This document shows, piece by piece, positions 1-64,000 of a stretch of 64,000 bases of DNA (the stretch's first letter is position 1; the number at the start of each line of letters is the position of its first letter). The translations under genes were made by a program, and so were the position numbers. The stretch comes from Nitrosopumilaceae archaeon (GTDB lineage: Archaea; Thermoproteota; Nitrososphaeria; Nitrososphaerales; Nitrosopumilaceae). The notes beneath the pieces were generated by a model. That model was not told the origin of the DNA. It saw only the letters and a list, made by a program, of their open reading frames with translations, and did not search any database. The stretch covers positions 512,001-576,000 of the forward strand of contig CBDBCR010000003.1 in the NCBI GenBank assembly GCA_965203465.1. Reading direction: 5' to 3'.

Positions 1-3000
1 GCGAGGCAAAGTCGCGCACCTGGTCCGTGTGGGACAGTATGGTGTCCAGTATCGACGTGCCGAACCACTGCGAGGTGCCCAGCGCGGCCGCCCCCGGCGG
101 GGCGCCCGGCGCGGACGAGGCCGCGTCGGCGGCGGCCATTATTTCGACCGTGTCGGTGCTGAAATCGAACAAGAGGACGGCCGAGTCCGAGGCCACGTGC
201 GTGGCGGACATCTGCGATACGAGCGCCGCCGAATCGAGCGGGGCCCCGTCGGTCGACGAGACGAACGGCACCAGCGCCGTGGTGTAGCCCGAGCCCAGAT
301 CGAATCTTGACTTTACGGATTCGGCCAGGCCTCTCCCCCACGCGTCGTCCCTGTACGCTATGGTGGCGTGCTTTATGCCCGCGTTGAGCAGCTGCTCCGC
401 GATGAACGGGCCCATGAGCGTGTCGGGCGGTATCAGCCTGAATATGCCGTCCTGCTTTGCCAGCGAGGCGGCAGTCGAGCCGTAGCTGAGGACGGTCACG
501 CCGTTGGCCGCCGCATAGTCCTGCACGCGCGTCACGCCGCCCGACGTGGCCGGGCCGATTACCGCCTTTATGCCCGCCGAGTTTAGGTCGCTCAGCCGCG
601 CCAGCGCCGTGTCCGGCTCGGCCCGCGAATCGCGTATGTCCAGCGAGACGCGCCAGTCCGAGTCGGTCTGCTCGAGGCGCTCGTTGAGGTCTTTCACCCC
701 GACCTGCATGGCGGCTTCCCAGTGCTCGCCGAGCGACGAGACCGGGCCGGTCAGCGGCACGAGCGCGCCGATCGTGACCGTGTGCAAGTCGCCAAGGCCC
801 GCCGTCTCCGTAAGGTCCAGGACGGTCAGCCCGCCGCGCGTGTTGTTCAGGCCGGTCACCGCCGCGTTGGACGAGGCGACGGCCGCGTACAGCCGCCCGT
901 CGACGGTCCTGAGCGAGACGCCCAGCGGGTCGTCCAGGCCGACGCGCTCGCCGGCCGGATCGTTGTGGCCGTCGCGCGCGTACGCGAGGCGCTGCGGCGA
1001 CGCGGGATCCGTGACGTCTATCAGAAACAGCCCGTCGGGCTGATCGACCGTGGCGGCCAGCACGGTGCGCCCGCCGGCCTCGGACACGTCGATCCGCTCT
1101 ATGCTGTCGAAGGACGCCAGCGGGTGGCCGTCCAGGTACGGGCCGATGACGCCGGCCGAGCGGGGCGCGGACGGATCCTTCAGGTTCACTATCTGGATGA
1201 ATTCGCCGCTGTATTCGTCAGGGTCGTCGCTGGCCACTATGGCCGCGTGCGGCACGCCGCCCAGCTCGAATGCGAGCACCTGCCCGGGCGAGTAGATGTC
1301 GCCGAACGCGCGCCCGTCCCTGTCCAGCAGGCCCGGCGTTATGGAGGCCGCGCGCTTTGGATTCGCAGGATCCGAAAGATCCAGTATCTGGACGGAGCCC
1401 TCGCCGTCGTTGCCGTAATACCAGTCGTCCAAGGAAGATACCACCGCGTACGTCGAGCCGCCGGACTCGAAGGTGTCTATGCCGACCGGGTTGTACAGCG
1501 AATCGAAGAGGCGGCCGTCGGCGTCCCTCTCGCCGGCCACGGCGAACGATATCTGCCGGATGGCGGCCGGATTTGAAATGTCCAGTATCGTCACGGCGCC
1601 CTGGTACTGGCTGTAGGTTCCGCCGTACTGCGAGGCGAACGCGACGTAGGTCTTGCCGCCGGTCTCAAAGACGGCCAGGTCCGAGATTGTCAGCAGCGCG
1701 TCGATGTTGGTGGCCCAGGCGCCGTTGTTGACCGAGTACCCGCTGTTGGGGTTGCCCGGATCCGTAATGTCCACCATCTGGAACCCGCCCACCTGGTACG
1801 GGGCGCCCGGCGAGACCGCGACGGCGTACGTGCGGTCGCCTATCTTGACTATCTCTACGGCGTCGGTCCCGTCCAGCTCGGCCAGCCGGCGCAGCGGGTC
1901 GGCGGCAAGGTCGGTCGTCGGCGTGATGCAGTGCAGCTGCTGCCCGGTGTACTGGTTGGGATCGGCGCAGCCGTACATCGGCGAGCGGCCGTCGGCCATG
2001 TACGAGACAGAGCGCGGAGAGTACGGATCCGAAATGTCCACTATCTGCAGGCCGTTGTCGTCCGCCGATGCCACCACGGCGAACGTGCCGGCAGAGCCGC
2101 GCAGGCTGACCGTTTCTGCCGGCGCCTCCGGCGAGCCGATCCTGCCGGACAGGTGAGCCTGCTCGGTGGCCGGATCGTAGCGCACGGTACTCCACGTGCC
2201 CGAATACAGGGTGCGCGCCAGCTCTTCCCCGTCCACGGTGTACACGTCCACGTCGGCCGCGCCGCCCAGGCTGTGGTAGTGCGTTATAGACGGTATGTTG
2301 AAGACGTACCCCGGATCGAAGTTTTTGACGGTCCTGTACGGATCGCCGGGCGATACCGGGCGGCCGGACGCCTGCCCGTCCGTTATCGCCGAGGCGAGCA
2401 CCGCGGCCGTGTCCACGGGCGCGTACGCAGAGCGCGCCGAGATCTGCACGGACTGGGCGGCCACGGCGCGATCGTGAAAGTCCTGCACGTCTCCGGGCGC
2501 GTACGACAGCGACTGGCCCGACATGACCGGGTCGCGGAACGTGATGTACGCCGAGATCACCGCGGTCGGATCCAGGTATTCGGTGGTCCAGCTGGCAGGC
2601 ACCGGCCACAGCAGGGCGGGCCAGTCGGGGCGCGGCGGGGGCGGTATGTCCTGGGTTATCACGCGCTCCTGGGGCACCCGCACGGATATAGCTCCGCTGC
2701 CGCCGGCCGACCATGCCTCGGCCGAGCCGGCGCCGGTCATGGGCATGTTGAAGTATATCCGCACGGTGTGCGGCGAGACCGACTCTGCGGACATTATGGC
2801 GGGCAGCACCGACGGGTCGGGCGTGTCGGCTATTTCCAGCGCGACCGGATCGACGCTCAAGTCGGACAGGTCCTCCACGGCGCTCCGCTCGAAGCGCAGG
2901 TGCGGGGCCGCGTACACTGCGCCGGCCTGCGCGAGCGTCTCTGAAAGCTGTACCGTGATGCGGGCGTCCGAATCTCCCGACGACGTAATCTGCGAGCCGG

Positions 3001-6000
3001 TCAGCGCGGTGCCTCCCGTCGTAAAGGAGCCGTCGGCCATGAAGATCTTTGCCAGATCGGCAGAATCCTTGACCCACTCGTCGAAGGTAAGCGTCAGCAC
3101 CCCCGAGGCCTCGTCCAGCTCTGCGGAGGAGACCGACGGCCGCACGGCGTCGGGCGTGTCCGCGATTTCGGCCGTCGCGGCGGCCACGGGCACGTCCGAA
3201 AGGTCCCGCACCGCGCCCGCGTCCAAGCGCACGTACGGCGTCGTATAGCCGATGGCCGACTGCCGCAGGGCCTCGCTCAAGTCCACGGTTATCTCCTTGT
3301 CCGTGTCTTCGGACGTCACCGAAGAGCCGGTCAGCGCGGCGCCGCCGGATCCGGGCCCGTCGCGGATGAAGATCCTCGAGAGGTCGACGCCGGCGCCGTC
3401 CTTTACGTCCTCGTTGAACGTCAGGGTCAATATTCCGGTGCCCTCGTCGAGGGCCGGCCTGTCGTTGCCCGTAGCCACTAGCGCCGGGGCGTTGGTGTCC
3501 AGTATCTGGGAGATGTCGGTGCCGGCCGCGTTGGCCGCTATGTCGTTGAGGGCCGTGTCTTCTATGGCGCCGGCCGCGATGTACAGGTAGGGATCCGACA
3601 AGGCTATGGCGCCCAGCCTGCTGTCCGGGCTCAGCTCGAACTCGAAGGTCAGGCCGTCGGACTGGCCGGACTTTCTCTCCGCGTTGGACAGCGTGACCTC
3701 GCCGGCGGAGCCGTCGGCCGCGCTGGCGCCCTCGCGCAGCTCAAAGCCCGCGCCGTTTACGCGCGCCGGATCCACGTCCACGTCCTCGTTGAACGTTATG
3801 GTGAGCAGGCCGGTCTCCTCGTTGAGGGCAGCAGAAGAGACCACCGGCGGTATGCTGTCGTATACTTTGGTGATCGCCGTGCTGGTGGCCGAGGCGGCCA
3901 GGGTCTGGTTTGAAAGATCCACCACGGCGCCCGAGGTAAAGTACAGGTGTGGCACGTACGCCTGGGCGGCCACGGCGGCCCTGAGCGTCTCGGATACGGT
4001 TATCTCGATCTCCGGGTCGGTGTCGTCGGTGGAAGACACGCTAAAGCCGGTGCCGGTCAGCGCCGTGCCGCCGGAGGTGCCCGAGCCGTCGCGGATGAAG
4101 ACTTTGGTCAGATCCACGGTGCCGTCGTTTACCGATTCGTTGAACACGATGGTCAGCCTCCCGGTGGGCACGTGGAACACGGGCGCGGTGGTGGAGCTGA
4201 GCTGCGGGGCCGCGGTGTCGGCTGTGTCCGTGATTTCGGCGCTGGCCGAGGCGGCTACGTCCTGGTTCGAAAAGTCCTTCACGGCGCCTTGTGCGAGGCG
4301 CACGTGCGGCGTCGCGTAGCCGATGGCGGCCTTGCGCTGCGCCTCGGTAAGATCCACCGTCACGGTCGCGCCGTTGCCCGTCGAGGTGACCGTCGCGCCG
4401 GTCAGGGGCTCGCCGCCGGAGGTGAACGAGCCGTCGTTTATGAGGATCTTCGACTGGTCGACGTCCGAATCCGACGCCTTTACGGTCTCGTCGAAGGTCA
4501 GCGTCAGTATTCCGGTCTCTTCGTTGAGCGCGGGCCCGTTCTGCCCCGTGGCCACGAGCCGCGGGGCGGTCGTGTCTGGCGTGTCCGTTATTTCGGCGAC
4601 GGCGGCGGCGACGTTCTGGTCGGAGAGATCCTTCACCGCTCCGGCATCTAGGCGCACGTACGGCGCCGTGTAGCCGATGGCCGTCTGCCGGAGCGCCTCT
4701 GTCAGTTCCACGGTGATCTCGGCGTCCGTATCGGCAGTCGAGGTCACCGTCGAGCCGGTCAGCGCGGTGCCGGCGGGGGAGGCGAACGAGCCGTCGTTTA
4801 TGAAGATCTTGGCCAAGTCGACGTTGGCGCCCTCCTTTACCGATTCGCTGAACGTGAGAGTCAGCACGCCGGTGGCCTCGTCGAGGGCCGGCGCGTTCTG
4901 TCCCGACGCCACGAGCGTCGGCGCGGTGGTGTCCGCGGTATCCGAGATGGAGGCGCCGGCCGCGAGGGCCGCGATGCCGACGGACGACGTGTCGGTGATG
5001 GCGCCGGCCGCGACGTACAGGTAGGGGTTGCTCAGCGCTATGGCGTCCCTCCTGCTGTCCTCGTCGAGCTCGAACTTTAGCGTCAGGCCGTCGTTCTGGC
5101 TGGCCTGTATCTCCGCGTTGGACAGGACGACATTGCCCGCTTGGTTGCTGGGCGCGCTTGCGTTGTTGCGTATTTCGAAGCTGGCGCCGTTGCTGCTCGC
5201 GCTCGACACGTCGACGGTCTCGCTGAACGTTATCGTGAGCAGGCCGGTCTCCTCGTTGAGGGCCGCGGACGAGACCGTCGGCGGATCGTTGTCGGGCGTC
5301 TGCGAGATGGCGGTGCCGGCCGTCTTTGCGGCTATTCCGTTGGGTCCAACGTTGCTGTTGGCCAGGCTGATCGCGTCGTTTATGGCGCCGGCCGCGACGT
5401 ACAGGTGGGGATTCGACAGGGCGATGACGGCCTGCCGGCTGTCCTCGTCCAGATCGAAGACGAACGTGAGACCGTCGGACTGGCTCGCCCGTATCTCCGA
5501 ATTCGACAGGGTGACCTCGCCGGGAGAGCCGTCCGCGGCGTTGGCGTTGTTGCGTATTTCGAAGCTGGCGCCGCTGCTGCTCGCGCTGGACACGTCGACG
5601 GTCTCGTCGAACGTGATCGTCAGTATCCCGGTGCCCTCGTCGATGGCCGCCGTCAAGACCTGCGGCGCGGCCGTGTCGAAGACCTGTGAAACGTCGGTGC
5701 CTTCCGCCTTTGCGGCTATGCCGTTGGCCGCCGTGTCGTCTATGGCGCCTGCCGCCACGTACAGGTACGGATCGCTCAAGGCTATGGCGGCCTGGCGGCT
5801 GTCCTCGTCGAGTTCGAATTCGAAGGTGGCGCCGTCGGTCTGGCCGGCCTTTATCTCGCCGGCGGACAGCGTGACCTCGCCGGTGGAGCCGAGGGCCGCC
5901 GGCGTGCTCTCGCGCAGGTAAAAGGCGGCGCCGTTGGCGCCGGACACGTCCACGTACTCGTCGAACGTGATCGCGAGCGGGCCGTCGAGCCCCTCGTTCA

Positions 6001-7267
6001 GCGACACCGCGGTCACCACGGGTCCGGTGGTATCGGCCGTCGCGGCGGGCACCTCCGTTACGCCCGAGGAAGCTACGGGGGTGGCGCCGCCCGACTGCGC
6101 GAACGCGCCGTGATCAACCAGTATCGCCAGGTCCGCCATGCCCTTGATTGTCTCTTTCTGCTCAGGGCTCAGGCCTATCGTGACCGTGTTGGAACTGATG
6201 GAGACGGAGGCGCCGGAGCCCAGCGTGATGTTGGACGAGCCGTCGCGCGTCTGCACGGTTATCCTCGAGAGCGCGTCCGTGTTGCTAGTGCGCGCCTGCA
6301 CGTCCTCGGTAAAGTAAATCACGATCTTGCCCGCGCTACGGTCGCCTGCGCTGCCCTCGAAGTTGTTCAGGTCGACGGCCGCCGACTTGAACGCGGCGCT
6401 GGATATGACGGCCGTCGACGAGGTGGTCGCCAGCAGCGCGTTGTCCGACAGATCCTTTATCGCCCCCGCGCCAAAGTACAGGTGGGGGGTAGAGTATCCG
6501 GCGATCCTGTCGTAGTCGGTCTGGCTCAGCAATATAGAGACGTAGGGATCCGTATCGACGGTGGACGTCACGGTGGAGAGCGACAGGTTGCCGGTCGCCG
6601 AGGGCGTCGAGCCCGAAGTGTAGGTGCCGTCGCTGACGAATACCTGCGCCAAGTCGACGTCGGCCCCCTCCTTTACCGATTCGCTGAACGTCATGGTCAG
6701 TATCTTGGCGCCGTCGTCGATGACGGACTGTCCGGGTATGGTCGGGGCATTGGTGTCGTCGATGGTGGTGAAAGTTCGGCCCTGGTTGTTAGCGGACCAG
6801 CCGCTCCACATTCCGTGGCCATTAGCCTGACGGAACGTGTCTTCTTTGGGAGACGCGTACCCGCTAAAAGTGACCGGCAGCATCGCTTTGCGCTGGGCCT
6901 CGGTAAGCTGTATAAGTATGGGACCAAAACCGGTGCCCGAAGAGACCACCTCGGCGCCCGCCAGATTGACTGATAGCGTTACTCCATAAGTTGCCCCAAA
7001 ATCTGTTGTGCCGAGCCATATGTTTTCCTGCTTTACGTCCGCATCGCCGAGTCTTGACTCAGTGATAAGTTGGAGGGTGAGCAATCCGGTCTCTTTGTTG
7101 AGAGTGGCGTGGCTTAGCCCCACGTTTCCGGCGTGAGTCGCGTCGGCCTCTTGGTGGGGCAGCGCCGCCAAGAGCGGCGCCAGCGCCAAGAGAGGCAAGA
7201 GCGCCAAGACCGCGAACTTTGCCGTTTTTTCGCCCGCAATGCGCCCCGATCCTAGCCGCGCCAACAT
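1..7267 (-). CDS. Giant secreted/surface protein (>2400 aa, runs off the window): signal peptide, about a dozen ~120-aa Ig-like repeats, LVIVD-type beta-propeller, type I periplasmic-binding (LivK-like) domain
   Basis: Manual translation from ATG 7267 gives MLARLGSGRIAGEKTAKFAVLALLPLLALAPLLAALPHQEADA (hydrophobic signal). The same frame reads sensibly at position 2 (..ILDTILSHTDQVRDFAS); the ORF track probably omits it because no stop lies in the window. Repeats such as LDEATGVLTLTFSE..VDLAKIFI..PYLYVAAGAI at ~2780-7100; GLQIVDISDP / GFQMVDITDP repeats at ~950-2100; GPATSGG..LSYGSTAASLA..GIFRLIPPD..YRDDAWGEGL at ~300-750. Confidence 0.88.
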   Translation of the reverse strand, partial: MLARLGSGRIAGEKTAKFAVLALLPLLALAPLLAALPHQEADATHAGNVGLSHATLNKETGLLTLQLITESRLGDADVKQENIWLGTTDFGATYGVTLSVNLAGAEVVSSGTGFGPILIQLTEAQRKAMLPVTFSGYASPKEDTFRQANGHGMWSGWSANNQGRTFTTIDDTNAPTIPGQSVIDDGAKILTMTFSESVKEGADVDLAQVFVSDGTYTSGSTPSATGNLSLSTVTSTVDTDPYVSILLSQTDYDRIAGYSTPHLYFGAGAIKDLSDNALLATTSSTAVISSAAFKSAAVDLNNFEGSAGDRSAGKIVIYFTEDVQARTSNTDALSRITVQTRDGSSNITLGSGASVSISSNTVTIGLSPEQKETIKGMADLAILVDHGAFAQSGGATPVASSGVTEVPAATADTTGPVVTAVSLNEGLDGPLAITFDEYVDVSGANGAAFYLRESTPAALGSTGEVTLSAGEIKAGQTDGATFEFELDEDSRQAAIALSDPYLYVAAGAIDDTAANGIAAKAEGTDVSQVFDTAAPQVLTAAIDEGTGILTITFDETVDVSSASSSGASFEIRNNANAADGSPGEVTLSNSEIRASQSDGLTFVFDLDEDSRQAVIALSNPHLYVAAGAINDAISLANSNVGPNGIAAKTAGTAISQTPDNDPPTVSSAALNEETGLLTITFSETVDVSSASSNGASFEIRNNASAPSNQAGNVVLSNAEIQASQNDGLTLKFELDEDSRRDAIALSNPYLYVAAGAITDTSSVGIAALAAGASISDTADTTAPTLVASGQNAPALDEATGVLTLTFSESVKEGANVDLAKIFINDGSFASPAGTALTGSTVTSTADTDAEITVELTEALRQTAIGYTAPYVRLDAGAVKDLSDQNVAAAVAEITDTPDTTAPRLVATGQNGPALNEETGILTLTFDETVKASDSDVDQSKILINDGSFTSGGEPLTGATVTSTGNGATVTVDLTEAQRKAAIGYATPHVRLAQGAVKDFSNQDVAASASAEITDTADTAAPQLSSTTAPVFHVPTGRLTIVFNESVNDGTVDLTKVFIRDGSGTSGGTALTGTGFSVSSTDDTDPEIEITVSETLRAAVAAQAYVPHLYFTSGAVVDLSNQTLAASATSTAITKVYDSIPPVVSSAALNEETGLLTITFNEDVDVDPARVNGAGFELREGASAADGSAGEVTLSNAERKSGQSDGLTFEFELSPDSRLGAIALSDPYLYIAAGAIEDTALNDIAANAAGTDISQILDTNAPALVATGNDRPALDEGTGILTLTFNEDVKDGAGVDLSRIFIRDGPGSGGAALTGSSVTSEDTDKEITVDLSEALRQSAIGYTTPYVRLDAGAVRDLSDVPVAAATAEIADTPDAVRPSVSSAELDEASGVLTLTFDEWVKDSADLAKIFMADGSFTTGGTALTGSQITSSGDSDARITVQLSETLAQAGAVYAAPHLRFERSAVEDLSDLSVDPVALEIADTPDPSVLPAIMSAESVSPHTVRIYFNMPMTGAGSAEAWSAGGSGAISVRVPQERVITQDIPPPPRPDWPALLWPVPASWTTEYLDPTAVISAYITFRDPVMSGQSLSYAPGDVQDFHDRAVAAQSVQISARSAYAPVDTAAVLASAITDGQASGRPVSPGDPYRTVKNFDPGYVFNIPSITHYHSLGGAADVDVYTVDGEELARTLYSGTWSTVRYDPATEQAHLSGRIGSPEAPAETVSLRGSAGTFAVVASADDNGLQIVDISDPYSPRSVSYMADGRSPMYGCADPNQYTGQQLHCITPTTDLAADPLRRLAELDGTDAVEIVKIGDRTYAVAVSPGAPYQVGGFQMVDITDPGNPNSGYSVNNGAWATNIDALLTISDLAVFETGGKTYVAFASQYGGTYSQYQGAVTILDISNPAAIRQISFAVAGERDADGRLFDSLYNPVGIDTFESGGSTYAVVSSLDDWYYGNDGEGSVQILDLSDPANPKRAASITPGLLDRDGRAFGDIYSPGQVLAFELGGVPHAAIVASDDPDEYSGEFIQIVNLKDPSAPRSAGVIGPYLDGHPLASFDSIERIDVSEAGGRTVLAATVDQPDGLFLIDVTDPASPQRLAYARDGHNDPAGERVGLDDPLGVSLRTVDGRLYAAVASSNAAVTGLNNTRGGLTVLDLTETAGLGDLHTVTIGALVPLTGPVSSLGEHWEAAMQVGVKDLNERLEQTDSDWRVSLDIRDSRAEPDTALARLSDLNSAGIKAVIGPATSGGVTRVQDYAAANGVTVLSYGSTAASLAKQDGIFRLIPPDTLMGPFIAEQLLNAGIKHATIAYRDDAWGRGLAESVKSRFDLGSGYTTALVPFVSSTDGAPLDSAALVSQMSATHVASDSAVLLFDFSTDTVEIMAAADAASSAPGAPPGAAALGTSQWFGTSILDTILSHTDQVRDFAS

Positions 7268-7271
7268 GCCG

Positions 7272-7286
7272 CCCCCCCCCCCCCCC
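7272..7286. repeat. C15 (G15 on coding strand) homopolymer between the TATA box and the start of the giant surface gene
   Basis: Minus strand reads TTTATT-ACAC-G15-CGGC-ATG. Confidence 0.9.
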
Positions 7287-7290
7287 GTGT

Positions 7291-7296
7291 AATAAA
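7291..7296 (-). promoter_or_regulatory. TATA box of the giant surface protein gene
   Basis: TTTATT 24-29 nt upstream of ATG 7267, the only AT-rich element nearby; spacing is typical of a leaderless archaeal mRNA. Confidence 0.6.
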
Positions 7297-7939
7297 GCCA
7301 ACGGATCAGCGCCGCGCGTTTCAGGCACGCCCGGGGCGGCGCCGGCGACCGCCGCGGGGCCGCCGGGCGGGGGAGGGCGGGCCGGTTTCGCGCGGTCCGG
7401 GCCGATACCGCGCGTCCCCGGCGCCCCGGCCGCGGCGCAACGCCGCATCTGCCGGCCGGGGGTTTTTCGATCCCGCGGGCGGGTGGATCAAAACGGCCGG
7501 GCAAAAGCCGGACGGCCGAAGGATCGCAGCCGGCGGATCTCGGATCGCGCGCCCCGGGCGGGAAGGCGCGATCCCGGGCCGCCGCCCGCACGGCGGGGAA
7601 AGGCGCGCAAGGCCGGGGCGGGCCGCAGTCCCGGCTGCGGGGCAGGCGCGCCCGGCGGGGGCGGACAAGGCCGGCGAGTCAGGGCGGCGTCGAGCGCGCG
7701 GGACGACTCGGGCGAGGCCGGCCGGAAACGCCCGGCGCGCGGCTTGCAGTCTTTGGAACAATCAACCTCGGAACAAGCACCGGATCTGGCGGTTCGTGCC
7801 GCGGCGCGCGCGAATCTGATCTGGAGATCATGCGTATGCTGCGGATCCAAGAACCGCGCGGGCCCGCGGCCGGCTTCCGGCCCGCTCTCGAACAGGCAGG
7901 AACCCGGATCAGGCGGCCGGCCCCGCGCCGTGCCGGCAG

Positions 7940-8890
7940 GACGCCTTCAACATCGGCTTTATTTTTTTGCAAAGGGCTCCGATCCGGGGATCCTTTGATC
8001 CGCGCAGCGCCTCCCAGATCTCGCACGCCTCGTCCGGCACGGCGCTGCCGGCGTGCTTGGGCATGAGGAAGGCCAGGCACCCGGCTACTTGCAGCGGGAA
8101 GCCCCCGGCATATCCGGCGAGTTTGTACACGGGGCCGTACGCCGCGTTGATCATGCCCGGATACTGCGTCATGTGGTCCCGGTACAGGGTTGTGGCCGCG
8201 TCGCCCGGCGGGGTGCTTGAGCCACGCGTCCAGTTGTGGCTTTTCAGGGAGGGGTGCTTCCACAGGCCGGCCAGCTTTGACTTGAAGTCCGGATCGTCGC
8301 GCTTGCCGGCCAGGGCGGGGCCGGCCCGCACGGAGCCCCGCCGCCCCCTGATCGTTTTTCTGCAAGACCCGCTCCACGATGCCGTCCGCGTGCGCGAGAT
8401 CGCAAAAATACGCCAGCATGGCGTGCCCCGCCGCGGCCTCTTGCGTTCGGGCCAGATCCGGATTTTGCGCGACGGGCCAGTCCATGAATTCGTCGCACCC
8501 CGCAAGATCCTCGAGCGCGTGCGAGTACATCTTTCCAGAGACGTACCCGTCCCAGAACGCGATCTTTGCCCTTTCGGACGACGGCATTCTTTCGGGCAGG
8601 CGCCTCGCCCGCTCTCGGTCCGGGTAGTAAAGGCCGGGCAGGAAGATTCCCAGGACCGCGCGGCGGGAAGCCGCGCGGCAGCCGCCGTCCGGGTACCGCT
8701 TAAAGATCCGTCTCGCCTCCTGCGCCGGGGCCGGGCTTTCGTCGCGCGTCCTGCGCCACGAGGTAGCGGTAGAGCGCGCGGAACGACGCTCCGTCGATGG
8801 ACGTGCCCGGCGCTCCGGTCCTGCCCGGGTATTCGTGTTCCCCGTCGGCCGAGCCGATCCTCGCCGGATCCAAGACTCCCCGCGCATCGT
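7940..8890 (-). pseudogene. Frameshifted remnant of a large helical protein C-terminus (copy 1 of a duplicated block)
   Basis: Protein-like segments alternate between ORFs 7679..8887 (..AKIAFWDGYV..AMLAYFCDLAHADGIVERVL) and 7909..9090 (..KLAGLWKHPSL..TLYRDHMTQYPGMINAAYGPVYKL). A diverged copy lies at ~14080-14700. Confidence 0.5.
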
Positions 8891-9110
8891 TTCTCAGGCC
8901 CTAGTCCACCGAGTTTCCCTTGAATCCGCCAGCTAGGACAGGGGCGGCAGCGCCGGCCGCAGACTCCGTTTCGGGCGCCGACCCGCCCAGCCGGGCGCGG
9001 TCCTGCTCGAACCGGAGCACGACGCCCTTGATCACAGCACGCCGCCCCGCCCTGCGCTAGCCGTCGTCGACGGCCTCGCGCAGGAAGCATGCAGCATACG
9101 TCGGCTGTGC

Positions 9111-9286
9111 CTAGCGCTGGCCCTTGGCGGCTGTCACCTCGATTTCCCCGCGCACGATCCCGTACGTTATGCGGGAGGGGCGGCCCGGCCCCTCCATGAT
9201 CGGCTTCGGAAGGTACCCCCGGCAGCCGCGCGTCTCGCGGCAGGCGACGCTGACCGTGAACTTGCGTCCTTTTGCCACCCGGTCAT
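9111..9286 (-). pseudogene. Frameshifted copy of the small AbrB/SpoVT-like gene at 15824-15997
   Basis: MTGWQKDA.. is in one frame and ..KFTVSVACRETRGCRGYLPKPIMEGPGRPSRITYGIVRGEIEVTAAKG in another. The DNA and its upstream region are clearly homologous to 15824-16050. Confidence 0.7.
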
Positions 9287-9666
9287 GCCAATTCCGGGCA
9301 CGCGTTTTGTTAAGGATGTTTTGTTCGCGTGGCCATATGCCGATCCGGCCGGGAAACGAACCCATAGCGTCTCTTTTTCCGGTTCCGGTATTTCTTGTTG
9401 ACCCGGCGGAACCCGGATTTTCGGCAAGTCCGCGCTCTCGGCCGGCGCGCCCGGGTTCTCAAAACTCCGCGCGGACGGCTACGCGAACTCGTGCCGACCC
9501 GCGCGGCGGGCAGGCGCCGCTGCTCTGCAAAGGGGCCCAAAAACAACATTCGGATTTCGAACGCGCCGGGCGTTCGGGCCCTCCCGCGCAGCCGCGGCCA
9601 GGCGCCGGCCGTGCCTGCGCAGGGTCTGCCGGTAGGGTTATTGTAGGGGACGGCGCGCCGGCCGCG

Positions 9667-10800
9667 TTGGCAAAGTCGCTCGAAGTCGATATCAGCCCGG
9701 CGGTCATGAAATGGGTGATAGAGGACGGCGGGCTGGAGATCTCCGACGTAGCCGACAGGCTCGGGGTGCCCGAATCGGCCGTGCGCGGCTGGATGCGGGA
9801 AAGGCGCAAGATCAGCGTGGCAAAGCTGGAAAAACTCTCGGCGTACGCGAGGCGACCGCTGGCCGTGTTTCTGCTGGCGCGCCCCCCCGCCCGGCAGACG
9901 CCTACGGACTATCGCAAGCTCCCGTCGTCCAGGTCAAAAATCACGCGGGACGCGGCCTTTGCGATCAGGCTGGCGCGCTACCTGCAGGGGGCGGCCGGCG
10001 AGATGATGCGCATGCGCGGGCAAGATCTGGCGCCGGACGTGGGCCCGGGCGTCACGACCCGGCACTCGCCGGAAACGACCGCCCTGCGGGAAAGGGGCAG
10101 GCTGGGCCTGGACGCGGAGCGCGCCGCCGCTCCGGGGGACACGAGGCGCCGGTTCAACGCCCTGCGCGAGGCCGTCGAATCCCTCAACGTCTTGGTCTTT
10201 CAGCAGGGCGCGAATCTCGAGGAGATGCGCGGGCTGTCTTTGTCCGACGGCCGCCCCTGCGCCATCCTGATCAACTCGAGGGATTCGCCGGCGGCCCGCA
10301 GGTTCACGCTGATGCACGAATACGGCCACATACTGCTCAGAAAGGGCGGCATGTGCGCGGGGCCCGGCGGCGCGCCGCTGGACGCGCGGAGCGTCGAATC
10401 GTGGTGCAACCGGTTTGCTGGGTTCGCCCTCATGCCCAGGGCCGAGTTCCGCGATGAATACGAAAGGCAAAAGTCCGCGGGCGCCGACGGAGAAGGGACG
10501 ATAGCCGCGCTGTCGCGCAAGTTTGCCACCAGCAGGACGGCAGCTGCCATACACGCCCTGGATCTGGGGCTGGGCACGCAGGCAATGGTGAACCGCGCCC
10601 TGAAACACAGAGACGCGCCCACCCAGAAGAGCGGCGGAGGGCCCTCGCCGCCGGTAAAGTGCATCAGCGAGAGGGGGCGCAAGTTCGTCTCGCTCGTGCT
10701 GGAATCGAGGCGGGCCCGGACTATAAGCAGCAGGGACGCTGCCGTCTATCTGGGCACGGATCTTACACACACCAAGGCGCTGCAGGAGAGACTGTCCTAA
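9667..10800 (+). CDS. XRE-HTH + ImmA/IrrE (COG2856/DUF955) zinc metallopeptidase
   Basis: TTG start (MAKSLEVDISPAVMKW), HTH (SDVADRLGVPESAVRGWMR), RFTLMHEYGH (HExxH) and ESWCNRFAG motifs. Confidence 0.9.
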   Translation: MAKSLEVDISPAVMKWVIEDGGLEISDVADRLGVPESAVRGWMRERRKISVAKLEKLSAYARRPLAVFLLARPPARQTPTDYRKLPSSRSKITRDAAFAIRLARYLQGAAGEMMRMRGQDLAPDVGPGVTTRHSPETTALRERGRLGLDAERAAAPGDTRRRFNALREAVESLNVLVFQQGANLEEMRGLSLSDGRPCAILINSRDSPAARRFTLMHEYGHILLRKGGMCAGPGGAPLDARSVESWCNRFAGFALMPRAEFRDEYERQKSAGADGEGTIAALSRKFATSRTAAAIHALDLGLGTQAMVNRALKHRDAPTQKSGGGPSPPVKCISERGRKFVSLVLESRRARTISSRDAAVYLGTDLTHTKALQERLS

Positions 10801-10803
10801 AAA

Positions 10804-11277
10804 ATGGCGTGGACGTACGTTATAGACACCAGCGCGCTAATCGACATGGCCGATTCTTACCCCGAACCCGCATTCGGGGGAGTCTGGGAGAGGCTGAGCC
10901 GCTTGGCAGGGGCCAAGCGCGCCGTGGCGCCCCCGCAGGTGTTCGAGGAGGTGCGCCGGCCCGAGTTTCTGCGCGAATGGTGCGTCGACAACAGGACAAT
11001 GTTCCTTCCTTTCACGAGGGATGCTTGGGACATGGCGCGCCGGGTCACGCAAAAATTCCCGAAATTGGTCGAGTCCGACACGCCCGGATCGCAGGCCGAC
11101 CCGTTCATAGTCGCGCTGGCAGTCGCTCTAAAGGGATCGCTGTCAGGCAACGAGCCCCTGATAATAACGCACGAAGATCCCCACAAACTCAACAAGATTC
11201 CGTCTGTAGCCAAGTCGTTCGGGGTGGAGAGCGACCGGATGACCGGGATTTTCGACAGGGAAGGCTGGAAGTTCTGA
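10804..11277 (+). CDS. DUF4411-type PIN-domain protein (putative toxin paired with the ImmA/IrrE gene)
   Basis: YVIDTSALI, VFEEV, ADPFIVALA, IITHE, KIPSVAKSFGV, EGWKF; starts 3 nt after the ImmA/IrrE stop. Confidence 0.88.
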   Translation: MAWTYVIDTSALIDMADSYPEPAFGGVWERLSRLAGAKRAVAPPQVFEEVRRPEFLREWCVDNRTMFLPFTRDAWDMARRVTQKFPKLVESDTPGSQADPFIVALAVALKGSLSGNEPLIITHEDPHKLNKIPSVAKSFGVESDRMTGIFDREGWKF

Positions 11278-11369
11278 CTCCCGGAGGCTACCGCGCGCGC
11301 CGGAATGCGGCGATCCGGGCAGCCGGCGGAGCCCCCGACCGGCTTCCGCGCCCCCGATGCTGCCGGGCC

Positions 11370-11640
11370 TGCCCCTTGCAGATCAGTTCCAAGAGCCGGA
11401 CCGCCGCGTCCGCGTCGTCTTGGGTGCGCAGCTCGGACTTGTAGTCGCCGCTGCCAAGGCGCCTCACGCCCGAGACGTCCTTTACGAACACCGACTCGCG
11501 CACGGCGCCGCTCTTGGCATAGACGATGTCCAGCCTGTGCTTGCGGGCCACCAGCCAGCACAGCACCCGCTCCCTGCCCTCCAGAGAGGCCCCGAAGGTG
11601 CCGTACCTGCGCCTCGTCTGGAGAGGCTGCACGGCCTGCG
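11370..11640 (-). pseudogene. DUF5655-like C-terminal fragment cut by an IS66 remnant
   Basis: Minus-strand peptide RVLCWLVARKHRLDIVYA..FVKDVSGVRRLGSGDYKSELRTQDDADAAVRLLE resembles the DUF5655 'RDVS.IGH.G.GD' signature; it has no start codon of its own. Confidence 0.45.
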
Positions 11641-12481
11641 CGCCTGCCCCAACTCCGCGCTCTCGGCGCGCACGGCGCTGACCGAGCTCTTGGAAAAGCT
11701 GGCGCTGCTCGTGCGCGACTACATAATCAAGCACGCCACATACGTTCACCGCGACGAGACGCCCATCATAATCGCCGGCAAGATCGGGTACGTGTGGCTG
11801 GTCTGCTGGGGGCCGGCCGTCTTTATCGTCGTGGCCGGCAGCAGGGCGCGGGCCGTCCTGGACGTCTTTTTTTCCGGCATGCACGACATCCCGTCCATAA
11901 CCGACGAGTACGCCGCGTACGCGTACCTGCCGGTGAGGCAGTCGTGCCTGATCCACATACTGCGCCGCGCCGAGAAATGCGCCGTGCGGTCCGGCAAGTG
12001 GTCTGACCTGATCCCGTACCTGCTCCTGCTCGGCATATACTTCAACATAAAGTACATGGACACCGCGCCCCCCGAGGCCATAGCCAAACTGGAGGGGCAG
12101 GTGCGGGCGATAGCCGACATGTACGGGGAGGGCCACGAGATCAGCACCGCCCTGACGAAATCGCTGCCGACAATGTTCACTTTCCTAAAGCACCCGGGCA
12201 TGCCGCCCCACAACAACCGCGCCGAGCAGGAGCTGCACGCCGGGCCGGCCAGGGAGAGGCGGGTGCGGCGGCAGCTGAAGAACCACGGCGGAATGAGGCG
12301 CATGTCGGTCTTTTCGACGGTGTTCCGCACGGCCGAGAACCTCGGCGTCTGGCCGTCCACCGTCGTGCGGATGACGGCGCGCGACCGAAACTGGGACATG
12401 TTCGCGCACGCAGACGGCCCCGGGCCGCCCCTTGGCTCGCAGGCCCGGCGCCCGGCAGTCTTTTCGGGCGCCGCCGCTTGA
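11640..12481 (+). mobile_element. IS66-family transposase, N-terminally truncated remnant
   Basis: VHRDETP, YVWLV, ITDEYAAY, QSCLIHILR and PPHNNRAEQEL motifs within ORF 11357..12481; the zinc-finger/coiled-coil N-terminus is missing. Confidence 0.8.
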
Positions 12482-12732
12482 CCCGCATCCGCCCACGGCG
12501 CGAACGCGCGCCGCAAACAGGGGCCGTTCTCCGGCCCGGTCGCAGTTGGGCCGATCCGCCGCCGGACGGCGGATCTGAACGCCTTTTCGCCGCGCAGCGG
12601 AGCCCGAGCCCGCGCTCAACGGCGCCGCGCACGCCTAGCCGGAGCGTCCTAGGCACGTCAGTCAAATCGACCTGAGTCTACACGAACCGCGCGAGCAAAT
12701 AGATATTAAGTAGCCACGCGGTAGCAGGAAGG

Positions 12733-13137
12733 ATGCCTCAGCTACAGACGGCGATTATGGACAAGGAAGGCCGGGTGCAGATACCGAAGATTGTGATAAA
12801 ACAGCTGGGGCTGGCTGCACCCGCAACACTTGTAGTCACGCTTGAGAGGGACACGATTATGCTGAAGTTGCACGAGATGGAAGGCGCAGAACTTCACTTG
12901 CGCGATCTTTTCCAAAAACTTGAACACAAACCAGACGAAACTACAGATCCCAAAGATCGCCCGCACGCACAAAGCCTACCACAAAGTTCCAATGACGAGT
13001 TGCACCACATCATGGATCTGCTGGGCATAGACGACGACGGAGACGCGCCGGAGACCATAGTTGGTTTGATAAAAGATTATGCAACAGAGGACGAGGATTC
13101 CTTGGACATCGTCCGCTCCATCCGACATGGCGACTGA
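12733..13137 (+). CDS. AbrB/MazE-type DNA-binding antitoxin (VapB-like)
   Basis: MDKEGRVQIPKIVIKQLGL swapped-hairpin motif and acidic tail; TATA (ATATTAAG) upstream; overlaps the PIN gene. Confidence 0.8.
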   Translation: MPQLQTAIMDKEGRVQIPKIVIKQLGLAAPATLVVTLERDTIMLKLHEMEGAELHLRDLFQKLEHKPDETTDPKDRPHAQSLPQSSNDELHHIMDLLGIDDDGDAPETIVGLIKDYATEDEDSLDIVRSIRHGD

Positions 13138-13693
13138 TCCGCGCCGTGAATACTACGACACTGGTGTTTGGATCGCACGCATGCTAGAAAACGACAGGTT
13201 CTTCAGACCGTCTGAGAGACTATTCGACAGACTGAATTCAACCGACGCCACCGTGATCGTATCCTACCCTACACTGATTGAAACCGTGCATGTGTTGCGA
13301 AGGAAAACCGTCGGGATGATGGATAAGACTTTTGGGGCCGAAACTCAATTCTACGCCGAGTCGAAGTGCAAAACTGTCGTCGCTACATTCATAAGACACC
13401 TTTCAGATCTGGGAAAACGCGGTAAACTTCAATTCTATGCGCCAGAATTGACTTTGAACAAACACCACCGACAAATCATGTCAAAGATCATCACGCAGCC
13501 CGTCCGGATGAAAACTGGCTCCAAAAGATACCAATACTCGAGTCTGGGGCCTGCAGACATCGAACACGCCTATCTTGCCCGCCGGGCTAAAACATCCGAC
13601 TTTTACACCACGGACGGCTCGTTCGGCCAACTAGGCGGCGATCCAGACTTTGCCCACATGTCGTTCAACATCCTGGATCCGGGCGATGCCTGA
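13127..13693 (+). CDS. PIN-domain toxin (VapC-like)
   Basis: YYDTGVWIA, TLIETVHVL, GPADIEHAYLA, FYTTDGSF: the PIN acidic residues are present. Confidence 0.85.
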   Translation: MATDPRREYYDTGVWIARMLENDRFFRPSERLFDRLNSTDATVIVSYPTLIETVHVLRRKTVGMMDKTFGAETQFYAESKCKTVVATFIRHLSDLGKRGKLQFYAPELTLNKHHRQIMSKIITQPVRMKTGSKRYQYSSLGPADIEHAYLARRAKTSDFYTTDGSFGQLGGDPDFAHMSFNILDPGDA

Positions 13694-13710
13694 ACCGTAG
13701 AGCCGAAAAA

Positions 13711-14079
13711 TTATCTTTCCAGCTGGTAGCCTTTCAGGCCCCAGTCGCGGCTGCTGTCGGGCACGTCCCAGTCGAGCGTCTCGGAGGCGGGGATGGCGCC
13801 GAGCGGGTCGTACGCGTCGAACTTGGCGACGCTCTGCACGCCGGAGAGCAGCGCTATGCCCGAGCGGCCGGTGCCTGCCTCGACCACGGTGGCAGCGCTG
13901 CTGCCGGCGCCGCGCCCCGCCTCGGACAGAATCCTCATCATGCCGGCCGGCACGCCGTCGCCGAGGACGTGGACAGCCGAGCCCGAGACCGCGCCGGGCG
14001 GGACGCTGCCGTACAGCGTGCTGAGCGCCTCGCGCGGCGACTCTTGCGGCCCGAGGCCCGAGCGGGACGGGGCCAGCAC
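13711..14079 (-). pseudogene. Gene fragment of unknown protein
   Basis: Protein-like C-terminal segment (..SVAKFDAYDPLGAIPASETLDWDVPDSSRDWGLKGYQLER) with GC3-rich codons, abutting the duplicated block; no convincing start. Confidence 0.3.
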
Positions 14080-14700
14080 GCGCCCCCGGATCGCTTTTTC
14101 TCAAAACCCGCCCCGCGATGCCGTCCGCGCGCCCGAGATCGTAAAAGTGCGCCTGCACGGCGCGCCCCGCGGCGGCCTCGCGCATCCGGGCCAGATCCGG
14201 ATTCTGCGCGGCGGGCCCGTCCACGAATTCGCCGTACCCCGCAAGATCCTCCAACGCGTACGAGTACGTCTGCTTCCCCGAGGCGTGCACGTACCGGAAC
14301 GCGATCTTGGCCCTTTCGGACGACCGTACTCTTTCGGGCAGGCGCCTTGCCCGCTCGGTCCGGGCGGCAAAGGCCGGGCAGGAAGATTCCCGGGACCGCG
14401 CGGCGGGAAGCCGCGTGGCAGTCGCCGCCCGGGTACTGCTCAAAGATCCGCCTCGCCTCCGGCGCCGGGGCCGGGCTTTCGTCGTGCGTCCTGCGCCACG
14501 AGGCGTGGCGGCATGCCGCGCGGAACGGCGCGCCGTTGAGGCTTAAGGGCATGCCCGGCGCTCCGGTCCTGCCCGGATATTCTCCGTATTCCCCGCCGGC
14601 CGAGCCTATCCTCCAGGACGCCCCGCGCCTCTTTTCTCAGGCCGCAGCCCGCCGAGTCTTCCTTGAATCCGCCGGCCGGACCGGGGGCAGCAGAGCAGGC
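14080..14700 (-). repeat. Diverged direct repeat of ~8340-8930 (copy 2 of the decayed gene)
   Basis: Shared strings such as GGGCCAGATCCGGATT, AAAGGCCGGGCAGGAAGATTCC, GGACCGCGCGGCGGGAAGCCGCG and GCGCCGGGGCCGGGCTTTCGTCG occur in both places. Confidence 0.85.
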
Positions 14701-15397
14701 CGCAGGCTCCGTTCCTGGAGCCGGCTCGGCCGGCCGTGCGCGCTTCTGCCCCAACCGGGGCACGGCGCCCTCGATCGGGGGCGGCGCGCCGCCCCTGCGC
14801 TCGCCGTCCCTGACGGCCCCGCGCAGGCCCGAAAACGGGCCGCGCCGGATGCGGGGGCCGGCCGAGGCCGGGCGCCGTCTTGGAGCGTTCCGGCGGGTCG
14901 TCCCCGACGTACCCCTCGAGCGCGTCCGCCGCGTCCCCGGACGGGAAGTCGGGACCCCCGTATTTTCCACGGGGCCGGAGACCTCGCCGGGGCCCTTGCC
15001 GCCAGAGTCCGGACCCGCCGCCAGAGCGGCGCCTCGGATCCCGCCCGTTTTTCGCGGGGGTTTGCGGCGCGCTTTTTTCGGCGTTTCGCTCCAGTCCCGG
15101 AATCTCTGGTCCCGGAATCATTTCGCCTGCTGGCCGTGCGGGCCGGCAAGGTACCCCACATGCCGATCTCGGACGCGTCCGGGCCGATCCGCGCGGCGCG
15201 CGGTTTTCTGGATCATGGCGGCATCCTCGGGACGATCTTGCGCCCAATCCGCCCGGTCAGATCCCGCGTAGCCAGTCTAGCGGACGAATACACGCTTCCG
15301 AAAACGGCAAGGATACGCATCGAATCATGCCTGGCCTGGCCGCCCGCCTCTAATCTAGACCAAAGGGTACAAATAATGGCACGCCGATATACACGGC

Positions 15398-15628
15398 ATG
15401 GGCTTTGACGCAAGATCGGTGGTCGAGATCTATGGCCCAAATGCCGCGGATGCAATACTGCGCTGGACGAATCTGACCCGCAAAGAAGCCGAGGAAGCGG
15501 TGCTTGCCGCCGGCGGCCCGCTAGAGTACAAGACGCCGACCAAATTTCTGAGCGACAAAGAACTCAAAGAGGCCATGGCCGCCGTGCTTGCGGACGGCGA
15601 ACCGCAAGAGAGCGAGATCACCGCATAG
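15398..15628 (+). CDS. Small hypothetical protein
   Basis: 76-aa ORF with normal globular composition in otherwise R/G/P/A-biased sequence; AT-rich element upstream. Confidence 0.5.
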   Translation: MGFDARSVVEIYGPNAADAILRWTNLTRKEAEEAVLAAGGPLEYKTPTKFLSDKELKEAMAAVLADGEPQESEITA

Positions 15629-15823
15629 CCCCAAACCTCAGACTAAACGCCGATACTTTCGTTCCTGCGTCTTCCAGTGTTCTTATGTCTGGCTGCAATC
15701 GTTCTGTGAATGTGTTGTCGGTGTCAAGCATGACTTGCTTCAATACTGGCCCCTCAGTCGCATCGGTTATCCGAGTTTCGTACTCAAAACGGGTGCATGT
15801 AATATACGTCGTTTTGCCTTTCG

Positions 15824-15997
15824 CTAACCCTTGGCCGCGGTCACCTCTATTTTCCCGCGCACGATCCTGTACGTGATGCGGGAGGGGCGGCCCAGCCTCT
15901 CCGTGATGGGCTTCGGGAGGTACCCCTGGCAGCCGCGCGCCTCGTGGTAGGTGACGCTGACCGTGAACTCGGTTGCGTCCTTTTGCCACTTGGTCAT
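15824..15997 (-). CDS. Small AbrB/SpoVT-like (swapped-hairpin) protein divergent from a transposase
   Basis: MTKWQKDATEFTVSVTYHEARGCQGYLPKPITERLGRPSRITYRIVRGKIEVTAAKG; AT-rich promoter region at 16017-16050. Confidence 0.7.
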   Translation of the reverse strand: MTKWQKDATEFTVSVTYHEARGCQGYLPKPITERLGRPSRITYRIVRGKIEVTAAKG

Positions 15998-16142
15998 GTC
16001 AATTCTGGGCACGCATTTTGTTAAAAATATTTTGTTCACGTGGTTATATACCAGTCGCCCGCGCCTGAAGGCGTGAATCGTCTGCTCGCGCTCAGAAAAG
16101 GCGGATACCGGCCGCCCGCGGACGGGCGGTGCGGCACGGCCG

Positions 16143-17064
16143 GTGCTGCTATTCGGTGCGATCCTACTCGGTTCCGGGGAAAAATACACGGTGCTGAACG
16201 CGGGCGGCCCGTGGGTCTGCACGTGCCCCAAATGCGGCTCGGCCAACTCAAAAACGGACGGCGTGCGCAAGAACAAGAATTACAAGAACTGGAAATACAA
16301 GTGCCTCGCCTGCGGCAGGCACTTTTCCGCAAACGCCGGGCTCGGGGACACCGTGCTTCCCCCCGTACTCGTGGTGCGGGTGATGGAGATGGCCTCTTCC
16401 GGCATGCCGTACCCAAAGATAGCAAAGTGCCTGGCCGGAGAGGGCGTGGACGTGTGCGTAAAAACCGTGTGCAATAGTCCGCCGCTTCTCCAAAATCCTG
16501 ATCGATTACTGCGCCCGGCTGTGGCCGGCCGTGTCCGAGTTGTGGAGGACCGACGAGAAGCTGGTCATGGTGGCCGGCGGCAAACTGTACCTGCACGGCC
16601 TGATGGACGCAGGGACGCGGCTGCTCCTGTCGGTGCAGCTGACCCCCAGGAAGGGCGAGGACGACGTCGCTCCCATGTACCTGGCCGGCGCCGAGCGGGC
16701 CGGCAAGATCCCGCACCTGCCGGTCTCGGACGGGGCGCCGTCGTTCCACGCGGCGTGGGAGTCGTGCTACCGGCCCGACGGGAGGAACCAGAAATACACC
16801 GATCACGCGGCCATGATCCACATCGACGGCAACATGAACAACAACATGATGGAATCGCTGAACCGCGAGCTCGGCGGGCGCCTGCGCGGCGCGCCGTTCG
16901 TCTCGGAGCGGGCGGCCGTCGCCACGGCCGGGCGCGCCCGCCTGTTCTGCAACTTTTTCCACGGGCACTCGGGCCTCGGCGGCAGGACGCCGGCAGGGGC
17001 GGCAGGCATCGAATGCAGGCGGATCACGCTGCTGCGCAACGCGCACGCCAATGCTCCAGGATAG
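16143..17064 (+). pseudogene. IS6-like (DDE) transposase with zinc ribbon, frameshifted near 16475
   Basis: CPKCGS..KYKCLACGRHFS plus HTH in the 16143 frame; WRTDEK..LMDAGTR..VSDGAPSF..NNNMMESLN in the 16531 frame; a one-base shift joins them. Confidence 0.8.
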
Positions 17065-17248
17065 CGCCGCCCGGCGCGGGCGGCCTTTGCGGTGAATCCG
17101 CGGTTCTTTTTTGCTCTGGAAAATTCCTCGACGACGTGTATTACACGCACCCTCCCCCCGCCGCCTTCCCCCGCGGCCGCCGTGCAGGATCGGCTAAACG
17201 TCGAGTGCGGATCGGAGCCCGGCAGGGCCGCGGAGGCGGCCGCGCGCG

Positions 17249-17704
17249 TCAAGGCCGATCCGGAGCCTGCCCCGCTAGCCAGATATCCGTCTCCAGAGCC
17301 GCGTAGGGCAGGTCGTACTCGAAACGAAAGCTGCTGAGCAGATCCGTGCCGAACAGCGCAAAGGCGGATTCGTCCCCGCTGTCCGAATCCGGCCTCAGGA
17401 CCTTCATGTCGACGTTCCTCATGACAGGCTCGCCCGTCTGCTCGTCTGAAAACACCAGCAGCGTGTTCTTCATCACGTACACGTCCTGCCGTCCGCTTAT
17501 CCCCAGCACGTCGGTTGGGTGTTTTTCTAGCGACGCAAAGTCGATTCCGAGTTTTTGGGCCGCTCCCTGTAGCAGGGTCGTGTGGACGGCTCCCGTGTCT
17601 ACCAGGAAGTGGATCTGGCAGGAGTTGTATTCGCGTATCAACGGGTTGACAATCGCGCCGCTGATCCAGATCGACGTGCCCTTGACTTTCGTTGCTATTT
17701 TCAC
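17249..17704 (-). CDS. Retropepsin-like (clan AA) aspartic protease
   Basis: FLVDTGAVHT catalytic motif and LFGTDLL C-terminal motif; GTG 17704 with TTATA ~25 nt upstream. Confidence 0.8.
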   Translation of the reverse strand: MKIATKVKGTSIWISGAIVNPLIREYNSCQIHFLVDTGAVHTTLLQGAAQKLGIDFASLEKHPTDVLGISGRQDVYVMKNTLLVFSDEQTGEPVMRNVDMKVLRPDSDSGDESAFALFGTDLLSSFRFEYDLPYAALETDIWLAGQAPDRP

Positions 17705-17748
17705 GTGCGTTCCGATTGTTGCCCGCGTATAAGAGTTTGCAAACTGCG

Positions 17749-18072
17749 CTAGAACAGCAGATCCACGTCTTGCTTGTAGATGCGTTCTATGAACACGGTT
17801 CCTCTGTCGATGCCTTTTTCGTCGATCTCTTCGAGAAGCTTTGTAAAGTCCGCGTGGCTGGCGCGGACTTTTTGATCGAAGACGGCTACGTACATGTCGC
17901 CGTAGTCCCTCTTCAGAGCCTCGCTGTTGTCCGCCACCCACCCCATATCTGCACTGAATCTGGCAAGATCGCTGCGTATCTTGTCGTAGTTTTCGCCTAT
18001 CAGCTCTTTGGCCCGTTTTACGTGCGGGGACTCCGCATCGCCCAAGTAAGCCATGTCGGATTCAGAGCCCAC
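17749..18072 (-). CDS. DUF5678-like small protein (partner of the aspartic protease)
   Basis: WVADNSEALKRDYGDMYVAVFDQKVRAS..TVFIERI pattern; directly upstream of the clan AA protease. Confidence 0.7.
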   Translation of the reverse strand: MGSESDMAYLGDAESPHVKRAKELIGENYDKIRSDLARFSADMGWVADNSEALKRDYGDMYVAVFDQKVRASHADFTKLLEEIDEKGIDRGTVFIERIYKQDVDLLF

Positions 18073-18249
18073 CTGTTAGCACCGTGTAGGCTCGCACAGA
18101 GCCAGATAAAAACCTGCCGGATTCACGGGGGTTGTCGCATAATTCCCCCAGAATGACGGATTCCGTCGCATCTGGAGCCTGACGCCTGAAGGGGTAGCGC
18201 AGATCAGTTTTTCCGACAAACGGTCAATTTTTTCCAACCGCTATGCTTA

Positions 18250-19242
18250 TTGATCACGGCCAGAGCCGTCTTGCCGTTGAAACGGCAACGGCGAGACGGC
18301 TACTGGGCCGAGTACCACGAATCCTGCGCCTCAAAAAAAGATTTCGCCATCGGACACATCAAGGATCTGGTGAGGGATAACCCGCCGCCCGAGCCGGCGC
18401 GCAAGAGCGGACGCGGGCGGCCGCGGGTGTACTCTCTGGCCGAAATGGCCATCGTGTGCATCTTGATGAACTTGTTCAACCTCTCGTCCCGCAAAACCGA
18501 GAACACGGTAGAGTGGTGGGAACTGGATCTGGGCGGGCGCGTCCCGGATCATTCGACCGTCTCGAGGGCGCACGGAGATCTCGACGCGGAGTGGCTCGAA
18601 AAGATGGTGGCCCTGACCGCCGAGGCGTGCCTGAAACAAGCCGGAGTCGACAAGCACGATTCGGCGGCGGACAGCACCGGGTCCGAGACTGACAGGTACG
18701 AAGACAGCGTCAGGCTGAACAAAAAGACCGGCAAAGAGACAGTCGTGCGCGTAAAATCGTACCTAAAATGGCACGTTTTCGCGGCGGTCGGGCTGCAGGT
18801 GATCCTCGCATGCGCCATGACGCCGAGCAGCGCGGCCGACACCGACATGCTGCGGCCGCTTCTCGAAAAATCGAAAAAACCGGGGCGCAGCTTCGCCGGC
18901 TGGTGGTTCCACGCCGACAAGGGACACGACTCGGACCGGAACTGCGAGGCCGTCTTCGGCACGGGCATGCGCCCCAACATCGATCGGAGAAAGAGCAGGG
19001 AGAACGGCGGCAACAGGCGCAACGCCGGCAAGCGGTTCAGGCGCAGGGCCGCCGAGATGTTCGATCCGGTGCGCCACGAGGATCGCAAGATGATCGAGGG
19101 GATATTCGGCGCGGAGGGGAGCGACAACCACCGCCTGCTGTGCAGGTACAGAAAAAAAGAGACGCAGGAGAGGTTCGGCCTGCTGCTCGCCATAGCGTGG
19201 AACGTGTGCGCGCTGAACCGGATCCGGTGCGCCGCCGAGTAG
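18250..19242 (+). mobile_element. IS5/IS4-superfamily (DDE_Tnp_1) transposase
   Basis: GRPRVY, VPDHSTVSR, AADSTG, YLKWH, ADKGHDS and RKMIEGIFG motifs. Confidence 0.85.
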
Positions 19243-20471
19243 CCGCCGCGTGAACCTGGCCTCCAGACACACCAAAACCGGCGGTAGTCAGGATCTGGCC
19301 GCGGCCGCGGGGGCCCGGATCGCGTTGGGGTTTCGATCCGCTGCGCGCGGCCCGCCGCGCGAGAGACCCGAGGATTGCGCGCGACTTTGGGCAGAACGCC
19401 GGATCGCGCGCTTGATCTGGATCGAGCCTCGGCGCGCCGGCGTGTTTCCGGCCGAGCTGTTTGGGCCAAAGCTGCCGGGCCTAGCTGCGCCCTCCGGCCG
19501 GACGCTATCTTTTCGGCCAGCGCGAGCGCCCGGCCCCGCGTCAGCGAATACATCATGCCGCGCGCGCCCACAAAGTTGCAGTTCGCGGCGGCCAGCGCGG
19601 AGCCGAACCGCAGCGCCGACTCGATGCCGCGCCGGGCCGGAATAGCGGACGAGCCGCCGAACATGCGGTGGATCAGGCCGGCCGACAGCCAGTCGCCCGA
19701 CCCGGCCGCATCCGCCAAGCCGCGGACGGGAAAGGCCCGCATGCGCGCCCAGCCGGCCCCGCGCGTCCTGTACCGCAGCCCGTCGGCTCCCAGCGTCTGT
19801 ACCTCCAGCGGGGCCCGCGGGCCGGCGGCCACGCCGCAGCTCTTGACGACATCGGCCGCCCGCAGGCACCTTTCGAAGACGGCGCCGCCGGAGGGCTTGT
19901 GGGGCTCGAAGAACACGGCCGCCCCGCCGGCCTTCATGCGCATGGCCATCCTCAGCGCGCCCCGGTCCGCCCGGTCAAAGTAAAACACGCCGGCGGCCGG
20001 CAGCCGGGCCAGCGCCTCGCCGGCCGCCCGGAGTGTGTACGGCCTCCTGCGGGGGAGCCGGCGGCCGTGGGCGCACGTGAAACTGAACCCGTGCGCCCGG
20101 CCCCCTCCCGGTGCCCGCTCTATGATGCGCGGGGTGTCCAGCCCGGCCTCGGTCCGCACGAACTCGGCGCGCACGCCCCACGACTCCATGTCCTCGATCA
20201 CGCGCCTGCCCTCCGGATCGCGCCCGAGCCGGGCCGCCGGGTACGAATCCCACCCCAAGTACGACAGTATCGTGAGCACGTTGGCGCACGAGCCGCCCGC
20301 CAAAAACTCGGGGCCCGCGTCGCGCGCGCCGTAAATCGCGTCGAGCACCACCAGTCCGGCCCCGACGCACGCGGGCCTGGCCGCGCGGCTCACGGCGCCC
20401 GGGCCACACCGCGTACGGGGCGCGCTTTTCGGCCGGGCCGCGCGCGATCGGGGCCTCCGGGCCGCGGACAT
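18549..20471 (-). CDS. PfkB-family carbohydrate kinase (domain ends ~19500; the frame reads on antisense into the IS)
   Basis: VGAGLVVLDAIY, AGGSCANVLTILSYLGW, VFFEP, VQTLGADGL and DAAGSGDW (PfkB signature). The first stop is at 18549, inside the opposite-strand transposase, so the true 3' end is uncertain. Confidence 0.75.
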   Translation of the reverse strand: MSAARRPRSRAARPKSAPRTRCGPGAVSRAARPACVGAGLVVLDAIYGARDAGPEFLAGGSCANVLTILSYLGWDSYPAARLGRDPEGRRVIEDMESWGVRAEFVRTEAGLDTPRIIERAPGGGRAHGFSFTCAHGRRLPRRRPYTLRAAGEALARLPAAGVFYFDRADRGALRMAMRMKAGGAAVFFEPHKPSGGAVFERCLRAADVVKSCGVAAGPRAPLEVQTLGADGLRYRTRGAGWARMRAFPVRGLADAAGSGDWLSAGLIHRMFGGSSAIPARRGIESALRFGSALAAANCNFVGARGMMYSLTRGRALALAEKIASGRRAQLGPAALAQTARPETRRRAEARSRSSARSGVLPKVARNPRVSRAAGRAQRIETPTRSGPPRPRPDPDYRRFWCVWRPGSRGGYSAAHRIRFSAHTFHAMASSRPNLSCVSFFLYLHSRRWLSLPSAPNIPSIILRSSWRTGSNISAALRLNRLPALRLLPPFSLLFLRSMLGRMPVPKTASQFRSESCPLSAWNHQPAKLRPGFFDFSRSGRSMSVSAALLGVMAHARITCSPTAAKTCHFRYDFTRTTVSLPVFLFSLTLSSYLSVSDPVLSAAESCLSTPACFRHASAVRATIFSSHSASRSPCALETVE

Positions 20472-20491
20472 CGCCGGCCCCGGCGCGCCGG

Positions 20492-22140
20492 TCACCGCCC
20501 CGGGCCGCGCGCCCCGGCCGGATCCCTTTCCAGCTTTACGAATCCGTCGCGCGCCCCAAACCACCCCATGTAGTGCAGCGTCCCGGCCGCGCCGCGCTTT
20601 CCGGCCGGGAGCAGGTTCCAGCACCTGGACGGATCCCCGGACGCCTCGTCGACGCTCAAAGAGTACTCTGCCCCGAGCAGCTCGCCCTCGCCGGGCCGCC
20701 CGCCCCCGATGCACAGGATCGTGCGGCCCGCGGGCAGCCGCTCCCCGATGAGGCCTAGCAGGGAGCCGGGCGCGCCCGGATCCGCAGCGCGGTCCGAAAG
20801 GCTGCCCGTCCCGGCGCCGTCGCGGTACCCGACCAGCACGCCCGCGCGGCACCTGCCGGGGAGCAGCCTTGCCAGCTGCGCGCGGGCCTGGTCCCCCCGG
20901 CCGGTAGCCACCCCAACGGACACCCCGCGCCCGACCAGCCCCGCCAGCATGGAGCCGATCTCGGGGGCGGGCCCCTCGGGCCGCCGGTCGTCGTCGCAGA
21001 GCGCCCCGTAGCTGAATACCACCGCCCCGAACTCCTGCCGGAGCATCCTGGAGACGAACCGGCGGAGCGAATTTTGGCGCGATTTGGCTCTGGGCACGGC
21101 GCTGCCGAACTTGCGGCGCAGCGCCAGCCTCTCAAAGTCTGACAGGCCGTCCTCGCACAAGTTCGGCACGCCGATGCCGTAGAGCCGGCGCCCAAAGTCC
21201 CTGACGCCGGGCCGGCCCGGATCTATCCCGCGCTCGGCGCCGAAAAACTCCACCAGGCGGAACACCTGCAGGGTCAGGTCTATGGCCGCCGCCGGGCCGT
21301 CCAGGCCCGTCTCCAGGCGGACGACCGGCACGCCGGCCGGGAGCAGTCCCAGCGTCCTGTCAGCCAGCCCGAGGCACCGCGGCGTGATCATCGCCACGAC
21401 GCAGGTCTCGCCCGAAGCCTTGTCCAGCCAGTTGTGCCTGCCGTGGGCAAAGTTGCAATAGTCCGAAAGCTGGACGTTGGCCAGGCCGGCTTCGGACATT
21501 TTTGATTCGGCGTCGACCGCGGCCGCCTTGCCCCAGTCGTCGTGCAGCACGAGCAGCGTCCTTTTGCCGCGCGCCCCTTCGAACGCGCCGGGCCCGCTGG
21601 GGGACAGCCTCTCGAACTTGGGGATCTCGTACGGTAGCGAGAGCCCCTCGACGTACGCGCGGGACAGCCAGAGCATCGCGGCTACCAGCGAGTTGGTCGC
21701 AAGAAACCCGTCCCTGCCGGAGGGCGGGCGCGCGGCGTGGACCAGCGCGTTGCCGGCGCCGGCGGCCCTGCCGGCCAGCCTGCTCCCGGGGCTCGTAGAT
21801 ACTATGCCGATCAGCGGCGCGCACGCGGCCGCCCTGTCGAAGGAGGCCAGTATGTCCCTGTTGCTGCCGCCGGCCGTGACCAGGGCCACGCAGGCCTCGC
21901 CGTCGAGGCGCGGCTGCCAGACGAACTCCAGCGGCGTCATGCACCTGGACATCCTGCCCCCTGCTGGTGCAGCGCCGAGGCGAGCGTCGCGGCGGTGAAG
22001 GAACCGCCGGAGCCGACCGCATACAGCGGGCGCCCCGCGCATTTTCGCACCAGCTCCGCGAGATCGCCCATCGGGGCGCGGCTTGCCCACGCGTACGTCA
22101 GGGGCACCGTGTCCAGTTCTTTAGAGTACGGCCTGCCCAT
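20492..22140 (-). pseudogene. SIS (sugar isomerase) + degenerate HAD fusion, split by a frameshift at a G5 run (21957-21961)
   Basis: MGRPYSKEL..AVGSGGSFTAA in one frame; RMSRCMTPLEF..TAGGSNRDI..DGFLATNSL..ESKMSEAGL..NFAHGRHNWL..GIDPGRPGV in the next; HAD-like tail with VATGRG. Confidence 0.75.
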
Positions 22141-22613
22141 GCCCGGGTGCCCCGGGCGCGCAAATAAAGAGATAACCTCGGGGGCCGGCGGCCGCGCGGC
22201 GAAACGGCGGATCGGCCAGGCTGCGGCTGGAAAACGGCCCCCGTTCGCGGCGCGCGCAAAAAAAGGCAGGCGCGGATCGCAGGGACGCCTCTGCCGCGCG
22301 GGCGGCGCATAACGGGCGGCACGGAGCCGGATTCGGCGCAAGCCTGACGCGCCCGCTGCCCGGCGCGGGACGGACTGCGCCGCCCGACCGGTCCGGCCGC
22401 GCCGATGCGCGCCCTCGCGCGCTGCCGGGCGCGCCGCCAATCCGGCGACCTGGACTATACAAAAAAGATCGGCGCTCGCCCCCGGCGCGCAGGCGCCCGA
22501 CCATGACCAAGTTCTGCGCGCAAATCCAGTTTTGCCGACCGCTAACCCGCACGCGGAATCCGGTTGCCTGCCGCAGTTGGGCGTGGCGCGCAGTCTCGTC
22601 TTTGGGGGCCGGC

Positions 22614-22883
22614 CTAGTCTTTGCGGTAGACTGCCTTGTGATCGCCGACGCACATCAGGATTATCTCTAGCCGTTCATTCTCAACCCTGTAGATCAGTCT
22701 GTCTGACCGGCCGATTTCGTACGCGAACGCCTCTACCGTATTTTTGTAGCGGCCCATGTCTGTTGGGTCGTCTGAAGCCAGAAGATCCTTGATCGCAAGA
22801 TCTACCCTAGCTTGCCGTAGATGGCCCATATTTTTGTACTGGCGCGTGAACAAGGACTTTTCTACAATCTTCCACTTGCCCAT
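22614..22883 (-). CDS. RelE/ParE-family toxin
   Basis: FTRQYKNM, YEIGRSDRLIYRV and VGDHKAVY motifs; 89 aa. Confidence 0.8.
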   Translation of the reverse strand: MGKWKIVEKSLFTRQYKNMGHLRQARVDLAIKDLLASDDPTDMGRYKNTVEAFAYEIGRSDRLIYRVENERLEIILMCVGDHKAVYRKD

Positions 22884-22931
22884 CTCGTCTATGGGCACGA
22901 GCAAAGAACGCCTTGCAACGAACCGTGTGCC

Positions 22932-23180
22932 TCACCCTCCTTTCAGGCTCGCCAGCAGATCTTCCACGGACGAATGCGTCTTGTCGTCTGTAGAATTATG
23001 TGACACGATGATGTCTAGCACTTCTTCGGGAACGAGATCGTCCTCGTGCAACAAATGCAGGTAGCGCTCAAAGTCCATCGTGCCGGCGAATTTGGACTTT
23101 AGAAAATACCCCCGTATGACATCCGTCTCGTCGTCCGGAAGGCACATGAACGGATTGTATGCCTGCCGCGTGCCGGACAT
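22932..23180 (-). CDS. Putative antitoxin upstream of RelE
   Basis: Small acidic protein ending SSVEDLLASLK; TATA-like CATATTAAG ~25 nt upstream. Confidence 0.65.
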   Translation of the reverse strand: MSGTRQAYNPFMCLPDDETDVIRGYFLKSKFAGTMDFERYLHLLHEDDLVPEEVLDIIVSHNSTDDKTHSSVEDLLASLKGG

Positions 23181-23348
23181 CGCGGGTTTTCCGCATAGGA
23201 GCTTAATATGCATTACTTTTCGTCGGCATGACGCCGGGCGAGGCGGCCGGCATCACGGTGAACGGGGCCGAGTGGAAGACGCTGATCCAGCACGCAAGCC
23301 GGATGTACGGCAAGTAAGATCCGGCCGGCTGCGCGGCGGCCCGCGCCG

Positions 23349-23696
23349 GTGTCGCTTCGCTCAAAGCCGGATCCGCGCGCGACGGATCCGGGTGTGCCAG
23401 GCACGTCTGTGCGGCCGCCAGACGTGCCAGCGCCGGCGTTCAGGCCGCCAGCACCTGGACAAGAGTACGGTACAGCATTGTTCCGTAATCTTAATAATGC
23501 GCAAAGCCGGCAGGCCCCCGTGGAAGACGCAAGCGTCACGACGCAGGGCGAAGACACAGTGACCATAAGGGCGCGGCCAGTGGAGGCGTGGCAGACCGAC
23601 AGAGCCAACGAGTTCACCATCAAGGTGGTGCTGAGCGCGTCGGACAACGCAAGTGATTTAAAGAGCACGCCGGTAAGGCAGGCCGAAAATGCCTGA
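23349..23696 (+). CDS. Hypothetical protein (start uncertain)
   Basis: C-terminal half is protein-like (DTVTIRARPVEAWQTDRANEFTIKVVLS); overlaps the next gene by 8 nt. Confidence 0.35.
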   Translation: MSLRSKPDPRATDPGVPGTSVRPPDVPAPAFRPPAPGQEYGTALFRNLNNAQSRQAPVEDASVTTQGEDTVTIRARPVEAWQTDRANEFTIKVVLSASDNASDLKSTPVRQAENA

Positions 23697-24135
23697 CGCG
23701 CGGTTTATTGACTTTGAGATAATCAAGGAACCTTGGAACAAGTACCAGATCTCCGACGGTTCGGTCTTGAAGACCCGCATAATACTGACCGAGGTAGAGC
23801 GCGTGATGAAAGGCGACAAGCCCGAGTTCAGCATAAATTCCCGGACGCTGACAGTCCTCAGCGCCGAGCCGTCCCTGAAAGGCGAGCCTAGCACAGAGCG
23901 GCACACATCCCGGGAGATCGCAGAAGCGGTGGAAAGAAAAGACCTGAGGTACGACACGCTGTCCCAGGAATTTAACGAATACGTCCTAGACGACGGGACC
24001 AAGATCAAGATCTACACGAACATCACGAACATCGACAGGACCCGACTGCGCAACGCGAAAGGGGATCCCATATACAGAATCGCGCCGTCGATCCAGATAG
24101 AAATAAAGCCGTCGAGCCGGTACGGCCAGCCGTGA
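23689..24135 (+). CDS. Archaeal hypothetical protein with an internally duplicated beta-domain
   Basis: Two similar halves, EPWNKYQISDGSVLK and QEFNEYVLDDGTKIK. Confidence 0.75.
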   Translation: MPDARFIDFEIIKEPWNKYQISDGSVLKTRIILTEVERVMKGDKPEFSINSRTLTVLSAEPSLKGEPSTERHTSREIAEAVERKDLRYDTLSQEFNEYVLDDGTKIKIYTNITNIDRTRLRNAKGDPIYRIAPSIQIEIKPSSRYGQP

Positions 24136-24568
24136 GCTCGGCGGGTTCGCATTTTCCGCGGCTTGGACTGTCAGCCTGCCGCGTTCGCCCTGGTGGAGCC
24201 TGCGCCTTTCGGGCGGCGCGCACACGTTCCGGGCCCCGCCGGTCAAGGCGCCGATCCAGGACTGGGCGCCGGGCCTCTTCCGTCCCTGTTGCCGGCCGTC
24301 GATTCGGTCCCGTTCGTCTCTGCTGACGGCCGGCTGCGCGGCGGCCCGGCGGCGCGAAAACCGGCCGCGCGGACGCGCGTTTTGTCCGCGACAACGGCAT
24401 GTGGCCGGGGACCCGCGGATCCTCGGGGGCCGGATCCGGCAGCGCCGGCGCAAAAACACCCGATCGCTGAGGACGGACACCCCGGGCATCGGGCCCCAGC
24501 TCGCGAGGATTTGTCGGAATCCTGCCAACCGCGCAAGGTCTATTACCCGCCCGGGCGCGGCGCGCCCC

Positions 24569-25024
24569 GTGCTACAAGAGGGCGGCCCCGTCCCGCCGTT
24601 CGAGGCGCCCGACCAGGACGGCGTCGCCAGAAAGGGATCCGACTACGCGGGCAGGAGGCACGTGATCTACTTTTACCCGAAGGACTTTACGCCCGGCTGC
24701 ACGACGGAGGCCGACGAATTCTCGGCAGAGTACGCAAAGTTCAAGCGCGCGGGCGTCTCCATAATCGGGGTCAGCCCCGACCCGCCCGACTCCCACAAGA
24801 GGTTCTGCGCGAAGACGGGCGCAAAGTACGCCCTGCTCTCGGATCCGGAAAAAAAGATGGCCAAGGCGTTCGGAGCCTGGGGCAGGAAGAAGTTCATGGG
24901 AAAAGAGTACGACGGCGTCATCCGGAGCACGTTCCTGGTGGACGAAAAGGGCACCGTCTTCAAGGCGTTCCGCAGCGTGAGGCCGAGGGGGCACGCCCTG
25001 CAGGTCCTGCAGGAGTTCAAGTAA
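24569..25024 (+). CDS. bcp: Peroxiredoxin, BCP/PrxQ family
   Basis: [15 protein letters not shown] and [10 protein letters not shown] motifs; GTG start at 24569. Confidence 0.92.
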
Positions 25025-25030
25025 AAAATA

Positions 25031-25957
25031 TCAAAAGCCCTTCGGGAGGGTTCCGCGCTGCTTTTTGGGCGCCGGCTTTGGCTCGGGCTTTGCCTCGGGT
25101 TTCGGTTCCGGCTTTTTGGCCTCGAACCCCTTCGGCAGGGCGCCCTTTGGCTTGGGCTTGGCCTCGGGTTTGGGCTCCGGCTTTGGTTCCGGCTTGGGCG
25201 CCGGCTTTGCCTCCGGCTTGGGCTCGGGCTTTTTGGCCTCGAACCCCTTCGGAAGCGTCTGCTTGGGCTCGGGTTTGGGCTCCGGCTTTGGTTCCGGCTT
25301 GGATCCGGCGCTGCCGTTGATCTGCAGGCCGTAGCCTCCGAACGTCTTGTCGGGCGGGTGGTACGCCAGCCTGGACCTGGTAGCAAAGTACTGGTTGGAG
25401 GGCTGCGTGTACCCGGTGACCGCGACCTTTTGCCGGTTCCAGTCCGAAGTGGCGACGGTCCCCACCGGGGCCGTCCTCCTCACAAAGTACCTGTTGGGCG
25501 CCGGCGAATATCCGGTGACCGTGGCGCGGTACTGGTGGAAGTCGGTCATGGGAGCCTCGTAGTAGGCCTGCTCGAGCGCCTCGGCCGTGCTGGACGGGGC
25601 GACCTTGGCCTGCTGCGGCTCCGGTTTCGGCTCGGGCTTGGGCGCCGGCTTTGCCTCGAATCCCTTCGGGAGGGATCCTTTGGGCTTGGCCTCCGGCCTT
25701 GGCTCCGGTTTCGGCTCGGGCTTGGGCGCCGGCTTTGCTTCCGGCTTGGGCTCGGGCTTTTTGGCCTCGAACCCCTTTGGCAGCGTGCCCTTTGGCTTGG
25801 CCGCCGGCTTTGGCTGCGCCTTTGGCTCGGGCTTTTTGGGCTCGTCCACCGCCGATGCCAGATCGGACAGTTTCTTCTCCAGCTCCGCGATCTTTGCCTC
25901 TAGATCCTTCTTTGTCGGTCTCTGCGTCGGTTTCTTTGTCGGCTTCTTTGTAGCCAT
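25031..25957 (-). CDS. Pro/Lys/Glu-rich repeat protein with N-terminal coiled coil and central aromatic-rich domain
   Basis: [16 protein letters not shown]; repeated LPKGFEAK(K)[18 protein letters not shown] units flank ..[25 protein letters not shown].. Confidence 0.85.
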
Positions 25958-26002
25958 GCCCCGCCCCCGCGGGCCATGGTTTATTTAGATTGTGATCGGG
26001 CC

Positions 26003-26020
26003 GGTTAGCTCGGCCTAACC
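26003..26020. promoter_or_regulatory. Palindromic GTTAG-N6-CTAAC operator (DtxR/MntR-like) between divergent genes
   Basis: GGTTAG CTCGGC CTAACC; same consensus as the boxes at 49744-49778; lies between two TATA elements (~25980-25987 and 26032-26038). Confidence 0.55.
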
Positions 26021-26063
26021 GCGGGATCAGGTTTTATACAGCGGCCAACAGGGAGCGCCCGGG

Positions 26064-26444
26064 TTGGACGACTTTGAAAAGGACTATCCGGACTTTGACT
26101 GGAAAAACACCCCAGCCTACAAGCACCCCGGCGGCAAGGACTGCCCCTGCCCCAAGCACGAGTACATACGCGAGCAGATAAGCTTCGCAAACCAGGTCAA
26201 CAAGTCCGGCGGCGAGGCCCAAAAGGTGACCCTGCGCTTCTGCCCCGACCACTACCGCGTGTACTCGAAGGAGGTCATACCCGGCATGCCCCTAAAGTAC
26301 CGCGTCATGACAAAGATCGCCATAAAGCTCGGCGCCATAAAGATAGAGCACCTCACCCACATGCAGTCGGACCTGTGCTTTTACTGCAAGTTCGGATCCG
26401 GCGGCTACGGCAGAAAGAGCGAGCTGCCCCCCATAAACCCCTAG
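26064..26444 (+). CDS. Cys/His-containing hypothetical protein (probable metal binding)
   Basis: CPCPKH, CPDH and CFYC motifs; TTTTATA upstream. Confidence 0.8.
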   Translation: MDDFEKDYPDFDWKNTPAYKHPGGKDCPCPKHEYIREQISFANQVNKSGGEAQKVTLRFCPDHYRVYSKEVIPGMPLKYRVMTKIAIKLGAIKIEHLTHMQSDLCFYCKFGSGGYGRKSELPPINP

Positions 26445-26665
26445 GACGGGCTGACGAGCACCTTTGGCCTGTTGGGCGTGTCGTGGTGGCACTTTTTGCC
26501 GCACAGCGGGCAGGTCTTGCGGTCGAGCAGCACGCACTGGCAGACGTGGCTCCTCATGTAGGCCTCGGCGGACCGCGTCCCCTCGCCGGTTCCGTTGCAG
26601 AACGTGCACTGCGAGCCGAGCAGCTCCACCCTGCCCCCGCCCCCGCACACCGCGCACTTTGACAC
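26441..26665 (-). CDS. Small zinc-finger protein (DnaJ-type CxxCxGxG repeats)
   Basis: CAVCGGGG, CTFCNGTG and CQC..CPLCGKKCHH motifs. Confidence 0.8.
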   Translation of the reverse strand: MSKCAVCGGGGRVELLGSQCTFCNGTGEGTRSAEAYMRSHVCQCVLLDRKTCPLCGKKCHHDTPNRPKVLVSPS

Positions 26666-26744
26666 GCGCCGGCCGGCGCGGCGCGCGAATTAAAGTATAG
26701 CAGCTGTCGTGAACCTTTATACAGAATCGCGCGCGAACCGGGCC

Positions 26745-28175
26745 GTGCCCCTCCGCGACCTGCGCGAGACGGCAAAGGCCGTCGAGGACGCCGGCGAGCT
26801 GCGCCGCGTCTCTGCCGAGGCCGACGCCGATCTGGAGATACCCGAGATACTGCGCAGGGTCATGTACTCGGGCGGCCCGGCCGTGCTGTTCGAGAACGTG
26901 AGGGGCCACTCGATGCCGGTGCTCGGGAATCTTTTCGGCTCGGCGCGGCGCATGTCCATAGCCCTGGAGACGGACGACTTTGCGGACATCGGCAGGCGCA
27001 TATCCGGCATGGCCAGCATGGACATGCCGGCCGGCCTGCTCGGCAAGCTGCGCAAGCTGCCCGAGATGTCAAAGATGGCCGACGCGTTCCCAAAGCCGGT
27101 GCGCTCGGGGCCGGTCGCCGAGCTAGTCCAAGAGCCCGACTTTTGCTCCATGCCGGTGCTCAAGACCTGGCCCGGCGACGCCGGAAAATTCATCACGTTC
27201 GGCATGGTGGCCACGCGCCACCCCGAGACCGGCGTGCGCAACCTGGGCGTGTACCGCATGCAGGTGCTCGACGGGCGGCGCGTCATCGTCCACTGGCAGA
27301 GGCACAAGAGGGGCGCGCTGCACGGGCAGCAAAAGGGCGGCAAGATAGAGGCGGCCATCGTGATAGGGGGCGAGCCGGCCTCGGTCTTCGCCGGCGTGGC
27401 GCCGGTCCCGGAGGGCATGGACAAGTACCTGTTCGCCGGCATCGTGCGCAAGTCTGGCATACAGACCGTGCGCTGCAAGACCGTAGACCTGGACGTGCCG
27501 GCGAACGCCGAGATCGTCGTGGAGGGCCACGTGGACACCGAAGACCTGCGCGACGAGGGGCCCTTTGGCGACCACACCGGCTACTATACGCCGGTCGAAA
27601 AGTACCCAGTCTTTACGGCCACCTCGATGATGCGCCGGCGCGAGCCCGTGTACCTGGCCACCGTGGTCGGCAGGCCGGCCCTCGAGGACGCCCACATAGG
27701 CAGGGCCATAGGGAGGTCGTTTTTGCCGCTGCTGCAGATGCTGCAGCCGGAGATAACCGACTACGCCATGCCGGCCTCGGGCTGGTTCCAGGGCATGGCC
27801 GTCGTCTCGATAAAAAAGAGGTACCCGGGCCAGGCCAAAAAGGTCATGATGGGCATGTGGGGGACCGGCCAGCTCTCGCTGACCAAGATAATCGTCGTGG
27901 TGGACTCGGACGTGGACGTGCACAGCGCCTCGGACGTGGTCTGGGCCGTGACCACCCGCGCCGACCCGGTGCGCGACACGCTGCTAGTGCCCGGCGCGCC
28001 GACCGACACGCTGGATCCGGCCTCGCCGCTCGTAGACTACGGCTCCAAGATGGGCATAGACGCGACGCAAAAGACCGCCGGCGAGGGGTACGCGCGGCAG
28101 GTGCAGGAGCCGGTGGCCGCCGACGAAGAGACACGCAAGCTGGTCGACGGCCGCTGGGCCTCGTACGGGCTCTAG
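26745..28175 (+). CDS. ubiD: UbiD-family (menaquinone-pathway) decarboxylase
   Basis: PAVLFENV, RNLGVYRMQV, EGPFGDHTGYY, KIIVVVDSDVD, DTLDPAS and GSKMGIDAT motifs; convergent with mqnC. Confidence 0.92.
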   Translation: MPLRDLRETAKAVEDAGELRRVSAEADADLEIPEILRRVMYSGGPAVLFENVRGHSMPVLGNLFGSARRMSIALETDDFADIGRRISGMASMDMPAGLLGKLRKLPEMSKMADAFPKPVRSGPVAELVQEPDFCSMPVLKTWPGDAGKFITFGMVATRHPETGVRNLGVYRMQVLDGRRVIVHWQRHKRGALHGQQKGGKIEAAIVIGGEPASVFAGVAPVPEGMDKYLFAGIVRKSGIQTVRCKTVDLDVPANAEIVVEGHVDTEDLRDEGPFGDHTGYYTPVEKYPVFTATSMMRRREPVYLATVVGRPALEDAHIGRAIGRSFLPLLQMLQPEITDYAMPASGWFQGMAVVSIKKRYPGQAKKVMMGMWGTGQLSLTKIIVVVDSDVDVHSASDVVWAVTTRADPVRDTLLVPGAPTDTLDPASPLVDYGSKMGIDATQKTAGEGYARQVQEPVAADEETRKLVDGRWASYGL

Positions 28176-29287
28176 CGCTGCCGCACCACGCGGTAAAAGT
28201 TGTCGCGCTCGTCGGGCGCGTACCCCATCTGCCTTATGGCGCCGACTATGCGCCCGTCGTCGAGCTCCGTCGAGCGCGCGCCCGTGCACGATACGACCTC
28301 CTCGCCGATGAGCGTGCCGCCAAAGTCGTCGGCCCCGTGGGCCAGGGCCAGCTGCGCCATGCCCACGCCGTTGGTCAGCCACGAGGACTGCACGTGGTTT
28401 ATCAGGCCGTCGAACATCATGCGCGAGACGGCTATCATCCGCAGCAGCCCGGCCCCGCCGCCGGCGCCGGGCGCCTCGCCGTCCCTCTGCATGGGCGTGT
28501 TGTTGGGCTCGAAGTTCCACGGTATGAACGCCATGAACCCGCGCGTCTCCTCCTGGAGCCGGCGCACGGCCGCAAAGTGCGCGGCCAGCTCGGCGCCCGT
28601 CTCGACGTGCCCGTACATCATGGTGGCCGACGTGGGCAGGCCCTCCAGGTGCGCCTCGCGCATTATGCGCAGCCACTCCGAGCTGGGTATCTTTTTGGGG
28701 CTGATTATGCGCTTGACCCTGTCGGAGAGCACCTCGGCGCCGGCGCCGGGCACCGACTGCAGGCCGGCCTTTTTGAGGCGCGAGACGACCTCGCGCGTCG
28801 AGCAGCGCTCCACGCGAGCTATCATGTCTATCTCCGAGGCCGACAGGCCGTGCACGCCCACCTTGGGGAACTCCGATCGGATCATGGAAAAGGCCTCCTC
28901 GTAGTACTCTATGCCCAGGTCGGGGTTGTGCCCGCCCTGTATGAGCGCCTGCCTTATGCCGAACGACTCCCAGGCCGCGCGCACCCTGGAGCGTATCTGC
29001 TCGATCGACAGGGCGTACGAGTCGGGCGCGCCGGGCGGCCGGTAAAAGGCGCAGAAGCGGCAGTCCGTCACGCACACGTTCGTGTAGTTCAGTATGATGT
29101 TGTTCACGAAGGAGGCGCGCCTGCCGAACCGCCTGCGCGCAAGCTCGCCGCCGACGGCCCCTATCTGGTGGCCCGAGCCGGATTCGAGCAGGCGCAGGCA
29201 GTCCCGCTCCGACGGGCGCGAGCCGGAAAGCGAGGCCTCCAGAACGTCGGACACCGGGCTCGAGGAGAGCTCTGCGAGCCGGGACAC
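28172..29287 (-). CDS. mqnC: Cyclic dehypoxanthine futalosine synthase (CofH/MqnC radical SAM)
   Basis: NYTNVCVTDCRFCAFYR, QGGHNP, PGAGAEVL, ATMMYGHVET and GADDFGGT motifs. Confidence 0.88.
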   Translation of the reverse strand: MSRLAELSSSPVSDVLEASLSGSRPSERDCLRLLESGSGHQIGAVGGELARRRFGRRASFVNNIILNYTNVCVTDCRFCAFYRPPGAPDSYALSIEQIRSRVRAAWESFGIRQALIQGGHNPDLGIEYYEEAFSMIRSEFPKVGVHGLSASEIDMIARVERCSTREVVSRLKKAGLQSVPGAGAEVLSDRVKRIISPKKIPSSEWLRIMREAHLEGLPTSATMMYGHVETGAELAAHFAAVRRLQEETRGFMAFIPWNFEPNNTPMQRDGEAPGAGGGAGLLRMIAVSRMMFDGLINHVQSSWLTNGVGMAQLALAHGADDFGGTLIGEEVVSCTGARSTELDDGRIVGAIRQMGYAPDERDNFYRVVRQR

Positions 29288-29338
29288 GCGCTCGATCCCG
29301 CAGTTTGGTATTTAATCCTTGGCGGGGCCGCCGCCCGC

Positions 29339-30718
29339 GTGAACCCGGCGTGGGCCGCAGCGTGCGCGGTTGCCCTCTTTGCTCACCCCCTCGCCCTTGC
29401 GCAGTCCCCCGACCAGCTTCTCCTCGAGGGCAGGTACGCAGAGGCGGTGCGCGGCTACGAACTGGTCCTCCAAGAGTCGCCGCGCGACGCGCGCGCGCTT
29501 TTGATGAAGGGCGTGGCAGAGCAGAACTCGGGCATGCACGCAGAGGCGATGAGCTCGTTCTTTGCGGTGCTGCAGGAAAGGCCCGGGCAGTGGCGCGCGC
29601 TGGCGGGCCTGGTGGTAGGCATGGGGAACCTGGGCGAGTACGGCCAGGCGCTAGAGTACGCGCAGAGGGCGCGCGCGGCGAGCCCGCAGAGCGCGGTGGC
29701 CGCAAACTACGCCGAGCGCATGGAGGCCACCGTCGCAAAGTACCCGCACGAGCCGGTCGCAAAGCCGGACTGGGTGCGCATGTCCGAGCCGCATTCGCCC
29801 GGGCAGACGTGGCTCGCAGAAGCCGCGGGCAGGTGGGGCGAGGGCAGGATGGCAAACTACGAGTTCGTCCCGTACGTAGAGTACATGGAAAGGGCCGGCC
29901 TGCTGTCCATAGAGCGCGACGCCGGGGGCACCGACTTTCCCGGCTGGGCCCGCGCCAACGGCTCGCTTTTGGCCTCGGGCCTGATAACCCTGGGCGAGTT
30001 CGCCGCCGGCCTGGAGTACATGGCCAACGCCGGCATCGCGTCGGTCGACATGCCGCGCGGGCCGGCCGAAAGGGACGCGTACCGCGACCGGCAGGCCTCG
30101 GAGTTCGCGAGGTACGCAAGGGCCGTCGAGGCGGCGGCCGCCTCCGAAAAGAGGTACGTCGAGTTTCCCAACCCCAGCCCCGACGTCATAAAGAAGTTCC
30201 TGCGCGACTACGCGCGGTGGAATTTCGAGCAGGAGATAGCCGGCGCATCGACGCAGTTTCCCGACCCCGTCGTCGAGCGCGGGCCCGGCTCCACGGTGGT
30301 AAAGTACAGGGTGTACGTAAACGACCAGCCCCACGGCCTCCCGCTCGACCACGTGCCCACCCTGGTGGAGGCCGCCTCGTACTGGGAGCAGCGGCGCCTC
30401 TCCGAGGGGGGCAGGGACGCCAGCGTCGAGTTCGAGCTGGTCCCCTCGAGGCAGGGCGCCAGCGTCTGGGTGACGTGGGTGGTGCGCGACATAGGCGAGG
30501 GCGTCCTGGGCCACGCGCACCTGGGCAAGGGCGTAGTCGAGGTGGCCCTGGGCGACTATGCGTGCGACGGCAGTTTCCAGCTGTACGACGTGGAATCGGT
30601 GGGCCACGTCATGAGGCACGAGCTGGGCCACTCGATAGGGCTGCGCCACTCGCCCGATCCGGCCGACGTGATGTACCCGACGGCCTCGCCGTCCTACGCG
30701 TACTGCCTGCTGGACTAG
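29339..30718 (+). CDS. Secreted TPR + matrixin/M57-like zinc metalloprotease
   Basis: Signal peptide from GTG 29339, TPR helices, HELGHSIGLRHS..DVMYP (metzincin motif with Met-turn). Confidence 0.85.
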   Translation: MNPAWAAACAVALFAHPLALAQSPDQLLLEGRYAEAVRGYELVLQESPRDARALLMKGVAEQNSGMHAEAMSSFFAVLQERPGQWRALAGLVVGMGNLGEYGQALEYAQRARAASPQSAVAANYAERMEATVAKYPHEPVAKPDWVRMSEPHSPGQTWLAEAAGRWGEGRMANYEFVPYVEYMERAGLLSIERDAGGTDFPGWARANGSLLASGLITLGEFAAGLEYMANAGIASVDMPRGPAERDAYRDRQASEFARYARAVEAAAASEKRYVEFPNPSPDVIKKFLRDYARWNFEQEIAGASTQFPDPVVERGPGSTVVKYRVYVNDQPHGLPLDHVPTLVEAASYWEQRRLSEGGRDASVEFELVPSRQGASVWVTWVVRDIGEGVLGHAHLGKGVVEVALGDYACDGSFQLYDVESVGHVMRHELGHSIGLRHSPDPADVMYPTASPSYAYCLLD

Positions 30719-30794
30719 CCCACGAATCACCGGCTGAAAAATCGTAAAAAGCGTAATAAGGCAGTGCCCGATCGGTGGCCCGTTGAGCACCTTC

Positions 30795-31682
30795 ATGGCA
30801 AAATGCGACGTTTGCGGCAAGAAAAAGCTGGTCACCGACCAGAGCTCCGGCGAGGTGTTCTGCGCCAACTGCGGCCTGGTGGCCTCGGACAAGACCGAGG
30901 ACATGGGGGCAGAGTGGCGCGCCTTTTCCAGCGAGGACAACAGCAGGGCCAGGGCCGGGCCCGGCTCGTCGCTGGCCATGCACGACATGGGCCTCTCGAC
31001 CATAATAGGGCAGACCAACAGGGATTCGACGGGCAAGCCGCTCTCGACCAACGTAAAGAGGTCCATAGACAGGCTGCGCACCTGGGACAGCAGGACGCAG
31101 GCGCACTCGTCGGCGGACCGCAACCTGAGGCAGGCGCTCAACGAGATGGACAAGCTCAAGGACAAGCTGGGCCTGACCGATCCGGTCATAGAAAAGGCCG
31201 CCTACATATACCGCAAGGCCATGGACAAAAAGCTGGTCAGGGGCAGGTCGATACAGGGGCTGGTGGCCGCCTGCCTGTACGCGTCGTGCCGCAACACCGA
31301 GACGCCGCGCACCCTCGACGACATAGCCGACGGCATAAACATCAGGCGCAAGGACGTGGCCCGCTGCTACCGCCTCATATACAGGGAGCTGGAGCTGAAG
31401 ATGCCCGTAGTCGATCCCGTAAAGGGCGTCTCGCGGATAGCCAGCATCGCAAAGCTGAGCGAGCGCTCCAAGCGCAGGGCCGTGACGATACTCAACCGCG
31501 CCAAGGAGATAGGCATGGTGGCCGGCAAGGATCCCATGGGGATAGCGGCGGCGGCCCTGTACCTCGCCTGCATAAGCACCGGCGAGTCAAAGTCGCAGAA
31601 GGACATATCGCTGGCCTCGGGCGTCACCGAGGTCACCATACGCAACAGGTGCGCGGGCCTGCGCAAGATCATGCAGGAATAG
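30795..31682 (+). CDS. tfb: Transcription initiation factor IIB
   Basis: Zinc ribbon CDVC..CANC, EWRAF, cyclin repeats, GKDPMGIAAAALY, GVTEVTIRNR. Confidence 0.96.
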   Translation: MAKCDVCGKKKLVTDQSSGEVFCANCGLVASDKTEDMGAEWRAFSSEDNSRARAGPGSSLAMHDMGLSTIIGQTNRDSTGKPLSTNVKRSIDRLRTWDSRTQAHSSADRNLRQALNEMDKLKDKLGLTDPVIEKAAYIYRKAMDKKLVRGRSIQGLVAACLYASCRNTETPRTLDDIADGINIRRKDVARCYRLIYRELELKMPVVDPVKGVSRIASIAKLSERSKRRAVTILNRAKEIGMVAGKDPMGIAAAALYLACISTGESKSQKDISLASGVTEVTIRNRCAGLRKIMQE

Positions 31683-31719
31683 GCACCGTTTTTATGTGGG
31701 CCGCCGCGCCGCCCCCCCG

Positions 31720-32139
31720 TTGAGGCTCTCCAAGATACTGGTGCCCATAGACGGCTCGGCCAACTCCTTCCGCGGGCTGGAGGCGGCCGCCAGCATCGCC
31801 GCCAAGGCGGGCGCGTCGATAATACTCATGCACTCGGTCTACGAGCCCTCGCGCAGCGAGACGGGGGGCGGATCCGGGATGAGCCGGGAGCGCGGCGCCG
31901 AGATACAAAAGATGATGTCGAGGGCCGAGTCGTACCTGGAAAAGGCCCACGTAGAGTACACAAAGAGGATCATCGCGGGCAACGTCGGCCACAACGTCGT
32001 AAAGGTGGCCAACTCGAGGAAGGTCGACATGGTCGTGATAGGCTCGCGCGGCAGGAGCCTGGTGAGGGAGATGTTCTTCGGCAGCACGGCAAACTACGTC
32101 GTGCACGCCTCCAGGGTGCCCGTGCTGATCGTAAAGTAG
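31720..32139 (+). CDS. Universal stress protein
   Basis: KILVPIDGSANS and VVIGSRG..FFGSTANYVVH..PVLIVK motifs. Confidence 0.92.
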   Translation: MRLSKILVPIDGSANSFRGLEAAASIAAKAGASIILMHSVYEPSRSETGGGSGMSRERGAEIQKMMSRAESYLEKAHVEYTKRIIAGNVGHNVVKVANSRKVDMVVIGSRGRSLVREMFFGSTANYVVHASRVPVLIVK

Positions 32140-32156
32140 CCCCGGGCGGCGGGGCT

Positions 32157-32612
32157 TTACCCCGACGCGGCCTTGCGTATGTACTGCTGGTGGTACTCTT
32201 CTGCCTCGTAGAACGGGCCGGCCTCGGCTATTTCGGTGACCGCCGGCGCGCGCAGCCTGCCAGAGGCCGAGAGCGCGGCGGCCGACTTTGATGCAGAGCC
32301 CATCTGATCCGGGCCGTGGCAGAAGACCGCCGAGCGGTACTGGCTGCCCACGTCCGGCCCCTGCCTGTCGCGCGTGGTCGGATCGTGGCACGACCAAAAC
32401 ACATCCAGCAGGCGCTCGTACGAGACGCGCGCCGGATCGTACGTTACCTCGACTGCCTCGGCGTGGCCGGTGCGGCCGGTGCAGACCTGCTCGTAGGTCG
32501 GGTTTTGCGCGCCGCCGCCCGTGTACCCCACCCTCGTCGAGACTACCCCCTCGGTCCTGCGGAACACCTCCTCAACGTGCCAAAAGCACCCGGCGGCGAA
32601 CGTGGCCTTCAT
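32157..32612 (-). CDS. msrA: Peptide-methionine (S)-S-oxide reductase
   Basis: [27 protein letters not shown] and [11 protein letters not shown] motifs. Confidence 0.95.
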
Positions 32613-32974
32613 GCTATCTTTTTCACGCTCCAGTCCGGGCCCACCAAGAGCCCCTGCACGCTCACCGGCAGGCCCCACCCGCGCACGCGCTCGACGGCCG
32701 CGCGCACGTGCTCCGCGTGCGCGGCCGCGTCCACCGGGTTGGCCGCGCAGTCGTGGTGGCCCGAGACGAATATGATCCGGGAGCCGTGCGCCCGGACCGA
32801 TATCTCCGCCTTGGATCTCAGGTCGGGCCTGTCCTTTTCGTGCAGCGCGAGGTCGCAGCCCGGCTCCGTTATCGTGTCGACGTGATCGACGCCGAGCTCG
32901 GAGCGTATCCATTCGCGCACGGGCGCCTGCACGCGCCCGTCGATGCACTGTATCGAGGTGGCGAACGAGGCCGT
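32609..32974 (-). CDS. Putative beta-type carbonic anhydrase; ACG where the start codon is expected
   Basis: [19 protein letters not shown] and [11 protein letters not shown] (Cys/His/Cys zinc ligands). The CxDGR motif lies upstream of the first canonical start (GTG 32932). Confidence 0.7.
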
Positions 32975-33346
32975 CTAGCGCACCCCCGAAAAGACGTCGA
33001 CTACGAGCCTGGCCATGCTCTCTATGTCGACGGACGGCTCTGCCGATATGAGCAGTATGATCCCCGAGACGGGGAACGGGAAGCTGATGAGCACCGCCTT
33101 GTCGCGCCGGGCGGCCAGGTAGTTTATCGGGCCGAGGCTCGCGTCGTATTCCTTGCGGACGGTTATCTTTGAGACGAACTCCATGAACGAGCTCAGCTGC
33201 CTGTCGTTTTCTTCGAGGCGCGGCAGCCCCTCGCGCTGGCCGCCCGAGACGAGGCGGCCGTCGGCGTCTATTATCCCGGCGAAGCGCACGTCCTTTTCCT
33301 TGAGGAGCCGGGCGCACTTTGGGCCGTAGTCCGGGTACCGGGCCAT
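32975..33346 (-). CDS. DUF6659/roadblock-like protein
   Basis: [37 protein letters not shown], a profilin/roadblock-like pattern common in AOA. Confidence 0.8.
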
Positions 33347-33410
33347 GTCCCGAAAAACGGGGATCGGCATAAAAACCTAGCCTGTCGATAAAAAGGGGGT
33401 TGGAGGGGCC

Positions 33411-33758
33411 CTACCTGAACGTGCCGACTTTGCGGATGACCTTGGTGTGGTCGAACCGCTTGGTGGTGGTCACGTACAGGAGGTACGAGCGCCCCGCCGG
33501 CATCGTTATGCGCTTGACCTCCTCGTATTCTGCCATCGCGTATTTGCACTTGCCCAGCTTCGTGGCCAGCTTTTTGCGCTTGGCCCACTGGCCGGCCGCC
33601 ATCTTTAGCGACGCGGTGCTTTCCTTGGCCGAGAGCTTGTTGCGCACAGAGGGGCTGCGGGCGTGGTATATCAGCTTGCCCTTCATGTCGCATATGCTGA
33701 CCATGCGGACGCCGTTTCCCAGCTTTAGCAGGCTCTTGGCTATGGCTGCTGTCTCCAT
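33411..33758 (-). CDS. DUF6659/roadblock-like protein
   Basis: VRMVSICDMKGKLIY..LGKCKYAMAEYEEVKRITMP..LLYVTT; TTTATC upstream of ATG 33758. Confidence 0.8.
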   Translation of the reverse strand: METAAIAKSLLKLGNGVRMVSICDMKGKLIYHARSPSVRNKLSAKESTASLKMAAGQWAKRKKLATKLGKCKYAMAEYEEVKRITMPAGRSYLLYVTTTKRFDHTKVIRKVGTFR

Positions 33759-33957
33759 TGGCCCCGGGCGACGTACCCTAGATGATAAAGCTTTAGATCG
33801 GCCCGGCGCGCGCGGTTTGCCGGCCCGCGGCGGCCGCGCCGGGTCCGGGCGCCGCAAAGCGCGCCACGGGGCCCGATCCGGCGGGCCCGGCGCCGGCCCG
33901 TCTTTCGGCGCTTGCCGTGCACGTCCGCGTCCCCGTTCCGGCGCGCGCTTTGCCCGC

Positions 33958-35127
33958 TCACGCGGTGGCTCCTATTTCCTCGGCCACGAAGACTTTGGAT
34001 CTGTGCGGCGCGTCCGCACGCGCCAGTATTCCCGCCTGCACCAGCTCTTCCACCGCGCTCTTTGCCCCCGGATACGACGCGTCGAGGATGCCGCGCGCCG
34101 CCGGTATCGTCACGTACGGGTTCGCAAAGAGGCTCTCCATCAGGCGCACGGCGCGGCCCCCGGCGCCGCGCTTCTCGAGAGCGCCGGCGTACCCGTCGCG
34201 CACCGAGGCGAGCCTGCCGATTCCTTTGATCGCCGCGTCCGCCCGCTCTTCGAAGGCGCGCAGAAAGAACGCGATCCATTCGTTCCAAGAGCTAGTCTGG
34301 CTCACAGAAAGCAGTCCGTCGTAGTATTCTGCAAGATGCCCCTCAAAGTACGCGCTGAGGTGCAGCATGGGCGCGGCCCCTTTTTCGTGGAGCATCAGCG
34401 AAAGCAGCATCCTGCCTACCCGGCCGTTCCCGTCGAAGAACGGGTGTATCGCCTCGAACTGGTAGTGCGCCACGGCGCACCGCACCAGCACGGACGCGAC
34501 GGCGTCCGTCCGGACGAACCCGCACAAGTCGTCTAGCAGGCCGGGCACGAATCTGGCGTCGGGGGGCATGTAGATTATCCTGCCGCCCTTGCCTATCCAG
34601 TTCTGCCCGTCGCGCAGATCTCCGGGCGATTTGACCCAGCCGCGCACGCCGTACATCAGGATCCGGTGCGCCCCTCGGATCAGGTCCGGATCTATTCTGC
34701 GGCCGCCCTCCAGCTCGCCCAGCGCGCCCTCGAGCGCCGAGGCGCAGCTGATCACCTCGCCCAGCCGCGCGCCGCCGCCCCCCGCCCACGCGCCGCCGGT
34801 CGCCTCGCGCAAGTTCAGATCCGCCAGCGACGCAGACGTCCCCTCGATTCGGGAGCTCGAGACCGCCTCCCTCTTTAGGAACGAGCGGGCCAGGGCGCGC
34901 GCGTTGGGCGCGGCGCCCGCCTTGCCGCGCAGCTCCGCCACCCTGCTCTCGGCCCCGGACAGGAGCGCGGCCGTCTCGCGGTCGCAGTCCAGCGAGGGGG
35001 GAAGGCCCGCGGGCACGAACGTGCGCTGGTTGAGCATGTTTGGCACGAAAGCTCCGGCCGGGTTGGTGAAGCCGCTCCTGTCCCAGTCCAGGTCGCCGGG
35101 TTTGCTTTCCTGTAGCCTGGCCGCCAC
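33958..35127 (-). CDS. Fic-family protein (N-terminal Fic/DOC domain, C-terminal HTH)
   Basis: EAVSSSRIEGT, HYQFEAIHPFFDGNGRVGR and a C-terminal winged-HTH-like segment. Confidence 0.92.
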   Translation of the reverse strand: MAARLQESKPGDLDWDRSGFTNPAGAFVPNMLNQRTFVPAGLPPSLDCDRETAALLSGAESRVAELRGKAGAAPNARALARSFLKREAVSSSRIEGTSASLADLNLREATGGAWAGGGGARLGEVISCASALEGALGELEGGRRIDPDLIRGAHRILMYGVRGWVKSPGDLRDGQNWIGKGGRIIYMPPDARFVPGLLDDLCGFVRTDAVASVLVRCAVAHYQFEAIHPFFDGNGRVGRMLLSLMLHEKGAAPMLHLSAYFEGHLAEYYDGLLSVSQTSSWNEWIAFFLRAFEERADAAIKGIGRLASVRDGYAGALEKRGAGGRAVRLMESLFANPYVTIPAARGILDASYPGAKSAVEELVQAGILARADAPHRSKVFVAEEIGATA

Positions 35128-35171
35128 CGTCTGGATCCGCCGTCCTGCGTTATATTGTCAGCTCGTTGAGC

Positions 35172-35264
35172 GGATCCAGTTTCGCTTAATCGGATAGGGT
35201 CAAGTAGACCCAGAGCTTGACGGATTCCGGCCGGATTAAGCGAATCTGGGATCCGCTTAATCGG
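35172..35264. repeat. Imperfect inverted repeat with three CGCTTAATC(C)GG motifs
   Basis: GGATCCAGTTTCGCTTAATCGG (35172-35193) pairs with CCGGATTAAGCGAATCTGGGATCC (35231-35254); a third motif is at 35252-35264. Confidence 0.65.
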
Positions 35265-35417
35265 GTTCCCCGAGCCGGCGGCAGAGCCGCGGGGCAGGCG
35301 CGAAGTGGCGGCCTCCGGATCAAGAACCGGCACGGCCGGAAAACGCAGAGTCGTGTACAGCGTCCGCTAGGGCCCGTAAAAAATGGACCGTCGCGCATAG
35401 TCTCTATGTGTGTGGCT

Positions 35418-38419
<3,002 letters not shown>

Positions 38420-38565
38420 TACAGCCACATATTACACGACTATGCGCGACGATCATCGCAAGGGGCCCTGCCGGGCCTCCCCGCTACATCCTTCATCCGC
38501 CACTTTCGTGGCGCATTGCACCGATGGTTCGCGGAAAGACATGCGCGCACCCGCTTGTGTTCCTA

Positions 38566-40036
<1,471 letters not shown>

Positions 40037-40239
40037 CGATGTCGTATGGTTTTGGTCGTACGTATTGGAATTTGACGGATGCGCACATGTCTTTCACGCA
40101 TCAGAACTGACCTCGCGATCAGAACCTCATCCATGTATCCGAAACTGGAGGCCCGCAGGTCACAGTGTGGCGTACCGCCACCCCTCGCTGCAAGCGCCGC
40201 TCTTGCGTTCCGTATGTGCACCCCCGTCCCGCTCGAATA

Positions 40240-40247
40240 CATATAAA
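40240..40247. promoter_or_regulatory. TATA element between the rRNA operon (-) and hemL (+), possibly shared
   Basis: CATATAAA on +, TTTATATG on -; ~26 nt before GTG 40273 and upstream of the 16S leader stem. Confidence 0.55.
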
Positions 40248-40272
40248 CCATCGGGCCCCGACGGGCCCGCCG

Positions 40273-41559
40273 GTGGACGCCGAGGCCCTCTACAGGAGAA
40301 AGACGCCCCTGTCCGCCCGGCTCTTCGCCAGATCGGAGCGCCTGCACCCGGGCGGGGTCAGCCACAACATACGGTACTTCGAGCCGTACCCCTTCGTCTC
40401 CGTGTCCGCCTCGGGGAGCCGCATCGAAGACGCTGACGGCAACCGGTACACCGACTACTGGATGGGCCACTGGAGCCTCGTCCTGGGCCACTCGCCCCCC
40501 CGGGTGCGCTCGGCCCTGGCCGCCCAGCTCGGAAAGGGCTGGATGCACGGTACGTCCAACGAGCCGACCCTGAGGCTCTCGGAGCTGATACGGAGGGCGG
40601 TGCCGGCCGCCGAAAAGATACGGTACACGGCCTCGGGGACCGAGGCGGTCGCGTACTCTGTGCGGCTGGCGCGCGCGGCGACCGGGAAAAAGACGGCTGC
40701 CAAGATAGAGGGCGGGTGGCACGGGTACGGGCCCGGCCTGGTAAGGTCGGTCAACGCGCCGTTCGATGTACCGGAGGGCGCCGGCATGTCCGGCGAGGAA
40801 AATACCGTCTCGCTTCCGTACAACGACCTGGAGGGCTCCTTGGACGCGCTGCGCAAGACAAAGAGCCTCGCGTGCGTCGTGGCAGAGCCGCTGCTCGGCG
40901 GGGGCGGCGGGATACCGGCCGAGCCCGACTACCTGAAGGGCCTGCAGGAGTTTGCGCAAAAGCGCGGGGCTCTTTTGATACTCGACGAGATAGTCACCGG
41001 GTTCCGGCTGAGGTACGGGTGCGCGTACCAGCCCATGGGGCTGTCGCCCGACATCGTCGCGCTAGGCAAGATAGTCGGGGGCGGCATGCCGGTCGGCGCC
41101 ATCTGCGGGATCGACGAGGTGATGAAGCTTGCCGACGCGCGCTCGTGCCCCAGGAAAAAGAGGGCGTACGTCGGCGGCGGCACCTTCTCGGCCAACCCGG
41201 CGTCGATGGTCTGCGGGTACGAGACGCTCTCGGAGCTGAAGGGCAGGCACGCCGCTTTGAACAGGCTCGGCGTCGCGGCGAGGAAGAGACTGGCCTCGGC
41301 GTTCTCGGGCGAGGCGGCGGTGACCGGCGCGGGCTCGCTGTTCGCGGTCCATTTCGGCGAGGGGCCGGTAAAGAGCGCGGCCGACGCGGCGGCCTGCGAT
41401 CAAAACCTGCAGAAAAGATACCACTTTGAGATGATAGCAAAAGACGGCATATTCTGCCTGCCCGGCAAGATGGGATCCTTTTCGGCGGCCCACTCGGAGG
41501 CGGACGCAAAGCGGCTGGCTTCGGCGTCCGAGCGCTTTGCGCAGTCTTTCAGGAAATGA
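40273..41559 (+). CDS. hemL: Glutamate-1-semialdehyde 2,1-aminomutase-like class III aminotransferase
   Basis: [45 protein letters not shown] and GGTFSANP motifs. Confidence 0.85.
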
Positions 41560-42004
41560 GGCCCGTGGCGAGGGATTCAAAGTCGGATTCGTACCACCAC
41601 GTCCTGTAGGGGGCCCCGGGCCTGCCCGAGACGTTCAGGGCGATGTGCGAAAAGTCCCCCTTGCCGGACGAGCCGTGCGCGTGGAGCGTGCCGGCCGGTA
41701 TGTGGACGATGTCGCCCTTTGAGAGTTTTTGGGCGCCGGTCTTCCGCATGGAAAACCCCCGGCCCCTCCTGGCCAGGCGCTCGTAGGTCTCCAGGCTGCC
41801 CCTGCCGCCGGTTCCTATGAGTATCTGGCTCCCGCCGTGGCGGTGCAGTTTCGTGCGCGAGCCACGGAACGTGACGTGGTATATGCCGTGGTCCGCGTAG
41901 CCCGCGGGCCCTCCCACGTCGCGCAGCACCGTCGGGCCGGTAAACCACTCTTTTTTCACGTCGCGGCGCACCCTGCCGCCCGTGATGCTGGACTTCACGG
42001 TCAC
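41549..42004 (-). CDS. Cupin-domain protein
   Basis: [12 protein letters not shown] and [15 protein letters not shown] cupin motifs. Confidence 0.85.
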
Positions 42005-42139
42005 GTTGCCGAAAATGCAGGTCTTATACCTTGGCAGGCGCGCTGGACGGCAGCTTTCAAGACGGACGTTTTGGCCTGATGCCGTGAAACCACTCGACCC
42101 GAATCGGGCCTGCGCGAGTAGGCGGCAAACGGTCACGAG

Positions 42140-45441
<3,302 letters not shown>

Positions 45442-45445
<4 letters not shown>

Positions 45446-48400
45446 GTCGCCCTACCTGATATCTCGTCATAGTACGCCGGGGCCATCTTTCTCACTTCGC
45501 CGTAAAATCCGCGCAAGACCTTCCGGTTTTTCCAATCTGCCGCATCTGCTGCCAATAAGGATCGATCTTCGTCAAACTTGAAAGAATCCAATATACGACG
45601 ATAATCTTGCTTTGATAGTCCATATTCTTTAGCGACGAGTGCATCAAGTTTTGCACACACTTGTATTCTATCTGGTGGAGCGAGTACGGCATTCTTAATC
45701 CGGAGTGATTCTGCAAATGCATCAAACTCAGGTGAACCTACAGACAATCTTGCTGCAAGATTTGCAATTTCAGTATTGTGTGTTTTCGGAATAGGGGTAT
45801 TCTTGATAATGGTGGGAACGTCTAGCCGTATTTTTGAGCGCATAATAAAATCAAACGTCATAGAATTTAATACACCTGACAAATATGCGATGTTTTGGTT
45901 ATATTTATCAGTTAGTTCTACTTTGCCGTTATGTGTAATTATAATCGACTGCAGAGTATCTGTATGAAATGTGCGGGGCGGTATTATAGCCGCAATAGTA
46001 GTTCGTGTCACAGTAGACGTAGAAACACGATGAAATGTCAATTGATATGCATTGAAAAAATCCCTATAGTGTTTTTTGTACACTCGTTTGGACGACAGTC
46101 TTGCCAGTCCGTCTGATTCAGATACGGTAAACTTGTGTGTAGCAAAGTTACTGTCAAACTGCGATGTGTGTTTACCTTCCAAGACTGGGCGGCCATTACC
46201 ATCAGTCTTTAACAGATCAGCATCTTTCACTCTATGTAATCCACTAGCCAACCCAACATCCCAACCGTCGACGCCTAAACCAAGAGCGTTGTGCTTTGAG
46301 AGTTTTTCTAACAAAAGAGCAGTCTCGTGATTTACCTCTGTAATTATAAGATCGGTTGGAGATGTGTTTCGTATGCGCTGTTTTGAGCGCATAGTAAATT
46401 TTTCTTTTTCAGTTGCTTTGTTTTCCAGTGTCGCTAATTGGTGAAGGTAGAAGCCAGAAGGGATTTGGTCAGAGCCTTTTGTGTTTCTTATAGTTAAAAG
46501 TACAAATCGGAATTCGCGATGTATGGGGAAGATTTTGTGTTTGTTTTCATATACATAGATTTGGCGAATATCCAGTTCTAGACATTTTTTACGTAAATTT
46601 ACTGTACCAACACTTGTTAGAATTTGAGATGGAATCAATATAGAAATTAAACCGTTTTCAGATACTAAATTCAACATACGCTCAAGCATAATTTTCCATA
46701 TATCTCGATCTCCCACACTCTGTAGTTTGTAGGTTTTATAAAATGTGTTTCTATCATTAAAGGATTTTATGTATGTTTGGTATTCTTCCTTTATTTCTTT
46801 ACGTTCTGCGTAAATTTCCACAACACGTTTTTCTTTTTCTTTATGGGTGCTGAGACTAGCAAACACGGGATCATGTTGAATGAAAAACTCATCCATATAT
46901 GGTTTGACTTTATCCCATGGAGGATTTCCGATTACTAGATCAAATCCTTTCTTTTTATCAGTAAAAGCATCCATCATTTCTAGATCCCAATGGAAGAATG
47001 AATATTTATTTCTAAGTTCGTTGATCGTGTTTCGGATCCGATTTGTTGGCACATCGGGTTTTGTAGAACCTTCTGAAATTTTTCCCAAAGCTCTTGCGAA
47101 CAATTTGGGCGTCCGTTTAGGGAGCAAGCTTTTATCGATTACAAATGCAGTTAGTGCATCAAGCTCAGTTCTATGCGGAGTCATTCTTTTTTCATATTCT
47201 GCATATGCATCTTCACTAGAACGCACAGCATCGACCGTAACATCCGCATTGCGACTAATGTCTCCTAGAATAGATCCTGCTTTCTCAGTTTTCATATATA
47301 CATCCAGATCTGTGTCATGTTTTGACCCCATGTCGGATCGCCACATGCCAATCGTGGAGTCGCCATGCTTGATGTGATGGTTAAGATAAGTCAACGGAAC
47401 CCCTATGGCAAACGAGTCCAACCACAACGACAGTTTGCACAAATCTACGGCTAGAGGATTCAAATCAACGCCAAATATACAACGCTTCATAACGCGTCGT
47501 TTTAGCAACACATCGTCTGACAACAGAGACGGATTTATTGTAACTCCTCGGTTCTGTTGCTCTTGAACCACCAACCTGCGATCGTCGTCGATCTCAGCCA
47601 AGAGTGGATGTCCAGCATGTTTCTTCAACATCCGAGTAGCCCACTCAGTTATTCTGCTGAGCGCCTCAACTAAGAAATGTCCACTCCCCATAGCCGGATC
47701 CAGTACTTGTACATCAAGTAGCCTATCTGTGCAAACGCACCGGTTAGTTTCGCTAGGATTCTTGTGGTATGCTTCTAGATCTTCTGCGATGAGAACTTCA
47801 CGCTCGGCGAGTATGGGCTCTAGGCCCTGTCGCACCAAAAACCTAACCATTTCATCTGGCGTGTAGTAGCTAGCGGTAGATTTGCGTAGTGCTATGCCTC
47901 CTTTGGAAGCCAAGTATAGATCGTTCTTTTTGTATGAGTATGCGCCTGATTGCTTAGTCTTTATCTCACGGACTTTTCCATTATCTTCTAACAACATAAT
48001 GTCTTTCTTAGCCTGTCGAACTCCATACTCCATAAGCGTCTCGTAGACGCTACCCAAATGCCGCACGTTTAAACTGGCATAATCGATAGCAGATCCATCC
48101 CTCTCCAATAATCCACGCAACGCTCGCACTATGTGTTCGTTCCTGACACAGCGGTTGTCGATCTGCGGCATGTTCCTAAATAGGTCGCCACCATACTGCG
48201 GCAGATTATGTTCCTTGCTACCACACCTGATCCCACGGAAAAGATTTAGAAGTTTATTCCAGCAATCCATATCATCCGGCCTAGACTCGGAATCGTCTAG
48301 ACTGTTTCGGATTGCCTGTAGAGATATTGGTCGGTACTTTTCATCTTTGGCAGGTAACAAATTCCTAGACTCGGCGTACAAAATAAACCAGATACGGTAC

Positions 48401-49443
48401 ATTATGGCGAGTGCTGCTCTTCGACCTGCCTCCAACTCTGCGGCCGAAAACGTCTTTTTCATGTCGTGATCCAATATGCCCTTTACGATATCCAGGAAAG
48501 TGCCGTTAGCACTCATTATTCGCGAAGCCATATTGTCTTCTAAATCTCTCGCGTATTCCCTACTGTTTGCGAAGAATGCTTCAATGTCGCGCCTTCCTTC
48601 TACCACTGCGTACGCGCTTGATCCAAATATTGCTGCAAGGTACTTTGCAGCAGATTTCCTGTTCGGATCCAAGAAAGCGGCAAAATAGTTGGTGGTAGAT
48701 GCAGACATCTTGGTGGAGTACAGGCGCCAGTCCGTGCCGTTGGTCAGTATCGACCACGTGCTATGTTTTAGCGCATCGACTGCCAAGTAGCTCGGTGCCA
48801 CCTCGGTGTCGCTCTTGCGCACGTTGAGATCGTCACGCGGAGTAACCGTTATGGATACCGTGTCGTCTATCTTTTGCGTACCGTGTTCGGGTTTTATATT
48901 CCAGCCCAGTTTCTTTAGTGCATCCCACACATTCCCAGCTGCCAAGACGCTTTCAGCGACCTTGTTTGCGTCCATCCTAGTATCATTCCATATGCGCTCT
49001 TTCAGGTAGTGGTTCTCGAAGAGACCTCGATTGTCAAAGTCCTTGGTAGCCGTCTGGAGTGCATGGATTGCTTCCTTCATGGCCACCAGCGCCCTAATCT
49101 TGGTAGTAGCGGTAGCAAAACCACAGGATGACAGAACAGCGGCGACGCGCTCGCGCTCGATGCTAGATCCGACTCTTGCGGTATCCGACAGTTTGGCTGC
49201 TTTTAACACGATTGTGTTATGAGGTGACACCAAGATGATGCACTCGGGAATGCCACGCACCGCTTTCTTGACTTCAGATATATTCTTTGGACCCTTTTCG
49301 ATCAGTATTACGGGAATGGGTGGTTTCTTGGAGCCGGCCCGCCTAAAGCCGTACGAGACCCACGTTTCGTGCAGATCGGTTTCGTGCCGATCGTCCGGGT
49401 TTACCCCCACGGCGGCCAGCAGTCCGGCCTCCGAGTGGGTCAA
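45442..49443 (-). CDS. Eco57I/type IIG-like N6-adenine DNA methyltransferase with TRD
   Basis: ILTNGTDWRLY, RKSTASYYTP, VLDPAMGSGHFL, IFGVDLNP, FFHWDLE and GFDLVIGNPPW motifs; TTG start. Confidence 0.92.
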
Positions 49444-49597
49444 AGCCCAAGGGCCGGCTGGCCAAGATCAGTACCTGAGTAATAGGTAGAACGAGGTAGA
49501 ACGAGGTAGAACGAGGTAGAACGAGGTAGAACGAGGTTTCACTCGTCAGTAGGGAGCCTTGTTCAGAGGTGATTTTGTGGTTTGGGTGTAGGGCCAT
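49343..49597 (-). other. Leader ORF (84 aa as assembled) running through the 10-bp tandem repeat and overlapping the methylase start out of frame
   Basis: ATG 49597 lies 26-33 nt below TATAAAAA (49630-49623); translation shows the repeat as TSFYLVLPRSTSFYLVLP. Confidence 0.55.
49484..49537. repeat. 10-bp tandem repeat (ACGAGGTAGA) x5.4
   Basis: AGGTAGA (ACGAGGTAGA)4 ACGAGGT, perfect copies. Confidence 0.97.
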
Positions 49598-49622
49598 TGT
49601 TACTTGGGCCTGAATTCGGTCT

Positions 49623-49630
49623 TTTTTATA
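49623..49630 (-). promoter_or_regulatory. TATA box for the leader-methylase-helicase transcript
   Basis: TATAAAAA on the minus strand at canonical distance from ATG 49597. Confidence 0.65.
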
Positions 49631-49743
49631 GATTGATGTGTGCCCTATCGAAATCCGGCCAATGGCGCCAAGCCGTCAACGAGTTCATGTCACGGTACTG
49701 TAGCACTGCCGTGCAAGGATCCGCCCCCCACCCCCGGGCCAAA

Positions 49744-49778
49744 GTTAGCCCAGGCTAACAAATTTAGCCCATGCTAAC
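49744..49778. promoter_or_regulatory. Tandem DtxR/MntR-like palindromic operators abutting the MCO-ZIP TATA box
   Basis: GTTAG CCCAGG CTAAC (49744-59) and TTTAG CCCATG CTAAC (49763-78), followed directly by TTTTAATA (49779-86). Confidence 0.7.
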
Positions 49779-49808
49779 TTTTAATACGGCGCCGCGGGGC
49801 CAAAATCC

Positions 49809-50819
49809 GTGAGGTCGAAGGTAGGGCTGGCGGTGCTGGCCCTCTCGTGCGCCCTGGCGCTGTACGTGGCGATACCCGAGGCTATCGACGCGCAGCGCGA
49901 AAAGACGACGTTCGTGACTCACTCGGGCAGGGTGGTTTCCACGTCCGGCGATATACTCGATCCGCTCTACTCTGCGCAGACAGTCGAGTTCGACCCCATG
50001 GAGTACCTGCGCGAGTTCGACTACGGCGAGGTCTCGCAGCTGCCCGACGGGCGCACCCTGCGCGAGTACCGCATAACGGCAGAGGACGACCGGATCATGG
50101 AGATCTCGCCGGGCGTCTATTACAACGTCTGGACGTACAACGGGGCGGTGCCGGGCCCGACCATACGCGCCACCGAGGGCGACGTGGTGCGGGTGCACTT
50201 TGTCAACGAGGGATCGAAAGAGCACACCATCCACTTCCACGGCACGCACCCGGCCGCCATGGACGGCGTCTTCGAGGTCGTCGGCGGCGGAGGGGGCCGC
50301 TTCACCTACGAGTTCGAGGCAGGGCCGGTCGGCGTGCACCCGTACCACTGCCACGTCATGCCCCTCGAGGAGCACATCATACACGGCCTGTACGGCATGT
50401 TCATCGTGGACCCCAAGGAGGGCAGGGCGCCGGCAGACGAGATGGTCATGGTACTGAACGGCTTCGACACCGACTTTGACGCAGAGAACAACCTGTACGC
50501 GGCCAACACCGTCCCGTTCTACTACCAGCACCACCCCATCGAGATAGAAAAGGATCGGCTGATCAGGATATACGTGGCCAACATGGTAGAGTTCGATCCC
50601 ATAAACAACTTCCACCTGCACGGCAACCTGTACCACTATTACCCGACCGGCACCGACACCGTCCCGTCCGAGTTCACCGACATGATAACCCTTTCGCAGA
50701 CCGAGCGCGGCATAATGGAGTTTTCGTACGAGCACCCCGGCAGATACCTCTTCCACGCCCACAAGGTGGAGTTTTCGGAAAAAGGGTGGGTGGGCCTGTT
50801 CCTGGTAAGGGAGACATGA
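49809..50819 (+). CDS. Two-domain multicopper oxidase (AOA MCO type)
   Basis: N-terminal signal/TM segment, WTYNGAVPGPTIRA, HTIHFHG, YHCHVMPLEEHI..GLYG, NFHLHG, YLFHAH; ATGA overlap with the ZIP gene. Confidence 0.9.
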   Translation: MRSKVGLAVLALSCALALYVAIPEAIDAQREKTTFVTHSGRVVSTSGDILDPLYSAQTVEFDPMEYLREFDYGEVSQLPDGRTLREYRITAEDDRIMEISPGVYYNVWTYNGAVPGPTIRATEGDVVRVHFVNEGSKEHTIHFHGTHPAAMDGVFEVVGGGGGRFTYEFEAGPVGVHPYHCHVMPLEEHIIHGLYGMFIVDPKEGRAPADEMVMVLNGFDTDFDAENNLYAANTVPFYYQHHPIEIEKDRLIRIYVANMVEFDPINNFHLHGNLYHYYPTGTDTVPSEFTDMITLSQTERGIMEFSYEHPGRYLFHAHKVEFSEKGWVGLFLVRET

Positions 50820-51949
50820 GGGCGCGCACCGCGGCGGCCGGCGCGGCCCCGCTGGCGCTGGTGGTGCTGCTGATGGCCTACGTGCTCGGGCCCGGCGCGC
50901 AGGTGCTCCAGTCGGGCGTGCCGCTGCCCGAGCTTTCCATAGAGAGGGTGGAGTTTTCCGGCACGGAGGTGCTCGCCACGGTCCGCAACACCGGGCCCGA
51001 GCCGGTCCGGATAGTCATGGCCGACGTCAACGACCGCATCCAGCCGGCCGCCGTGGAGCCGGACGGAGATTTGGGCAGGCTCGAGGCGGCCCTGGTCAGG
51101 ATACCGTTCGAGTGGAACGAGGGCGAGCCCTACCAGATCGGCATAACGGTCTCGGACGGCACGCGCTTTTCCAGGGACATCGGCTCGGCTGCCCCCTCGC
51201 CGGGCCCCGGCCTCGCCGGCCTACTGGCTCTGGTCGGCGCGTACGTGGGCATCGTCCCCGTGATGATAGGGCTGCTCTGGCTGCCGTTCATGCGCAGGAC
51301 CTCGCAGGCGTGGCAGGTCTTTTTCCTCTCGCTGACCGCCGGCCTGCTGCTCTTTCTGGGGCTCGATTCTATAGAAGAATCCCTCGGCATATCCGCAGAG
51401 TGGCTGGCGCCCGCGTTCAACGGGGTGATGCTGGTGGCAGTCTCGGTGTCGGTCTCGTTCGCCGCCCTCCACTACGCGGGCGCGCGCGCGTCGGCCGGCG
51501 GCAGGGGCCCGGCCGCGGCAGCCCTCATGCTGGCGGGCAGCATAGGCCTGCACAACATGGGCGAGGGCCTCGCCATAGGCGGGGCCCTGGGCATGGGCGC
51601 CGTCGCGTTCGGGGCCTTTTTGGTGGCAGGCTTTGCCCTCCACAACGTCACCGAGGGCGTGGCCATCGCGGCCGCGTCCCTGCGCGCGCGGACCGGAACA
51701 ATTCGGCTGGTGCTGCTCGGCCTGCTCGCCGGCGTGCCTGCCATACCGGGGGCCTGGGCCGGCGGGTTCGCCTACTGGCCGCTGGCCTCGGTGGTGTTTT
51801 TGTCGGTCGGGGCCGGCGCTGCCCTGCAGGTGGCAGTCATCGTGGCAAGGCAGCTCCGCTCGCAGGGGTCGCTCTCGTCGGCGCCGGCCGCGGCGGGTTT
51901 CGCCTCTGGCATGGTCGTAATGTACGCCACGGGCCTGCTGGCAGGCTAG
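50816..51949 (+). CDS. ZIP-family divalent metal transporter with N-terminal soluble domain
   Basis: IGLHNMGEGLAIG and FALHNVTEGVAI motifs; multiple TM helices. Confidence 0.9.
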   Translation: MRARTAAAGAAPLALVVLLMAYVLGPGAQVLQSGVPLPELSIERVEFSGTEVLATVRNTGPEPVRIVMADVNDRIQPAAVEPDGDLGRLEAALVRIPFEWNEGEPYQIGITVSDGTRFSRDIGSAAPSPGPGLAGLLALVGAYVGIVPVMIGLLWLPFMRRTSQAWQVFFLSLTAGLLLFLGLDSIEESLGISAEWLAPAFNGVMLVAVSVSVSFAALHYAGARASAGGRGPAAAALMLAGSIGLHNMGEGLAIGGALGMGAVAFGAFLVAGFALHNVTEGVAIAAASLRARTGTIRLVLLGLLAGVPAIPGAWAGGFAYWPLASVVFLSVGAGAALQVAVIVARQLRSQGSLSSAPAAAGFASGMVVMYATGLLAG

Positions 51950-53286
51950 CCCGGCTCCGGGTGTATCGTCACCACCGAGCCGGGGAACATCGAGCGCAGC
52001 CTGCCCTCCAGATCTGACATGGCGTCGTGGACCTCGGACAGCGGCATCGATCCCCGGAACGAGCACGTCATGTCCACCTTTAGCGCCCCGCCCATCCGCA
52101 GGCAGACCACGCGCCCCACGCCGAGCACCGCCGGGTGGCCCCCGGCGGCCCTGCGTATCTGCGGCTCCGAATCCGAGGCCTCGGCCATGCCCTCCGGTAT
52201 CCGCACGTACGGCTCCAGGTGGACGGTTATCCGGTCGATGCCGCCCACGCTCCCCAATACCCGACGCTCGACCGCGTCTGATATCCGGTGCGCCGCCTCC
52301 AGGTCCTTGGAGCCGTCCACCATGACGTGCAGGTTGGCAAGCACCGCCGGCCCGGCCCTGTACACCGAGGCGTTGTGCACGCCGAGCACCCCGTCGACTC
52401 CGAGCGCGGCGCGCTCGAGCAGCTCGCCTGCCGGCACGCCCTCCCAGGCCGGCTCGAAATGCACGGTGACCGAGGCGCCCGGCACGCGCGAGGCTATCGA
52501 TTCTGCGACCGCGTCGCCGATCTCGTGCGCTTTTTCGAAACTCTCGCTGCCGCGCACCGAGACGGTCGCGTCGACGAAGACGGCCTCGCCGGAGCGGCGC
52601 ATCAGTATCCGGCCGGCCCCCGATACGCCCGGCGTCGAGAGCGCCGCCGCGCGCGCCCGGGCCACCAGCTCCGGCGGTATCGCGTCGGTCAGTTCCAGGG
52701 CCGCCCTCCGCACGAGCGAGACGCTCAGGGCGGCCAGCAGGCCCGAGAGCACCAGCGCGGCCGCAGAGTCGGCGCCGGCCACGCCCGACGATGCAAGCGC
52801 CACGCCGGCCACGGCAAGGCCCGTCGAGCCCAGATCCGCCGCCGCGTGGTAAAAGTCGGCCCGCACGGCGGGGCTGCCCGCGTGCCGGCGCAGCAAGACC
52901 ATGCGGAAGACGTCCACGCACATGGCGTACCCGCCGCCTGCAAGGCCCAGCAGGCCGACCGGCGCGGGCGGTCCGCGCAGGCCCGAAAGGGCCCCGTAGG
53001 CGAAGAACGCGGCGGCTGCCAGCAGCGCCAGCCCCCCGAACAGGGAGCCGAGCGACTCCATCTTGCCGTGCCCGTAGGTGTGCTCGGCGTCGGGCGGCCG
53101 GGCGGCCAGCTTCACGGCCAGCAGCAGCATGAGCGTGACGAACGCGTCGAGCAGGGCGTGGGCGCTGTCGGTTATCAGGGCCAGGCTGCCCGAAAGGAGG
53201 CCGAATACGAGCTCTACGGCAAATGCCGAGATTATGGCCAGAAACGAGATCTTTAGCACCTTGGAGCGGCCGGAGAGCGCGGGCAA
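51946..53286 (-). CDS. Cation diffusion facilitator (CDF) transporter with repeated C-terminal domains
   Basis: SLALITDSAHALLD, HTYGHGKMESL and ADFYHAAAD motifs; three (V/I)T(V/I)HxEP domains. Confidence 0.92.
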   Translation of the reverse strand: MPALSGRSKVLKISFLAIISAFAVELVFGLLSGSLALITDSAHALLDAFVTLMLLLAVKLAARPPDAEHTYGHGKMESLGSLFGGLALLAAAAFFAYGALSGLRGPPAPVGLLGLAGGGYAMCVDVFRMVLLRRHAGSPAVRADFYHAAADLGSTGLAVAGVALASSGVAGADSAAALVLSGLLAALSVSLVRRAALELTDAIPPELVARARAAALSTPGVSGAGRILMRRSGEAVFVDATVSVRGSESFEKAHEIGDAVAESIASRVPGASVTVHFEPAWEGVPAGELLERAALGVDGVLGVHNASVYRAGPAVLANLHVMVDGSKDLEAAHRISDAVERRVLGSVGGIDRITVHLEPYVRIPEGMAEASDSEPQIRRAAGGHPAVLGVGRVVCLRMGGALKVDMTCSFRGSMPLSEVHDAMSDLEGRLRSMFPGSVVTIHPEPG

Positions 53287-53348
53287 CCCGCGCCCGGGGG
53301 CGCGGCTGATATTTAAGACATAAATACTCGCATGGGGAGGCCGGCCTG

Positions 53349-54842
53349 ATGAAGGCTCTGGCGGTCGCGGCGTTTGCGGCGGCCCTCGTGCTCGCCGCCG
53401 GGCTCGCCCAGGAATCCCACGCCCAGAACTGCCGGGCCGGCGAGGTCATGTCAGGCGGGCAGTGCGTGCCGGCCGTCAGGGAAAGCGCCAACACGATGAA
53501 CCTCTCCGTCGAAAAGACCGTAAAGGACGCCGACGCGTGCGCGTCCGGCGACGAGGGCGCAAAGTGCCGCCAGTCTGCAGCAGAGACGGACAGGATATTC
53601 GACGACGGCGACGTCATTGTGCTGAAAGGGACCGTCAGCTCGTTCACCGAAAAGAGCGCGGTGACTGTCATAATACGCGACCCAGCCGGCAACATCGCCC
53701 ACTTTGCCCAGGCAAACCCCGTAAAGTCCACCACCGCCAACATCGGCACCGACACCAATCCGCGGTCGATACCCGGCGCGTTCGAGATCACCGTAAAGCC
53801 CATAGGTCCCAAATGGAAGGCCGAGGGAGACTACAAGGTCAGCGCCTCGTACGGCACCGACAAGTCCGAGATCACGTTTGCGTTCACCGGCAGCGACGTA
53901 GGCGGCGCCTCCAACTTGGGCGAGGTTGTTCCCCCCGCTGACGGCGGCGAAAACGGCGACGACGGCACCGATCCCCCGCCCCCGGCCGTGGAGGAAAAGC
54001 TCGTCGTAAAGGAGGTTCTAGCCGACGGCATGTACGTCATATCCGAAGAGCAGCTGGACTTGGTTCCGGCCACCTCGATACGCGGCCTTGCCGATAACGG
54101 CACCGACTACAAGGTGGATCCGAAGGCGCTCGGCCTTGCCGACGACAGGATAGAGGTTCCGCCGCCAAAGCCGGTCCTCGAAAAGCTCGCCGTAAAGGAG
54201 GTCTTGGACGACGGCTCTTACGTGGTCTCCGCCGATCAGCTGGGCCTCATCGATCCCACCTCCATACTCGGCCCGGCGGCCGACGGCGCCGATTTCAAGG
54301 TGGATCCGGCAAAGACGGGCCTGTCGGCCGACAGGGTGACGCTTCCCCCGCCAAAGCCAGTTGTTACTACGCCCCCCGAGCCCGAAAAGCCGGAGATGCC
54401 CGAAAAGCCGGTGTGCGGAGAGGGCACGGTGGCCGACGCGGACGGCGTCTGCCAGCTGATACAGCAGGACAACAGGTCCGGCTGCCTCGTGGCCACGGCG
54501 GCCTACGGCAGCGAATTCGCCCCGCAGGTGCAGGCCCTGCGCGAGGTGCGCGACGGCACGCTGTACTCGACCGAGGCGGGCGCCTCGTTCATGTCCGGCT
54601 TTAACGAGATATACTATGCGTTCTCGCCGGCCGTGGCCGACCTAGAGAGGGAGCACCCGCTCTTCAAGGAGGCCGTGCGCCTGGCGCTCTCCCCGATGCT
54701 CGCCTCGCTGGGCATAATGTCGCTAGCGGAGCCCGGCTCGGAGCAGCAGGTCCTCGGGTACGGCCTCGCCGTCATAGCCCTCAACCTGGGCATGTACGTC
54801 GGGGTTCCTGCCGGCGCCGTGGCGGCCGCGCGCAGGCGCTGA
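53349..54842 (+). CDS. Surface protein with CFI-box-CTERM sorting domain and a duplicated ~60-aa internal repeat
   Basis: Signal peptide; CGEGT..DGVCQ; GCLVATAAYGSEFAPQVQALREVRD..FMSGFNEIYYAFSP; C-terminal TM helix. Confidence 0.88.
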   Translation: MKALAVAAFAAALVLAAGLAQESHAQNCRAGEVMSGGQCVPAVRESANTMNLSVEKTVKDADACASGDEGAKCRQSAAETDRIFDDGDVIVLKGTVSSFTEKSAVTVIIRDPAGNIAHFAQANPVKSTTANIGTDTNPRSIPGAFEITVKPIGPKWKAEGDYKVSASYGTDKSEITFAFTGSDVGGASNLGEVVPPADGGENGDDGTDPPPPAVEEKLVVKEVLADGMYVISEEQLDLVPATSIRGLADNGTDYKVDPKALGLADDRIEVPPPKPVLEKLAVKEVLDDGSYVVSADQLGLIDPTSILGPAADGADFKVDPAKTGLSADRVTLPPPKPVVTTPPEPEKPEMPEKPVCGEGTVADADGVCQLIQQDNRSGCLVATAAYGSEFAPQVQALREVRDGTLYSTEAGASFMSGFNEIYYAFSPAVADLEREHPLFKEAVRLALSPMLASLGIMSLAEPGSEQQVLGYGLAVIALNLGMYVGVPAGAVAAARRR

Positions 54843-55200
54843 GCGGTTTTAGCGGGCCCGCATTTGCAGTTTGCGATTCTCCGGCCGGGTCGATGTACAG
54901 GGGCAGCGAATGGCGCGCAAGAAGCGAGTCACCGGACGGCTCGGATCTGCCAGGGCGCTGTAAAGAACGCCCGGGCCGGCGCGCGGCCGTTCGGCCGGAG
55001 CCCGCGGGAATACGCCCCCGGCGGGCCCTAGCCTGCCGCTGGGGCCCGCGCCCGCGGCTTTGTTCGGCAATTCGTATTTTCGTGCCTGCGCAGTAGCCGG
55101 ATCGGCCAAAAAACGGCTCCGTTCAGGCACGGATCGCGGAATTACCGAACAAAGCCGCGCCCGCGCCATGTTATTATACGGGGGGCCCCGCAGAAAGGCC

Positions 55201-55521
55201 GTGAAGGTAGAGTACGAAGAGTTTGAGAACGTGCAGGACTTGTTCGCGTACCTTGCCGCCGTGGCGCCCCCCATGAAGAACACGTTCCCGGTCAACGCGT
55301 ACAAGGGCCACGTCTCGTCCATCGTGCCGCTCGGCTCGAGCGCCGAGGTGTACCTGATGTTCTTCGCAAAGGGCTCGCTGGAGCCGGGCGTCTACGAGTT
55401 CGACATCAGTAGCATGGAGTACAGAAAGGTCGATGCCGTGGAGCGCGCAGACAAGACCTACTTTGTGTGCGTGGCCCCAAAGCGCAACACCATTGCCGAC
55501 GAGGCCATGGCAAAGATCTAG
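55201..55521 (+). CDS. Hypothetical protein
   Basis: GTG start with TTATTATA upstream; GC3-rich coding bias; MKVEYEEFENVQDLF.. Confidence 0.75.
   Translation: MKVEYEEFENVQDLFAYLAAVAPPMKNTFPVNAYKGHVSSIVPLGSSAEVYLMFFAKGSLEPGVYEFDISSMEYRKVDAVERADKTYFVCVAPKRNTIADEAMAKI

Positions 55522-64000: not shown

Follow-up and report, generated by a model that had tools for sequence, protein, structure and literature searches.

The question raised by the 64,000-nt stretch of Nitrosopumilaceae DNA analysed here (the window) is whether a perfect tandem repeat upstream of a two-gene operon could switch these genes on and off. The first gene (45442..49443, minus strand) encodes an Eco57I-like N6-adenine DNA methylase of 1333 aa with a TTG start codon. 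The protein matches PF07669 of Pfam with 72.8 bits and thus lies above the gathering score of 25.3. In PADLOC it matches REase_MTase_IIG (1.2e-84), with a profile covering residues 572-1290 only, and DrmMI (4.6e-71). The stretches DPAMGSGHF and GNPPW are visible in its translation, and we take them to be the SAM-binding and NPPW motifs. No nuclease family was found in Pfam within the methylase, and a phmmer search against PDB sequences gave 0 matches. The second gene (42140..45445, minus strand) encodes a protein of 1101 aa in which a PLD (HKD) nuclease is fused to an SNF2 helicase according to Pfam and PADLOC ('HKD+Snf2', 8.3e-49; there is also a DrmD match). Its ATG overlaps the stop codon of the methylase as ATGA at 45445-45442, in agreement with the original prediction that the helicase is ATGA-coupled to the methylase. 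A PLD-SNF2 homologue is encoded downstream of the methylase in 18 of 19 tested loci, including this one.

The operon resembles DISARM class 1, which comprises DrmMI, the SNF2 helicase DrmD, the PLD nuclease DrmC, DrmA, and DrmB, in that the methylase matches DrmMI and its partner matches DrmD. In contrast to DISARM class 1 and to the PADLOC candidate 'HKD+Snf2', the focal system consists of two genes only. Neither DrmA nor DrmB was recognised among the adjacent ORFs, where those at 41549-42136, 40994-41509, and 41062-41580 have no Pfam family, and the partner reaches 143.5 bits against the NCBIfam model of DrmD, far under the cut-off of 610. The assignment of the operon to DISARM class 1 was rejected for these reasons.

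Upstream of the methylase, all leader elements that had been described before (an ATG, the repeat, a TGA, and the TTG) are found in the sequence of the minus strand. A short upstream ORF (uORF) begins at ATG 49597-49595, upstream of the repeat. The repeat (49484..49537; unit ACCTCGTTCT in gene orientation, 10 nt x 5.4) has a period of 10, 5.4 copies, 100% matches, no indels, and a Tandem Repeats Finder score of 108; its unit is stop-free in every sense frame, whereas the antisense has a stop. As assembled, the uORF (49343..49597, 84 aa) spans the repeat, overruns the methylase TTG by 100 nt out of frame, and ends at 49343; it matched no Pfam family. Further upstream, TATAAAAAAG is present at 49630-49621, including the octamer TATAAAAA (49623..49630), the first T of which lies 33 nt and the centre of which lies 29 nt before the uORF ATG. 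Since the host is an archaeon, TATAAAAA is read here as a candidate archaeal TATA box rather than as a bacterial -10 box followed by a leader. For a leaderless archaeal transcript, a TATA box is expected about 26 nt ahead of a transcription start that falls on the start codon itself. The uORF is probably leaderless, judging from the TATA-to-ATG spacing and from a modest genome-wide peak, the ATGs of long ORFs being most frequent at 25-29 nt from the centre of an upstream A/T-rich octamer. When the A/T content ahead of 451 first-ATG starts is averaged, it rises only faintly, at -35 to -23.

The repeat is thus perfect, has a period that is not a multiple of three, and is placed to alter the frame of the leader, as in SSR contingency loci. 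Frame states were computed with a script that adds or removes whole repeat units, and the three leader frames obtained match the predicted ones exactly, including the 55-aa leader and the 24-nt gap. With one additional unit, the leader comprises 55 aa ending in ..STYYSGTDLGQPALGL, and its stop codon, TGA 49442-49440, overlaps TTG 49443-49441 in a TTGA junction (49440..49443). With one unit less, the leader comprises 39 aa and stops at a TGA in the methylase frame (49468..49470), 24 nt before the TTG. The frame cycle recurs with two units more or less; the TTGA junction belongs to the +1/-2 state and the TGA at 49468..49470 to the -1/+2 state. A stop codon overlapping the start codon, as in coupled gene pairs, is found in one of the three frames and not in the assembled frame, and the assembled state is predicted to be OFF. 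A fusion of uORF and methylase can be ruled out, because an in-frame stop intervenes in every repeat state.

This reading depends on the TTG at 49443 being the real start codon, and the homologues bear this out. A TTG is found at the same aligned position in eight of nine translated loci (the focal locus and seven homologues); seven of these eight carry a leader repeat, and the upstream sequence of the eighth, L018, is unreadable. Homologue alignments begin at residues 4-8 of the TTG-started methylase. Because of the in-frame TGA at 49470, no canonical start other than the TTG is available ahead of the conserved N-terminus. This TGA closes the frame for a start further upstream, and a start further downstream is excluded by the conservation of residues 5-13 in homologues. 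No GGAGG-like motif precedes the TTG, the anti-SD at the 16S 3' end being CCUCC. A predicted RNA hairpin (49413..49464, minus strand) presents TTG and TGA in a 6-nt loop, CUUUGA, with -29.8 kcal/mol and a z of -2.15; 6 of 200 shuffles fold as well. Across homologues, no meaningful conserved structure was found with RNAalifold (seven aligned junctions, -0.82 kcal/mol), and single-sequence folds of 15 junctions range from z +0.07 to -3.34, with only five at or below -2. A conserved hairpin that masks the start was set aside because there is no shared fold and few junctions reach this level.

Based on these features, the focal locus is probably a slipped-strand (SSR) phase-variation switch of a two-gene defence operon that acts via termination-reinitiation coupling of the uORF. 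How transcription starts, how the uORF is translated, and how reinitiation and switching come about at the focal locus can be inferred as follows. The TATA box would drive an mRNA whose 5' end coincides with ATG 49597 or lies a few nt from it, and from such a start ribosomes would load on the short leader ORF. Gain or loss of one 10-nt unit would put the ribosome into another frame past the repeat, and this frame would determine the position of the leader stop. In the ON state, the leader would stop at the TGA overlapping the methylase TTG, and terminating ribosomes could reinitiate at a start that would otherwise be poor, being a TTG that lacks a Shine-Dalgarno sequence and lies in a predicted hairpin loop. 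In the second frame, translation would stop 24 nt upstream, and in the third, assembled frame, it would cross the start out of frame and continue for 100 nt; both states would be OFF or nearly so. The helicase would follow the methylase because of its proposed ATGA coupling. The state with a stop 24 nt upstream had been predicted to be intermediate. It is more likely near OFF, because reinitiation in Haloferax volcanii and E. coli nearly ceases at a gap of about 20 nt (PMC10666635).

Leaders of this design recur in related archaea. A search with the methylase in 401 genomes of the family gave a match in 28 genomes and 20 loci with a captured N-terminus, in seven of which a perfect repeat lies no more than 100 nt ahead of the methylase. 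The periods of these repeats are 10, 10, 10, 10, 11, 13, and 13 and their unit sequences are unrelated. All seven methylases have the TTG at the same aligned codon, which is directly abutted by TAA or TGA in five cases, overlapped in this window, and neither in L004. A search with a Type ISP restriction-modification enzyme, again in 401 genomes, gave a match in 38 genomes and 20 loci, nine of them with perfect repeats just upstream, and five further leaders of Type ISP paralogues with repeats were found (one in this genome and four in others). A stop abuts the main start in 11 of these 14 Type ISP leaders, overlaps it in one, and precedes it at a distance of 1 nt in another one. Stop-start junctions in relatives read TAATTG, TGATTG, TGAATG, or TAGATG. 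In 19 of 21 leaders, one of the frames following the repeat ends at a stop that abuts or overlaps the main start or precedes it by 1 nt, and the repeat period (7, 8, 10, 11, 13, or 19) is not a multiple of three in any of the 21, although such counts overstate independence because the loci are related by descent. All 17 repeat units tested are stop-free in sense orientation, compared to 7 of 17 in antisense, and in all 15 spacers tested, no stop interrupts the coupling frame between the repeat and the junction stop; for four long spacers, shuffling gives such an open frame with a chance of 0.065-0.12 each. That the design recurs can be read directly from these loci, as can the anatomy and the frame arithmetic of the focal leader, and the idea of a three-state leader is independently supported by 20 further leaders in two unrelated defence-gene families. 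Exceptions are L004, which has no abutting stop, L051, which has no canonical start, and L077, which has no ATG uORF through the repeat. In metagenome contigs, a single-protein query gave 0 confirmed relatives among 39 pattern matches, and an N-terminal alignment query gave one locus with 30% identity.

One of the Type ISP leaders is located in the window itself, on the plus strand, and constitutes a second candidate switch. A TATA-like element, AAATATA (57299..57305), is followed by a uORF (57327..57386) that spans a perfect tandem repeat (57339..57369; unit AGCTCTGTAC, 10 nt x 3.1) and, as assembled, ends with a TAG at a distance of 36 nt from the main ATG. With one unit more or two units less, the uORF would stop at the TGA (57419..57421) that abuts the start of the enzyme as TGAATG. 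The Type ISP enzyme (57422..62149, 1575 aa) contains all five Pfam families, namely Type_ISP_C (7e-78), Mrr_cat_2, ResIII, ISP_coupler, and N6_Mtase, and its start is preceded by the SD-like GGAGGGGG at 57409-57416. A second Type ISP paralogue of this genome also has a leader repeat. In genome G368, the same 13-mer together with its upstream flank (94% identical) heads both a methylase gene and a Type ISP gene, while the downstream flanks of this pair are unrelated (55%). It appears somewhat more probable than the opposite that a modular cassette, consisting of a TATA box, a leaderless mini-ORF, a repeat with a period other than a multiple of three, and a stop-start junction, is placed on unrelated defence genes of ammonia-oxidising archaea and gates them by switched termination-reinitiation coupling.

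The repeats might instead be mutational by-products, with the methylase being expressed constitutively from its own TTG, possibly from its own promoter after the repeat. A candidate for such a promoter between repeat and TTG is the weak TATA-like CTATTACT at about 49485-49478, the only one there; it may act separately from the leader and would then count against control by the repeat. Most reference alleles are also outside the coupled frame, as only 4 of 19 callable leaders (L017, L002, L041, and L070) are in the predicted ON frame as assembled, with thirds predicting about six; the calls for L045 and L047 are weak because their sole ATG is found over 180 nt ahead of the repeat. In addition, initiation independent of the uORF could be allowed by SD-like motifs found ahead of the main start in several relatives, such as GGAGGTG in L017, and by GGAGGGGG in the window. 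However, perfect repeats are concentrated in these leaders. Among 40 related loci with leader windows of 150 nt each, 16 perfect repeats lie in 6,000 nt of leader compared to three in the remaining 264,567 nt, which corresponds to an approximately 235-fold higher density. The 2.26-Mb genome contains just 17 near-perfect tandem repeats in total (period of at least 4, at least 3 copies, at least 95% matches), and three of these are 10-mers, each located in the leader of a large restriction-modification gene. Furthermore, the units differ by locus, yet their position, the periods that are not multiples of three, the openness in sense orientation, and the stop-start junction are kept, and the same cassette is placed on unrelated genes. 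An origin of the repeats as mere by-products is thus improbable.

For a phase-variation switch, repeat copy numbers should be able to change, and paralogues and orthologues with 81-100% identical flanks do differ in copy number. Two paralogues in genome G384 have 22.4 and 10.4 copies with flanks that are 100% and 93% identical, and the copy number is 17.9 in L045 and 8.9 in its orthologue L047. In the window, one 10-nt unit of the repeat at 57339 is missing in one contig of run X3 with a depth of 3.2. At the focal repeat, the contigs of runs X1 and X3 break off within the array, ending at 49513 or beginning at 49508, and give no readable copy number. That short-read contigs cannot span the focal repeat could be taken to indicate an assembly artefact. 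This reading has virtually no probability, since runs X1 and X3 agree with both flanks at every position, and similar perfect arrays are found in many independent assemblies, several of which consist of only 1-2 contigs.

The repeat could also be a hypermutable dial that acts via RNA, with leader length or structure affecting mRNA stability or access to the start. A precedent is the heptanucleotide repeat in the 5'-UTR of hmw1/hmw2 of H. influenzae, likewise a long-unit repeat between promoter and start; it exerts graded control through a long RNA hairpin that is cut by RNase III (PMC12721329). The focal repeat is also located between the likely promoter and the start codon, and many units are rich in pyrimidines; in some, an anti-SD-like CCUC or CACCUC could base-pair with a G-rich or SD-like stretch further downstream. 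In the predicted folds of the 201-nt focal leader, however, an hmw-type long hairpin with a downstream complementary arm is absent. The whole leader has no more stable fold than shuffled sequences (z -0.54), the repeat forms only a short local stem in the minimum-energy fold and is unpaired in the centroid fold, and no structure is conserved across homologues. Moreover, action via RNA leaves unexplained why the periods are never a multiple of three in 21 of 21 leaders, why all 17 units are open in sense only, and why one post-repeat frame contains no stop until the main start is reached. An RNA dial is therefore considered unlikely; compared to the graded control of hmw1/hmw2, these regularities point to a three-phase translational switch.

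A further possibility is that the array provides protein-binding or methylation-sensing sites, for instance the target of the enzyme itself in phased 10-bp sites for autoregulation. The period of 10 bp corresponds to about one helical turn, and the unit sequences differ between enzymes of presumably different specificities. On the other hand, periods of 7, 8, 11, 13, and 19 occupy the same position, the regularities related to frame find no explanation, and there is no adjacent regulator gene, the flanking ORFs being without a Pfam family. Such a function of the array is very improbable. A switch of the leader frame remains the favoured reading.

Phase-variable restriction-modification (RM) systems of bacteria include Type III mod 'phasevarions', Type I hsdM/hsdS, and the Type IIG enzyme Cj0031 of Campylobacter, and phase variation through slippery repeats is regarded as a hallmark of bacterial pathogens adapted to a host. 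The archaeal leaders resemble the bacterial RM genes in having a perfect repeat with a period other than a multiple of three at the 5' end of a defence gene, in the reversible ON/OFF switching that slippage predicts, and in the occurrence of several loci per genome. They differ in that the repeat is located in a separate upstream ORF rather than in the coding sequence or promoter of the enzyme. As an in-frame stop always separates the repeat ORF from the enzyme, the enzyme sequence never changes. The units are also longer, with 7-19 nt in the archaeal leaders compared to 1-5 nt in the bacterial RM systems, and the host is a non-pathogenic archaeon.

Phase variation of bacterial RM genes by SSRs is known in general (PMC12707154; PMC11868660), and a 2025 review names the distribution of phase variation in archaea as an open question (PMC11868660). 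In the literature searched, no description of SSR phase variation in archaea was found, and switching of a uORF frame instead of the gene frame is absent from the phase-variation literature searched. The repeat-in-leader design at defence genes of related archaea thus seems not to have been described previously. In contrast, termination-reinitiation coupling is known to work in archaea and to require an overlap or a very short gap, according to two studies (Huber et al. 2019, PMC6728339; 2023, PMC10666635). The overlapping gene pairs (ATGA, TGATG) of Haloferax volcanii and E. coli described there resemble the present leaders in the overlap or abutment of stop and start and in the weak downstream start, and the second gene of the focal operon is itself ATGA-coupled. 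Known pairs of this kind are fixed and serve stoichiometry, whereas the frame of the upstream mini-ORF would be hypermutable here, so that the coupling itself would be switched.

The proposed mechanism would be new in kind, since the repeat would shift the leader stop and hence the hand-over of ribosomes to a weak start. It would join two separately known phenomena, repeat slippage and termination-reinitiation, into a compact three-phase translational switch. Several such loci are found per genome, all on anti-virus defence genes, in an abundant environmental and symbiotic archaeal lineage. If the proposed switch is real, this would represent a repertoire of phase-variable defence genes at several loci in organisms other than host-adapted bacterial pathogens, and stochastic switching of restriction would shape virus-host dynamics and gene flow in ammonia oxidisers.

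The 10-nt repeat on the minus strand (49484-49537; period 10, 5.4 copies, 100% matches in Tandem Repeats Finder) is preceded by the ATG of an upstream reading frame (uORF) at 49597-49595, with TATAAAAAAG at 49630-49621 upstream of it. Between the repeat and the methylase start TTG (49443-49441) lie a methylase-frame TGA (49470-49468) and a weak TATA-like CTATTACT, and the TTG is overlapped by a further TGA (49442-49440). Repeat, ATG, TGA and TTG were all found on the minus strand where the original prediction had placed them. As assembled, the uORF has 84 codons (49343-49597), spans the repeat, crosses the TTG out of frame and stops 100 nt within the methylase gene. When whole units were added or removed by script, +1/-2 units resulted in a leader ending on the TTG-overlapping TGA (55 aa at +1, with the C-terminal end ..GQPALGL), and -1/+2 units in a leader ending at the TGA 24 nt 5' of the TTG. 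This reproduced exactly the three leader states that had been proposed to follow from repeat number.

The use of TTG as the real start was upheld by a homologue-start check set beforehand, because the in-frame TGA at 49470 shuts the methylase frame nine codons upstream, alignments of homologues open at residues 4-8, and TTG is found at one aligned codon in 8 of 9 translated loci. These eight comprise the focal locus, six homologues that also have a leader repeat, and L018, a methylase locus with an unreadable upstream region. Methylase residues including L8 and G13 are invariant among the aligned homologues. Upstream of the L018 methylase (G052:C6), two homopolymers (G23 and C36) with unread bases are directly followed by a TAG-TTG junction; these homopolymers probably represent an unresolved or masked repeat.

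Archaeal 16S and 23S rRNA genes are located within the window, and the genome encodes two TBPs and one archaeal amoA; the host is an ammonia-oxidising archaeon. Sequencing runs containing window DNA are labelled as sponge and marine metagenomes. In this genome of 65% G+C, TATAAAAA lies 33 nt upstream of the uORF ATG and reads as a putative archaeal TATA box, with transcription predicted to begin at or just before this ATG; the mRNA would therefore be leaderless. Across the genome, A/T-rich octamers have an excess of long-ORF ATGs 25-29 nt past their centre (108 at 26 nt versus about 50-75 at other in-phase distances), and the corresponding distance of the focal octamer is 29 nt. The averaged upstream A/T profile is weak, and the genome-wide spacing lends modest backing to a leaderless start.

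Coupling by termination-reinitiation where stop and start codons overlap or abut has reportedly been established for an archaeon and for E. coli (PMC6728339), and gaps of about 20 nt reportedly nearly abolish it (PMC10666635). With such coupling, the +1/-2 state with its TTGA overlap would be ON, the assembled state with its 100-nt read-over would be OFF, and the -1/+2 state with its 24-nt gap would be nearly OFF. Of the proposed series OFF, ON and intermediate, the three frames thus stand and the label "intermediate" probably does not, given the precedent of about 20 nt (PMC10666635). No GGAGG-like motif is present before the TTG in the leader sequence; the 3' end of the organism's own 16S rRNA bears CCUCC. 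A predicted local hairpin (-29.8 kcal/mol, z -2.15) has a 6-nt loop that contains the TTG and the overlapping TGA, and no conserved RNA structure was found across the homologue junctions.

The methylase gene (45442-49443) encodes a 1333-aa product with an Eco57I methylase domain (72.8 bits, cut-off 25.3) that matches the PADLOC Type IIG and DrmMI profiles. Its 1101-aa partner (42140-45445) consists of a PLD (HKD) nuclease domain and an SNF2 helicase, with "HKD+Snf2" as the top PADLOC model. The methylase stop and the ATG of this next gene overlap as ATGA, confirming the junction described for the helicase. Of 19 loci tested, including that of the window itself, 18 have a partner homologue 3' of the methylase, and to judge from gene order the two form a conserved two-gene module. 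DISARM is ruled out by definition, as no recognisable DrmA or DrmB adjoins the operon and the match to the NCBIfam DrmD model stays far under its cut-off. The defence operon looks like an inserted island, given its G+C content of 33-55%, which is below that of its surroundings; an rRNA operon (23S, 16S; 35417-40036) is found about 2 kb past its 3' end. Between the operon promoter and a divergent multicopper-oxidase gene (49809-50819), two 19-nt direct repeats (49740-49778), each with the palindrome TTAGCC-N2-GGCTAA, form a candidate operator; this pattern has no other occurrence in the genome. Two methylase paralogues of about 50% identity (G000:C1:358058-362037 and C1:61211-65186) have no leader repeat and start with ATG or GTG; in both, the match changes frame or hits a TGA near residue 1235-1259, and they may be broken.

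Leader repeats recur in relatives. The methylase query matched 28 of 401 family genomes, yielding 20 loci with a captured N-terminus, and a perfect repeat is located at most 100 nt upstream in seven of these. Their units are unrelated (period x copies: 10x5.4, 10x18.8, 10x3.1, 10x3.9, 11x4.7, 13x4.5 and 13x41). Five of the seven have a TAA or TGA immediately before the TTG (CTAATTG or TGATTG); the focal junction is an overlap, and L004 has neither. For the Type ISP enzyme, 38 of 401 genomes matched, and nine of 20 loci examined have leader repeats (periods 10, 10, 7, 7, 7, 10, 13, 10 and 11). Together with four further paralogue leaders (periods 8, 7, 13 and 19) and the own genome's second paralogue, this gives 14 Type ISP leaders. 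Eleven of these have a stop directly against the main start, L041 has an overlap, and in L077 the stop is 1 nt upstream of the start; L051 has lost its canonical start. An SD-like GGAGGTG precedes the main start of L017. Where the methylase part meets the C-terminal specificity part, relatives carry perfect repeats with periods that are not multiples of 3 (L030 1187-1525, 5-mer x 67.8; L054 1424-1487, 7-mer x 9.1; L061 5473-5548, 7-mer x 10.9), and several homologues are split there; this boundary may be a second switch point.

Several regularities of these leaders suggest a role of reading frame. Because of shared ancestry among the loci, the following statistics overstate independence. Repeat periods are not multiples of 3 in 21 of 21 leaders, and the 150-nt leader windows of 40 loci have about 235 times the perfect-repeat density seen elsewhere in these loci (16 in 6,000 nt versus 3 in 264,567 nt). 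All 17 units tested are stop-free in every sense frame, compared with 7 of 17 in antisense. The frame leading to the junction stop is open from the repeat onward in 15 of 15 spacers tested, with a shuffle probability of 0.065-0.12 for each of four long spacers. A repeat-spanning, ATG-initiated ORF exists in 19 of 21 leaders (L051 was left out of the analysis and none was found in L077), and each of 14 loci scanned in three frames has a single frame with such an ORF. Where the uORF begins is uncertain in L045 and L047, and L004, L051 and L077 are exceptions to the design. Across loci, unit sequences have been replaced many times and the architecture kept.

The own genome contains 17 near-perfect tandem repeats, and all three 10-mers among them, the focal one included, lie in leaders of large restriction-modification genes. 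The second, (AGCTCTGTAC) x 3.1 (57339-57369, plus strand), is located in the leader of the window's Type ISP enzyme (57422-62149), and the third, a related 10-mer x 5.0 (G000:C2:140543-140592, minus strand), in that of a second Type ISP paralogue encoded on a different contig. Both leaders have an A/T-rich element centred 26-27 nt before the ATG of the repeat-spanning ORF. In both, one post-repeat frame stops at a TGA abutting the main ATG (TGAATG) and the remaining two stop 38-58 nt 5' of it. In the window's leader (57299-57422, plus strand), the uORF begins at ATG 57327, the frames end at TGA 57370, TAG 57384 and TGA 57419, the last abutting ATG 57422, and an SD-like GGAGGGGG (57409-57416) precedes the main start.

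Further perfect repeats occur in this genome. Another DNA methyltransferase has a perfect 13-mer x 9.7 (G000:C3:748694-748819, minus strand) 2 nt 5' of its conserved start region LYYGD..DPPF; with the frame open across the repeat as assembled, this resembles a classical in-gene repeat switch. One more Eco57I-like methylase (open frame of 1038 aa) has a perfect 17-mer x 35 (595 nt; C3:763364-763958) about 100 nt upstream, with a TATA-like element between repeat and gene, a layout unlike the uORF design. At C3:772949-773003, a small AbrB-like ORF has a perfect 16-mer x 3.4 at its 3' end. The ORF after it is without a canonical start near its conserved beginning, and translation may here too be handed over in a frame-dependent way. 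Closely related 15-mers (GCCATGGAGCCACGG type; 4-33 copies) make up four perfect arrays, at C1:677922-678418, C3:339177-339476, C3:921576-921635 and C3:978423-978570, whose period is a multiple of 3.

Copy numbers differ between related arrays. A contig of the public run X3 (different study, depth 3.2, 14 mismatches over 612 nt) is without exactly one 10-nt unit at 57339; at the focal repeat, public contigs end within the array. At 55044-55155, 109 nt are absent from contigs of X3 and X8, which marks a deletion or insertion difference between strains. In family genome G384, two Type ISP paralogues share one 7-mer at 22.4 versus 10.4 copies, with flanks 100% and 93% identical, and the orthologues L045 and L047 have 17.9 versus 8.9 copies. 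In G368, one 13-mer occurs at 4.5, 8.1 and 11.0 copies in the leaders of one methylase and two Type ISP genes (L026, L050 and L072) with nearly the same promoter and uORF head. The upstream flanks of methylase and Type ISP leader are 94% identical, the downstream flanks unrelated (55%), and promoter, uORF head and repeat therefore behave like a cassette that was put in front of unrelated genes.

Simple-sequence-repeat phase variation of restriction-modification genes is reported from bacteria (PMC12707154), and the comparative data support placing the focal locus in this kind. In contrast to the bacterial cases, the repeat is located in a separate uORF and never in the promoter or reading frame of the enzyme itself, expression would be read out through stop position and reinitiation, the units are long and the host belongs to a different domain. 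The closest leader-repeat case, the hmw heptanucleotide of H. influenzae, reportedly acts via an RNA hairpin and RNase III (PMC12721329). From that model the frame-related regularities would be unexpected, and the focal leader has no significant global fold. No published description of the uORF-coupling design was found in literature searches on phase variation with archaea, Thaumarchaeota or contingency loci, or with uORF or translational coupling. In a 2025 review of phase variation, "translational coupling", "leader peptide" and "upstream open reading" are absent and archaeal distribution is named as future work (PMC11868660). A preprint mentions, with references, work on contingency loci in archaea, and it is therefore uncertain whether the present case would be the first in archaea.

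The evidence that supports the repeat-number switch of the original prediction is comparative, and we regard a uORF-coupling switch as rather likely to be real. The coupled frame is present as assembled in 4 of 19 callable leaders (L017, L002, L041 and L070), somewhat under one third, which gives no positive support and fits with a costly defence that is mostly kept off. Through the ATGA overlap, the helicase would track the methylase.
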